Source of the DNA: Camelus dromedarius
Lineage: Eukaryota
Length of the DNA: 64,000 bases
Assembly: GCF_036321535.1 (NCBI RefSeq)
Contig: NC_087436.1
Span: 31,002,001 to 31,066,000 of the forward strand
Direction of reading: 5' to 3'
Made by a program: the position numbers and the translations under genes. The notes under the pieces are model-generated. The model did not search any database, was not told the origin of the DNA, and saw only the letters and a list, made by a program, of their open reading frames with translations. Positions 1 to 64,000 of this stretch are shown one piece after another (within the stretch, counting starts at the first letter, position 1; the number at the start of each line of letters is the position of its first letter).

Positions 1-725
1 AAGTGATACATCAGCTGACTTGAGAAACATGAGTAAGAGTTATTCATGTTAAGAGGTGGGAGAAGAGAAGGAGCATTTCAGAAAGAGAGAAAAAAATATA
101 TGAATTTGCTGAAGCAAGAAAGAAAGGCCAGTAGGGCTGAGTCACAGAAATTGTATGTACAGAGGAGGCAGTAAGTGGTGTGAGATCAGGTTTAAGCTGT
201 TGGCAGAGACCAAAGCTGAATAGCTAATGTTAAGGACTTCAAAAGTATCTCGTTATAGATCACTTGGCTTCAGTGTGGATTGAAAGGCAAGAAAGAAGGA
301 AGGTGAGGTTGGGAAAACAATTAAAAAGCTATTTTGGTAGAAAAGAGAAGACATTTGGTAGCTTAGGCTTGCGGCAGAAAGCGGAGGTGGGAATTCATGG
401 CAGTGGGAAGAAGAGTAGTGGAGACATTTGAGAAAATGTTTATAAGGAAAATCAATGGGACTAGGTAGTTTATCGGAAGGAAGAAGAACGAAATTTAAAC
501 CTGACAAGCAAGTTTTATGGCTTGAGCTAATAGGTAAATAAATGATGATGCCACGTGTTGAGGTTAAGTTACAAAGAAAGGGAGCATCGATGGGAGCAAG
601 AGAGTAACTGGTCACAACGAGTTTAAAGTAAGTAGAAACCAAAATGGAGAATTCAGAAGAGTAGGCTGGGGAAACATATCAGACGGTGTTTGGGATATAG
701 ATGACAATTGAAACAAATATGAGGC
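1..725 (-). mobile_element. LINE-2 (L2) fragment, old and diverged
   Basis: Purine-rich text typical of the L2 antisense strand (aagtgatacatcagctgacttgag...; ttcagtgtggattgaaaggcaag...; gagtaggctgggg...gtgtttgggatatagatgacaattgaa). Runs off the window start. Confidence 0.7.
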
Positions 726-729
726 TCAA

Positions 730-1403
730 GTCAGACATCATCCTAAATCTTTTTTCCTACCTTCCTCCGTTTCATATTCTGTTAGTTATTAAGTCCAACC
801 AACTTCATTCCCTAAATATCTCTTTTATCCATCTTCTTATCATCATTAGACTTCAGGTGCACTGGTGTGGACATTTGTCATCTCTCTGCTGGGCTATCAA
901 GAGTCCCACCTCACCCCTCAGTCTCACATCTGTTCAATATACCTATCTACACTGCTCTCAGATAAATTAAACTCACTATATCCCTCATCTGCTCAAAATT
1001 CTTCAGTTGCGTCTCATTCCCATGAAGGGTGAAATTTATATTCTTTGCACAGCCTGTACTGTCCTATATGATCTAGACCTCATTATTTAACCAAACATTC
1101 CACACTCCTTCAAAGCTCTGTAATCGTGTGTTTGTTATGCATGTTGCCACTTCTGCCTGGAATATGTCTTCCTAGTCTTCAAGTCTCAACAAGTAAAAAG
1201 CATTTTCTGGTTAAATGAAGGTGCTTGTCTTGTGTTCCCACTGCCCTTTGCCCTTCTCCTTGTTGGTGCTTTTATTTGTTTTTCAGTCCACCCACTATGC
1301 AATAAATAATTTGAACGCAATGTCTGTATCTTTGCATTTTTGGATCCACAATACCTAATATAGCTGGTAAGGAGGCATTCAAAAACTTGGTTTTGAATGA
1401 ATG
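730..1403 (+). mobile_element. LINE-2 (L2) 3' fragment
   Basis: L2 sense motifs (ctgctcaaaattcttcagttg; catgttgccacttctgcctggaatatgtcttcc) ending in the L2 tail ggcattcaaaaacttggttttgaatgaatg. Confidence 0.7.
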
Positions 1404-2448
1404 GAAATCCACATTTTAGCAAGGATGTCTTTTACATTGCGTATCAATATCTGATAGCATAGCAAGTTGTATTGTGAACTTCTCCATTCCTGGAAAGCCA
1501 CCATAATCCCTATGTGAGATTTTATTTATCAGAGTTAAATCATAATGATCTAGTTTATATTAATTCCATGAATTTCATAAGACCTTTCTTATGGGCTAAC
1601 TTTAGATAGCATACTTTCTATTGAGATAGCTTATTGTATAATTTCTTTAAATTGCTGAAATACTTGCTGCCTGAGAAGAGGAAGTGGTTTACAAGGAAAA
1701 TGTCACGTAGGAACACAATATGGCGAGATTTCAAAAGAAAACTACAGTTGGGTGCAGGTAATATCTCATATCACATTGGTGTGAATGGATTTTGCAGCCT
1801 GCACTCTAATTACACTGTGCACTTCACTAATGGCTCTGTCTCCAGAGGGCCTCCCAGGAATCACCTGGCAGCTTTCCTTGGGCCCTGAGTGTATTTTAAT
1901 GTGGTGAAAAGGTAGTGAATTCACAAAACTCCCTATTCAAAGATAAAATAGAGAGTGAAAATACAGCCTTCTCCTCTAGCGGACATTGGGCACACTCCTG
2001 ACATGTCACCCTTACAAGTCACTAATTCGGTCTCTCATTTCTCTCCTTCTTCACCATCAGCATGTAGTTTCAGACTGAACTGGTTTAAAGAAATGTTTGG
2101 CTCACCATTGAGTTCATAAAACTCTCCTCTGAGTTTTTAGGAAGAATGTATTACAGCATTGCATGTATGTTGGAATCATCCCTTTATGAGGAAAGACTGT
2201 TTGAACCTTGATCTTCATGTTCAGAGAAACTGCTACTAAAATGAACTCGTAATTCACTTTATTTACTTGTTCAAGAATTTGCTTTTTTTTACTTTTATCT
2301 TTTACTTTTATTGAGATAAAATTGATATTATTACTGTATTAAGGTATAATGATTTCACTTACAAGCATCATGAAATAATTACAATAATAAGTTAAATGAA
2401 CACTGATCATCTCATATAGATATAAAACTAAAGATATAGAAAAAAATA

Positions 2449-2734
2449 GGGGTGGAAAGGGATAAATTTAGGAGTTTGAGATTTGCAAACGTTAGCCACT
2501 ATATATAAAAATAGATTAAAAAAACAACTTTCTTCTGTATAGCTCAGGGAACTATATTCAATATCTTGTAATAACCCTTAATGAAAAAGAATATGAAAAT
2601 GAATATATGTATGTATATGCATGACTGGGACATTGTGCTGTGCACCAGAAATTGACACATTGTGATTGACTATACTTATATTAAAAAAAAAAAAAGAAAA
2701 AGAAAACACTCTGCAAATAGAAGATTAAAAAAAA
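2449..2734 (+). mobile_element. Young 5'-truncated LINE-1 3'UTR (camelid-like) nested in opposite orientation inside the older L1
   Basis: ggggtggaaagggataaatttaggagtttgagatttg...caccagaaattgacacattgt followed by poly(A) at 2683-2706. Clearly homologous to the 3'UTR at 15525-15760. Confidence 0.9.
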
Positions 2735-3457
2735 GAAAATTATATTTTTTTCCTTGTGATGAACTCAGGATTTGCTTTCTTAACTTTCATATATAATATT
2801 CAACATATATATTTTTCATGTTGCACCTTACATTCTTAATACTTATTTATCTGATAACTGGAAGTTTGTACCTTTTGACTGCCTTCATCCAATTCCTCCT
2901 CCCCCTACTCTTCACCTCTGGTAACCACAAATCTGATCTCTTTTTTAGGAGTTTTTCATTTGTTTTTAAAGTATAATTGACTTACAACACTATGTTAGTT
3001 CCTGTTCCACAACACAGTAATTCAAAATTTCTATACATTTTGAAATGATCAGCTCAATAAGTCTAATTAACAATCTATCACCATACAAAGATGTTAAATA
3101 ATTATTGACCATATTCCCCACATTATACATTTCAAACCCATGCCTCATTTATTTTGTAACTGGAAATTTGTACTTTTTAATATTTTTCACCTATTTCTCT
3201 CTTCCTCTGCTCACCCACTTCCTCTCTGGCAACTGTTTGTTCTCAATATCTATGACTCTATTTCTGTTTTATTACGTTTGTTCATTTGCTTTGTTTTTTA
3301 GATTCCACATATAAGTGAAATCATACAGTATTCGTCTTTCTTTGTCTGCCTTATTTCACTTAGCATAACACCCTCGAGGTTCATCCATATTGTTGCAAAT
3401 GGCAATATTTCATTGTTTTTTATAGCTGAGTAATATTTCATTATATATATATTAAAT

Positions 3458-3459
<2 letters not shown>

Positions 3460-3489
<30 letters not shown>

Positions 3490-3500
3490 AACACACACAC
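3460..3500. repeat. Compound (TA)n(CA)n microsatellite
   Basis: tatatatatatatatacacacacacacacaaacacacacac. Confidence 0.9.
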
Positions 3501-3777
3501 TGCATTTTCTTTATCCATTCATCTACTGATGGGCACTTAGATTGCTTCCATATCTTGGCTACTATAAATAATGCAGAGATGCATAATTTTTTTTCTAATT
3601 AGTGTTTTCATTTTCTTTGTGTAAATACCCATGAGTGAAATTGCTGGATCATATGGCAGTTCTATTTTTAATTTTTTTGAGGGACCTCTATACTGCTTTC
3701 CATAGTGGTTGCACCAATTTGTATTCCCATGAATAGGGCAGAAGGGTTATAAATCACTTAAATCTCATAAAGAGACA

Positions 3778-3852
3778 GTTGAATCATATGAAACTGCTGA
3801 TTGTCATCCATTTTTGATCTATGAGATGGCAATTTCATGTGGTTCAACCTAA
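3778..3852 (+). mobile_element. MADE2-like mariner MITE
   Basis: About 80 bp with terminal inverted repeats gttgaatcatatgaaactgc ... gcaatttcatgtggttcaacctaa. Confidence 0.8.
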
Positions 3853-3950
3853 ATGTTACTAGAGAGAATTTACAAAAGAGTAATCTCATTGGTTTGTTTG
3901 GCCTACCAACTAATACTCAGAATAATATTTATGGTTTATTGCTAAAACAG

Positions 3951-3980
3951 CAAACAAACAAACAAACAAACAAAAAACAA
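3951..3980 (+). repeat. (AAAC)n microsatellite
   Basis: caaacaaacaaacaaacaaacaaaaaacaa. Confidence 0.9.
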
Positions 3981-6900
3981 GTATATACCCCAACTAGAGA
4001 CAACTTTCATATTTGTGAGAAATATCAAGAACTTTGAACTATTCAAATATATTTTAAAGGTGAATCATCCTCCATTAACTAAAAAGTGTGATTAATATAT
4101 TTTGTTGAATCTTGAAAACTATATTCTTGAACCTTGCCATATTTTAGTGGAAAAATATCACGAACTTTTTCAAACCATGGAAAGCTAGTCAATGTTTCAG
4201 GTAAACTTAGAGAATCTGGAGTACAAATACTTGTTTATCCAAATACTTCCTTCAGCATTTGGATAAACAGCATGAGTGAAAATAAAAGCAGTTTGTGTGG
4301 CGTCTTGTCTCAGTCCTGCAGGTAAGATTAACTAAAAATGAGATAAACCAATTTCTCCTTTGTTGGTAGTCATTTCAAAAGAATGGAAAGAACAATTATA
4401 ATTAATTGGTCATTTACAATCCAATATACTTCTACTTGTGTCACTGTAAATATTACAGGTTAGAAAAGTTATTCAGCAGACTGAAATTTTAGAACAGTCT
4501 TCCTAAATCTAATTTGTTAGCATCCTCTATCAAGATATTATTGTAGTTTGTCAATTTTGTTAGCTCTGTAACTGTCTATGAAGCAGTGGGGAAGGTTGTG
4601 CAGAGAATCTTGGCACACACATTTTTGAAGGAGGAAGATCAGAAACAGAATCTGATTGTTCTATGTTTCTATCCTAGAAGATCTGAATTATTATCTCTGT
4701 TAATTGACAAAATTATGCATGTATTTTCTCTTGTAATAATAGGATGGGAGGACTTCAGACTAATCGTAGGGTAAGCAAATTTTATTTTTCTTTTCAAATA
4801 AATAGTACCATCAAAAGCATATGAATTCTTACAGGTTTCATGTATGCATTGTCTTGAGAACTTATCACCCCATGCAACGACTGCAGAATGCTGACCCCAT
4901 TAGCAGGACCTGTTTCTGAGTCATCAGTCACCTTTTCCTCCAGTCTTGAACAAAGGCTCAGCCCCAAATAATAATGATACATGGAACAAAAGGGGGGAAA
5001 AAAACCCTGTAAAAATGAAATCCTAAAATCAAAGGCTCCTAGTGCTTTAGTTTCACTGATGAGGTGGGATTTGGGAAGGGTAGTTTAGGGTTGTTGGGTT
5101 TTTTTTTTTCCTCCCTGCTTTTACAGTTCTACAATCACAATGGCCCTCTAGTGGGATGCTAAATTAAGAGGCATTTTGTTTGTATTGTTAGATGTAGATC
5201 AAAACAGTCACAGAGAAATGTTTTATTATGGTGAGGAAAGGGTTCTTTTAATAAGGCTCTTAGGAGACTGAGTTTTAATGACGCTTAACACAATGTTTTA
5301 AGCCACACACCACATCTACATGTTATTTCTTGTTAAATGCTGGTTATTAAACAGCAGGCTGGCTCCAGATTGCCTGCAGAGGGTAGTTAGGGTTGGTTGA
5401 TACATCTCTGACAATTTGAATAGTTGATGGAGTGACAAGTGCTGTTTGCATTTAAAGGATTTTACATTTTAACATCTGCACAGTGCAACAGTATATATTA
5501 TTACCCAATGTACTTCTACACAATATGTTGAAGGGTTAAAGCCAATTAAGCACAATTGTAAGTTTCAATTTCTTCTAGAATTCTGTGCCCTCATCCAAAC
5601 TTAACATGCTTAAGCTGGAATTATTTCCCTCACTACTTAACCCAGGGATCTCTGCAGTGAATTGCTGTTCAGAACTGCAGACCAGAGAACAAGTAAGGGA
5701 AATGAAGAACAGAATGTGCCCCAAGGAAAGATGCAAGCAGTAAAGCAATACATGTTTATAATTACTTTTCTTTAACTATTTAAAAGCTTGCCATTTTAAA
5801 ATTAAGAAGTAAAGAGAACACTGTCTTACAATGCCTTAATTTTTCCCACTATTCATCTCAAAGCTTTCTTGCTCCAGTCTTCTCCCACCCCGAGGAGAAC
5901 AAAGTAGCATCTGGGTCAAGGACATTGCTTGATGCCAAGGAACCAAGGTGTGTAGTTTTCAAACGTTAACTCTCAGCATTAAATGTGCTCTTTTCTGTAT
6001 AACCTGCTTTCTCTTTTCATCTTTTATTTTTGGATCCTACTTCAAAAATGTTAAATTCTCTCATGAATCACTTATTTCTGTGTAACAGGTGTACAAGGAG
6101 AGCAGGGCTGCCTGCCACTCGGCAGAGATCACACTGTGGGGACAATTACAGGCGGGATCAGTAGATTGTCATGCCTTCTGTAGGCCTTGGAGAGAAAAGA
6201 TTACGTCACTTGCCTCTTTTCTCCTTTAGGCTGTCCTCCCCTGCCTCTTCCCACCATTGTCGTGATAAGACATCAGGAAAGAGGAATATGTTGTTAGCCC
6301 AAGAAGTCTGCAAATAGTACAGGTCAGTGATTTTCAGTAGCAGGGGTAGTGATGACTCTTGTCATAATGCACAGGGTCAGAGCAGGAGGAGCACTGTTTG
6401 TTAGAAAGGCTTAGGTGTTTTAAGTTTATCAAAGAGGAAATAGGCTTAAAATTTTGAATACTGTCTTAGACCAGAGTGAGTGAATTTTAAAATCTGAATA
6501 TTTAAAATCTGAGCTACTCATGGCCAATAGAAATGTTATGAGCAAGGATGTGATGCATTGCTGGGAAGGTATTGTGTGAACCCTTGTCTTAAGTTTAAAA
6601 AAGGGAAAAATAAGGTCAATGCTTTTCCATAGTCTAGGCCACTTCGCTAAGGCTAAGAGTTTCATGGGGTTTGGAATTAAACAAGCTACCCATGCCTAGA
6701 CTCCACAAACACTTAGGCACTCCTTCCTACTGAGAATTTGTGGGTGTCATAGAATTAATTGAGGATCAAATTTGGCTAGCCCTGTCTCTTCCATATGCAT
6801 GAAAACCAACCATAAACTCAATCAGTATTGCCAGGTATCTCCTTAAACTATCTGGCATTATGTGTTAAGATACTCTAGTGCACATTTAAACTACATTGAG

Positions 6901-6989
6901 TCATGATGCTGCCACCTGGACATACAAGACTCAAACAGAACTCTTAATTCTAATGTTGTGTCTAAAGCCCTTGGAAAAGACAACAATAT

Positions 6990-7218
6990 AAACTATAGAA
7001 ACTCTAATTACTATCTCATCTTTGCAACTGATTTTCAGGTTAATTGTCCTAATCTATTTGAGGACAAGTTAGATTCACTTTGAAATGAGAATAATAATAT
7101 CTGCATTAAAGACATCGTAGAGTTGATGTGAGAATTTAAATCAAAATGATATAAAGTATAAGAATGTGCTTTGTAAAGCTAAGTAAAGTGCTATGTAAAG
7201 ATACAAATTATAATTGTT
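6990..7218 (+). mobile_element. MIR SINE, diverged
   Basis: MIR core tgaaatgagaataataatatctgc...agagttgatgtgagaatttaaa and tail gtgctttgtaaa...gtaaagtgctatgtaaa. Confidence 0.65.
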
Positions 7219-7604
7219 GATACAACCAAATTGTGACACAAAGATCCAAAATTTGAGGAATTTCCCCTTTTCTGAGACTGATCTGTTGTGAGATAATGCA
7301 CTCCTTACTCATAGTTTCTTCATGAGGGTAAAGAAAACGCATTTTGATTGCTGAGTGTTGGAGGCAGTTGGAAGCTTCAAAATGGTACGTGAGGGGAGGC
7401 CAGAGAAGTTACACGTAATACCATTCTGCTACAAATAGCCTACACCAAATGGGAATATCTAAAAATTCTCTAATTAATTCCTTTATGCCTCTCTCATGTT
7501 TTAACAGCCATATCAGCTTTACCATGAGGCTGAACTTTTCTTTCCAGTCTTCCTTTCCACACATTTCTGTTTAAAAATGTGGTGGTGACGAGATTACAAA
7601 CGTT

Positions 7605-7805
7605 CAAAATCTGGTTGTGCTCCTTACCACTGGTCGTGTGATTTAGTGACTAGCTATTAACTTCTCTGTTTCTAAGTTTTTTTTATCTGGGAACTAGGAG
7701 TAATAAAAATGCTAACCTACAGGGTTAATAGGAGATTGAAATGAGTCAAAAAATACATATATACATACATATAATGCTTCATAAACATTAGCATTCATTA
7801 TTAAT
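7605..7805 (+). mobile_element. MIR SINE
   Basis: attaacttctctgtttctaagtttttttatctg...gtaataa...cagggttaataggagattgaaatgag and tail cataaacattagc. Confidence 0.65.
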
Positions 7806-8177
7806 ATCTTAGTAAAAAGGCTCATGGTTTCTCAGGAAAATACAAAAAACAAACCCAAAATAATAAGGAGCCATTCTTGGTTCTTCTCTTCCCTTTCTAA
7901 CTGATAACTTTTGGCTCTTCCTTCAAGGCGTACCTTAATTCTCACCACTCTCATGTCTAAAACCCCCATAATTATCACCAGCTTGCCTCCCTGCCTGCTT
8001 TCTCTCTGACCAAACTAGAATTTAGTCTCCCTGCTGCTGTCAAAAGGATCACTCGCTACTAAAAATTATTCAGTAGTTTATTTTTTCCCCAGGGTTAAAT
8101 CTCAATTCTATATTATGTCCTAACAATAGAAATTATACAAATGTCTACCTGAGCGTATTTTGAGTATTCCTCCAGCT

Positions 8178-8535
8178 TTTTTGAGCTCTAATTGACATAC
8201 ATTACATATATTAAGATATACAATATAGTAATTTTATATATATATATATATTTCAAAATGATTACCATAATAAGATTAGTTAGAAGATCTATCACCTCAC
8301 ATAGTTACAATTTGTGTGTGTGGGTGTGGTGAGAACTTTCAAAATCTATTCTCTTAGCAACCTTCAAATATAAAATACAGTATTGTTAGTTATAATCACC
8401 TTGCTATAGATTACCTCCCCAGAACTTACTTATCTTATAACTGGAATTTTGTACCTATTGACCACCTTCATCCTTTTGCCACCATCCACCTCCAACCCCA
8501 ACCCCTGGAAATTACCAATCTATTTTCTGTTTCTC
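8178..8535 (-). mobile_element. LINE-1 3'UTR fragment (L1MA9-like)
   Basis: atcacctcacatagttacaatttgtgtg...gtggtgagaactttcaaaatctattctcttagcaac...ccccagaacttacttatcttataactggaa is diagnostic L1MA 3'-end antisense text. Confidence 0.85.
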
Positions 8536-8869
8536 AGCATAGCCTTTGGTTCCCGTATTCCACAAAGCAACTGAGAGGAAGGAGGGGAGAGACCTCTTTG
8601 CATACAACATCAGCATATATCAGAAGACAATTTGTATCCAGAATAAATGGTCAGATAGACCAAAACAGACAAACAAACCTAGGCCAGCCCAGTTATTAAC
8701 AATTTGAATTAGGCTATTTTAAAAAAAAATAAACCCAATCTTTGCCTTTCTAAATTAATATGCAGTATCTAGACTCAGGATGAATAGTAAGCCAAGACTG
8801 GCCAAAACACCTAGAGTGCTTTAGTTTTGTATCATTTAGGAATGCTTTTCTTTCAAGTGACAAAGAGCT

Positions 8870-9212
8870 GATCATGGTAATTGAACAATTTTTTTTCTTA
8901 TAGTAAGAAGTCCAGAGTAGGTGGCTACTGGTGCTAGTTCAACAGTGCAACGTGGCCTGGCACTGTATTTGCAAAGTACTTGTATTCCCCTCAGAGAAAT
9001 AAGGCTGTTGCAGCTACAGCAATTGTATTCATTCTCCAGCAGAGTGGAAAAGGAAAGAAAAAGCAGATCCCATTGCCAGAAAGCAAAACCTCTCCCAGGA
9101 ACATCACAGTTGACTTCCATTTATATCTCATGGACCAGAACTGCACGACAGGGCCACCCCTGGGTTAAAAGTGGCTAGAAAACAAAGGTGTTGGAATGGA
9201 GGTGGCGTCAGC
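8870..9212 (-). mobile_element. ERVL-MaLR LTR fragment (MLT1 family)
   Basis: gtaagaagtccagagtaggtgg...; gacttccatttatatctcatggaccagaactg...ggccacccctggg match MLT1I/J/L antisense text. Confidence 0.65.
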
Positions 9213-9957
9213 CAGCAATGGCTACAGCCAGTTACTTCACAAAATCTGACTAGTAAACTTTCAGGAATTTTGTGAACCAGTTGTTAAACAGAGCCATTAT
9301 TAAAAATTACATGAACTTATAATTAAATTATATTAAAACAAAGGGAATAAATATTGAAGGTAATACATACGCATCTTTACCTAGTTATTTTATTACATTT
9401 TTTCTATTATCTACATTCTTGAGGTTATTTATTTAAATCACATCTTTATAGTGGAACTACTATATAGATGGTGTGCTTCTGTGTATCTGTTCCCAACTTT
9501 GCATTCAATGATGTCACATTGTACCTTGATATTGTCCATGGTGGGAGTATTTATACCACAGTAAGCAGAAAATGCTACATATAGATGGCCTCCTTTTGTG
9601 TGTGTGTTTTGTGGATTGTCTAGAGTTAAGAAAGAGGAGAAAATGTTCATAAAGCAGATTAAACTTAAAAGTTTGCCCCTGTCCCTAGCTGTTGCATTAA
9701 GATAAAACTTAAAAGCGTGTCTGTGTCTATAGCTATTACATTCTGAATAACTTAAAAATTTGAGGAATATACTCACAATGTTCGAAAAGCATTATCCAAT
9801 TCAGCAAAGAAATCCCTCATGTCATTGATGAAAGAACAAAGACTTAGGTCTTTGTTGTTTCACTTTCATCTTATTCATTAAAGTAAACCAGTGTATTAAC
9901 CAACGTTCATATCTGAACTAGGAGTGTCAGTTGTTAAACATTTACCAGCAGGCTACA
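9213..9957 (+). mobile_element. MER63-family hAT (Blackjack) DNA transposon, internally deleted
   Basis: ttcaggaattttgtgaaccagttgttaaacagagccattattaaaaatta near the start; ccatggtgggagtatttataccac internally; terminal cagttgttaaacatttaccagca at about 9928-9950. Confidence 0.8.
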
Positions 9958-10499
9958 GGACAATCGATTACGTTTACCACAAATTTCATATCCCACAATG
10001 TAGAAGACATATAATCAAAATGTGAGATGTCCAGAAAGGAATATACATAAAACACAATAAAAGGACATCTCATAAAAAAGTAAGTTAAATGTACTTATGA
10101 AGTCTACTCCTGTAGACTATACGATTTACAATGTATTGCTTATTAAATAACTGAGGTCTTAAGACTTCCGTGGTCCCAGTGGGTAGTCTCAGTCCCAGTG
10201 GGTAGCGTGACTATACGCTAAAAAGGCACATACTTTTCACCGCAATCTTAGGAAGAATTTTCTAGCAGCCAGAACCACCCCAAGATGATTATTTATGTTA
10301 TATGGTTTACACTGGGGGTTAATGGATTTCCTACTCCTGGACGTACTCAGACATGAACTTAATGAACATGTGATATGAAGCATCTAACCTCAGAAAGCTT
10401 TCTAAAGTAGGTGAGTCTTTTTAGATCTTTCACAATATTAAGGCTGTGAGTCTGAGAATTAAGATATTTCTGAATATATTTATTTGATGTCACATCAAG

Positions 10500-11110
10500 T
10501 TTATCTATTCATTCATTAACACGTTGCAGGTTTGTTTGTTTTGTTTCAGATACAGTTCTAGGTCCTGATGAAAGAGTCAATAATAAGACAGATAAAACTC
10601 CTGGCCTGATTAAGCTGGGAAAGACAAATGATAAACATGAACAAATAGATAAAATAATTTTAAATAACGATAGGTACTAAAAAGGAAAAAATAACAATAT
10701 GGTGAATAGAGAGCATTAAGGTGGTGGGAAGAAAGTTTACTTTGGTTAAGATTATATGGAATGGGTGTCTTACACCCTTTCTGTGGAGATGATATTTCAA
10801 CAAAGAACTGAATGGTCAAAAACAGTGAGCAGTAATAAAGGTGTAGGGTAAGAACAGGAAGAGAGAATATCAGTTGCAAAGGTCCTGAAGCAGAAATGAG
10901 CTGTGCATATTTAAAACAAGGCCATTATGGCAAGAAAGAGAATAGTACTTGTCAAGGTTAGAGAGGTCGTAAGGAGACAGACATTGCATAGGTTTGTAGG
11001 CCATGTTAAGGAGCTTGGGTTTTATTCTAATTTCAGTAGAGTATCATTGGAGGCTTTTAAGCAGGAGTTCGATGTGATTTAAATTGTATTTTTAAAGATA
11101 AAATGGCTTA
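10500..11110 (-). mobile_element. LINE-2 (L2a-like) 3' portion
   Basis: Begins attcattcattaacac; contains tgcaaaggtcctgaagcagaaatgag and gtaggccatgttaaggagcttgggttttattctaa. Confidence 0.85.
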
Positions 11111-11319
11111 TGTTCTGAAATAATTCAGAAACAGATTTGAAAGTCAGGTATAGGGGAAGATTGACAGGTGAAGCTAGATTTGTTTATATCTATTAATATG
11201 TGAAGCCAAATCAGTACAATTCTCCTCTGCTTGACCTCTAGCTCCTGGATACACATGCCTAGACAATCTACCAAGTTCAGCTTGGTAGATATCTAAGCTT
11301 TAGTTGAATAATGGGACTG

Positions 11320-11420
11320 TTGAAGTACATCTGTTCTATGAGACTTTATGAAAATAAAATAAGATAATAGATGTAAAATCCCTGGTATGATCAATGCTCA
11401 ATAAATGTTAGCTAAGGTTA
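11320..11420 (+). mobile_element. MIR 3' fragment
   Basis: aaaataaaataagataatagatgtaaaa...tgctcaataaatgttagcta. Confidence 0.55.
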
Positions 11421-14339
11421 TGGGTAGTAAACTACACGTATTTTCCATTTCATCCTGGAGTAAGTATCTTAACAAATTCGTTCCTCTTCTTGTGTAAAGC
11501 TGAGTCAAACATAGTAGACATTTTGTAGGCAAATACCATGCATACCAGAAAAGAGTATTTCAATCCCTAGCGCTTTCCTTCTCCACATGTAATACTGTTA
11601 AATAAGAGTAAGTAAGATACTTATTTTATTTTTATTCAATTACTCAAATCCATTTTTGTATTTAATATTATACTATCTTCTTTAAAAATAGTTGAAATAA
11701 ACAGAATTCACACACACACACAACCACACACAAAGTAACAATACTGTCCACAATCCTATCTTTCACAGATACTCACTGTTAACATGTGATTCTATATTGA
11801 CTTTTTTTGAGGCAGCTAATTACCCAAATGCTTTATCTAGGAAGAACTGCTTTATAATGGCTACATACTTAATTGTATAAGTAAAAGAATTTTCTAAAAT
11901 TTAATTGGAAATATTCTGACAAGAAGAAGATAAATATTAAATATTGTCTATCACAAATAGAAAAATTTTTAAAGGATGACATCTAAAATATCATGCAAAA
12001 CTGTAGATGTCAATCATCTTAGTTGATGTAAAATAGAACAGGATAAAATAAACAACACAATATACATATAGCATGTCAAATGTAGTTTCACTACCACAAC
12101 CCTATACAGTCAGTTATACAATTTAGCATTATGTCTATGCCTAAATGGAGTCAGATTAGGTATAAGTTTAGTTGGCCTAAAAGAGACGTCATAAAATTTC
12201 TCTCCTAATACTGACAAAGCTTTAACATGGAGTGAATAACTAATACACCAGTTAGTTGTAAACATACTACTTGATAGGAAGATAAGCCCTACTTGTTCAT
12301 TTATTCAACCTTCCTACATATTAACATACATGATCTCATCACATTTTATTCTAATAATTATTAAATTTTCATTTCTTCAAATAAAAAATCTGAGCTTCAG
12401 AACAGTTAAATGGTTTACTCAAAGTAACAGAATAAGCTGCAGACCTTGAAATCACCTTTTCCTTTTTTCATGATAACACAACACACTCTAATATCTTGTA
12501 TCAGAAACAATGGACACAGAGCACACGTTCTCCTTTAGACTAAAGAATGTGTTCTACTTGCAACCATATTGATAGAATAGTACTTAGCCATGTCCCTCCC
12601 CACCCAACCTTCTTCCTTGTTCCCAGACTTGAGAAAACGTGTTCAGTGTTTCTGTGATCCAAAAGTTGCCCTTCTTACCAAAACATCAACATACTAGGTC
12701 AGAGTTCAGAAAATACTCAATATTTTCAGTTTTTGCCATTTTTATATTGTCTAGTATTCTTTATACATATTCTCTACTCAAGTACAAGTTATACTGAGTG
12801 CAAGAATCATCTTGCTTATTCTTTCTTTCTGAAAATGTCTCTGCTTTTCTCCTATCTTCTCACCCTATCTAAGTTCCTCTCTATTTGTGCATTACATTTG
12901 TGGACCTTACCTGATGGTCAGTCCAGTAGGGCTGGAGCAGAATGTAGGAGGAATGAAAGATTAAATGTTGGAAGCCTTCCCAAAGGAAAGCACTAAGGTC
13001 AAGCAGAAGGATGTGTGCAAAATTCATCATCAGAGATGGGTTATACAGAATCTGTACAATCTTAAAGTAAATGTTTGGAGCTGTGATTTGTGATAAACCA
13101 GAAATCAATGAGGATGGAAGTGGAGTTCTCTTGATCAATTTTAGACATTAGTTTAATAAATCTCAGAGGATTTAAACATAACTTCAGTATGTGTTTCCTT
13201 GAGCTTTTGGCATCATTTAAAGGGGCCTAGAGATAACAAAATGGCATAGAATACATGTTTAAAAAGCATGTGATGGGAAACCATGCACAACCTACCCTTC
13301 ACAGCCACATATTTCATCATTGAGCATGAAAAGGCTTACTGATTTTTGTCCCACCTTTGAATTAATGGAACTTCTCCCACTTTTTAAATGATGGAAATTT
13401 TGCCTTCTCCAGCATTCTTCTAACATTATGTTCCTCTGCTCTTTTGGTGTCTTATGTCTCTCCCCAATCATCTTTTTCACCTTCTACTTAAGCCATTGAA
13501 TCCTTATCGTGTAATTGTCCTGGATAGTTCCTTTGAGCTTCCATCCACCCATGATCCTTCCTCCCCTTGGTCTTTCCTCAACTCCTTCTCTCCCACTGAC
13601 AACCAATCCTTTTAACCTACCTGGTTCCTTGGTGCACAGAATGAAAACTAACCCAATGTACATTGGGCAACTAGAGGTCAACATGGCATTTCAATTTGAC
13701 CATATTTTCACAATCATTTAAGCCTCATGGACATCGGGGTATGATCAGTTTCACAAATTTTTAATAATTTTCTTTCAGAAAAAACATTACAACAAATAAC
13801 TTTTACATGTCTGGGTTTTGTTGGCGGGTGGTTTTCTATCACTTTTGAGCATTAATCAAAAGATAGAATAAGGGTGATTTTGCTCTACTTAGAATCAAGG
13901 AATAGTTTTAAAACCAGCTGATATTGCACTCAAAGAGCCGTATCTCCCAGTAAATTATTCTCCTTTCTTTTAAAGGTTCCTTTGTCATAGGTCAAGTAGC
14001 AGCATCAAAACTGACTGCAATCAAAACTTCAACTACAAAATAGTCTTTTAATTGTCCCTTCCACTTCTTTTCTCAAACCTCATCTCACAAACCCCACCCC
14101 CACCCCTGCCAAGACTGCAGTTATGCAGAGCTTCTGTTTATAATGCATTACCATTTCCGTACTTCTTATGCGATAGATGCAGGCTCCTTAGGGTGGTACC
14201 ACAATTTGCCATTATGAGATCTAAGACCCCTTCTGTATACTTCATCCTGGTCATGTTAGGTAACTGTTTTTACCAACAATTATGTTGGGCTTCTGTGTGT
14301 TCAATCACTCCTCTATATCTGAGCATGGCTCTGCCTCAA

Positions 14340-14640
14340 AAACCTGTTCTTCTCTTCTCTGCCTACCCAGATCTTCCCCATCTTTCACAGCTCAATAGAG
14401 GCTTCATCACTTCTACAAAGTCTTTTTGTTTGCCTAGACATAATTGTCTATTGTTTCCTTTGTGTTCTCAGTCTAATATCCATAGCATATTTCTACTATA
14501 GCACAAATTATACTATAATTTTTTAACTTCCATGGCAGTTTTCCTTAGACTATAAACTTCCTGAGAACAGGTGGTGGGTCAGAAATACCTTTGACTACAG
14601 CATTGACTATTGTACTTAAAACATTTAATAAACTCAATAG
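14340..14640 (+). mobile_element. L2 3' fragment
   Basis: ccttagactataaacttcctgagaacagg and a degenerate L2 tail. Confidence 0.55.
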
Positions 14641-14899
14641 AAGTTTGAAGAATGAAGGTAGGACAGGTGAAAAATAAATTTTGACAGAAAAAAAGTATAT
14701 GGAAATTAAGTGGACATTAAGGAAATGTTCAAAAATCAACAGAGGAAGCTTTACCATGAAACTAGTACTCTTGCCCTCAGCACAGTCCCTGAGAGTGGGG
14801 AGAACTGCAGGAATTGTCAGATATTCTAGGAGGGCAAGAATGACAAAGTGCAATTAGCAAGTGCTTTGATGTATTTATGGTAGATTGCCAAAGGGATCA

Positions 14900-15062
14900 G
14901 AAGCTCAAAAGCTGCATTAATTTTCTGTAACTTATTTTGCTTTAAACAGATACTCATTTTCAACACTAATTTCACATTCAAAACTTATTTGTCCTTTCTC
15001 TTAAGAAGAATCCCCCAATTTTATAAGTGTCCAACTTCACAAAAAACTCCATCTACTTTTGC
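14900..15062 (+). mobile_element. MER96B-like hAT element end
   Basis: ctttctcttaagaagaatcccccaattttataagtgtccaacttcacaaaaaactccatctac resembles the MER96B terminus. Confidence 0.45.
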
Positions 15063-15187
15063 TAATCAGACAGGAAAACATGAAAACGAGACTGAGATAA
15101 GCCAATAGGAAAGTTTTAGTCATCTGTCCACAAATTTCTCCTCTATACAAAAATGGCATCCTGGCCTCAACAAGATAACATTGTTGA

Positions 15188-15763
15188 CCCCAATGTTCAT
15201 AGAAGCACTATTTACAATAGCCAAGACATGGAAACAACCTAAATGTCCATCGACAGATGACTGGATAAAGAAGTTGTGATATATTTATACAATGGAATAC
15301 TATTCAGCCATAAAAATGACAACATAATGCCATTTGCAGCCACATGGATGTCCCTGGAGAATGTCATTCTAAGTGAAATTAGCCAGAAGGAGAAAGAAAA
15401 ATACCGTATGATATCACTCATATGTGGAATCTAAAAAAAAAGAAGAAGAAGACAAATGAACTTAAATATAAAACAGAAACAGACTCACAGACATAGAATA
15501 CAAATTTGTGGTTGCCAGGGGGGAAGGGGGTGGGAAGGGACAGACTGGGAATTCGAGATTTGTAGATACTGACAAGTATATATAGAATAGATAAACAAGT
15601 TTATGCTGTATAGCACAGGGAAATATATTCAAGATCTTGTAGTAGCTCACAGTGAAAAAAATATGAAAATGAATATAGGTATATTCATGTATGACTGAAA
15701 AATTGTGCTGCATACCAGAAATTGACATAACATTGTAAACTGACTATAACTCAGTTTTAAAAA
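15188..15763 (+). mobile_element. Young 5'-truncated LINE-1 (ORF2 end plus 3'UTR, camelid-like) with a 16-bp target-site duplication
   Basis: TSD aagataacattgttga (15172-15187) / aagataatattgttga (15764-15779), one mismatch; short A tail. The first ~130 bp are nearly identical to 60053-60182 of the long L1. Confidence 0.95.
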
Positions 15764-16263
15764 AAGATAATATTGTTGATATAAAACATGTTGTGTATGC
15801 TAAAACAGTTCCGTTCACAACCTGGGTATGTGTTAGAATTAGTTTCATATAATATCTTTGCTTGCTATACTCATTCTTAACTTGTTTAATTTAATTTTAT
15901 CTTTCAATATCCATCTTCCTAATAACCTGGTGAACTATCCTAAGGTAAAGGCCATTTGCCATTTATGTTTATATTCAAGAGCAATTTCTTGGCAAAACAA
16001 AGTGAAAACCTGAGTTTTCTGGAATAGAGAGGGATGGAAATGCACCAGAAGGGCAGCCTACCTCGTGTAAAATCTTTACCACATCAAACCTTCATTAGAG
16101 CCTGAAAGCACATAAAATGCTTTTCAGGAGTAATTTCAATTTAAAATAATGATAATAAAAGAACAGTATCTCACATCTGTGTGAAATATTCCCCAAAAGG
16201 ATGGTAAATTGACCCATCATAGAACTAATTCAGTAGAATTAGGAGATTAGAGATCAGGATGTA

Positions 16264-16338
16264 TAGAAAGGAAAAGAGAAGGGGGGGGAGGAAGATGAGG
16301 AGATGGAGGAGGAAGAGGAGGAGCAAGGAAGGAGAAGC
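16264..16338 (+). repeat. GA-rich low-complexity polypurine tract
   Basis: agaaaggaaaagagaaggggggggaggaagatgaggagatggaggaggaagaggaggagcaaggaaggagaag. Confidence 0.8.
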
Positions 16339-16819
16339 TGCCATTCTTCACTTCTACTAATTACATAGATTTTCAGGGATTCAGGCATCTGTCTATATGA
16401 TAGGTTTTAAATCTACAAGGATACAGAATCTCAGCAGACAGCTATGACAAATTTATAACAGAGTCAATTCACATTTGATGTAACAGTATATGTTTGCAAA
16501 ATCCAAAAATTTGGGACAATGGTTTAGAATATGTGACTTTAAAAAAAGCACATCTGGCTCACTTATCAATATGGTGAAGACTCAAAAATATCATGTTACA
16601 CTTCCCTTGCGGCTTCATCTATGTAATTATGTCAGGCTAGGGGACTGCCTCTGTAAATGGTATGATTCTGACATGAAGTTTTATATTTCCATTTCTTCAG
16701 GTATCATATTTGCTTTTTTGAAATTTACCAACCTTAAATTGATAATATCCTAATTCTTAAAGTAATGAAATCAGTCATACCTACCAGCTCAATTATCCAC
16801 TACTTTAACAAAATACCCT

Positions 16820-17250
16820 GAGGATTAAGTGGTTAGAACCACCACCTTTCAGTATAGTTTATAATCTTGTAGGGTAGCTACTGATGCAGGGTGGGCAATT
16901 ATTGGGCTCCGTATGAAGTCAACAAGGGTCAGCTGGTAGGATCCAGTTGATAGCTAGGGTAGTCTAATGGATCCAAGACAGCTTCACTCACATGTTCAAG
17001 ATCTTTGCAAGGCTGAAAGGCTAAATTCAGCTGAGCCTCTCCCTCCCTCCCACCCCCCCCCTTCCTCTCTCTCTCTATGTAGTCTCAAGTCTCCTCTCCC
17101 ACAAAGTCTTTTCAGGATAGCTTGGACCTACCTACACTACAGCTTACGGCTCTTACGTTGAGGATTCTGAAAGATAAGACGTGGAAACTATTAATCTCTT
17201 AAGGCCTTGGCCCAGAAATTGGCACACTTCTGTCGTATTTTACTGATAAT
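16820..17250 (-). mobile_element. ERVL-MaLR LTR (MLT1F/G/H-like)
   Basis: atccaagacagcttcactcacatg...; ctcttaaggccttggcccagaaattggcacacttctgtcgtattttactg. Confidence 0.7.
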
Positions 17251-18964
17251 TCATAATTATTAGTTTTGTAATGATGATATTTTAATGAATTTTATTATTC
17301 CATTCTACAGTAATTGGTTGAAGGAGGCTTGTCTACGTATAAAAACAAGTTAGTTCTTTATCTGCTTACTAATTCATCTAACTCAGGCACGATCTTTTAA
17401 AAAACTCTCTTGTTATTTGAAAAAATAAAACACCTAAGCACTTATGTGAGATGAAAGTTGACACCTCTGCAACTCTTTGTTTGGATTTGGAGTTGCATAG
17501 GGAAAAATAAAGTAAATTTTCTCTTGTCAGGTAAAAGCTGAAGAATATGAATTATGTTGATTCATAATAGACAAGTCATTTCTAACCTTCCAGTCTTCGC
17601 AGTCTGAAAAACAAATTCCGCTAGTCATAAACATCCTCTTAGCTGTACATATGCTCCACCTTAACCTTGTATCCCCTCCAGGTAATTCTCCATGCTGATT
17701 TGTTGTGGTCTGACATCTCCTTTGTGTGCTGGGATTTAAGTTAACCTTTTATACTTTTATAACAGATGCTGTGTACACTCTAGTCAGGGATTTGGTTAAT
17801 TGTTTCTCTGATGGAGAGACCAGCCTCAGTTGCAAGGGATTTAAAAAGATTCAGGAAATCAACAACAGGTAAATTAAGGAGAGGATCAGACACTTCCCCG
17901 CTGGAAAAAAAAAAAATGTAAATGTTAAAAGCTTGATCTAATCCTCAGGCTCATGCATATTTCTAAAATAGGATTTGTCAACTGCAAATGCAAAGTAGCT
18001 CCAATTTGATATTAGTGACATTGTCTGTTTTATATGCTGAAACCCTAAAGCGACAGAACTGACTGCCAAGTATTGATGAAGAAGTATTGACAAAACAGAA
18101 GTCTTCACAGTGAGGACATCCTCTTAGAAGGCTCCACACAGTGACCTGTAATTACAGCTGCAACCTCTGCATGTCACATCCCTGGTCCCCTGGCCTGTTG
18201 GACTTGATTTCACCTTCTACCCCTCCCAACTCAGAAAAAAAGCAGAGAGAAGGGAAAGCACCAATTAACTAATATATGTGGGAATACATTACCTGAAATA
18301 AATAATCTTTGTGGGTTGAGGAAGAGGGCAGTGCCGTCATAAGATGAGCAGTTAAGCTCTATCAGAGATTCACAAAGAACAAGTAACCTCTGCTTTATAC
18401 CTTTCACTGAATCCCATGTCACCGGTGCATGAAGGTGGCAGCTCCTCTCATAAGGCGCTAAGTAAGGAAACCATGTCCTTTAGTTAACTGTGACTTCTAT
18501 CAAACCAGAAAATATGCTGACCACCATGATGGATTCATCATTATCATAACCTGCTGAAGAGGCTAAAATACTGAGAATTTGCCGTATTTATATGAGCCAA
18601 TCAATGCTTTACAGGAGGGGGTAATGGTGATATGGAACAGCTTTCTCCATAGTAGGGTCTGTTTACTCTGGTGGCTGAACTAGACAACCGTTTGGGACAG
18701 TACTGGAAATATCAGCACTTTTAATTACACTTAGCTGTAAGTCATACTTTTAAAGTTTTGTGTATTTTCATAAGGGATATTGTATTTTTATAGAGTCATA
18801 CACATACATACTTTATAAAAAATAGGTAAGTGCAATGGAAGCGAATGATCCTTTTTCTTTAACCTATGATGCTATATGATATAAGAGTTTGGCAAGTGTT
18901 AGCCTCAAAGAGCGGACTTATTCTTAAGAGTCAGCATGGGTGTTCTGACTCTAACAAGAATGCC

Positions 18965-19198
18965 GCAAGGAGTAGCAGAATAGAAAGAATATGAGCTTTG
19001 AAATCAGCCAGTCTAGAGTAAGCATTCCATTTCCATCTTTTCAAAAGTAACGTGATCTTAAATTGTTATTAACATTATCTACAAAATCGGGATAAAGCAA
19101 CAAGCTTCACAGAGATATTCTCAGGCTAAAATAAAATGAATGCAATTACTCAGCACAAAGCTGAATGCACGTAAGTGGTCCATCAATGTTAGCTCTGT
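18965..19198 (+). mobile_element. MIR SINE
   Basis: gtagcagaatagaaagaatatgagctttgaaatcag at the 5' end; cacgtaagtggtccatcaatgttagct tail. Confidence 0.7.
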
Positions 19199-20839
19199 TC
19201 TCTCCCCTCTCCTAGTTTCCTTGACAGTTGCCTTTGGCCACTGGAGTGCTGTTCTGTATTTATGGCTACATTCTGTTGTTTTTCTTGAATCTCTCTCACT
19301 ACTAAACATAGATATTCTGTGTTTAGGTGTATTTTCTTAGTTATTTTATGTATAATCCATTCTTTGTTCATAAAGCAATATATTACTTTACTACAAAGAA
19401 AAATTTAGTATTTCAGAACAACTAATGTCGGATGAGGTAGGCAAAAAAAGTCTTCTCTTGACCATCATTTCTTTACTAACTCTCACTGTTCTACTCACCC
19501 AGCATCCCCTCCCTACTTAAGAAGTAGTGTTCCCCTCCACCTGTAAAGCATGTTTGCAGTATTGGACTCTGCTCTCTTCATTCCTCAGTTTCCCCTTCTT
19601 TCTGGTAGGAAAACATTGCCTTGCTCCATTTTTGTCTCACCTTGTAACAGTACTCAGACCAGCTTCAGCTTGAAAGTCCTCTCTCAGTGGGGCTGATGTT
19701 TTATGTCAGTTACTCTACCTCAAGTATTATCTTGTAAACGTTCTCTCTTTATGTAGAAGCTAGAACAGAACCCCTCTTTCACCACATCATTTTGCTCTCC
19801 TCTTATTTATTTTCCTTTACCCACATTCTTTGATCCTTCCACATATTCCCCTAGAAGCCCCCCAAATCAGTAGCAACAGCAAATATTATTGCTCAGTTTT
19901 GAAGTATAGCTCCAAAGATTTAAATTTGAGCTACAACATAAAATTATTTTCTTGTTTCCTGCACACTATTTTTATTATCTCATTATTATTGCTGGCAAAA
20001 TAAACATGTGAGCCCTACAGAAAGACATATAAATAAAGAAGCAAGATCAATGACCGATTCTAACAGGTACTTTATGAAATTATAATTAAAAAGCCCAAAT
20101 GGAGAAGATAAGACAGAGGAAATAGACAAAGACATGCAGTAATGGAATCAGAAAGGTTAGAGATCCAAGAGAAGGACACTTTCAGAGTCTTATTTGGGAA
20201 GAACATTTTGCCATTTTCAAAAGCAAGGGAAAAAAATATCATTTGACTCCCAAATCGTAGCCGTGGTAATGTCATGTAGACAAAGCTGCAATTAGTTACT
20301 TTATTGTTCTAACAATATACTGCCCTGATTGGAAACAGTCAAGTAATTGACTCAGGTTAACTGTTACTACTCTCAAGGCCTCTTTTTATATCCCTGCACA
20401 TAAAGACATTTTAAATAGTAGAGTTAAAATAATTATCCAAATATTTCATGAATAAAATCCTCATTGATGTGCACTTACTTGGAGGAGCTAAATTGTCCAA
20501 TTTTACTATAAATATTGATCAGATTCACCCAAAGCCACTTATATTTTATGTTCTGCTATTGAGTAGCTAAATACAACACTGCCTGTTCTTTTCAAGCTTC
20601 CAAATTCTAAGTCAGAAATGGTCCAGCCCTGAAAGTGACTGGGCAATGAGCAGTGAAGGACTTCAGGGTCAGTCGGGGAGTATGGGATGAGCCCCTATAC
20701 AGAGTTTCCTCCTGTCGGTTATCCTCAGAAACATGTTTATCCTCATCAGGAATGATGCTCATAAAAGATCACAACAATATGGAACTCCTAATGGCATAGA
20801 TTTGGAACTACTCTAATGGCATAAATCTGCCTTGAGAAT

Positions 20840-21015
20840 GTGGCTTGATGATTGAGAACACAGGCTCTGGAGACAGATCATGGGCCTTGTTAGCTCTGTG
20901 ACATACTCACATTGTTTATTATTTCTGTAGAGTTCTTGTGAGGGTTAAGTGAGTTCACACAGTAAAACACTTAGAACAACATAATCAACGTTCAGAAATT
21001 ACTTGTTACTATTTT
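20840..21015 (+). mobile_element. MIR SINE, internally deleted
   Basis: gattgagaacacaggctctggagacagat...; gagttcttgtgagggttaagtgagtt...gtaaaacacttagaaca. Confidence 0.7.
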
Positions 21016-21719
21016 TGTTCCATCCTATAATAAAGATAGCACTATTTATAGGAGATTTCTGTCTGGAACTCAAGAAAAGCTACCACAGACCGTGAACTGC
21101 TATAATGATACTGGTGTGGATGATTCAAGATGAATATTATGCTGTAAGAACAGTAAGTTCAGGTAAGTTATGCATAGAATGATGAGCATTCAGCAAATAA
21201 TCTCAGGACCTATTAAAGGGACTAGAAAATAATACTTTAAAATCAGATTAACATTATGTCCCTCAATAAAAAAACTTGAAAGGTTGTGATGGGACTATGA
21301 CATTTCTATCTCCATCTTGCAGAGACCAAGATGCCTCAGAGACATCTATCACGAATAGAATAATGGCAGACTAAGAGAAGTTATAAAGTTGTTACTTGTA
21401 GTCTCCTTTTAACATAAAGGTGCATAATAAACAAAGTATAGAAGAAAGGGACTCAAGTGAAATAATTTGTCAGCTTACTCTCCATATGTTCCTGTGAGGA
21501 GGGCTCCCAGAACTATAGGTAAGAACATCCCCAAGCACTTGGACATCATATCCCTATTTTCATGATTAAGATCATTTGATCATCCTCACTCTGTCTAATC
21601 AGAAACATACACTAAGAAGACAATTTAGGAGATGGCTAAATAATCTTTTATGTAATTCTAATCCTGACATCCTCCCTCTTAAATTGTTTTCTATATCCCT
21701 CAATCAATCACTTTAAAAA

Positions 21720-22219
21720 AAAGTGAGGATTGCACATTTCTCAGAGACAGAAAAGGGAAGAGAAGAGAAGAGGGAGGTTGGGTGGGAGAAAGAACTGAGC
21801 CTGAGACACCAAAACATCTGAAGGTCTGTCAAGGCAAGATGAACAAAGGAGATGGAGAAGGAGGAATCAGTGAGATGGAAGAAAGAGAAGCCAAAAAAAG
21901 CTGCCTCTGAAGCTGAAAAGAAAAAGAAGAAAAGAGAAGAAAAAAAAGAGTATTAAAGAGAAAGGAGTAGGCAATAGTGTGTAACTCTGCTTGAGTGTTT
22001 GAAAAACATGAGAAGGAGACGTGGCCACTGGCTTTGGCCCACGGGGATTGTTATGACATCATCAAGAGCAGTACTGAGAATGGAGTGGGAAGATTTAGAG
22101 TAGATGAGAAAAAAGTGAGCAATGAGGCAATAGAAATAGTTGTAGAAGTATCAGTAAGTTTGATAGAGAAATGGGACGGTAACTGGCCAGGTACCCTGGT
22201 CAAGGGAGGGTATTTTTAA
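21720..22219 (-). mobile_element. L2 (L2c-like) fragment
   Basis: agaactgagcctgagacaccaaaacatctgaagg...; gagaaggagacgtggccactggctttggc. Confidence 0.6.
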
Positions 22220-22221
22220 AA

Positions 22222-22345
22222 ATTAGAGTCTAAGCTCTATGATGGCCAATGATTTTATTTTGTTTCCTACTTAATATTCAGTGCTTAGTATACTGCCTGG
22301 CACACAGTAGATGCTCAAAGAATTTGTGGGACGAATGAATAAAAA
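22222..22345 (+). mobile_element. L2 3' end
   Basis: ttagagtctaagctctatgatggc...gtgcttagtatactgcctggcacacagtagatgctcaaagaatttgtgggacgaatgaat. Confidence 0.8.
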
Positions 22346-22559
22346 CGATGCGGTGTAAACTAGAACTGAGTGGCCATGATGATGGACAGAATCCAACTGA
22401 GAGACAAGCTTCAAGTCTGTGGTAAGAGAGAGTAGGCAGAGCAGCCTCACTCCAAGCCTTCATGCTTGGAGCTCTCACCTTGATTTAGCACCATTCCACC
22501 CCAGGTCCAGGAACTAGAGAGTTTCAAAGGAACTCGTTATTTTCTTCTACTAATAAACT

Positions 22560-22802
22560 TCTACTTTCTGTTTCACCTTGTTTCACCTTCTCAGAGAAGC
22601 TCTTCCAGATCCATATTTGATTTGGAATCCCCTTGCCTTCACACCACTATACTTTCGGTGTTTACTTGGCTATCACTCTAACTAGTCAATAGGCTCTTTG
22701 ATGGTGGGGACTATACCCTATTTGACTTTTCATCCGAGTGTTTAGCAAAATGTCTGGTATAAATCACACATCAATACACATTTGATGAATAAATAATAAA
22801 TG
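22560..22802 (+). mobile_element. L2 3' fragment
   Basis: gtgtttagcaaaatgtctggtataaat...tcaatacacatttgatgaataaat. Confidence 0.55.
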
Positions 22803-24629
22803 ACATTCCTACTGGGAGTGCAACGTACTTTTCAGTCAGCACACATTCTAGTCTTCTTGGTATTTCTCTTTTATTTCTCATTAAACAGTAATCCAAGACT
22901 GGATATTAATATTTCAGTTTATTAGTCTCTTGTGGGTTGGTGAGCTTGATCCAATTCCTTACAGTTTAAGAGAATTAATAAATTCCTTATATAGATTATG
23001 TAAATTTCAGAAATAAGACCCTAATCCCAAAACACAGGGGCCCAGCCACCTTTACTGTGTACCAATTTAACTAACATATATAGTAAAAGTAATAACTTAC
23101 AATGTCATCTCACAAGTGTTGAATAAAAATATTTCCTTATTTTTTTAAGGGTGACTTGAAGCCTTAAAATTAAAATTTTAAATTATATTTTATTACATTT
23201 CATAAGGTCATGTAATTTCCTTTTAGCAATCATATAAAAACACCTTGACAATAGACACTGTCCCAGCATAGCAATTTTTTTAAACTATCTTTTTATTTTA
23301 TGTCCAGATTAGATTTTCCCAAATTGAATAGTAATAAAAAGCTTTTGATGGTAAGTTCTCATCTCTAGTCTTCATTGTTGTAGAAACTGTCACTAAATGA
23401 GGTAACTATAATTTATTTTGACATTTATTCTCTCATCCCATGGCTTAAAGGAGCTAGTCTATTTGAAAATTTTTGTGTGACTATATTCCTCTGGTCTTTC
23501 ATTCCTATTAATATTCAACATGAAATATGATGCCTTTAAATACCAATAACTGTCCCAGTTCATCCATAATTCATAAATCCTTTTTAACATGTAAACCATA
23601 GGTATCGGTATTGTCCATTGACTCTGGAATTAAAATGAGACAGAATAGTGGCAGGCAATACTGGAAAATAACTGCCAGTTTCTGCAATCTTATAAAAATC
23701 AACTGGTTAGATGCAGTTCATATTAGCTCCATGTCAAGGAGGAAAAGCTATTAGAGGCACCCCATGAATCCAAATTCCATTTTCTTTATTTTATTTACAT
23801 TTTAACAACGTTTGATAAGGTACAGTTCTTAAGAAATACTGTATCATTTGCAAGAGGGGTTGCTGAATCTTAAGAAGGAACTACTCCTAACCATAACAAA
23901 TGTCATTCTCAAAAATGAATTTTAAAAAATATTTACAGCTGCCAGTCCTAAAATATGGCTGTGTTCATAGAAATATGATTACATTCCAAAGTGAAAAAAC
24001 AACACATGGGTAAAATATCATGCCTCTCTTAAATTAATCAAAACAGATCTAAAGGTAACAGAGAGGTATCTCTTTAAAGGCTAAGATATTTCCATACAGT
24101 TTTATTTAATTTTCCCAATAATGAATGAACCTTTATTTCAATGAAAATCAAAATATGTCACTTCTAGGGATGCTTCAAGAAATGTAATCCAATCTATTCC
24201 ATATTGTACAATACAATGTGAATAATGGCTAACTGTATTTCAAATACATTCAAGCTGAAGAAATTCCTTTCAATCAGGACAATATTACAGTCTATTCACA
24301 GATATGTTGATTGATCAAATTACATAAATGGTGGGACTACATATCATATTTGTATTTTATTCAAACTTTGCATCTCACATCTCTTAAAGTGCTCAGTGTA
24401 TATTCTAAATAAACATTATAAATATACTAATGAAACGAAGAAACTAAGAAATATACTAATGAAAAGCTCAGGTTTTTCATCCTAAGGTAAGGATGACAAA
24501 CAAGAACACAGACTGTTCTCTTTCTCACTTACTGTGCTCCAGTCACTGACACCGTTTTCTGTTAGTGTTTGAACATGGAGGCAGAGCCACTATAATTATT
24601 ACCATATGGGGAATGTTGACCATAAATAT

Positions 24630-25070
24630 TGTGGGAGATGCTCAGGTTCATCCTTAAGCCAGCCACACTCATCCCCACCAGTGCACCTTTGTTCTAGTCA
24701 TTCACTCTTTCTGAAACTCTTTTTTCCCAGTGCTCTCATGGGTAGCTCATGAATTCATCCAAGTCTCAACTGAAATGTCAGCTCCTTGGCAAAGACTGCT
24801 TGACGCCCACTCCCTGCCCCATCTAGCAAGGTACACTCCATAACTCAATATCCCTTTAGTACACTTTATTTATTCACAGGTCTTATCACTTCTAGATATT
24901 TTAAGGTAAATTTAACAGACCAATTGTGTACTAAACTCATCCACAAACTTGATGGAGGTATTTTGTTCAGCTAGTTCACCACTGTTTCCCTTTAGCCTAG
25001 AAAAGTATCTAACACATAAATAGTACTAAAAAAAAAAAGTTGTGGTTGAATGAGAGAATGAATGAATGAC
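24630..25070 (+). mobile_element. L2a 3' portion
   Basis: aagtctcaactgaaatgtcagctcc...; gttcaccactgtttccctttagcctagaaaagtatctaacacata...ttgaatgagagaatgaatgaatg. Confidence 0.75.
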
Positions 25071-25214
25071 CAGAAAAAAGGGAAACATTATAAAGCATGT
25101 TAAAACAGGGCTTATTTAAATCAGCAGAAGATAGAAGACATAAAAGGAAAGATTAAAGATGACATGGAGAATTTTCAGATAAAATGGCAAAATGAATTTT
25201 GTTGTCCGTGGAAT

Positions 25215-25700
25215 GTGAGGCCCTTTGTGATCTGGTCTATGCCTCCCTGTCAGTACTCAGTCTCTTCTGTGACTGACCTCATGCCCTGTGCTCCAGGCAG
25301 AACACAGTAATTACAGTTCTTGGAAGCACGAAGCTGCTTTTCCTCATGCTGTTCCCTGTGCGTGGAGGATCATTGTTTACCAATTACTACATTGTTATTG
25401 ACAACCTATCCTCAAAATGTTGTGCTAACCCTTCTCACAATAATCACCACCTTGCTCAACAAGCAAACACATCAGCTTTCAAACCCAAGCTCCAGCATCA
25501 CCTCCTGTTTGGATCTTTTCCTGCCTGTAGCTTCCTGCCCACCAAGAGAGCTATGCAGCCCCCTCTTTTGTAAACCCACTATCCTCCATTTGCCTTCTAT
25601 CCTGGTGTCTCCACCAGTGCCCCATCCTGAACTTGTTTACATGTCCATCTCTGCCAGCCAAGTGGGAATTTTTTAATAGCAAAGATGTCCTTTCTTCATT
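25215..25700 (+). mobile_element. L2 fragment
   Basis: gaggccctttgtgatctggtc...; ctttcaaacccaagctccagcatcacctcctg. Confidence 0.55.
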
Positions 25701-25807
25701 GAATTTGGGAGATATGGGAGCAGAATATACATTTTTAAATTAAAGGATGACTCTAGATTAATCGAGTTATTTTGAGAACAAAAAAAGAGCTATAGTAGAA
25801 ATAACTA

Positions 25808-25960
25808 TCAATTCAACTCAATAAATATGTGTTGATTTATCTTCAAGGTACTATGCTGAGTGTGAAGGATACAATGATGAATAAGATGAGGTCCTCGACC
25901 TCAAGAAGTACAAAATCTATAAAGAGAGCTACACCTGAAAACTAAAATTCCAACATCGAG
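25808..25960 (-). mobile_element. L2c 3' end
   Basis: caattcaactcaataaatatgtgttga...tactatgctgagtgtgaaggatacaatgatgaataagatgaggtcctcgacctcaagaag. Confidence 0.7.
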
Positions 25961-28029
25961 TATGTACATAATATAAACTTATATCTAAATCTCATACATT
26001 AAAATATATATATTTAAGTTTTATAAATGTAAAAGTAATAGCCAAATTAATAACAGAATCAGATCACATCAGCAACTTATATACCAGGCAAATTCCAAAC
26101 TAACCTTAAGGTTTCAAATGGAATTTCAAGAATACAGACTTTTAGATTCTGCCACCTAAGTATCAATAACACATAATCCAATGATTAACTGATTAAAATG
26201 TGAATAACTAAAAAAAAAAATGACTTGAGAAATTGACCAAAAGTTATAGAAAAAAATCAGCAAACCAAAGATTCAATTAATGGTCTGTAGTATGTGCTGT
26301 GTCCTCCTATAAGAAATGCACACACCTTTTGAATATTTTAGCAATGTTCTCCACAGCTTCCCCACCACCCTGTGTTGTAATGCATATTCAGGTTAAATCA
26401 GATCATCAGTACTAAAGTCCTTGAACATAATTGATAGGCTAGCACTGAAGTAATACTCATACAGTACAGATTTTCTGGTTAAATAGAGGTCACTGAAAAG
26501 ATAACAAGAACATGCCCATATCGTGGAGAATGAGAGAGCCAAAATTAGGTAATTGAGAGTGAAGAGGGCAAAATAAACGTTGAAACCTGCCCTTAAAAAA
26601 TGTGGCACAAATGTGAGTGAGAGGAGAACCTTAGCAATCTAAGAGGTCACTTGTCCCACAGATACCACACACGCACACACAATGGATTTGTACGAAAATC
26701 ACATGATTTATGCAGATGTCTTTCAAAGCATATGAACAAGTTAAGTTAATCTAAGGAAGGCCAAATGACTCCCTATCAAGAGACGACAACATAGTAATGG
26801 TGACTTGGTAATTTCACTATGTCCTGATGTTGGTCTTGAGCTTTGCAGAAACTAGATCTCTCCAGTGCCCTAAAGTTGAGGACGCTTCTTAAAAATGGTA
26901 TACATTCACAAATGACAGGAGGTACAAGGTAGGACACCAGATGACCTCAACTGTTGGACCAGTACATATGTCTTTCAGACAGAATCTTCTCTTGGGGCTG
27001 CATCTTAAGAAGAAGGGAATCAGTTTAAGAAGAGCTGGTTATATAATTCAGAAAGTTAATTGCATTATACTCTGGAAGATAGTAGTGCTTTTAACTCTAA
27101 TACAAGGATATACAAGTGGACAGAAGGACTCACTATCTAATTAAGAGTTTCTCTTTCTCTCTCCCTCCTCCTCTCAGAATTTATTTTGGCACTATTTCCT
27201 CTTTGATTCATCTATTCAGTCTTTCCAACATAAAAACCATTCTGCCTCTGCTCTTGTCCAACCTGAGTTTCCCTATTTCCAAGTTCTTGAAGGAAAGGGG
27301 AGGAGGTGGAACTTAGTATCATAACTGTACCACTTACATCTTCTGTGGTGTCCCATACTACTAAGTCAAGCCACTTTTAGATTTATAATTGGCGTTGGTA
27401 CACAGAAGCAGATAGAAGTTTTTCAAGCTTCTTTACAGCCTTTTGAGAATTGCTACCTTTCCTCTTGTAATGCTAAAGATATTCTTTGAACTTCTTCATA
27501 TGTAACATTGATCTGGTTAGTCTCTGAATTTTGAATTGCATTAAACCAATAAGGAGAAATGAAATAAACATTGATGTAAACCTACAGATGTTAGTAATCT
27601 CTCCCTTGCTAATGTTTTAAATAAAGGTCATGGATTTAAAAAAAAAATCACTAATGATATCTTGTATCACCAAACATATTTTTGTATAATAATCTGGGTA
27701 AAACAGAGTTTAGGTTGAACTTTAAAAATCAATTTTGTAGTCCCTTAACTGAAAGAAATCGGCATGATATTAAATAGCTTATCCATCTCTATATAGTGCA
27801 GTAAATGTTTTCAGAACTAAGGTAGTTAGACACACGAGCATATTCACATGTTCAATGGTGAGACAGACTAAATGATAAATTTTTAAAATAAAAACACTAA
27901 ATGTAAGTATTTCTTTATGGAATTTAATATCCCTAAATACTACTTTCATATCTTTAAATTAAATCATACAGTAATACCCTTTCAAATTTCTGTTTTTACA
28001 ATTTATTTCCAAATGCAGTGTTTCATTTG

Positions 28030-28205
28030 GTCTTTACCACAAAGACAGTTCAGTATCCCTATTTACAGAGAAGTAAATAGCCACTCATAAAGATTAAGTA
28101 ATTTACCAAAAACGATTCAGCTAGCAGGTAAGACTCAAATTGAAGACTAAAACCAGAACCCATGTAAACTAAATCAAAATCTAGAGCAATTTTCAATATA
28201 CCAAT
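28030..28205 (-). mobile_element. MIR SINE
   Basis: ccctatttacagagaagtaaatag...agattaagtaatttaccaaaa...cagctagcaggta. Confidence 0.55.
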
Positions 28206-29179
28206 AATCATGTCACTTACCTCCCTTTGTCAGAAAGAAAGTGGTAAAAAATGTATAAATGTTCACAGGTAGAAAAAAAAGATAATTCCTCATTCTTCTT
28301 AAATATATAATGCTTTTTCAAATATATAATGCTATAACTCATTCTAATGTTATCTTTTCCTAATCATGAAATAACCAGCAATGAACCCTCACTAGAAAAG
28401 CATTAAAGTAAAAAAGAAAATATTATAGTGGTAACATTATACTAGGGCCAATGTTACCAGCAGACTAAAAATCCCAAATAGATTAAAAAAAAAAAAAAAA
28501 ACAACCACAAGAACATCTACAGAAAAACCCATGTTCTGAGCTCAGTTCTATATTTTTGAAATTGGCTGAGAGTCACAGTGAGACTTCCTCTCCATGAGAA
28601 AAAGTCTTATTATCTGTTCCTTCTGACCTAGGCTTGGAGTATCAGAAGTAAGTAAGGGCCTTGTACTTTTCATGAAGCTTCTGCAAATCTCCCCCAAAGG
28701 CTACTGGTAATGACTTCTTGTCAAAAGGAATAGAGGACACATTTTTTCAATTCCTCTGGAAGTAGTTCTACATTGATTTCAGGGCTGTAGTCATGCACCT
28801 GGCCAACTTGGCAAGTGGACATACAGTGCCCTCCAGCTTTCTGAGGCAAATCAGAACACTAAATGACAGCGGCAGCCCAAACACTTCCTTCTACCCTTCA
28901 GATTTTCTAGTATTATGACTGCTGTAACAGAATTGATATCATTGTCAAAGATTTGGTGCATTATGCTCAGATTATACACACAAAAAATAGTGTCATATAT
29001 CTTAGCCTTAATATGTATAAATATATATGTATTTAAATTCAGGTTTTCTGTTGTCAGTTAGTTTTCTTGGGGAAGTCCTTCGTCTATAGAAAATTTTTAT
29101 TCCAGCAATCTGTAATACCAAATGAAATCATTTTAGATCTTCTGAAGCTTTCATTTAATTGGTTAAATATGGATTCGTG

Positions 29180-29385
29180 CAAACTTAGATCCAGATTCTG
29201 GTCACCCCACTGATTTGCTAATACGAATTTAGAAGCATTACTTCATATCTCTAGGTCCTGGCATCCTCATTGGAAAAATGAAAATAATAACACCTATTTT
29301 GTAGACTAATTAAAGTATATAATTCATACACAGTACTTACAGTGTCAGGCTTATAGTACCTACCCAGTAAATATTTATTTTATCT
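29180..29385 (+). mobile_element. MIR SINE
   Basis: ctctaggtcctggcatcctcattggaaaaatgaaaataataacacctattttg...acagtgtcaggcttatagta. Confidence 0.65.
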
Positions 29386-30074
29386 TGTTAGTTTTATTTT
29401 TGATAAAAATCTCAAGTGCATTTCAGCAATTATGATTTGTAAGAGAATCCTATCTCCCCTGTACAGTTTTTTTGTTTTTATGGTTTCTTGACTTGTTCTG
29501 TTTTAACATATATATTTCAGATGGGTGATTTTCATTTAAGTTGTTTTGAAGTGAAAAGAAGTATTAAAATAATAAACATTACTTTGCCATACAGTTGTAC
29601 CCTTTAGGGTTCAAATAAATGATAAATACAGAAAGCTCAAAATATTAGTGTCTTTGCAGTGAGATAAATAATGCATAACTGTCAGTTTAAAAATAAACAT
29701 TTTGAAACATCATAAAGTGAGTATCTATAACACTGACAGTAAGTTTCTCTTTTCTAAACGTATTTTCCCTGTGAAACATTTGATTTTCAGTTAAGATAAT
29801 GATTATTGTTCATTTGGGTAGCTAAAACAGTCTCCTCATCTAGGTATCACCACTTCTGAATGAGCTTTTAGAATGACTAGTGGTTCTCCAGAGTCTTCCA
29901 GGATAGTCTGCCACCCATCCTGACATAACAGACAATGGATTCTGGAACTACTGCTTTGTATACGTCTCAGCCTTCCTGTGAAGTATGGGCTGCGGTGGTT
30001 GTAGGACCAGCTCTGAATTACTGTCCTATGTCCTGTAGTTACAGAAAGAAAGATTCTTTTCATGGCTTAGACAT

Positions 30075-30195
30075 GCATGTCCAAGGTGATAGTCAATAGC
30101 CACATGTTTCTATTTAAATTTGTTTCCATTAACTTAAATTGAATAAAAATTAAAATGCATTTCTCAGTTGTACTAACTACATTTTAATACTGACT
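30075..30195 (+). mobile_element. MER3/MER33-like hAT-Charlie MITE fragment
   Basis: caatagccacatgtttctatttaaattt...aaaaattaaaatgcatttctcagttgtactaactacatttta. Confidence 0.65.
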
Positions 30196-31619
30196 ACTCT
30201 TCCTGTTCTTACATTTGTTCATATAATTTCCTCTCAAGTCCTCAAATTAGTCTTGGTGACTTTTTTGTTGTGCTGTTATTTGTAACTTTATGAATGTGTA
30301 TCAACAAATGTTATTTCCACTTGTGAAAGAATGGAAGAATTATGCTTCTATATGGATTGCTGGGATCCAGAGGGAAATATTTGATTATTTTATTTATATT
30401 TTATGTCATGTTGATATTGAAACTCTTTCTCAACCCACTATATATTTGGATACACTGTGGCTCCTCAAAACTCCACTGACTGAATTTCATTCGTTTGGAA
30501 ATAATTTAAGATTGCATCACTATATTAAATTACCTACTTAAAATTTCAAACCATTTCCCTGAAATGTCCCTCTTATAGGTTCATAAGATTTCATTCACCA
30601 TGCTTAATTTTAATATCTTGTCCTTTGCATATCTCTCATTATTATGGTTATCAAGAGAATCCATGGGCTGTAAGACTTCAGGGAATATGACATTCAAAAC
30701 ATGCCAAGCAACTGTCCCTCCCTAAATTCTGATGATAAAAGGCATCCTAGAGGAAGGGTTGCATTAAATGTTCAGATGATATTCTGCTTGCCAAAGAGAA
30801 CCAGCTGTTTATACTTGGCGGCATACTGCAACAGAATTATCTCATTTGCAAATCTTGGGATATGGAGATGCAGATAAATGTTAGCACGACAAACTAACAA
30901 ATGTAGAATGAGCTGTATTCTTAGTATTTGGAGAAAGACTTCATATTTCATATTTGTGCATATGGAGCTTTGAAAACTTATTCATAAACATGCCATCTGA
31001 GCAACACGGCACAGAAGGCATTTTTAATATGGCCAAAGCTGTGTTAAGATACTTCCTTACATAATGTTATCCAAACAAATATTCTAACCTTCCACTCGTA
31101 TAAAATGTTAATGAGAAAGTTGTGTAGCAGTGGAAACAAATGTGTGTCTGATGTGTTTTCATAATAAAATGAGTATTTTCTGCCAATCAAGTGTCATGGA
31201 TAAAGATAATATTATTCCCTCTTACACACAAAAGCTCCCCAATCAGTAGGAAAGAACACATTAGGATTTCTTTGGTAAGTTCATTTGGTTCACACACACA
31301 TCTTAGCCTTCACAAAATAGTAAGTTTGCCATTCAAAAGGGAAAACTATTCATAAGAGACTTATTTATGGGTCTGCAAACACATGTCAGGAATTCAAAGG
31401 ATTAGGTGGTAACAAATTTTTAAAACACTAGATTCTATTTTAGCCCAAGCAAGTTTTTCTACCTGGGAGAAGAAAACGCTTCATTCATTCACGGTTTAAA
31501 AAAAAAAAAAAAGGTTACATTTCTTTCATGGGAAAAAATTTAGCCTTGACTACTAATAGCTAAGCAAGGTAAACCTGTTCTTTTCCCTTAAGTTGAAGAG
31601 AACCCATTCCCGATCTGTT

Positions 31620-32856
31620 AATTCATTCTTCTCCCTGCGGCTAGAATGCTCTTTGAAAAATACAAATCTAATCACATGGAATTCTTAATTAAAACACTAC
31701 AATGGCTTCCATTGTCCATAGGAAAAACATCCAAACCTTTAACATGGTCTACAAAGTACTGCTTGATTGATCTTTCCTTTCTCTAAACCTGCATAACATT
31801 GCCACAGGGTCTCACAGGGTGCCTAATACACAGAGGCACTACATGAATACTGAATGAAAGGATAAACAAACATTACAATTTTTCCTCAGACAGGAAGAAT
31901 CCAGAGACAAGAGGTGGATGAGATACATACTTTTACCCGAGCATCGTCTGTAAAATAAGAACACCTTCATCCCCTCGTTCTCTATCTCCTTATCCTGTTT
32001 CTTTTTTCTTACAGCATAAATAATACCTGACATACATTCATTTCTGTACATAAACTCCATAATGGCAAAGATGTTGTCTGGTTTGTTCACTGCTATATAT
32101 ATATATTAAGCTAATGACTTAAAAAGAATTTGAGATAAATTTCTGTTAAATTCATGAATGAAGGAAAAACTCTGCTCCCTCAGCACTCACTTGGGTCATC
32201 AGTTAAATGGCCAGAAAGCTTTTCAACTTTGCCTTCAGTCATTATCCTCTTCCCCACCTATCATTCTCCTCTCCAAATTACCTTCTGAGAGACTCATTTA
32301 TTTATTTATTGCAAAGATCCTTTTGTTCTTTCCTCATTTAAAAGATTTTATTGGCACTCCTTGCTTCTTGAAAAAGTCCAATATACTTAGCATAGCTGCA
32401 GGATGTGACCCTGGTTTACACCGCCAACACACTGACTCCCATCTCCATCCTGCATTTTGTAGGTTACAGCCAGGCTGACCATCTCTCAGTTCTTCAGGTC
32501 CACCACACTCTCCCTCACTCACTGGTGTGTCTTCACATAAACTGATTCCTCTGGCTAGGACACTCTTCCTCCCCCTGAATGCTTTTTTCACCTGGATAAA
32601 TTCTTAGTTTTCCTGCAGGTTTGTGCTTTAGAAGTAACCCTCTGGGAAGGTTTTTCCAGACTTCAAATGCTGGGGAGGTATCCCTGTTTTGTCTTCCCCC
32701 AGTGCTTTCAACTTTCCGTATCACATTGTTTTTAGCCTCCCATAACTTGATTGTTTCTCGTCTGTATTTCCCATACACAGCAAGACCCTTTGATGGCAGA
32801 GGTAATCATTGTTCACACATGGTGGCTGTGCATAGAAATAGTATTTGCTGAATGAG
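31620..32856 (+). mobile_element. Cluster of three L2 3' fragments (about 31620-31860, 31870-32162, 32200-32856)
   Basis: Each has L2 sense motifs and ends in a decayed ...tgaatgaa tail (gtgcctaatacacagaggcact; ttgtctggtttgttcactgctata; gtatttgctgaatga). Confidence 0.7.
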
Positions 32857-33589
32857 GACTTAGGGGCAAATATCTCATAATTCTAAGTCAGCTCCAAATC
32901 TCAGGCAGAAACTTTTTACACTGAGACTGTATAGTTTTTCCCCTTAGGACCTAAAACAATACTGGGGATGTGATAAGATTACCAGAAAGAGAGAAAGAGT
33001 CATAGCTGATCAGCTGACTGACCACTATTGACCAATGTGTAAAGAAGTTTAGCTTAACTGGAAGACAAGCTGACGCTGTTCAGAGTGGAATTCGGCTTCC
33101 CTCCAGCAGTTTCTTTAAAAGGCTAACTCTCTCTGACCCTGAAGTCACACTCCCAACTCTGCAGAACATTCCATCCAAGCTCAACATCACTTTTCTTATA
33201 CCTATAAAAGCTGCAAAAATTACAATGAGAAGAAAACAAATAAAGGACAACTCTAGAAAACATAGTATAAGAATTCCTAGCACTAATTTACTGATTGGTC
33301 TTTGACTTTCTGGATAGTATTATCTTTGGGATCAGCTCTTGGATTTCACCATAAATCCCATTATACTGACATGCAATATTCTCCTAAGATTGCAACATTA
33401 TGTTGTTACAAGTGCCAGAATGGGTAAGAATGGAATATTAGCATATGAAAATCTGTTCTTAAGCACACAAAACCAAAGCTAAATTCTACCTTCTCTTTAA
33501 GATTAGTTAGAAAATCTGAATAATTACTGACAGAAAAAATAGCATCAACTGAAAGAAAGTTCAGCATTAACTGAGTTAAAACTCAAATA

Positions 33590-33820
33590 TCCATTATGAG
33601 AGGGAGGTACATGAGTTTCCAAGTAGACACAATCTGATCCAATTCTCTAACACACTTTTAGTTTTTGGAGAGTTCTTTGCCTCTCTTAACCCCAGTTTCC
33701 TCATGAAAATGAGGATAACAGTGTCTGCCTCATTAATTTATTGTAGAAGTTCAACTAGATAGGAAACATAAAGCACTTACATTATTGACACATAGTTAAC
33801 TCAGCAATAATTGCTAGATA
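33590..33820 (+). mobile_element. MIR SINE
   Basis: cctctcttaaccccagtttcctcatgaaaatgaggataacagtgtctgcctca...taaagcactta. Confidence 0.7.
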
Positions 33821-34249
33821 TGCTTTTTAGGTATTTTTATGGTTTCCCAATCAAACATGCTAATTTAATTAAAAAATGTCTCTTGATTTTTCCCCCCTCA
33901 TTGATCCTAGATGTGTGGGGAGGGTGGAGGGGAGAGTGCAATAAGGAAGGAATAAGTGTGTGGCACAAGGGTGGAGGAATTATGGGGAGCCCAGAATGAC
34001 TTTTCTGCATTCAAGTTCTGACCAAATGGGCTTGCAAAAGCAAATGTCTTCCTTTAAGAAGGTGACTATAAAATGAGGAACTTTTAAAAGAATGAATTTC
34101 TCAGTAATTAAGCCAACAGACTATATGAAGGACTGGCTGTTCTTGAAATGTGTCGATTTCTGTGAGTTATCAAGAGCCAGCTCTCTATGGCTAACAAGCA
34201 TCTTTTAGAATTTGTAACAAAGATTAAATCAAATTAAATGTAAAGGTTC

Positions 34250-34711
34250 TGTACAGCTAGTCTCCAATGATGGTGCCCCCAATGAACCATTCCTCTTATT
34301 AGTCACGTCCCTGTGTAATTCCCTCCCCTTAACTGTAAGTTGGCTGTGACTCCCTCTTGACCAACAGAATGCAGAGAAGGAGATGCTGTGGTCACAGACA
34401 GTAGAGGCTGGGTGGGACGAAGCCTTGCAGCTTCAGTCTTAGCCTCTTGGAATCCTCACTCTTGGAATGCTTCCTCTAAGAAAACTACACCCATGCAATG
34501 AAGCCCAAGTCATATATGAAGAGGCCAATGAGCCTTATTTTGACTGTAGCTCCAGCTGGCATTTGACTGTAACTGCATGAGCCATCCCAAGCAAGGACTG
34601 CCCAGCTGATCCCCAAATGAGTCACTGAATCAAGGAAAATAATAATAAATTATTATTTAAATATCCTGAGTTTTGGGGTGTTTTTTAATGCAGCAAAAGA
34701 TCACAGGAACA
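34250..34711 (+). mobile_element. ERVL-MaLR solo LTR (MLT1G/H-like), near complete
   Basis: tg...gatggtgcccccaatgaacc start; ttgaccaacagaatgcag; aataataaatt poly(A) signal; end gttttggggtgttttttaatgcagcaaaagatcacaggaaca. Confidence 0.85.
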
Positions 34712-34887
34712 GATACCTATCAAAACTCTTGACAGAGTATAAGGTACACATAAAATAAGTTTGGTTGATTGGATCAGAGATTTATTAGAGTCCGTAATTT
34801 TGAATAAACTGCTATCCAGCTGATGTCAAAAGCTTGGTAGAGATTACTGATGAGGTATTAAAACCATCCAAGATGAGTACATTTTAA

Positions 34888-35015
34888 CTTCGCTAAAATT
34901 AAGATGCTTCTTACCATCAGTGAGATTGTATAATTGGCATTATATTTTTCTTTCTTAAAAGTACTGAAAAATCCATCTTATAATTGATGGCATCTTAGAT
35001 CTTAAAATAGAATAT
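34888..35015. mobile_element. Tigger-family MITE fragment (MamRep434-like)
   Basis: catcttataattgatggcatcttagatcttaaaatagaata resembles the element terminus. Confidence 0.45.
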
Positions 35016-35019
35016 ACTG

Positions 35020-35201
35020 AATCAATAGCCTAAAAGACTCCTGCTTGTGTGGACTTCCTCAAAATTTCCTGGAGAGTCTATTTTAGTAGGTTTCTGGTCC
35101 TTCATAAATCAGCAGGATATCTTGGGGCAGGACCCAGGCATTTGCATCTAAACAAGTTTTCTAAGTGATCCTTATGTGTAACAATGTCTGAAAAACACTG
35201 A
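35020..35201. mobile_element. MER5A-like hAT-Charlie MITE
   Basis: ggggcaggacccaggcatttgcatctaaacaagttttctaagtgatcctta...gtctgaaaaacactg. Confidence 0.7.
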
Positions 35202-37119
35202 TTCAGGTAGCAAAATCTTTGTACTACTTTAGAAAATTAGGTGACCAGACCCATATTATTTTAGCTCCCCACTGACATATGTTCATTAAATTGTAATTGG
35301 CATTTGACTTTTGACAGTTGTAGAGTCTTGAATTGAGTGCTTCAGTGAAGAAACATAAAAATACTCCTAGAGTTTCTTTAAAAAAAAAAACCCATAAAGT
35401 GCAATTTCTATTCTATTGCTCAATGAAAATTCATTTTAGAGATTATAATAATGACCTCATTCTTCTTGCTACATAGTTCTTTATCTGTTATTGTTGTTTT
35501 AGTGATCCAACTGCCTCTATGACATCTATTCAAAACTATCTCAAATATGTATGTTGCATTGTTTCAACATCACAATGTTAAAAGACTTAGATATGATAAT
35601 TATGAACGCCATATTTTAATTAATTATATTTCCAAGAGAATGTGAAAATGATTCTTAAATTGAGATACATAATTCTCTAAAAGTTGATATAAAACAGCAC
35701 AAACATACTTTCTCAATATTTAAATTTTTCTTCCTATGTTTGAATTATGCAGGGAAGCGTACTTGTTTTGCAGACATGAAACAGATTACCTCCAGACAAA
35801 AAAAAAAATGCCTACTGTTTGGCTCTTTAACTCCCTTTCCCTAGAAATGCAGAAATTGTTGAGTCAATTGTGAAATTAAATTTGACATTTTACACCCTGA
35901 TAGTCATGTTACTAGTTATTTGTGGCTTCCTTTTTGTGCACTAAAGTACAGCTTGCAGGCAAATACACCAAGAAGGTGCTGTAGCCTTCAGCAAATCTGG
36001 TAGTCAAACCTTCCATTTGGTGAATTAAAACCATCATAATAGCCTTATAGAATTGCAATCATCTCTTTCCACCTCATGCAAAATATGTTTTCCAAAATTT
36101 TATTTTTGGAATGGTTGCTTAAATTCTAACTTTGAGAACATGGGGACCGAAATATATGCTAATAAAATTGTAGAGAGTGAATTCCGCTTCATATGGTGAC
36201 AGAAAAGGAGAGCAGATTGTATAACAATCATCTTTACCTCATGGCATTGTACACAGAACTGCATTTTGTATAGCAATTCAAATTCAACAGTTATTCAACA
36301 AATGTTTATTCAGTAAGCTCTGTAAATAGAATAAATTCTATGACGGTATGAATATGCTGTAATACATAGAATCAGTTTACGGTAATATTTTGGAAATTGA
36401 AAAATTTGCAATTTTATTTTTAATTGAAACCACTTTCAATATGAAACAAAGGGAGAAAGTTCACATTAGAAAAACAGACGTATCCAGGGATCAAAGTTCA
36501 TTTGAACTACACAGTAAAATATACCCAGAATATTTGTGATTTTGTGCAAGAATTAGCATGCTATTTATTACAAATATCCACTGTCTTTTTCTGACTGTGA
36601 ATCTGAATGCTATAGCTCTTTTCAAAAGCTATTATTTTTAAGCAGTAGGCGACAACTGAAATTCTCCCATTCAGCTGAGTTTAGGTAAAATAAGCTTTTT
36701 CCACATTATTTCACATCACATGAGAGATACTATCTACTAAGCTAATGCCACTCCAAATCAAAGAAATGTCATTTTGATGATGACCAACATTAACTGCTAA
36801 CTATCTGAACTGTCAAAGCAGAAGAAAAACATACCTACCAGGAATACTAAGCTGGGACAATAAAAATGCTCTAAGAATTGGGATAAATGACTAACAATGT
36901 CTGATAAAAGAACATTTCAATCTTTTGATTCATAAGATATCAATAGTTCAACTGTTGGAACAACTAAGTAACTCCTCTCATATAAAACAATGAGTGTTCA
37001 GTAATTATGTTTTGCATCTCTATAGTTTTATTACTTTTCCTTCCTCTATTTTAAGTAGTAGCAGATGAAGCACTGGTAGTAACAGCAGTGGTTGTACTGG
37101 CAGTTATAATCGTAACAGT

Positions 37120-37290
37120 AGTCAGGACTACCACTTACAGAGCATTTGTTATATGCTGAGCATTGGCTTAAGTGCCGTATTCCATCTGAGAGGTTATGAA
37201 AATAGCTTTAAGTTTCTGTAGCTATTAAATGAGAGAGAGTGGGGTGATGGACTCCCAGTCTGACTCTAAAATTTTCATCTTTACCAAAAT
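37120..37290 (-). mobile_element. MIR SINE, internally deleted
   Basis: taccacttacagagcatttgttatatgctgagcattggcttaagtgc...cagtctgactctaaa. Confidence 0.55.
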
Positions 37291-37708
37291 GGTAAGTATT
37301 ATGACTTTGTCTATAAACTTAGTTTTAAGAAACTTGACCAAAAGTTTATTAAACTTTAATAAATTGTTTTATACAGAACAATATACTTTATGATATGAGT
37401 AATTATTTTGTCAATAATTTTAATAATGGTCCATAGTTGCACGTGATAATATCCCCCACATTTTACCAATGATTTTTTAGTTTTCAGTTCTCAGTATTGT
37501 CAGGCTACTGTAGGAATTACATGCCTGTGATTTACAGACAAGTGAATCAGGAATACGAGAGTCAGAATCAAGTTGCCAACAAAGGGACTAGTTTATTTAG
37601 GGAAATGGTGTGAAATGTTAGTATTTATATTTTAGGACCTCAGATCCTCAGCCAATTTACCAGACAGACTTTATAGATATCTGTAAATAGCAGATATCTC
37701 AATTTAAC

Positions 37709-37763
37709 CAAAGTAAATAAACAAAGTAAATAAATCAAAGTAAATGAATCAAAGCAAGTGAAT
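37709..37763 (+). repeat. Short minisatellite, four 13-14 bp units of CAAAGTAAAT(A/G)AAT
   Basis: caaagtaaataaa caaagtaaataaat caaagtaaatgaat caaagcaagtgaat. Confidence 0.85.
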
Positions 37764-38904
37764 GTGGTCTACAAATGTATTTACCTACCAAGGATCTAAC
37801 AACTGATCAATAGTAGGAGAGGCCAAATAAAACCAAAAAAGGGTCAGGTAAAGCAAAGAACCAAGAGTACAACTTTCTGCAAATGCTTGACTGACTCACA
37901 AGATAATGTATTTTTTCAATTCAAAAAACATGATTCAGTAAGATGTGTCCAAACAAGCTTAATTATTGATGAGAACTGCAACGTCTGCATGTGAAAAGAC
38001 GCACATGAACCTTGAAAATGCTTTTGTTGCATATTTAGAATAGTTATAAATGTCAGGTTACTGCTAGTGGTACTGTTCTTAAGAGTGGCATTTGCAAAAT
38101 AATATTTGCCAAAGTTCATGTGACTCTCCCTCTGAAAACCGTAGGCAAACTTCCTTTTACACAAAGTTATGTGTTTCTTTAAGAAAGATACTGTGACTGA
38201 TCCCAGTGTAACTATTATTTGTATTGTTCTTACATAATAGGCTTGAATTAACATAGGTCTAGGGTGTCTTAAATACATATTTCAGATTTTTATGACCAAT
38301 GTGATTGCCTCATAAGGAAATAACTTTAATTACGTTAATTGTTGGACAAACTACCAAAAGTCACTGCAAGTTCATGGAGTAGCCCATTAAACATTCAAAA
38401 AGGTCATTTGTTCAAAGTATTTTAATTTTGTTTTCATATTGAAATATGCTTGAGGTATGTTTAATACATTATGCTTTCCTTATTCTACCATTCATGGACG
38501 AAATATTTTTACTAACTCACAGATTATCTGTGCTATTATTATTTTTTTAGTTTATATTGGAATTAAGACATTTCAGAAAATATATTAAAGAGAAGCATCT
38601 ACTTAACATAATTTGGTTTTTAAAAATGAAAATGAGGAATAAAAATCTTGCATGATAAAATGTGTATTGTTGGAATGGATGAGAATGTAGAATAATATAT
38701 AATAATTGAATGAGTGGGTTCAAATAAGCAGAAAATAGTGGTGCCAGATTCAATCACTCATTAATAAAGGATATTCTGAAAAAGAAGCAAAATCTGTATA
38801 ATATGCAAACACTAATATTTTTTAACACATGAAAATTGAGTGCATTTAAAGCAATATTATACAGGACATTGATGTTGTGTATTTTGTTTTTATAAAAATC
38901 GAAT

Positions 38905-40390
38905 TTTAAAATTTTTAGATAATTGTAAATTCCTATTTAGTTGTAAGAAATACCACCAAGAAATCCCACTTACCTTTATCTATTTCCTCTCAAATGTAAC
39001 ATCTTGCAAAACTATAGCAAAGTATCATAACCAGGATATTGATACTGAAACAGTCAAGACATAGAGCATTTCCATCACCACAAAGATCTCTCATGTTCTT
39101 TTACAGTCACACTGACATCTCTCTCACCAAGCACCTCTCCTCCCTGTCTTCTTAACACCTGGCAACCACTAATCTGTTCTCTTTTTCTATAATTTTGTCA
39201 TTCCCAAGTGATACATAAATATAATCATTCTGTATATTACCTTTTGGGATTGGCTTACATCATTCAGCAAAATTCTCTGAGATTCACTGAAATAGTTGTA
39301 TTTTATCAATATTCTTTTATGTTTATTGCTGAGAAATATTCCAAGTATGGATGTGCCACAGTCTGATTAACTATTCACCCATTGGAGGACATGTGGGTTG
39401 GTTCCAGATTTTGGCTGTCATGAATAAATGTACCAGAAGCATTTGTGTAGAGGTTTTTGTGGGGCCATAAATTTTCATTTATCGAGATAAATGACTAGGA
39501 GCCCAGTTGCTGGATCACATGGAAGTTGCATGGTTAGTTTTTAAGAAACTGCCTAGCAGCTCCCAGAATGAATGTTCCATTTTGAATTCTCAGTAGTAAG
39601 GTTGAATGATGATCCAGTTTCTCCACATCCTCACCACTATTTGATATTGTCATCATTTTTTATAACCATTCTTTTATGTATATGGTCATATGTCACTGTG
39701 GTTTTAAACTGCATTTCCCTAAAGGCTAATAATGTTGAACATATTTTCTTATGTTAATTTGAAATCTGTATGTCCTCTTCAGTGAAATGGTTATGTCTTT
39801 GCCCATTTTCTAATTGGGTTGTTTGATTTTTAACTCTTTAGTTTTAGGGTTCTTTATATATTCTAGATACCAGTCCTTTGTTTAATATGTGGTTTGCAAA
39901 TATTTTCTTTTAATACGTAGCTTGTCTTTTCAGGCTCATAACAGGGTCTTGTGTAGATAAATTTTTTAAATTTTGAAGTTCAATTTGCTATTTTTTTCAT
40001 AGATAAATCACATTTTCTGGTAACAGGGTCCTACCCCTAGATCACAAAGATTTATCTCCTTTTTTATATGTTGCTTGGTTTCACATTTAATATTCTAAGT
40101 TCATGACCCATTTTAAGGTTTTTTTTTTTTTGTATAAGGCATAAGATTTAGTTTAAGGTTTTTTGTTTGTTTGTTTTAACCTATAATTGTTCACTTGCTT
40201 TTAGTGCTAAACTATGTTTTGAAACAGATATATTTCCTCTATTACCTTGATTTTGCACCTTTTTCAAAGGAATATATATTCTGAATGTTCTATAAATGTT
40301 GACTAGAGCCTATTGGTTAATGGTTCTGTTTTGTCCTTCTATAACTTATTGTTTGTCTGTGAATTTGTTTTATCAACTGTTGAGGGTGTC
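38905..40390 (-). mobile_element. LINE-1 L1MC1/L1MC2-like 3' portion
   Basis: gtaacatcttgcaaaactatagc...aaccaggatattgatactga...catttccatcaccacaaagatc (L1MC 3'UTR), then antisense ORF2 text (tgcatttccctaaaggctaataatgttgaacat; tatattctagataccagtcctttg). Confidence 0.9.
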
Positions 40391-40544
40391 TAAAAAGATC
40401 CTAGGATGAAACACAAGCTGTCCAGGGTTAGGACTCATTCAAAAGTCATTGCGCTGTGAGACATAAGTCATATGTATGTTTTGGCCACTCATGCAATTCA
40501 TAGCATAAAATCTCAAATATTTCTGAATTATATAGTGTACCCAT

Positions 40545-40875
40545 CTGTTAAGCTTTAGCCACAGAAATAGACCCAGTAAGAGATGGTATATATTAAAGGA
40601 ATTATAAATTGTAAGGTAGTAGCCTATTGTGAGGGCTGGTTAGGGGAGTCAAAATCTGCAGGCCATGCTATCAGGAGGGGCAGTTTGGAACTCTCAGGCA
40701 AGTGGTGAAGCTTAGGCCCACAGGTAGAATTTCTTATTATTCAGATGAGAGTCAACTGATTATGAAATTTAATCCCATCTACAAAGTACTATCATGGTAA
40801 CATGTTGATAAGTATTTGATTAAATAACTGGGGACTGTGGCCTGGCTAAGTGGACACATGAAATTGACCATCACA
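40545..40875 (-). mobile_element. ERVL LTR (MLT2D-like), internally deleted
   Basis: Ends with ataactggggactgtggcctggctaagtggacacatgaaattgaccatcaca, the MLT2 terminus. Confidence 0.85.
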
Positions 40876-40879
40876 CCTG

Positions 40880-41210
40880 GCTTCATTAATCAAACTGTCC
40901 CACTCCTTCAAATGTCTTTTCAAGAATTCCTTCTAAGTGATTTTTTTTTCTCTAGTTCCTATACTTAGAATTGTAACATCTCCCACCAAACATTTTTTAG
41001 TCTTCTCATCTGCTTTACTTTGTTTTCTTAGCATGAATTGTTATCTTTCACAATCTGTATTTTACTTAATTTGCTTCCCCCTCCATTAGAATGTAAATAC
41101 CATGAATAATCAGGTATTTTTGTTTTTTTGATCTGTTGTTACAGCCCCAACAACTAGTATGGGATCCTGTATAGAGTGGGCACTCATTAAATATTTGTTA
41201 AATGGATGAG
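40880..41210 (+). mobile_element. L2a 3' end
   Basis: ccattagaatgtaaataccatga...gtgggcactcattaaatatttgttaaatggatga. Confidence 0.75.
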
Positions 41211-41619
41211 CAAAATGAAACTGATAGTGGCCTGATGTCCACAGTAGTTTATATAATGTAAATGTAAACAGAAAATGGTAGTGGGTAAAAAAGGTATAAT
41301 GCTCTAGCATTAAATAATTAAATAACACAGCACAATTTGTAAATTCAAAAGTATTCTGAAAAAGAACACCACTTTTCAACATTTTAAACTGAAAGTGAAC
41401 ATTTCTGTTTACCATTACATTTAGAATTATTTATCTGAAGTCTCCAAATAGAGTGTACTAGTTACATGGAAAGAACACTAAAACTGTATAATATTCTGAG
41501 AAGATAATCTTTTTACTTCAAAGTGCATTATTTTATTTACATTATATCTCAAATAATATTTCAAGAAAATAGCAATACTGAATTAAATATTAAAATCTCA
41601 CAAAATACTTACCTATACT

Positions 41620-42635
41620 ACCAGACTTTAAACTATACACATGATTTGGCTCATCACTTCCACTTTTAAATCTCTCTCCTATAAAGATAATTTCAAAATT
41701 TACAAAGAGAGTTGTAGAAAGATGTGCATCACAACACTGATTACAAAGGCAAAAATAATAACCTCAATGTTTATCAGAAGAAGATTGGTTAAATAAAATA
41801 ATGTACATTCATGTTACGAAATACTATACAAAGGGTTAAAAGAAAGAGGCAAAATCATTTTTGGTAACTATTTTTCAAGTACATTAAGTAAAAAGTAAGG
41901 ATGCAAAAGAGCATATGTATTATGAGCCCTGCATATTAACAAAGATAAATGTGTATTTTTAAGTATGCTTGAATATTAAGAAAGAATTGTGGGAAAAAAT
42001 ACAAACAAATTAAGTGTTAATAGTGTTTATCTCTAAAGTGGGATACAAGGTGAGAGCACACTTTTACTATTCTTTTTTTTTCTTAATATTTCAATACTGA
42101 CTTTTTCCAAAGTGCATTTATTATTTTATGATTAAAAACTAGGTTACAATAAATAAATAAAATATGCATATGCTTTGACACAGCAATTTTGTTTCTAGTA
42201 ATTTATTCCAAAGAAACAATTAAGGATGTGCATAAAGATTTATATATATAATGCTCATTGTAGCATTGTTTATTACAACAAAAATGGAAAATAGCCAATT
42301 CTGCAATATAAATATGGTTAAATAAATTACACTATATCCATTTTATGAATATCATGTATTCATTAAAATGATGCTGTGGAAGTTTTCTCCTAACATGATG
42401 TATCACCCTTTATTAACAAGTTTTTTTTTTTTAATATGGAGCTGTTACAAAATAGTAAGTATAGTAGGCTTACATTTTGATTAAATTTATACATATTTTA
42501 CAGAAGTCTGTATGTCAAATTCTTAACTAATTGCCTCTGTTTAGTTGGTTTGTGAATGATTTTATGTTCTTCTTTGTGTATTTTATGTAATTTTTAAAAT
42601 TTCTGCAATAGTGTGCATTACTTTTAGAGCCAGAA
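41620..42635 (+). mobile_element. Two old L1ME 3' fragments in tandem (about 41620-42140 and 42160-42635)
   Basis: Twice: ...gattggttaaataaa..., atatgctttgacacagcaattttgtttctagtaatttattccaaagaaacaat, and L1ME-type 3' ends (aatttctgcaatagtgtgcattactttta). Confidence 0.7.
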
Positions 42636-42974
42636 AATGTTACAAGGAACAATTACCATCATATTTTATAAATACGAGAGATTTTCCTGCATGAGAAAAT
42701 AAAAGGTTAATAAGTTTCAGTATAAAGTTTACAAATATTTTCCACCTGGTCCAGATTTTATTGGTGCCACCAAAAAAGGTAATTTACTACCCTGAAACAG
42801 AGGAGGAAGAAGCCAAATTAAGCATCTGTCAAGATAAAGTTGAATAAAATCAAGTTCAATGGAGAAAGGCTGAGAAATCAAGACTGAATGAAGGCAAATA
42901 TCTACTTTAAAAATATATAGTAATGATCTAGTAAAAACTAATTATTTTTACTTTTATTATTGTTCAATAAAAAA

Positions 42975-43200
42975 TTTAACAATTACCATTTACCAAATGC
43001 TGGCTATATGATTTTTATGTAACCCTTACAACAGTCCTATAAAGTTGACCTTAATACACAGTTTTGGGAATAATTTATAGATACTGAATTGGGATATCAA
43101 AAAGGGTTTAAAAATTGCTCAAATATATGCAGCTAGTAAACAATACAGCTGGAATACAGACTTCTTTGAACCCAAATTCAATATTCTTTCTTTCATCTAC
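42975..43200 (-). mobile_element. MIR SINE
   Basis: aacccttacaacagtcctata...ttgctcaaatatatgcagctagtaaa. Confidence 0.55.
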
Positions 43201-45582
43201 TAGCCTATGAAGGTACTTTACCACCTGTATTAAATAAACCTGATGTCCAGATATGCTCTAGACATCGGGACACTTGAAGGAATCAATTCAGGTAGTAGAT
43301 ATATGCCAAGGAAAACTGGGATTATAAACCAAGGGCAATTATAGAAGAAAACAGAATTAGAGGGAAAACTTCATTTCAGTAGTGAGAGGAGTTTAGGCAA
43401 AACTAGTAAAGACTGACTAAGGAATAGTTCTGAGTCTTTGTAGACTGATCTACTTTATCCCCTTTCTTCTAGGATGAAAATTTTGAGAACAGCAATCAAG
43501 GACTTGTTTGGGGCACATTAATTAGTTACCAATTTCAGCCCTTTCTCGCTCACAGGAGAGCAATAGTGAGGAGAATAGAAAAGGTATGCCATGGAGATCC
43601 TCTGTTTTTCAGCTCACGAGAATTTGGTGGACACTCAGAAGAGTCCAATGACAGCGTGAGTGGCATCTTGACAAAGGCAGCAGTAGAGCTGATGAAGGCT
43701 ACAGTATTGGAATCAGCTCTGGTGCTGGCGCAGCAGTACTCAGGAAATATCTGGGCTGGGCAATAGGGCAGGAAAAGCACCAGAAGAGGCTCACTGGTTG
43801 CATGAATGGCTGTCTTTGACAGGACACTAGGGAAAAAGACCATCATCGTAAGTAGAGCAAAATAGGGAAGGGAATAGCCTAGAGGATGAGTCCATCCACT
43901 AAGTCTTAAAGTAAATTCCTTCACCCTCAAAAAGGAATTAAAACCATGAGAGTTGTGCTAGAACTGTCCAAAGGCCACAAAGCAGCTTGGAAAATGTGAG
44001 AACATAGACTAGTATCTTTTTTCTATAAGAAAATAAAATACCATAGATTTTTATTACTTTGTAATATGTAATTAAAGCTATGAGCAGATTATCATAATCA
44101 AATGATCTGTCCCCTTGTTGTTTAGCTAACCTGTGTGCATGACTATGTTTAGTCATGTTGAAATTTCATAATTTTGTATATTTTTAGAATCTTCTGTGGA
44201 TGTTTTCTCCCTAGTAACTGTGACATGAAGTTCACAATGAAATGTGAATTCTTGGTCAAAACAAATGTCAAACATCTCTCCTCTTTTTACCAGTGCAATT
44301 ATTTGGTTCCTAAACTTGACCAAAAGGCTATTTTAAATTCTGTCTTTTGCTTCTTCTGTTCTTTCCCACTACTCTCTCTTCCCATCCTTGAGTCAGATTT
44401 CTCAGGAAAAATCAAAAAAGAATCATCAGTGTCCTAGAGTTGAAAGTGAAAAAAACTACACAGCATTAACAACAATGACTCCTAACTATGTAAAAACATA
44501 TGTGGGAGAAAGGGGGTAAAAAGTAATCATATTGTATCTGTCTTTTTTATTTTTACCTCAATGATTTTATTTTAAAAATTGTTATTAAAATCACTCCAGC
44601 TCATTGCCATTAACTCTACTTCATAGTTCAATGGTATAATTCTCCCAGTTACATTACACAATGCCAAAAGATTTTTCAAAGTGGTCTTTTAATTACAATT
44701 GCAAGCTGATACAGATGGAATTTTAGAGTTATGCAGAACTCCTTACACTTCTGTTATTATAAGTCACTCAGGGATACAGTTAGACATAGTCCCATTTCCC
44801 CCATGGGTGATAACTCTTCCTCCACATATGTATTCTGGTGAACCCATTTAAACCCAACACTCAACATGCAGAACTGCTGAACAAAATGGAACTTTAAAGG
44901 CACATTTGTGGCATCAAAACTCATTCTAATCTTTATAATGTTAATAAATTGCCTTGTTTATAATCAAGGCTGACCTTCAAAATCCAGGAGGTTGCTTGAC
45001 TGCTCAAGCTTTGGTTAGTTTCTGATGGTTGTTGACCTGATCAGTTGTCAATAGATACAGAAAGCTACAGACTGATTTTTTTTTTTTTTTCTTTAGCAGG
45101 AATCACACATGTCTGTCAAGTTAGGTCAGGTAAAGAAAGTATGGAGATTAAATAGGAAACTATTTAATGAAGTCTTTGATTTCCATTGAAAACTCAGCAG
45201 CTAGTGTCAATATTTTAATTCAAAATGAGAAGGGTAAGTATACTTAAGCTATTACACATGAACAGGACTCAACTGTATCTCCTATGCTAATTTGGTAACG
45301 AATGTAAGATATTTTCTGTAGTGCAAAGGGCCAAACAACACCTGAAGATTTTATTCATTCAACAAGCATATATTGACCACTTACTAGGTATTGACCATAC
45401 AGAGATGACAATGACATGATCCTAAATATATGTTGCTCATATTGTTTCAGCTTTCAATGTTTCACATTATTTGAGGTTTAAACTCTAACAGTTAGTGTAC
45501 TTACAGAACTAATCAAGTGAAAAATAAAGCAGTGGGTTTAGCCAGAACTTTGTAATAAAGGCACCAGAGTAGAATAGTTGTT

Positions 45583-46707
45583 TCAGTAGATATGTCTTCC
45601 CCTAAATTCACTCATTACTTGTACTGAGTGGATTTTTTTCTTTGCTGAGCCTTGTCGCAGAAATATCCCGTGGCTTCTCTCTTTTAATCAAGGATTTTTT
45701 TTGCAAGGTTCTTCATTCTCCTCATCACAACCGGGTGCCAGGGCCTAGCAGGACTTGAATTCTGATGACTCCAATTGAGGCCACATAAGACATTTTCATA
45801 GATTGCACTAGAGCATTCATTAAGTTTTTAGCTGCTTGGATGAGGGAAGTGATGCTGTCCAAAGTTGAAATGATTAGCTCTCCTACCCACATTTTGGATC
45901 TTAGCTTAACTTGACTACAGGTTTTCAGTTGATGAGAGTAGAACTTAATCTGTTCCAGCAGTCCAACAAGACCTGGTTACATGATAGGTCTAGACATGTG
46001 CCAAGTGAGGACATATGTCTTTGATACTTATTCTGATGTAATTTTAGCTGCATAGATCACATCAGTCATATGCTGTGGTGGTCCTTTGCCCGTTGTGAAG
46101 TCTGCCATCTCTATCATGATCATACACATCTTCTTGGCCAGAACAATGATATTGTTGCTTATATCATCCATATCTCAATCTCTGCACCCAGCTTACTCTT
46201 TACTTTCTTGAAATCAGCCACTTGCTCAGCACTGTTCTTCTTTTTCTGCCTCAGGTGTTTGAGTCATCTTACCTGTCAGTTTTCCCTCCAGTCTGAATGC
46301 TGTTGTGACAGTGGACCTAGCGATCTTCTTCCAGGTTAGAAACATCTTCCAGTTCCTCTGGGGTTCAAATTACCAAGACTGAACATCTGATATCATGAAA
46401 TGTATCATAGATCTACTTTGAGATATCCACAAATGGATTAGCATCAAACACACCCAGAGTTTTTACTTAAGGTTTCCAAGGCAAAATTCACCTTTGTTAC
46501 ACACTCAAGAATTACAGTACTTATAAGGATGTTAATATTTCTCATCACACCTTCAGTAAAAGTCCCTGGCTCCTAACTGTCCATTTCACCTATGACAATG
46601 TGAACTCTTGCTGCCCATACTCTGATAGCACCTGCAGAATGATCTAAATTACCAGCACCCTGATCTCTCAATGATACATTTGTTAACATCATCAAGGATA
46701 TGGCTCT
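45583..46707 (-). pseudogene. CTNNA3: Processed pseudogene of alpha-T-catenin (catenin alpha-3), C-terminal coding region, with many stops and frameshifts
   Basis: Manual minus-strand translation gives SHILDDVNKCI, LRDQGAGNLDHSAGAIRVWAARV, TPEELEDVSNLEE, EQVADFKKVKSKLGAEIEIW, NNIIVLAKKMCMIMIEMADFTTGKGP, LDSITSLIQAAKNLMNALV and AKKKIHSVQVMSEFRGRHIY* (stop at 45583-45585). The ...SEFRGR.IY C-terminus is CTNNA3-type, whereas CTNNA1/2 end SEFKAMDS(I/F). The sequence is contiguous across several exon junctions. Confidence 0.96.
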
Positions 46708-46721
46708 GAGATTTAACTTTT

Positions 46722-46859
46722 GTAACTCAGGAATAGCCAGATAAAAGAGATGCATGGGGCATGGGGCAAGGTATGAGAAAAGGGTGCAGAGCTTCTATGC
46801 CCCCTCCGGGTGCACCATTCTTCCCAGTTCTCCACGTGTTCACCATGAGGAAGCTCTGA
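46722..46859 (-). mobile_element. MER21/LTR39-like LTR segment (transcribed, R-region-like part only), same sense as the CTNNA3 retrocopy
   Basis: Minus strand agagcttcctcatggtgaacacgtggagaactgggaagaatggtgcacccggagggggcatagaagctctgcaccc...cataccttgccc...atgcatctctt..atctggctattcctgagtt matches the recalled MER21 consensus. No U3 part and no LTR 3' end are present. Confidence 0.8.
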
Positions 46860-46949
46860 TATATCTGTCTCAACATAATGAATTCCTAAGCACCAGCAAG
46901 CAATACTATGCAGTTACCTTTCAGGAACAGTAGTGACAGAGGTATGTAT

Positions 46950-47805
46950 TTTAGATTCATGGGGGCAGAGATAGAATTTAAAACCCTAGGAAAGGATTAG
47001 ATCACCAAGGGAGCAAGTATAGAAGAGAAAAGTCCATGACAGAGTGCTCAAGACCTAGCAAAGAAGATTGAAGACCAACAGCCAGCAAGAGACAAGAAGA
47101 ATTAAGAGAAAGGGAAGATAATTGTTTCAAGGAGGAGAGACTAATTTAGTAACAAGGGCAAATGCTGTTGATGGATAAAATAAGATGAAGAGTGAGAACT
47201 GGCCATCGCTTTTAGTGATACAAAGATTACTGGTGACCTTGATGAAATTCCAGACTCATGTGGGGGAAAAAAAAACAGACTGGAAGGTCCCCAAGAGAAT
47301 GGAAGAGAAAAGATTAGAAAACTCTTTTGAGGAACTTTACTGTCAATTGCAGGAAATAAATAGGGTATTAGCTGGAGATAGAAGTGTAATCAAGCAAGGG
47401 TTCTTTTCAAATAGAAGAAATAGTAGGACATTTGTATACTAATGGTAATTATTCAATAGAGAAAGAAATCTGAGCATGAGATGAACAAAGAGATAACTGT
47501 AATTCAGTAGACAAGAAAAGCCAATATCCAGCATGCAAGAGTAGTACTCAGTGTTAATCAGAAGCACAGACAGCTCCTCTGCAGTATCAAAAGAAAGGTA
47601 GAGGATATAGATAGGCAAGTGTGTAGCTATCATGGTGGAAGTTCTCTTCTGACAGCTTTCATTTTCTTAGTGAATTCCAAGATAAAAATATGAGATTAAG
47701 GATAAGGAAGAAAGTATTGGAAGAATGGAGGAGAATAAGACATGAAATAGATATTTAGGATAGTTGGAAGGGACGTGACTGGGGAAATACAGAGTGATTA
47801 CTGCA
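46950..47805 (-). mobile_element. L2a internal fragment
   Basis: ggattagatcaccaagggagcaagtatagaagag; aaatgctgttgatggataaaataagatgaagagtgagaactggccatcgcttttagtg; aactcttttgaggaactttactgt. Confidence 0.85.
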
Positions 47806-47809
47806 AAGC

Positions 47810-48000
47810 TTTATCATTATTAACTTGTAATATGTTTACTGTTTTCATTTTAAATTATTCCATCTATTTTACAATTTCTGTTTTAATTTCTAAATATAGT
47901 AAATATGACTACAACCTATATTAATGCAAACATGCTTGGACATTCAGTGATCTTTAGGAGTATACAGTGGTCCCTAGACCAAATGTTTGAGAAATGTTGG
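47810..48000 (+). mobile_element. hAT-Charlie DNA transposon end (Charlie4-like)
   Basis: atctttaggagtatacagtggtccctagaccaaatgtttgagaaatgttg terminus. Confidence 0.55.
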
Positions 48001-48214
48001 TACATATGAAAGAATTTGGGCTTCTTCTCTAAGGACAGGGTGAGGAGGAACCAGTCACTGGAATTAATTGAAAATTAGAGAACATGACCAGAGTTTAGAG
48101 CTTTGTCATATTTACCTGCTATATTTCACTGAAAAATCTATTTGCCCATTTAACTTTTATAGACAGTTTTTATTCTATGTTAAAGAGCATACAACATCTG
48201 TATATTAGGCACTT

Positions 48215-48675
48215 CTGATATCCCAACTCTTGGCCCTTCTTAGTCCATCCACTGATGTTGTCACCAGCCCTGCAATGCTTTCACTATTTTGCCTGTTGGC
48301 CATAGCTGTGACTCAAGCCTGCATCACCTACATCACCCTTCCCTCCTGGGCTTCTCTGAGCCACAGTGTGGGAAGCCCACAGGAATGTACTTTGCTCTCA
48401 TACATGTGCCCCACCCAGAAAAGTATGGCACCATCATTGAACAATGAATGATGAGGATCAATAAATAAATATTTCCCCCTTTTTTTGCACCTGAGTGGAA
48501 ACTTCATAAGGCTTCTCACAAAACGCCAAAGGAATCTCTTCAAACCTCTCGATAACCCATCTTTGTTTGGCTTTTACTTCCTGTCTATTCCTTTCTTCTA
48601 CTTCCTGGATGCTGTCTGCAAATAAAAACAAGTCTGCTTCAGTTTTTGCTTTAGGGGAAACCCAAAACTAAGATA
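48215..48675 (+). mobile_element. ERVL LTR16-family solo LTR
   Basis: caaataaa poly(A) signal and terminal ttttgctttaggggaaacccaaaactaagata. Confidence 0.7.
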
Positions 48676-49699
48676 GTATTCAACTAAATTTTCTGCCTAA
48701 AAATCCAAGTATTTTCCTGTCAAACTAATCCAAATCCAATCTGTTTCCTGTTAGTGAAAAATAACAAGTGCCATAGAAAGTATATATTTGTAGAGCAAGA
48801 GATACAAACGTGAAATGCATCTTTGACAAATAAACACTCCCATATACATTTTTGCTTCCATGTCTTAAATGAATACCAAATAATACATTGATAGTATATT
48901 CTCCAGCTATAAAATGGATCCTTGGTTAAACTAAGCTTCTACTGGGTACCAGAAAAAAATTATAACAAAAGAAAAAGTAATAGTACTCAATGAACCAGAA
49001 AAATAAAATCTCTTAAGCTTTTAAGATACATCTCCACAATAAGACTGAAGAATAATGGTCAGTGATCTAATTTAACATTTCTCAGTGCCTTAGAATCCTG
49101 CATACTTTTTCTGTTTTTAGCAGAAGCATTTCTCCTATGAATTCAATTTCATGCCACCCCACTAATACCATGTAGTGACATCTCATAGGTCATTATTAAC
49201 TTCCAGAATCTCCTCTGGCAGAAAGCTCTCTTCTCAGGATTTCCACTCAAGGTTTTGGCCCTATGTGAGTATGCTGAGCATACTTAAAAGAAACCAACCT
49301 ATCCCAGTTGTATTAATAACTCACAGACTATGACCTTCTCATTTAACACATCCTGCTGAGCAGTTATTAAATAACCATAGAGGGAAGTTTGATGCCCTCT
49401 TGTTAACCTACCTCACTCATATTGTTGGCCTTGTGGTCAAGACTGATATAAGTTTAAATATAATCTCTGTTTCCTCAAGAATTATTATTCCATTTGTTTG
49501 CTCTACTTGTTTATTACATACAAATCTGACTACCTGTTGCTTGAAATATGCAATTTGGGGAAACATAATAGAAAATAAGCCTCAAATTTGTCATTTCTGC
49601 AAATGTCAAGTTTCCTTTTAGTATAGATTTTGTAGATTCTCTGGTAAATTTCAAACTATCATAAGAAATAGCTCAAATAACATTTCCTCTTTACAAGAT

Positions 49700-50000
49700 G
49701 ACTTGACTTTATGTACCGTACAAGCACAGGTAGATTTTAATACCTCTGTTTTCCTCTTTAACATACTAAGTTGTATCACATTTTATTATATGTACTGATT
49801 AACACATTTGTCTGTCCCTTTAAGCACTTTGGAGTCAGACCCCACGCCATATACACTTTTGCATGGTCATTGTAGAGCTTGGTGCCTCACACAAAGAAAA
49901 TTGTTAAAAAAAAATACATAAATGAATGTATAAACGAATGGATGAAAGAATACATTAATCAATAAGTGAATGAATACATGAATGAAAGAACAAATAAACA
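49700..50000 (+). mobile_element. L2 3' end with an expanded (AATG)n-like tail
   Basis: gagcttggtgcctcacacaaag... followed by aaatgaatgtataaacgaatggatgaaagaat...gtgaatgaatacatgaatgaaag. Confidence 0.6.
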
Positions 50001-53000
50001 AATTATTGAGACAAGTAGGATCAATAGATTACCAGGGTCAGAATTCCAGAAGCATAATAGAAAAGTCCAGACCAATTAAGGGAGGTTTTTTTTTTCTTAC
50101 ATTTTCCATTTCAGTATTTAAATTGTTCCTGATTTAGTGGAAATGAAAAGAGACTTTTCACTGAATTAATTTTTCTATTTTAATGTTCTTTCTGACTTTA
50201 ATTAAATAACCTCCGTAAGCTTGTCTTTTGCCTTCATTTTTCTCTTCTCAGAAGTGAAGCAGTGAATGCTCAACTCACAGGCTTCACAAAGATTTCACAG
50301 CTCTATTTTTAATGCTTGCAGTAGAGTTGGAGACATACGTTAAGAATTTTTTTAAGTCTTATTATTATTAACTCCAACAAACTGTTACAGAGAAAGGATT
50401 GTTCTGATCAGAATTATACTAATTACTTTTATATAATCAGGGATTTGCCATCACCACAGCTTTGTGTGCTCTTACAACTTGTCATTCTCTGCTCGATGCT
50501 AAATCCGTACCTCTGTGCGTTTACGCCTTGAGCAGCGGTCAATTCTGCTCTAGACACCAAGGTTTAGAGATTCAGAAGTAGGCATATACAAGATAACAGC
50601 AGAATTATAGTTTCTTGTTTAAAATTACTATTTAGAAGTAGTACACAGTTTTATTCACTGGTCTTTCTTTTGCTTTTTTTCTTTGTTTGTTCCCTGGTAA
50701 ATCAGTTACTCTGGATGTTGCTGGAGTGAGACATGGCAAACCACCTGACAGCTTTGGTAGAGTTTATTTTTTTGTAATTGGACTTAAGAATTTGCTTTTG
50801 GCCTTTTGTCTGGAACTATTTCACTTTCCTAGAGTTTTAGAAATCATCAATCTTATATATATCACTTGGGTAGCCAGCTTGACAGTTTTGATGGGCCATT
50901 ATTGTAGTTTAAATTTCATTTTTGGAAGATTTCATTTGACATTTCAGATTTATTATGCTACCTTGAAAGCTGGCGTTCCAGAGGGCTCTGCCTTTGATCT
51001 CAGGTCATCATTAGTTAATGCCAATGATCCACAGCATCCCCCTTGTGTGAATGTGAACTCAAAACACTTGTGAAGTACCATTTCATTGTGGCTCTTTTTT
51101 CATTAGTACTTATATTGGACAGTTTGAGAGCAATCTATACATATTATAGAGACTCTCCCAACATAATTTCATTAACTATTAAGATGAATAATAGAAATTA
51201 CAGTTGTGTTTGATTAAGGATAAATAATAAACTTGTGATTAAGTGATATTTCCTTTTCATAAAAACTGAGAGGAGGAAAAGGAAAGGCAGATTCCAGACT
51301 CCCTGGTTTCATTTCTTTCCTCTTTTGCTGGCACTGAAAAGAATTTCTGTAGCTGCATTAAACTAATACAGAGTGTGACTATAATTAATACTATTATTAA
51401 AAAAGGGCATTTATAGGTTTACTTTGCTTTCAGCAAATCTATAAAGAATATATTAAAGAAAAATGAGGCAAATAGTCATTTTAATGGGGTATTCAAATAG
51501 CATTTCTGTGAAAAGAATTCTGCTTTAATGTTTTGAAAATATCAAGTGGCTCACAAAAATATTTATACACTTAACAATTCTAGAAGGCATTGCATATATT
51601 ATAAAACATATACTAATAATGTAAGTTATTATTAGGAAATAATTTTTCATATTTATTTATTTATAAGCAATAAAAAGTAATCTTAATTGTGGTGACATAT
51701 TCTGGCAGTTAGAAATAATTATTCCTTAATTTTCCTTATTCTTTCACTCATGAAACTCTGAATTCCCTTAATAAATAGGAATAACATGGATGGAGCAGAC
51801 TGGGTAGGAGGATGTTTTCCCAGAAATACTTGATTCAATGCTATAGCATTGTGGTTTTCTTGTGATTATTTTCTAGGTACTAGGTATCTTGTTTATTCTC
51901 TTCAAATAACTTGAAATCACAACATACCTCTGGTATTTCTTTCATCTACTATGTAAATAATTGTTATTCTCTTCACCAATCTATAATGATGCTTATAATT
52001 CCCTTTGTAATGCCAACTGATCACCATCAAACACGCATCGACCACTGCATTTCATCCTCAGTAGATACACTGTCTCAAGTTACTTTAACCTCAGTCACAC
52101 CTTTTCTGTGTATCTTTGGACAGATTTGCACTATCAAATCTACATCTTATTTTATTTTTTGATGTGTTGTCATTTTGGGTCAGGGATGGTTTTCAGAGAA
52201 TAAAATAAATGGCAGAGAGCTGCAATGGGAAAATAATGCAGCAGACAATACCCTCTGCTCAGTGTCCAGAAGAGTGCCATTTGGCTGAGAGCATTTGCAG
52301 CACTGTACTCTAACGCCCACTGGCCAGATACTGTTGGCCTGCTGCACCTGCTCCTCTGGCCTGAGAATGTGTGATAACATTCAACACATGCATGGGAAGT
52401 GTGTATGGTGCTGGGGGGGTGTGGGTGTCTGTGTCTCTGTATGTATATACACACATGAATGTTAACAGTGTACCATTATATATATGTTTATATGTCTAAA
52501 ATCATGTTTTTATTTTTTTATTGTACATAAAAATAGCAAATCAGAGATGTATGAATTGAAGTTAATCTAGTTATGTATAATACCCAATAAGTCTGCAGAC
52601 CCCAAAGGAATTGAAATGGTAAGAAAATAGCACATCTCTTTCCCTCCGTCTGTTCACAAATACAATTTTTATGTGCTAATTAACTACTGAGGGTCTATAT
52701 TTCCTTTGTTTCCTTTTGATCACATGAACTGAAAAGGCGATTTTCAGAAATATATTGATAGTAACAGAATCCCATTACAACAAAAGAGTATGTGTGACCA
52801 TGTGAGATTGGTTTTGAAGAATTTCATCTCCATTGTTGTCAAAATCACCTTTAGGTATAATCAGCTTTAGGTATAAAAGTAGATTTAGAAAATCCAATCA
52901 GTAATATACATTAGAGGAATTACTTATAGGTGTCATAATGATGATGTACATTACTGTTTCAATTAACTTCAGAGAAATAAAGTTTGACTGTAAGCAATAT

Positions 53001-53239
53001 TTACTGGAATGGAAACTTCTCAACTAAATATACAGAAGGACACTGTACTGAAAAGATTGGGTATACTTTTTTTTTTGCTCATATAAACTCTGAAGACAAG
53101 TCCTTCCATATTAGTTCAAAATTCCAATTTCAAATATTTACCTTTACATGCAAACCCTTTATCTTCTAAGCAATGCAGAATTACTGGTTTCCCCTTACAC
53201 TTTCTTTTCACCTTTCTTCAACTAACCAAACAGTTCTTC

Positions 53240-53694
53240 TTTGGGGGAAATCCTTTCATCACCAATACAACATTAGGCAGATGAGATAGTCTTCGGTTAT
53301 CAAAGAGCCCCATCTCCCAGCCACACTGGTGGTTGGGAGGTGCAGACACGCTGAGGCATCAGAGGCCTACCCTGGACTTTTGCTTTTACAGTTGGGTAAG
53401 AGGCTCTCTTTTCACTAGGAGAGTCGATGTAAAGATAATGGAAGCCTAGAGCCAGTACTGGCTTGTCACAATAGGGGAAGATACTTCCTGAGAATGAAGC
53501 CAACTCTGAGGAAAGTGGGAGGAGTAGCCTCATAACACCATCTGAAATCCAGAGCCCAGTGGTGCCTAGGTAAGGTTTATTCCTTGGACAGCCTCCCCTG
53601 CAACCAATTACATGAGATGGTAAATTCTCCTTTTGGTTTCTCTAGCTTGAGTGTGTGTTTGTCATTTGCAACTGAAAGATTTGTGACTAACACA
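53240..53694 (+). mobile_element. ERVL-MaLR LTR (MLT1J/K-like)
   Basis: gaatgaagccaactctgagg; terminal gtcatttgcaactgaaagatttgtgactaacaca. Confidence 0.75.
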
Positions 53695-53784
53695 CAAACA
53701 CATACACACACTTGCATTTGACAAGTTGAACACACAGAATGGCACACCTTATCTTTGAAGTGTTGGAAGTGAACTATTAAAAAC

Positions 53785-54345
53785 AGGGAGAGACGAGGCC
53801 AAGATGGCAGAGTAGAAGGACGCTCGTAGCTCACCCTCTCCCACAGATACATCAAGACTCACAACCACGGACCCACTCAGCCAACCAGAGCACCTGCAGA
53901 ACTCCAACAGAACATTGTCCTCTTTAAACGACAAAGACGCCAAAAATCTGGTAGGAGAAAAGAAAAAAAAAGAAAGACGAAAAGGCGAAACAGTGCAGGA
54001 CCGGTCCCGCGGGGAGGGACCGGCAAAGGAGGACTGGCAATCGTTCGCTGGGTCTCCCCTCTCCATCGGAGAGGCCAGCGGGACGGAGGGGGAGCCTCCG
54101 AGGTTCGGATCTGCAGGGAGCAGCCCTTGACTGACAGAACTAAGTTAAATGGGCACAGAGGGTCCCTGAGACACCCAGCCCGAGACCCACACTGTGCTGG
54201 GAGGGGGCGCGATCTGCTTGCCAACAGGCACTGGGAGCAGCACAGACGACGGCGCCAACGGAGGCGCCTCTGGAAACAGCAAGCTGAGTTCCCGAAACAC
54301 GGCGAAGACAGAAAGACTTATTAAGAGCACACAGTCTCCAGGAGA
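53785..54345 (+). promoter_or_regulatory. L1 internal promoter (CpG-rich 5'UTR) with YY1 motif CAAGATGGC at 53800-53808
   Basis: The only long CpG-rich stretch in the window. The YY1 core near the element 5' end is a known L1 feature. Confidence 0.8.
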
Positions 54346-54361
54346 ACACCCCCTCCCCCCC

Positions 54362-55090
54362 TTTTTTTTAATCTGTTTTTACCTGTTGTATTTTCTATTA
54401 CCTTTTTAATTTTTACTTTTTAAACAATTATATATCTCCCAGTTTTAAGCCCTTTTAAATTTTAATATTATTATTTTTAAAAATCATGTCATTTTTATCT
54501 CTCTTGGTTTTGATCTCCTGTTATTGACTACACACAGGTTTCAAATACATTTTTTCCCTCCTTTCTCCTTTTTCAAAGGTTTTTAAGAGACGTCTCAACC
54601 CGATTGCTATTCTGCTTCAACTTGCTCTTCAATTATTCATTATACACTGTTTTCAAACCCTTTTTTCCTCCCCTTTTTCAAAATTCTCTTTATCATATCT
54701 TTTTTATCTGTTCTATTTTTTATTACCTTTTTAATTTCTATTTTCCAAACAATTGTATATGCTTCTAGTTTTAATTCCTTCTTAAATTTTTCTTTCTAAA
54801 CAACTGTATATGCTTCTAGTTTTAATTCCTTTTAACTTTTTCTTTTAAAATAGTTATATTATTATTTTTTTAAAAATCCACCTGATTTCATTTTCATTTC
54901 TTTTGGATTTGATATTCTGTTATTGATTATAAAAAGGTTTCAAGTATCATTTTTTGATTTTTTTCCTTTTTTTAAGGGTTTTTAAAAAGATCTCAACTCG
55001 AATGCTAGTCTGATTCAAATTGTGCTTCTATAATTGATTATACACTGTTTTCAAACCTTTTTTTCTCCCTTCTTTTAAAATTCTCTTTCT
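54362..55090 (+). repeat. T-rich tandem duplication inside the L1 5'UTR (two units, about 54362-54690 and 54698-55090), with a nested ~51-bp duplication in unit 2
   Basis: Both units contain tattacctttttaattt, ctgttattga, aggtttcaa, tctcaac.cga.tgcta.tctg and attatacactgttttcaaacc...aaaattctcttt. aaacaa(t/c)tgtatatgcttctagttttaattcctt occurs at about 54747 and 54798. Confidence 0.9.
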
Positions 55091-55217
55091 CTCTCCCTCC
55101 TTTTTTTTTATTTTTTAAGTTTTATTCCTACATAGGCATTAGATAGATAAATAAATAAACTCCTTTAAGGACCACAATAGATAACTGATACTCCTTAAGC
55201 CACAGTGCCAGAGAGAT

Positions 55218-56117
55218 ATGAACAAGATGAAGAAGCAGAGAAACCATTCCCAATTAAAAGAAGAAGAGAAATCCCCTGAAAGAATGATCAATGAAATAGA
55301 CATCAATAGCCTACTAGATCAAGATTTCAAAAAAGGAGTTATCAAAGTACTGAATAAACTAAAAGAGATAGTGTTTAGAGATATAAAATATGTCAAAAAT
55401 GAAATAGAAGCTATAAAGAAGAGCCAAGTAGAATTGATAAACTCACTGGCTGAGATGAGAATGGACCTAAAGGCTGTGCAAAGCAGACTAGATAATGCAG
55501 AGGAACGAATTAGTGACCTAGAAGACAGGACAACAGAAAGCACCCAATCAGAACAACTGCAAGATAAACAAATAAAAACAAATGAAAGCAACATAAGGGA
55601 CCTATGGGATAATATAAAGTGTGCCAATCTTCGCATAATAGGGGTCCCAGAACGGGAAGAATGATCAAAGGGCATTGAAAAGGTTTTTGAAGAATTCATG
55701 ACTGAAAACTTCCCAAACTTAAAGAAAAAATCAGATATCCAAGTACAGGAAGAAAGGGTCCCAAACAGGAAGAACGCAAACAGATACACACCAAGACATA
55801 TCATAATCAAGATGGCCAGAGTCAAGGATAAAGAAATGATCCTAAAGGCAGCAAGAGAAAAGCAAAGAGTGAGTTACAAGGGAACCCCCATAAGGCTCTC
55901 AGCTGATTTCTCTGCACAAACACTACAGGCCAGAAGGGAGTGGCAAGATATATTCAAAGCCCTGAATGAAAAAAAGATGCAGCCTAGGATACTTTATCCA
56001 GCAAGGCTATCCTTTAGGATAGAAGGAGACATAAAGAATTTCACAGACAAGAAAAAGCTACAAGAGTTTAGCAACACTAAACCCATGCTAAAAGAAATAT
56101 TGAAAGGTCTACTCTAA
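55218..56117 (+). pseudogene. ORF1: L1 ORF1p (coiled coil, RRM, CTD), one in-frame stop at 55662-55664
   Basis: ORFs 55218-55664 and 55698-56117 are in the same frame. Motifs NLRIIGVPE, ENFPNL, TPRHIIIKM, PIRLSADFS, YPARLSF. Confidence 0.95.
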
Positions 56118-56495
56118 ATAGAAAAAGCAGCAGGATGCTATAGAAATGAGAAACTCATAGCTGGAAAGGTGATAACTCATGAATTACAAATAAAATAAAC
56201 ATGAAATTGTAAAAGAAGACATCTAAATCATTAAGAGTGGGAGAGGGAAGCAAGAAAATATAGAGTATTTTTTTTCTTTGTTTTTAAAATTTTTTGTTTT
56301 CAGTAGGATGGGTTCGAGATATAGTAATGGGCTAACAGACTTACAGAAAAGGGTAACCACATGCCAAAAACTTACAAGGGAGTCACAAAAACCAAATAAA
56401 ATCCATGATAATACAAAGGAAAATTACCAAACCACAAAAGGAAGAAGAAAGGAACAAAGAGGAAATACCAAATCAACGGCAAAGATAAGTTCAAA

Positions 56496-59400
56496 ATGGC
56501 AATAAACACACATCTATCATTAATTACTGTAAATGTTAATGTACTAAATGCTCCAGTCAAAAGACACAGAGTGGCAGACTGGATAATAAAGCAAGAACCT
56601 TCAATATGCTGCATACAAGAGACCCACTTTAGGGAGAAGGACACATATAGATTGAGAGTAAAAGGATGGAAAAGGATATTCCATGCAAATGGAAAAGCCA
56701 AAATAGCAGGTGTTGCAGTACTGATTTCAGACAAAATAGACTTTAAAACAAAGGCCATAAAGAAAGATAAAGAAGGACATTTTATAATGATTAAAGGAGT
56801 GATACAAGATGAGGATATTACACTCGTTAATATATATGCACCCAATATAGGAGCACCTAAGTACATAAAACAATTACTAACAGAGATAAAGGGGGATATT
56901 GATGGGAATACAATCACAGTTGGAGATTTTAACACCGCATTAATATCACTAGACAGATCTTCCAGACAGAAAATAAATAAGGCAACAGAGAAATTAAATA
57001 ATACAATAGAAAAATTAGATTTGGTGGATATTTTCAGAGCATTACACCCCCCAAAATAGGATATACATTCTTTTCAAATGCACATGGAACATTTTCAAGG
57101 ATTGGTCATGTACTTGGGCACCAAAGAAACCTCAACAATTTTAAGAAGATAGAAATTATCTCAAGCATCTTTACTGACCACAATGCCATGAAACTAGAAA
57201 TCAACAACAGAAAAACAAAGGAGAAAAAAAGGAAAGCATGGAGATTAAACAATATGTTATTTAAAAACAATGGGTCAATGAGGAAATCAAAGCTGAAATT
57301 AAAAAATATCTTGAGACAAATGACAATGAAAGCACAACCACACAAATTTATGGGACACAGCAAAGGTAGTGCTAAGACGGAAGTTTACAGCGATACAAGC
57401 CGTCCTCAAAAAAGAAGAACAATCTCAAATAAATAATTTAACCCACCAACTGAATGAACTAGAAAAAGAAGAGCAAAAATCTCCAAAAGGCATCAGAAGG
57501 AGGGAAATTATAAAGATTAGGGAGGAAATAAATAAAATAGAGGTTAACAAGGTCATAGAAAAAAATCAACCAAACCAAAAGCTGGCTTTTTGAAAAAGTA
57601 AATAAAATCGAGAAACCTCTGGCAAAACTCACAAAGAAGAAAAAAGAGAGAGCATAAATTAGCAAAATAAGAAAGGAAAATGGACAAATTACAACAAATA
57701 CAATAGAAATACAGACTATCATATGAGAATATTGTGAAAACCTATATGGAACCAAACTGGATAACCTAGAGGAGATGGACAAGTTTCTGGAAACATACTG
57801 TCCACCAAGACTGAATCAAGAGGAAACTGACCACTTGAACAAACCAATCACTAGAAACGAAATCGAAATAGGAATAAAAAAACCTCCCTACAAACAAAAG
57901 TCCAGGACCGGGCAGCTTCACCAGGGAATTCTACCAAACATACAAAAAAGAACTCATACCAGTCCTTCTCAAACTCTTCCAGAAGATTGAAAAGGAGGGA
58001 ATACTCCCAAACTCATTCTATGAAGCCACCATCACCCTGATACCAAAACCAGGCAAAGATACTACCAAAAAAGAGAATTATAGACCAATATCACTGATGA
58101 ACATATCCGCCAAAATCCTCACCAAAATATTAGCAAATAGAATCCAACAACACATAAAAAAGATTATACATCATGACCAAGTGGAGTTCATCCCAGGGAC
58201 AAAAGGGTGGTTCAACATATGCAAATCAATCAATGTAGTACATCACATCAACAAGAGAAAGGACAAAAACCACATGATCATCTCAATCGATGCAGAAAAA
58301 GCATTTGATAAAATTCAACACCCATTTATGATAAAAACTCTCACCAAAGTGGGTATAGAGGGAACATATGTCAACATCATAAAAGCTATATATGACAAAC
58401 CTACAGCCAGCATAGTACTCAACGGTGAAAAACTCAACAGCTTCCCACTAAAATCTGGGACAAGACAAGGATGCCCACTATCACCAATTCTATTCAACAT
58501 AGTCTTGGAAGTCCTAGCCACAGCAATCAGACAAGAGAGAGAAATAAAAGGGATCCAAACTGGAAAAGAAGAGGTAAAAGTGTCACTATAAGCTGACAAC
58601 ATGTTACTATATATAGGAAACCCTAAAAGGTCCTAAAAACCCTAAAAACACAAAAACTTCTAGAGCTGATCGAAGAATTCAGGAAGGTAGCAGGTTACAA
58701 GATTAACGTTCAAAAATCAGTTGCATTTCTTTACACTAACAATGGATCAACAGAAAAAGAAAGTAAAGAAACAATCCCCTTTAAAATAGCACCCTAAGTA
58801 ATAAAATACCTAGGAATAAACCTAATCAAGGAGGTGAAAGAATTATACACAGAAACTATAAACCACTGATGAAGGAAATTAAAGAAGACTTTAAAAAATG
58901 GAAAGATAGCCCATGCTCTTGGATTGGAAGAATCAATATTGTTAAAATGGTCACACTGCCCAAGGCAATCTACAGATTTCATGCAATCCCTATCCAATTA
59001 CCCAGGACATATTTCACAGAACTAGAACAAATCTAATAAAATTTATATGGAACCATCAAAGATCTAGAATTGCCAAAGCATTACTGAAGAGAAAGAAAGA
59101 GGCTGGAGGAATAACTCTCCCAGACTTCAGACAATACTATAGAGCTACAGTCATCAAGACAGCATGGTACTGGTACAAAAACAGACATATAGACCAATGG
59201 AACAGAATAGAGAGCCCAGAAATGAACCCACAAACTTTTGGTCAACTAATCTTCGACAAAGGAGGCAAGAATACACAATAGAATAAAGACAGTCTCTTCA
59301 GCAAATGGTATTGGGAAAAATGGACAGCAGCATGTAAAACAATGAAGCTAGAACACTCCCTTACACCATACACAAAATCAACTCAAAATGGATCAAAGAC

Positions 59401-60183
59401 TTAAACATAAGACAAGATACAATAAACTTCCTAGAGGAAAATATAGGCAAAACATTATCTCACATATATCTCAAAAATTTTCTCCTAGAAGAAATAAAAG
59501 CAAGAATAAACAAATGGGAGCTAATGAAACTTACAAGCTTCTGTACAGCAAAGGAAACCAAAAGTAAAACAAAAAGACAACCTACGGAATGGGAAAAAAA
59601 TTTTTGCAAGTGAAACCGACAAAGGCTTGATCTCCAGAATATATAAGCAGCTCATACGACTCAATAAGAAAAAAATAAACCCAATCCAAAAATGCGCAGA
59701 AGACCTAAACAAGCAATTCTCCAAGGAAGACATACAAATGATCAACAGACACATGAAAAAATGCTAAGTATCACTAATTATCAGAGAAACGCAAATCAAA
59801 ACTACAATGAGGTATCACCTCACACCAGTCAGAATGGCCATCATTCAAAAATCCACAAATGACAAATGCTGGAGAGGCTGTGGAGATAGGGGAACCCTCC
59901 TACACTGCTGGTGGGAATGTAGTTTGGTGCAGCCACTGTGGAAAACAGTAAGGAGATTCCTCAAAAGACTAAGAATAGACTTACCGTATGACCCAGGAAT
60001 CCTTCTCCTGGGCCTATATCCAGAAGGAACCCTACTTCAGGATGACACCTGCACCCCAATGTTCATAGCAGCACTATTTACAATAGCCAAGACATGGTAA
60101 CAGCCTAAATGTCCATCAACAGATGACTGGATAAAGAAGAAGTGGTATATTTATACAATGGAATACTACTCAGCCATAAAAAC
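56496..60183 (+). pseudogene. ORF2: L1 ORF2p (APE endonuclease, reverse transcriptase, CCHC domain), multiply disrupted and lacking the last codons
   Basis: EN motifs ICCIQETH, NIYAPN, VGDFN; RT motifs [31 protein letters not shown] reads taa-gct-gac-aac (*ADN) at 58589-58600; CWRGC...HCWWEC near 59870. Confidence 0.96.
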
Positions 60184-60654
60184 CAAATTATATTACAAAT
60201 TATATTTTGTATGTCACCTTACTATCAGAACACTAACCTCCGACTTCTGTTTTTAGACTACATACTGGCAGTTAGGTACTGGATTCAGGCTGACTGTAGG
60301 AAACGGCAGGAGTGGGAGAGGGGCTTCCTCTCAGCCTTACCTGTAAGTCAACATGTGGTAAAAGTATCCTTTGGAAAAACGCATGTCTTCTCATAAAATA
60401 AAGAATATAGAATAAAAATAAAGAATTCTCTTATAAAGTAAAGAATAGTTTGAGTGTTGCTTTCAGAAAATAAAAAAACAAAACAAAACAAAAAACCTTA
60501 ATCCTCACCAAGTAGAGGGGGAAAAAAGAGCTTAGATTCTAAGACCAACTGTAATCTGTTAGTTATATGGAAAAAGTTAGAAAGAAGAGAGAACTCTAGT
60601 TCAAAAATTAAAACCAAAACTATTCATTGGTGGTGTACTATTCTTAGGATTCCA

Positions 60655-61190
60655 CTCATATCTACCAACCCATAAGGTACCCGTTTAAAACACTTCCAAA
60701 TTCCAGTATCTGCATGTCTTTGCTGAAGGCTTTCTCTCTCCAATGGAAACTGTTTTGCCTGTGTGCATGAAAGGCAGCAGGAGTTCTGGAGAACTAATGT
60801 CCCCAAATCCAGCAGTTCTCAACCAGTGACTGACAGGAGTTGGTGTTTAAACATAGCTTCCTTACACTTCAGGTGTAAATAAACCTAAGATGCACATGCT
60901 ATCCACCATTTTCTATAGTTCCTCAGAATGAATTCACTTCCAATTGCCCACAGTGGTACTTTAAATATAAATGCACCCTTTACTGCCTCCTATCTAAATT
61001 TGCCACATCTCTACTTTTGTTTTGTAGAATGCCAGCTAGCCAATCCCAAATCCCTGTTGCCCGTTTGCTTCTTTGGGATCCCAAACCGAGACAGCTACTA
61101 AAGTTAATCATTCTCTTAGACCCCATCCCACTTATGACAGGTTACAGATGCCATGAAGAGGTGGGATCTAAGAACCTTCTGAATCTGGGC
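60655..61190 (+). mobile_element. ERVL LTR16A-like LTR (to about 61093) followed by a short piece resembling its internal sequence
   Basis: cagttctcaaccagtgactgacaggagttggtgt; ttgcccacagtggta; terminal ttgcttctttgggatcccaaaccgagaca. Confidence 0.75.
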
Positions 61191-61219
61191 CATATTCATC
61201 ATCATCATCTTCATCATTA

Positions 61220-62760
61220 TTGTTTTATCTAGACAAACAATATTTGATTAATTAATCCACTATTTTCTATTTCTTTATTCACCATTTCTGTTTACATCTT
61301 ATTCTCTCCTTCTGGACTTGGTTTCATTCTTTTCATAGTATAACATTTAGTATACATTTTAGTAAGAGTTTATTTGCACTCATAACTCATGGTGTTTTTT
61401 CCCGAGAATGTTCTTAACTACCATTTCCTTAATAGGTTTATATGGATACAAAATTTTAGCTAATGACTAGATACAAAATTTTAAGTTGCTAATTATATTC
61501 TCTTAGTATTTTAATCTTTTTCAATTCATTGGTTTCTATTGGTGTTAGCACTAAGTTAATCTTTGTAAGTAATATTTTATCTGATTGCTTTTTTTAACTT
61601 TGATTACATACTTTTTCTTGACTATTCAGTATTTCACTAAAGTCTGTCTATATGTGGATTTATTTTTATTCATCCTGGTTGGGATTCACCATGATTGATG
61701 AACATGAGAAATCAAGATTCTCTTCAACTCCAGAAAATTTGCAAGAGTTATGTCTTTTGTATTCTCTCTTTTCTACCCTCTGTATTCACTCTTTCTTGTT
61801 AATTAGAAATATGTTGGTCTACTTATTCATTCTTCCAGGTTTCCTGAGTTTGCTTTCATTTTATTTTATTCCTTTAACCCTCTGTGATTCATTCTGAATA
61901 ATTTATTCACTTCATTTCCAGCTTGCACCTTTTTCAACAGCTTTATCTAATCTGCCATTTAACTCTGCTATGGCTTTTTTCTTGGGATTATAGATTTCAT
62001 TTCTATATGTTCTTTTGGTTTATTTTAAATTTTGCTCTGATTATTTTTATAGCATCTTGTTTTTTGCTTGTGTTTTCAACTCCATATTTCATTTTTTAAG
62101 ATGTTTCACCAGACTTATTTTTTATATCTTATAATTTCATTAACTGATAATTCTATGTTTAATTTAGTTGTTTGTTGTCTATGCTGATTCTTATTTATTA
62201 TGGCTTATTTCATGTTATTTGGGGTTGTGACTTCCTCTTCACAACAGCTTTTGCTCTGAGAACCCGGCACAACCTGGATTGTGAGTGCTTTGTTCCAGAA
62301 AGCATTCACATTTGTTTCTTTCAGTGCTAGCACACTAATAACAGAATTAATTTGTTGGCTTTAGGTGTCCTTGGCCTCTCCCATAATATAAATTAAAAGC
62401 TAAAACTTTATGAAGAAAAGGATTTGATTACAAACCCTCAGAATCTTTAATTGCTTTCTACTAAGAAGTTAGGTGGGAAGTTCAAGGGTTCTGACTTTAT
62501 GCAGTCTCAGCTAATTCCCTTTGTAACCAAAGCCTTGTGCCTTCTCCCTGTGGAAGTGTGAAAAACCATGCATTCTGATGACCTGCTCAACAAACACTCC
62601 CATAAAAACCACAGCTGCAGCTCCTACTTTTCATACATATCATCAGCTTTATTTTTATAGCTTCTTGGGATTTTTCTTATTCCCTTGTTAATTAAAGCAT
62701 ATATTTTAGAGTATCTTACTGTGTTTTATCCAATATTTCTAAATGTTTGGAAGCTGAAAG
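61220..62760 (-). mobile_element. Old HAL1/L1ME ORF1-region fragment
   Basis: T-rich antisense ORF1-like text (ggatacaaaattttag; tcttcaactccagaaaattt; cagctttatctaatctgccatttaac) and ttttatccaatatttctaaatgtttg near the end. Confidence 0.7.
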
Positions 62761-62774
62761 ATTTTCATATTATA

Positions 62775-62860
62775 TATTAGGTTGAGCTATATATAACATT
62801 TCCATTTTTGTCAGTCCAAAAGAGTTCAACACCACTGGCTTCATATGGTTCAGTCTAATA
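62775..62860 (-). mobile_element. MADE2-like mariner MITE with TA flanks
   Basis: ta-ttaggttgagctatat ... catatggttcagtctaa-ta; imperfect inverted termini. Confidence 0.75.
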
Positions 62861-64000
62861 TTGCCTATGTTAGTGGAAATGAATATCCCTCCAGTCTTTC
62901 ATCCTGTTAAATAAATGATATTCGCTGGGAATAGCAGCTAGCTTTTTGGTGATTCTGTCAATTGGTTACTAGATATTTGGATAGAATTTGTGGACTATTT
63001 CCAAACTAAGACTATTTTCAGTGCCCCATTAGATTTTAAGGTAAAAAATATCACAATCGAATTCTCAAGTTTTAGTGATTCAAGTTAGATTATGGCAATA
63101 AGTGCCCAGATGATTCTTTGGGTGCATTTAGGTATTTTTACAGTATTTATCAATATGATAAATACACATTTAAATATAAATCATTAATTTCTTTCATCCA
63201 CATGTAGAGAAAACCATGCTCTGGACGAACTAAACTCTTGGTAAACTAGCTATTTGCATCATAGTTTTCTTCTTAAGAAAGCTTTGTATTTACTCTTAAT
63301 TTTTAAAATAAACATATATTGGCCAAAAAGTGATAGGTTCTCGCTACCTTAGATGTACCAAATTTACTAAATTTATCATTGAAATAAATCACTGAGCAAG
63401 ACAATCAAAATCTCAAGAATAGCGTTTAAAGGCATTTTCAATGTCATAAGTAAGTCTTTTTTGTTGTTTGTTTCCTAATCTCATTTCAAAATCATTACAC
63501 CTTTCACAGTCTGGGTTCAGCAGGACAGAAAAGCAAAGTCACGACTTGTTAACAGTTTTTTCAGAGAGCACACTAAAAACATACAGACAACATCATCATA
63601 ATTTGATCTTATTTACAGTTTTCTCTGTTTTATTCAGCTGCAGATTAAGATTAGCAGGGATTTCTTTAGAGTTATAAATTATCTGGAGAATAAGATGATG
63701 CATAAACTGGCACTGCAGTATAGCTGCCTCCATTCAGCTCATAAAATAGTCCTTAAAATTAAATACCTCTTCTCCTGTAACATGTTTGTTTCAATAATAA
63801 GCAAAACAAAATATATGAAAACACCTCTCTCATATACAGAGACTAAATGCACTTTATATATCAATGTTCTTTTCACAGGTAAACAACATGATAATGGCAC
63901 GTATACTGGGTGGTGAGAGTTCATCCACAGTGCATACTTGTGATACTGTGCAAAGACATACCATATAAGTTGAAAAGTGCATTTTCTCTACAGTCTGTTC

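Follow-up and report, generated by a model that had tools for sequence, protein, structure and literature searches.

Processed pseudogenes made by L1 have reportedly served as fossils of past transcripts, in work said to be that of Shemesh et al. in 2006 (PNAS 103:1364). Long terminal repeats (LTRs), for their part, can feed new first exons to host genes: in the parts of Franke et al. 2017 (PMC5538554) drawn on here, ERVL/MaLR LTRs supply promoters and first exons in oocytes and zygotes, and an intronic LTR drives the oocyte form of Dicer1. A MER21A LTR is the placental promoter of CYP19A1, according to the cited portion of PMC4419796, and mouse alphaT-catenin is reported to have a truncated, testis-restricted isoform that arises from an alternative promoter (Goossens et al. 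2007, FASEB J 21:647).

The locus described below lies in a 64,000-nt stretch of Camelus dromedarius DNA, hereafter the window, and shares features with these systems. As in the processed-pseudogene fossils, an intronless, polyadenylated copy sits within a target duplication and freezes the exon structure of a germline mRNA; unlike in those fossils, the frozen part here appears to be a transposon-derived alternative first exon, and both its source LTR and the splice donor of that LTR can be identified in the parental intron. As in the LTR-initiated chimeric transcripts treated in the cited parts of PMC5538554, an intragenic sense LTR would give a promoter-proximal exon and a donor to a normal acceptor, and the product, here of the catenin alpha-3 gene (CTNNA3), would be N-terminally shortened. 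Unlike in those cases, the activity of the CTNNA3 LTR is read from a DNA fossil and not from RNA, and the LTR family is much older; moreover, where that source has LTRs re-using pseudogenes, we find a pseudogene carrying an LTR exon. The MER21A/CYP19A1 case, which the initial annotation invoked as an analogy for the start position, would be alike in the use of an LTR as an alternative promoter (a tissue-specific one there), and since MER21A is listed as primate-specific in the table of PMC4419796, the CTNNA3 LTR cannot be MER21A itself. The isoform reported by Goossens et al. 2007 would be alike in its N-terminally shortened CTNNA3 product, its internal promoter and its occurrence in a germline-bearing organ. 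Among the papers listed by literature searches for LTR-driven CTNNA3 transcripts and for retrocopies with LTR first exons, none dealt with either.

Anatomy of the CTNNA3 retrocopy

Positions 44533-46870 of the window, minus strand, hold an L1-type processed pseudogene of CTNNA3, whose parts (Table 1) follow one another in the order first described: repeat, LTR piece, CTNNA3 coding sequence, untranslated region, AATAAA, A tract and repeat. The coding part, read from 46707, begins (Q)SHILDDVNKC, and the introns are gone exactly at the parental splice sites, the seven exons of the parental locus on contig C8 (with AG/GT borders) being contiguous in the window. Towards the 3' end, window 45862-44567 aligned with C8:36681630-36682945; parental homology ends 10 nt past the AATAAA signal, and is followed by 11 A-rich nucleotides without a parental counterpart. 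The 11-bp target-site duplication directly abuts both ends of the insert and encloses it whole, and a repeat of this kind (an 11-mer with at most one mismatch, sought between two 61-nt junction zones) turned up in 46 of 2000 shuffles. On the insert strand the insertion site reads TG/AGAC, which matches the L1 endonuclease target TT/AAAA only partially. We regard this anatomy as established; L1 was presumably the copying machinery, and the insert would be a full-length copy of its transcript.

Table 1. Parts of the CTNNA3 retrocopy, listed from its 5' to its 3' end
Feature	Position in window	Strand	Remarks
5' target-site duplication copy, AGACAGATATA	46860..46870	-	10/11 match to 3' copy
LTR-derived leader, 152 nt, R-like part of intron-11 solo LTR	46708..46859	-	parental LTR alignment
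CTNNA3 exons 12-18, residues ~511-895, intronless, disabled	45583..46707	-	seven exon matches, C8:36326160-36681917
Stop codon TGA	45585-45583	-	
3'UTR, colinear with last parental exon up to poly(A) signal	44555..45582	-	
AATAAA signal in 3'UTR	44571-44566	-	
Decayed poly(A) tail, 11 nt (10 A + 1 T)	44544..44554	-	none at parental locus here
3' target-site duplication copy, AGACAGATACA	44533..44543	-	abuts poly(A) remnant

Parental gene, source LTR and splice junction

Among the best 120 listed protein matches to the exon-12 translation, every named one was a catenin alpha-3, the rest being unnamed or hypothetical. The parental locus on C8 gave 17 coding exon matches, its spliced tail was identical to cetacean catenin alpha-3 at 376 of 384 positions, and the loci of the paralogs, on C3 and C33, matched much more weakly than C8 did. 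Judged by these matches, the parent is CTNNA3, and not CTNNA1 or CTNNA2. The first retained exon corresponds to the 11th coding exon match on C8, with the acceptor ...ttacttacag/AGAGCC at C8:36326160; we number it exon 12, because the exon that comes next contains residue 596, which has been assigned to exon 13 (PMC4104741). The coding part of the retrocopy begins exactly at this acceptor, and so the earlier proposal that its start coincides with an exon boundary, with exon 12 first, proved right.

The leader belongs to an old and abundant LTR family (at least 3557 first-look candidates in the genome, copies being ~70-74% alike), in line with the LTR origin first ascribed to it. Its best match besides the window and the window's duplicate was, as anticipated, a same-strand LTR in CTNNA3 intron 11: a solo LTR of ~870 bp at about C8:36323894-36324764 (+), sense to the gene, of which the leader represents an internal piece from ~position 300 to 450. 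Leader and parental LTR align over C8:36324201-36324344 at 79% identity (80% over 36324216-36324343 in the genome-search match), and the parental copy scored 121 bits against at most 104 for the 37 other scored copies. Its identity to the leader, 80% against at most 79% for the others, is only slightly above theirs, and the assignment of the source therefore rests on a common deletion, on position and on the junction.

The homology runs on through what the initial annotation took for a 14-nt linker of separate nature. This segment really measures 16 nt (46723-46708) and is itself LTR-derived, 13 of its 16 nucleotides being colinear with the parental LTR, so that of the make-up first given for the leader the LTR origin stands and the length does not (152 nt in all, linker included). 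The 23-nt 'linker' motif was exact in the window and C22 copies and had two mismatches in the parental LTR. In a genome search allowing up to three mismatches it gave 12 matches, as many as its reversed control, and at that threshold it is therefore not discriminating by itself; two other loci also matched it with two mismatches, both of them outside the 40 scored matches of the leader.

Parental LTR and retrocopy leader lack the same 14 nt, which are kept in all ten other family copies compared and which in six of these ten contain AATAAA or ATTAAA; neither signal occurs in the parental LTR between leader start and donor. The loss of a poly(A) signal with retention of the adjacent donor suggests a simple reason why this LTR copy could feed CTNNA3. 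On sequence grounds we count the identity of the source LTR among the points established.

At the junction, the retrocopy reads ...aaatctc/AGAGCC, the parental LTR ...aattctg/GTAAGT and the parental exon 12 ...ttacttacag/AGAGCC, the final leader base being c in the window and C22 copies and g in the parental LTR. The GTAAGT lies at C8:36324345, 1815 nt upstream of the exon 12 acceptor and, as had been predicted, exactly where leader homology stops; it is a feature of the family, since seven of the ten other copies have GTAAGT at +150 to +160. With leader homology stopping at this donor and coding sequence setting in at the exon-12 acceptor, the junction demonstrates LTR-to-exon 12 splicing: in the source transcript, the donor of a sense LTR was joined to a genuine CTNNA3 acceptor. 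The retrocopy is thus a record of an ancient LTR-linked alternative CTNNA3 transcript.

Start of the source transcript

We think it likely that an LTR-promoted CTNNA3 transcript, spliced to exon 12, was retrocopied by LINE-1 and later segmentally duplicated. The LTR-started, retrocopied transcript originally proposed is supported by the presence in the parental gene of the sense LTR, the GTAAGT donor and the exon-12 acceptor alike. In this history, a solo LTR of an old family would have sat in sense orientation in intron 11, and a 14-nt deletion would have stripped it of its poly(A) signal and spared the adjoining GTAAGT. The promoter of the LTR itself, with its CCAAT and CATAAAA-type box, would have initiated transcription ~25-30 nt downstream of the box, with ~150 nt of LTR transcribed; the GTAAGT would have been spliced to the normal exon 12 acceptor, 1815 nt downstream, and the transcript would have continued over exons 13-18 as far as the usual polyadenylation site. 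In the germline or early embryo, one mRNA of this kind would have been reverse-transcribed and its copy inserted on another chromosome by LINE-1, leaving the poly(A) remnant and the 11-bp target duplication. The retrocopy would have been neutral from the start, and a segmental duplication would later have carried a copy to contig C22.

The start site is approached through the other members of the family. In eight of ten other copies, a CATRAA (CATAAAA-type, TATA-like) box precedes the position of the leader's first post-duplication base by 26 nt, and an exact CCAAT stands ~45 nt upstream of the box in five of the ten and in the parent. In the present parental LTR the distance from box to leader start is 42 nt, not 26, through a 16-nt A-rich expansion; the suggestion that the leader starts just past the TATA box of the LTR is borne out in the eight copies. 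The 5' duplication shares 7 of 11 nucleotides with the corresponding stretch of the parental LTR, so that the exact 5' limit of the cDNA is blurred over as much as 11 nt. Transcription would seem to have initiated inside the LTR, rather than to have passed through it, and the LTR-exon 12 transcript was presumably expressed in the germline. For the parental LTR-exon 12 stretch, 24 sequencing runs were listed, among them four RNA-seq runs of one study holding 14-32% of the sampled words, a figure that does not amount to evidence of expression.

It is also conceivable, though we judge it unlikely, that the same LTR and the same donor-to-exon 12 splice were involved and that the LTR was not the promoter. 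The transcript would then have begun further upstream, whether at the canonical promoter or at another point of intron 11, and would have contained the LTR as a cryptic or cassette exon or within sequence left unspliced, its copy being cut short by L1 5' truncation. Such truncation is usual among L1-made copies, according to the cited part of a review (PMC5470649). Some 110 nt before the leader begins, the parental LTR has a pyrimidine run followed by an AG, a plausible acceptor, so that the LTR piece could be an internal exon shortened by 5' truncation, and the 7/11 likeness of the 5' duplication to the LTR suggests a cDNA reaching further upstream. A cassette exon would, however, need to have been truncated by chance within a few nucleotides of the start predicted 26 nt past the TATA-like box (in 8/10 copies), a target of ~10 nt within a putative exon of ~260 nt, and the present parental sequence directly 5' of the leader is purine-rich, a poor acceptor context.

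Reverse transcription by L1 is known to yield template-switch chimeras, and an LTR piece without U3, without a 3' end and without a duplication of its own might be unrelated to CTNNA3 splicing, having been acquired in this way from another LTR RNA, been resident at the target site or been inserted into it later. We hold such an origin to be highly improbable: it is contradicted by a junction that falls exactly at the GTAAGT donor and the exon-12 acceptor of one locus, by the parental LTR copy's private 14-nt deletion in the leader, by the position of a same-strand source LTR less than ~2 kb from exon 12 in a genome of 2.3 Gb, and by the target duplication, which encloses the leader as well and bears out the earlier view that the LTR piece is not an independent insertion.

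Later history, coding potential and significance

The window copy (on contig C1) and the C22 copy agree in leader and junction, which might suggest separate retrocopying events from a recurrent LTR-exon 12 mRNA and hence an isoform both abundant and long-lived. This reading has next to no probability and is refuted by flank homology. The C22 homology is continuous over the 5' junction into 1.5 kb of flank and picks up again past the 3' end, colinearity of the duplication extends across window 6545-64000, and both copies have in-frame stops at codon 558 and at codon 628. The C22 copy therefore arose by segmental duplication.

The two copies have diverged by ~0.10. Compared with its parent, the retrocopy has 11 deletions, 3 insertions and 5 in-frame stops, and its coding part diverges by 14.7% (p = 0.147; 0.123, 0.123 and 0.196 at codon positions 1, 2 and 3, respectively). 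Divergence is higher in the leader (p = 0.21 against the parental LTR) and in the 3'UTR (p = 0.218) because both sides are neutral there; the lower value of the coding part indicates that only the retrocopy was free to change in it, and the parent was not. These values fit one history. The CTNNA3 retrocopy was dead at birth and has decayed neutrally thereafter.

Whether the LTR-exon 12 transcript made protein is doubtful, as the first in-frame ATG, with its 341-codon frame, comes after seven other ATGs (four in the leader and three out of frame in exon 12). Annotated mammalian isoforms that begin with exon 12 were not found among the 120 listed of 834 short protein matches, nor among the 9 short protein-cluster members retrieved in a survey that read up to 40 members and listed up to 15 per cluster; the short matches and cluster members listed were all either gene fragments or forms truncated at the C or the N terminus. 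The predicted N-truncated CTNNA3 isoforms retrieved from other mammals began in exon 10 (461 aa) or exon 11 (417 aa), not in exon 12. Short exon-12-containing proteins were considered as LTR fusions and rejected, being read-throughs of genomic intron sequence. A bolder proposal, to which we give a small chance, is that the intron-11 LTR has long served CTNNA3 as a germline promoter and does so to this day in some mammals. It would yield a 341-residue alphaT-catenin from the Met of MDSYEPG with a cadherin-independent function, as reported for the mouse testis isoform. Such a protein would keep the rear portion of the M3 bundle and the actin-binding domain and would lack the beta-catenin-, vinculin- and plakophilin-binding parts. 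On this view the retrocopy would document the activity of that promoter tens of millions of years ago.

To summarize, the CTNNA3 retrocopy reveals no new mechanism. It is, nevertheless, unusually clean: a dead retrocopy fixes an ancient LTR-exon splice to the nucleotide, and the donor and acceptor persist in the living gene. It would provide a dated lower bound for germline transcription of the intron-11 LTR. The LTR is a candidate for the promoter of an alphaT-catenin shortened at its N terminus, and a truncated, testis-restricted isoform of this gene has already been reported in the mouse.

Retrocopy anatomy and parental exons

The intron-free CTNNA3 (catenin alpha-3, alphaT-catenin) copy lies on C1, the contig of the 2.3 Gb assembly from which the window is taken, and the features delimiting it are collected in the table. 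Its coding part corresponds to seven separate stretches on the plus strand of C8, the contig bearing the parental gene, found in the same order across 355 kb, each with genomic AG and GT borders; its 3'UTR follows the parental last exon colinearly (window 45862-44567 versus C8:36681630-36682945). Parental homology ends 10 nt past the poly(A) signal and is followed by the A-rich tract and then by the direct repeat, which is placed exactly at both insert ends; when the two 61-nt junction zones were shuffled 2000 times, 46 of the trials produced an 11-mer repeat with no more than one mismatch. Missing introns, a poly(A) tract and direct repeats are described as hallmarks of L1-mediated retroposition (PMC5470649), and the copy bears all three.

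Features of the CTNNA3 retrocopy, as read from the sequence
Feature	Position in the window	Strand
5' direct repeat AGACAGATATA, 11 nt	begins at 46870	-
LTR-like leader, 152 nt	46859-46708	-
Coding sequence, start (Q)SHILDDVNKC at 46707, TGA at 45585-45583	46707-45583	-
3'UTR, about 1.03 kb	after TGA at 45585-45583; AATAAA at 44571-44566	-
A-rich tract, 11 nt (10 A and 1 T)	between 3'UTR and 3' repeat	-
3' direct repeat AGACAGATACA	ends at 44533	-

When translated, the first retained exon matched proteins named catenin alpha-3 throughout the best 120 matches listed, and in PDB it matched the M-domain of alpha-catenins. A full-length cetacean catenin alpha-3 mapped to the assembly as seventeen coding exon matches (C8:35403164-36681914), the eleventh of which is the first exon of the retrocopy. 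Human CTNNA3 transcripts, as given in PMC4104741, have a non-coding first exon and carry residue 596 in exon 13; since the exon carrying this residue here immediately follows the first one retained, the retrocopy begins at exon 12 if exon structure is shared with human, bearing out the exon 11/12 boundary given in the initial annotation. Splicing the seven parental exons in a script yielded an open tail of 384 residues, 376 of them identical to the cetacean protein.

Source of the leader and the splice junction

We searched the assembly with the leader and 5' repeat as query. After the window itself and a second copy on contig C22, the best match was C8:36324216-36324343 (+), with 80% identity and 121 bits, the 37 other scored LTR family members reaching at most 104 bits. 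It lies inside intron 11 (about 79 kb), has the same orientation as the gene and stops 1.8 kb short of exon 12, in line with the same-strand intronic LTR that had been predicted. The alignment extends through the short 'linker' formerly set apart from the LTR, which instead proved to be 16 nt colinear with the parental LTR (13/16 positions). Homology in the parental LTR ends with ...aattctg and then GTAAGT, the GT having been anticipated at this point; the retrocopy reads ...aaatctc and then AGAGCC, the opening of exon 12, found in the parent directly after ...ttacttacag (the last leader base is c in both copies versus g in the parent). Because LTR homology ends at GTAAGT and exon 12 bases follow the acceptor, the junction is a donor-to-acceptor splice joining sites that the parental gene has 1815 nt apart.

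With a 1.7 kb stretch that includes the parental match as query, homology to the family extended over some 870 bp (C8 about 36323894-36324764), other copies being 68-74% identical (3557 first-look candidates), so that the retrocopy holds an internal LTR piece only, roughly positions 300-450. Since MER21A is listed as primate-specific in a table of PMC4419796, comparison with it can reach only family resemblance here. The parental LTR, ten other copies and the leader were aligned without a consensus: CCAAT was exact in the parent and five of the ten, the leader start fell 26 nt after a CATAAAA-type box in 8/10, AATAAA or ATTAAA occurred at +132 to +143 in 6/10, and GTAAGT at +150 to +160 in 7/10, a layout that reads as the end of U3, R, the poly(A) signal and the start of U5. 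A 14-nt deletion common to the parental LTR and the retrocopy removes the poly(A)-signal segment kept in all ten others. Because of this private deletion, the position and the exact junction, we identify the intron-11 LTR as the source of the leader; the junction and the deletion effectively rule out both template switching and insertion of an unrelated LTR. Loss of the poly(A) signal may explain why transcripts from this LTR could reach the donor instead of being polyadenylated.

Promoter or passenger exon

TATA-directed transcription starts at a spacing of 25-30 nt, and the leader begins where such a start is expected, which favours initiation within the LTR, in our estimate the likely origin of the transcript. 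This is weakened by a 16-nt A-rich expansion, present in none of the ten other copies, that today separates the TATA-like box of the parental LTR from the leader (distance 42 nt) and bears on the start position. Because the 5' repeat resembles the corresponding 11 nt of the parental LTR at 7/11 (chance probability estimated at roughly 0.02), the cDNA may have been up to 11 nt longer, attached through microhomology; an end 11 nt further upstream would, given the expansion, restore a distance of about 30 nt to the box. The same likeness, by allowing a cDNA end further upstream, also suits an LTR that was merely exonised, the copy then being truncated at its 5' end, as does a pyrimidine-rich AG site that the parental LTR has some 110 nt before the leader start; given that the leader starts at the position expected for TATA-directed initiation, we regard such a passenger exon as rather unlikely.

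That LTRs can serve as alternative promoters and supply first exons is well documented (PMC5538554, PMC4419796). Literature searches listed neither a CTNNA3 transcript driven by an LTR nor retrocopies with LTR-derived first exons, which is not proof of absence. The LTR-fronted retrocopy of the initial annotation is confirmed, and its reading is supported at every testable point; of the LTR-promoted transcript it proposed, the LTR-exon 12 splice is seen at the junction, and the promoter role is still one that we infer.

Duplication, decay and coding potential

The C22 copy is 87-89% identical to that in the window, with the same leader and junction, and has lost window 45587-43812 (3'UTR, tail and 3' repeat, with 0.7 kb of flanking sequence). 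Homology to the window is continuous from 48391 over the 5' junction as far as 45588 and restarts at 43811, colinear blocks join window 6545-64000 to C22:8606040-8629447, and both copies have stops at codons 558 and 628, ruling out an independent retrocopy. The segmental duplication is old (85-89% identity) and continues beyond the window's end; 26 kb (window 13871-40122) has no counterpart within the C22 stretch examined. Compared with C22 and the parent, a 7-nt duplication within the leader (46771-46777) and a 5-nt frame-shifting deletion in exon 12 (46673/46672) are private to the window copy. A long LINE-1 at 53790-60197 (+), whose open frames of 150-237 codons are ORF1-like and reverse-transcriptase-like, occupies a gap in the alignment of C1 with C22 and so inserted after the duplication.

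Against its parent, the coding part shows a p-distance of 0.147 (0.123, 0.123 and 0.196 at codon positions 1, 2 and 3), 11 deletions, 3 insertions and 5 in-frame stops; as positions 1 and 2 changed equally, purifying selection never acted on it. Together with the values for the leader against the parental LTR (p-distance 0.21, K2P 0.25), the 3'UTR against the parent (0.218, 0.26) and the window copy against the C22 copy (p-distance about 0.10), these figures fit one history of LTR insertion, retrocopy and then duplication, with about 0.12 substitutions per site per lineage for the retrocopy and about 0.05 for the duplication. Mammalian neutral rates are 1-2.2 x 10^-9 per site per year, which would very roughly date the retrocopy to 55-125 million years and the duplication to 25-50.

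The parental leader today (155 nt) contains four ATGs, whose frames are short (14-29 codons); three more, out of frame, lie in exon 12, and the first ATG in the catenin frame, the Met of MDSYEPG, opens 341 residues. Based on alignment to alphaE-catenin structures and on domain limits, this predicted product would retain part of the M3 bundle together with the actin-binding domain and lack the beta-catenin-binding N-domain, agreeing with the isoform originally envisaged. Efficient translation of the chimeric mRNA is doubtful because of the seven ATGs upstream of the catenin frame, and the LTR-exon 12 transcript may be a by-product.

In mouse, alphaT-catenin is reported to have a testis-restricted truncated isoform from an alternative promoter (Goossens 2007). 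Among retrieved catenin alpha-3 protein cluster members from other mammals, predicted N-truncated isoforms start at MSTNEDG in exon 10 (461 aa; dog, a bat) or at MEMYK in exon 11 (417 aa; tiger, lion), and these beginnings hint at further internal start sites in the very large CTNNA3 gene. The retrocopy itself is a well-resolved new example of an LTR-linked chimeric transcript meeting a processed pseudogene, both known things.
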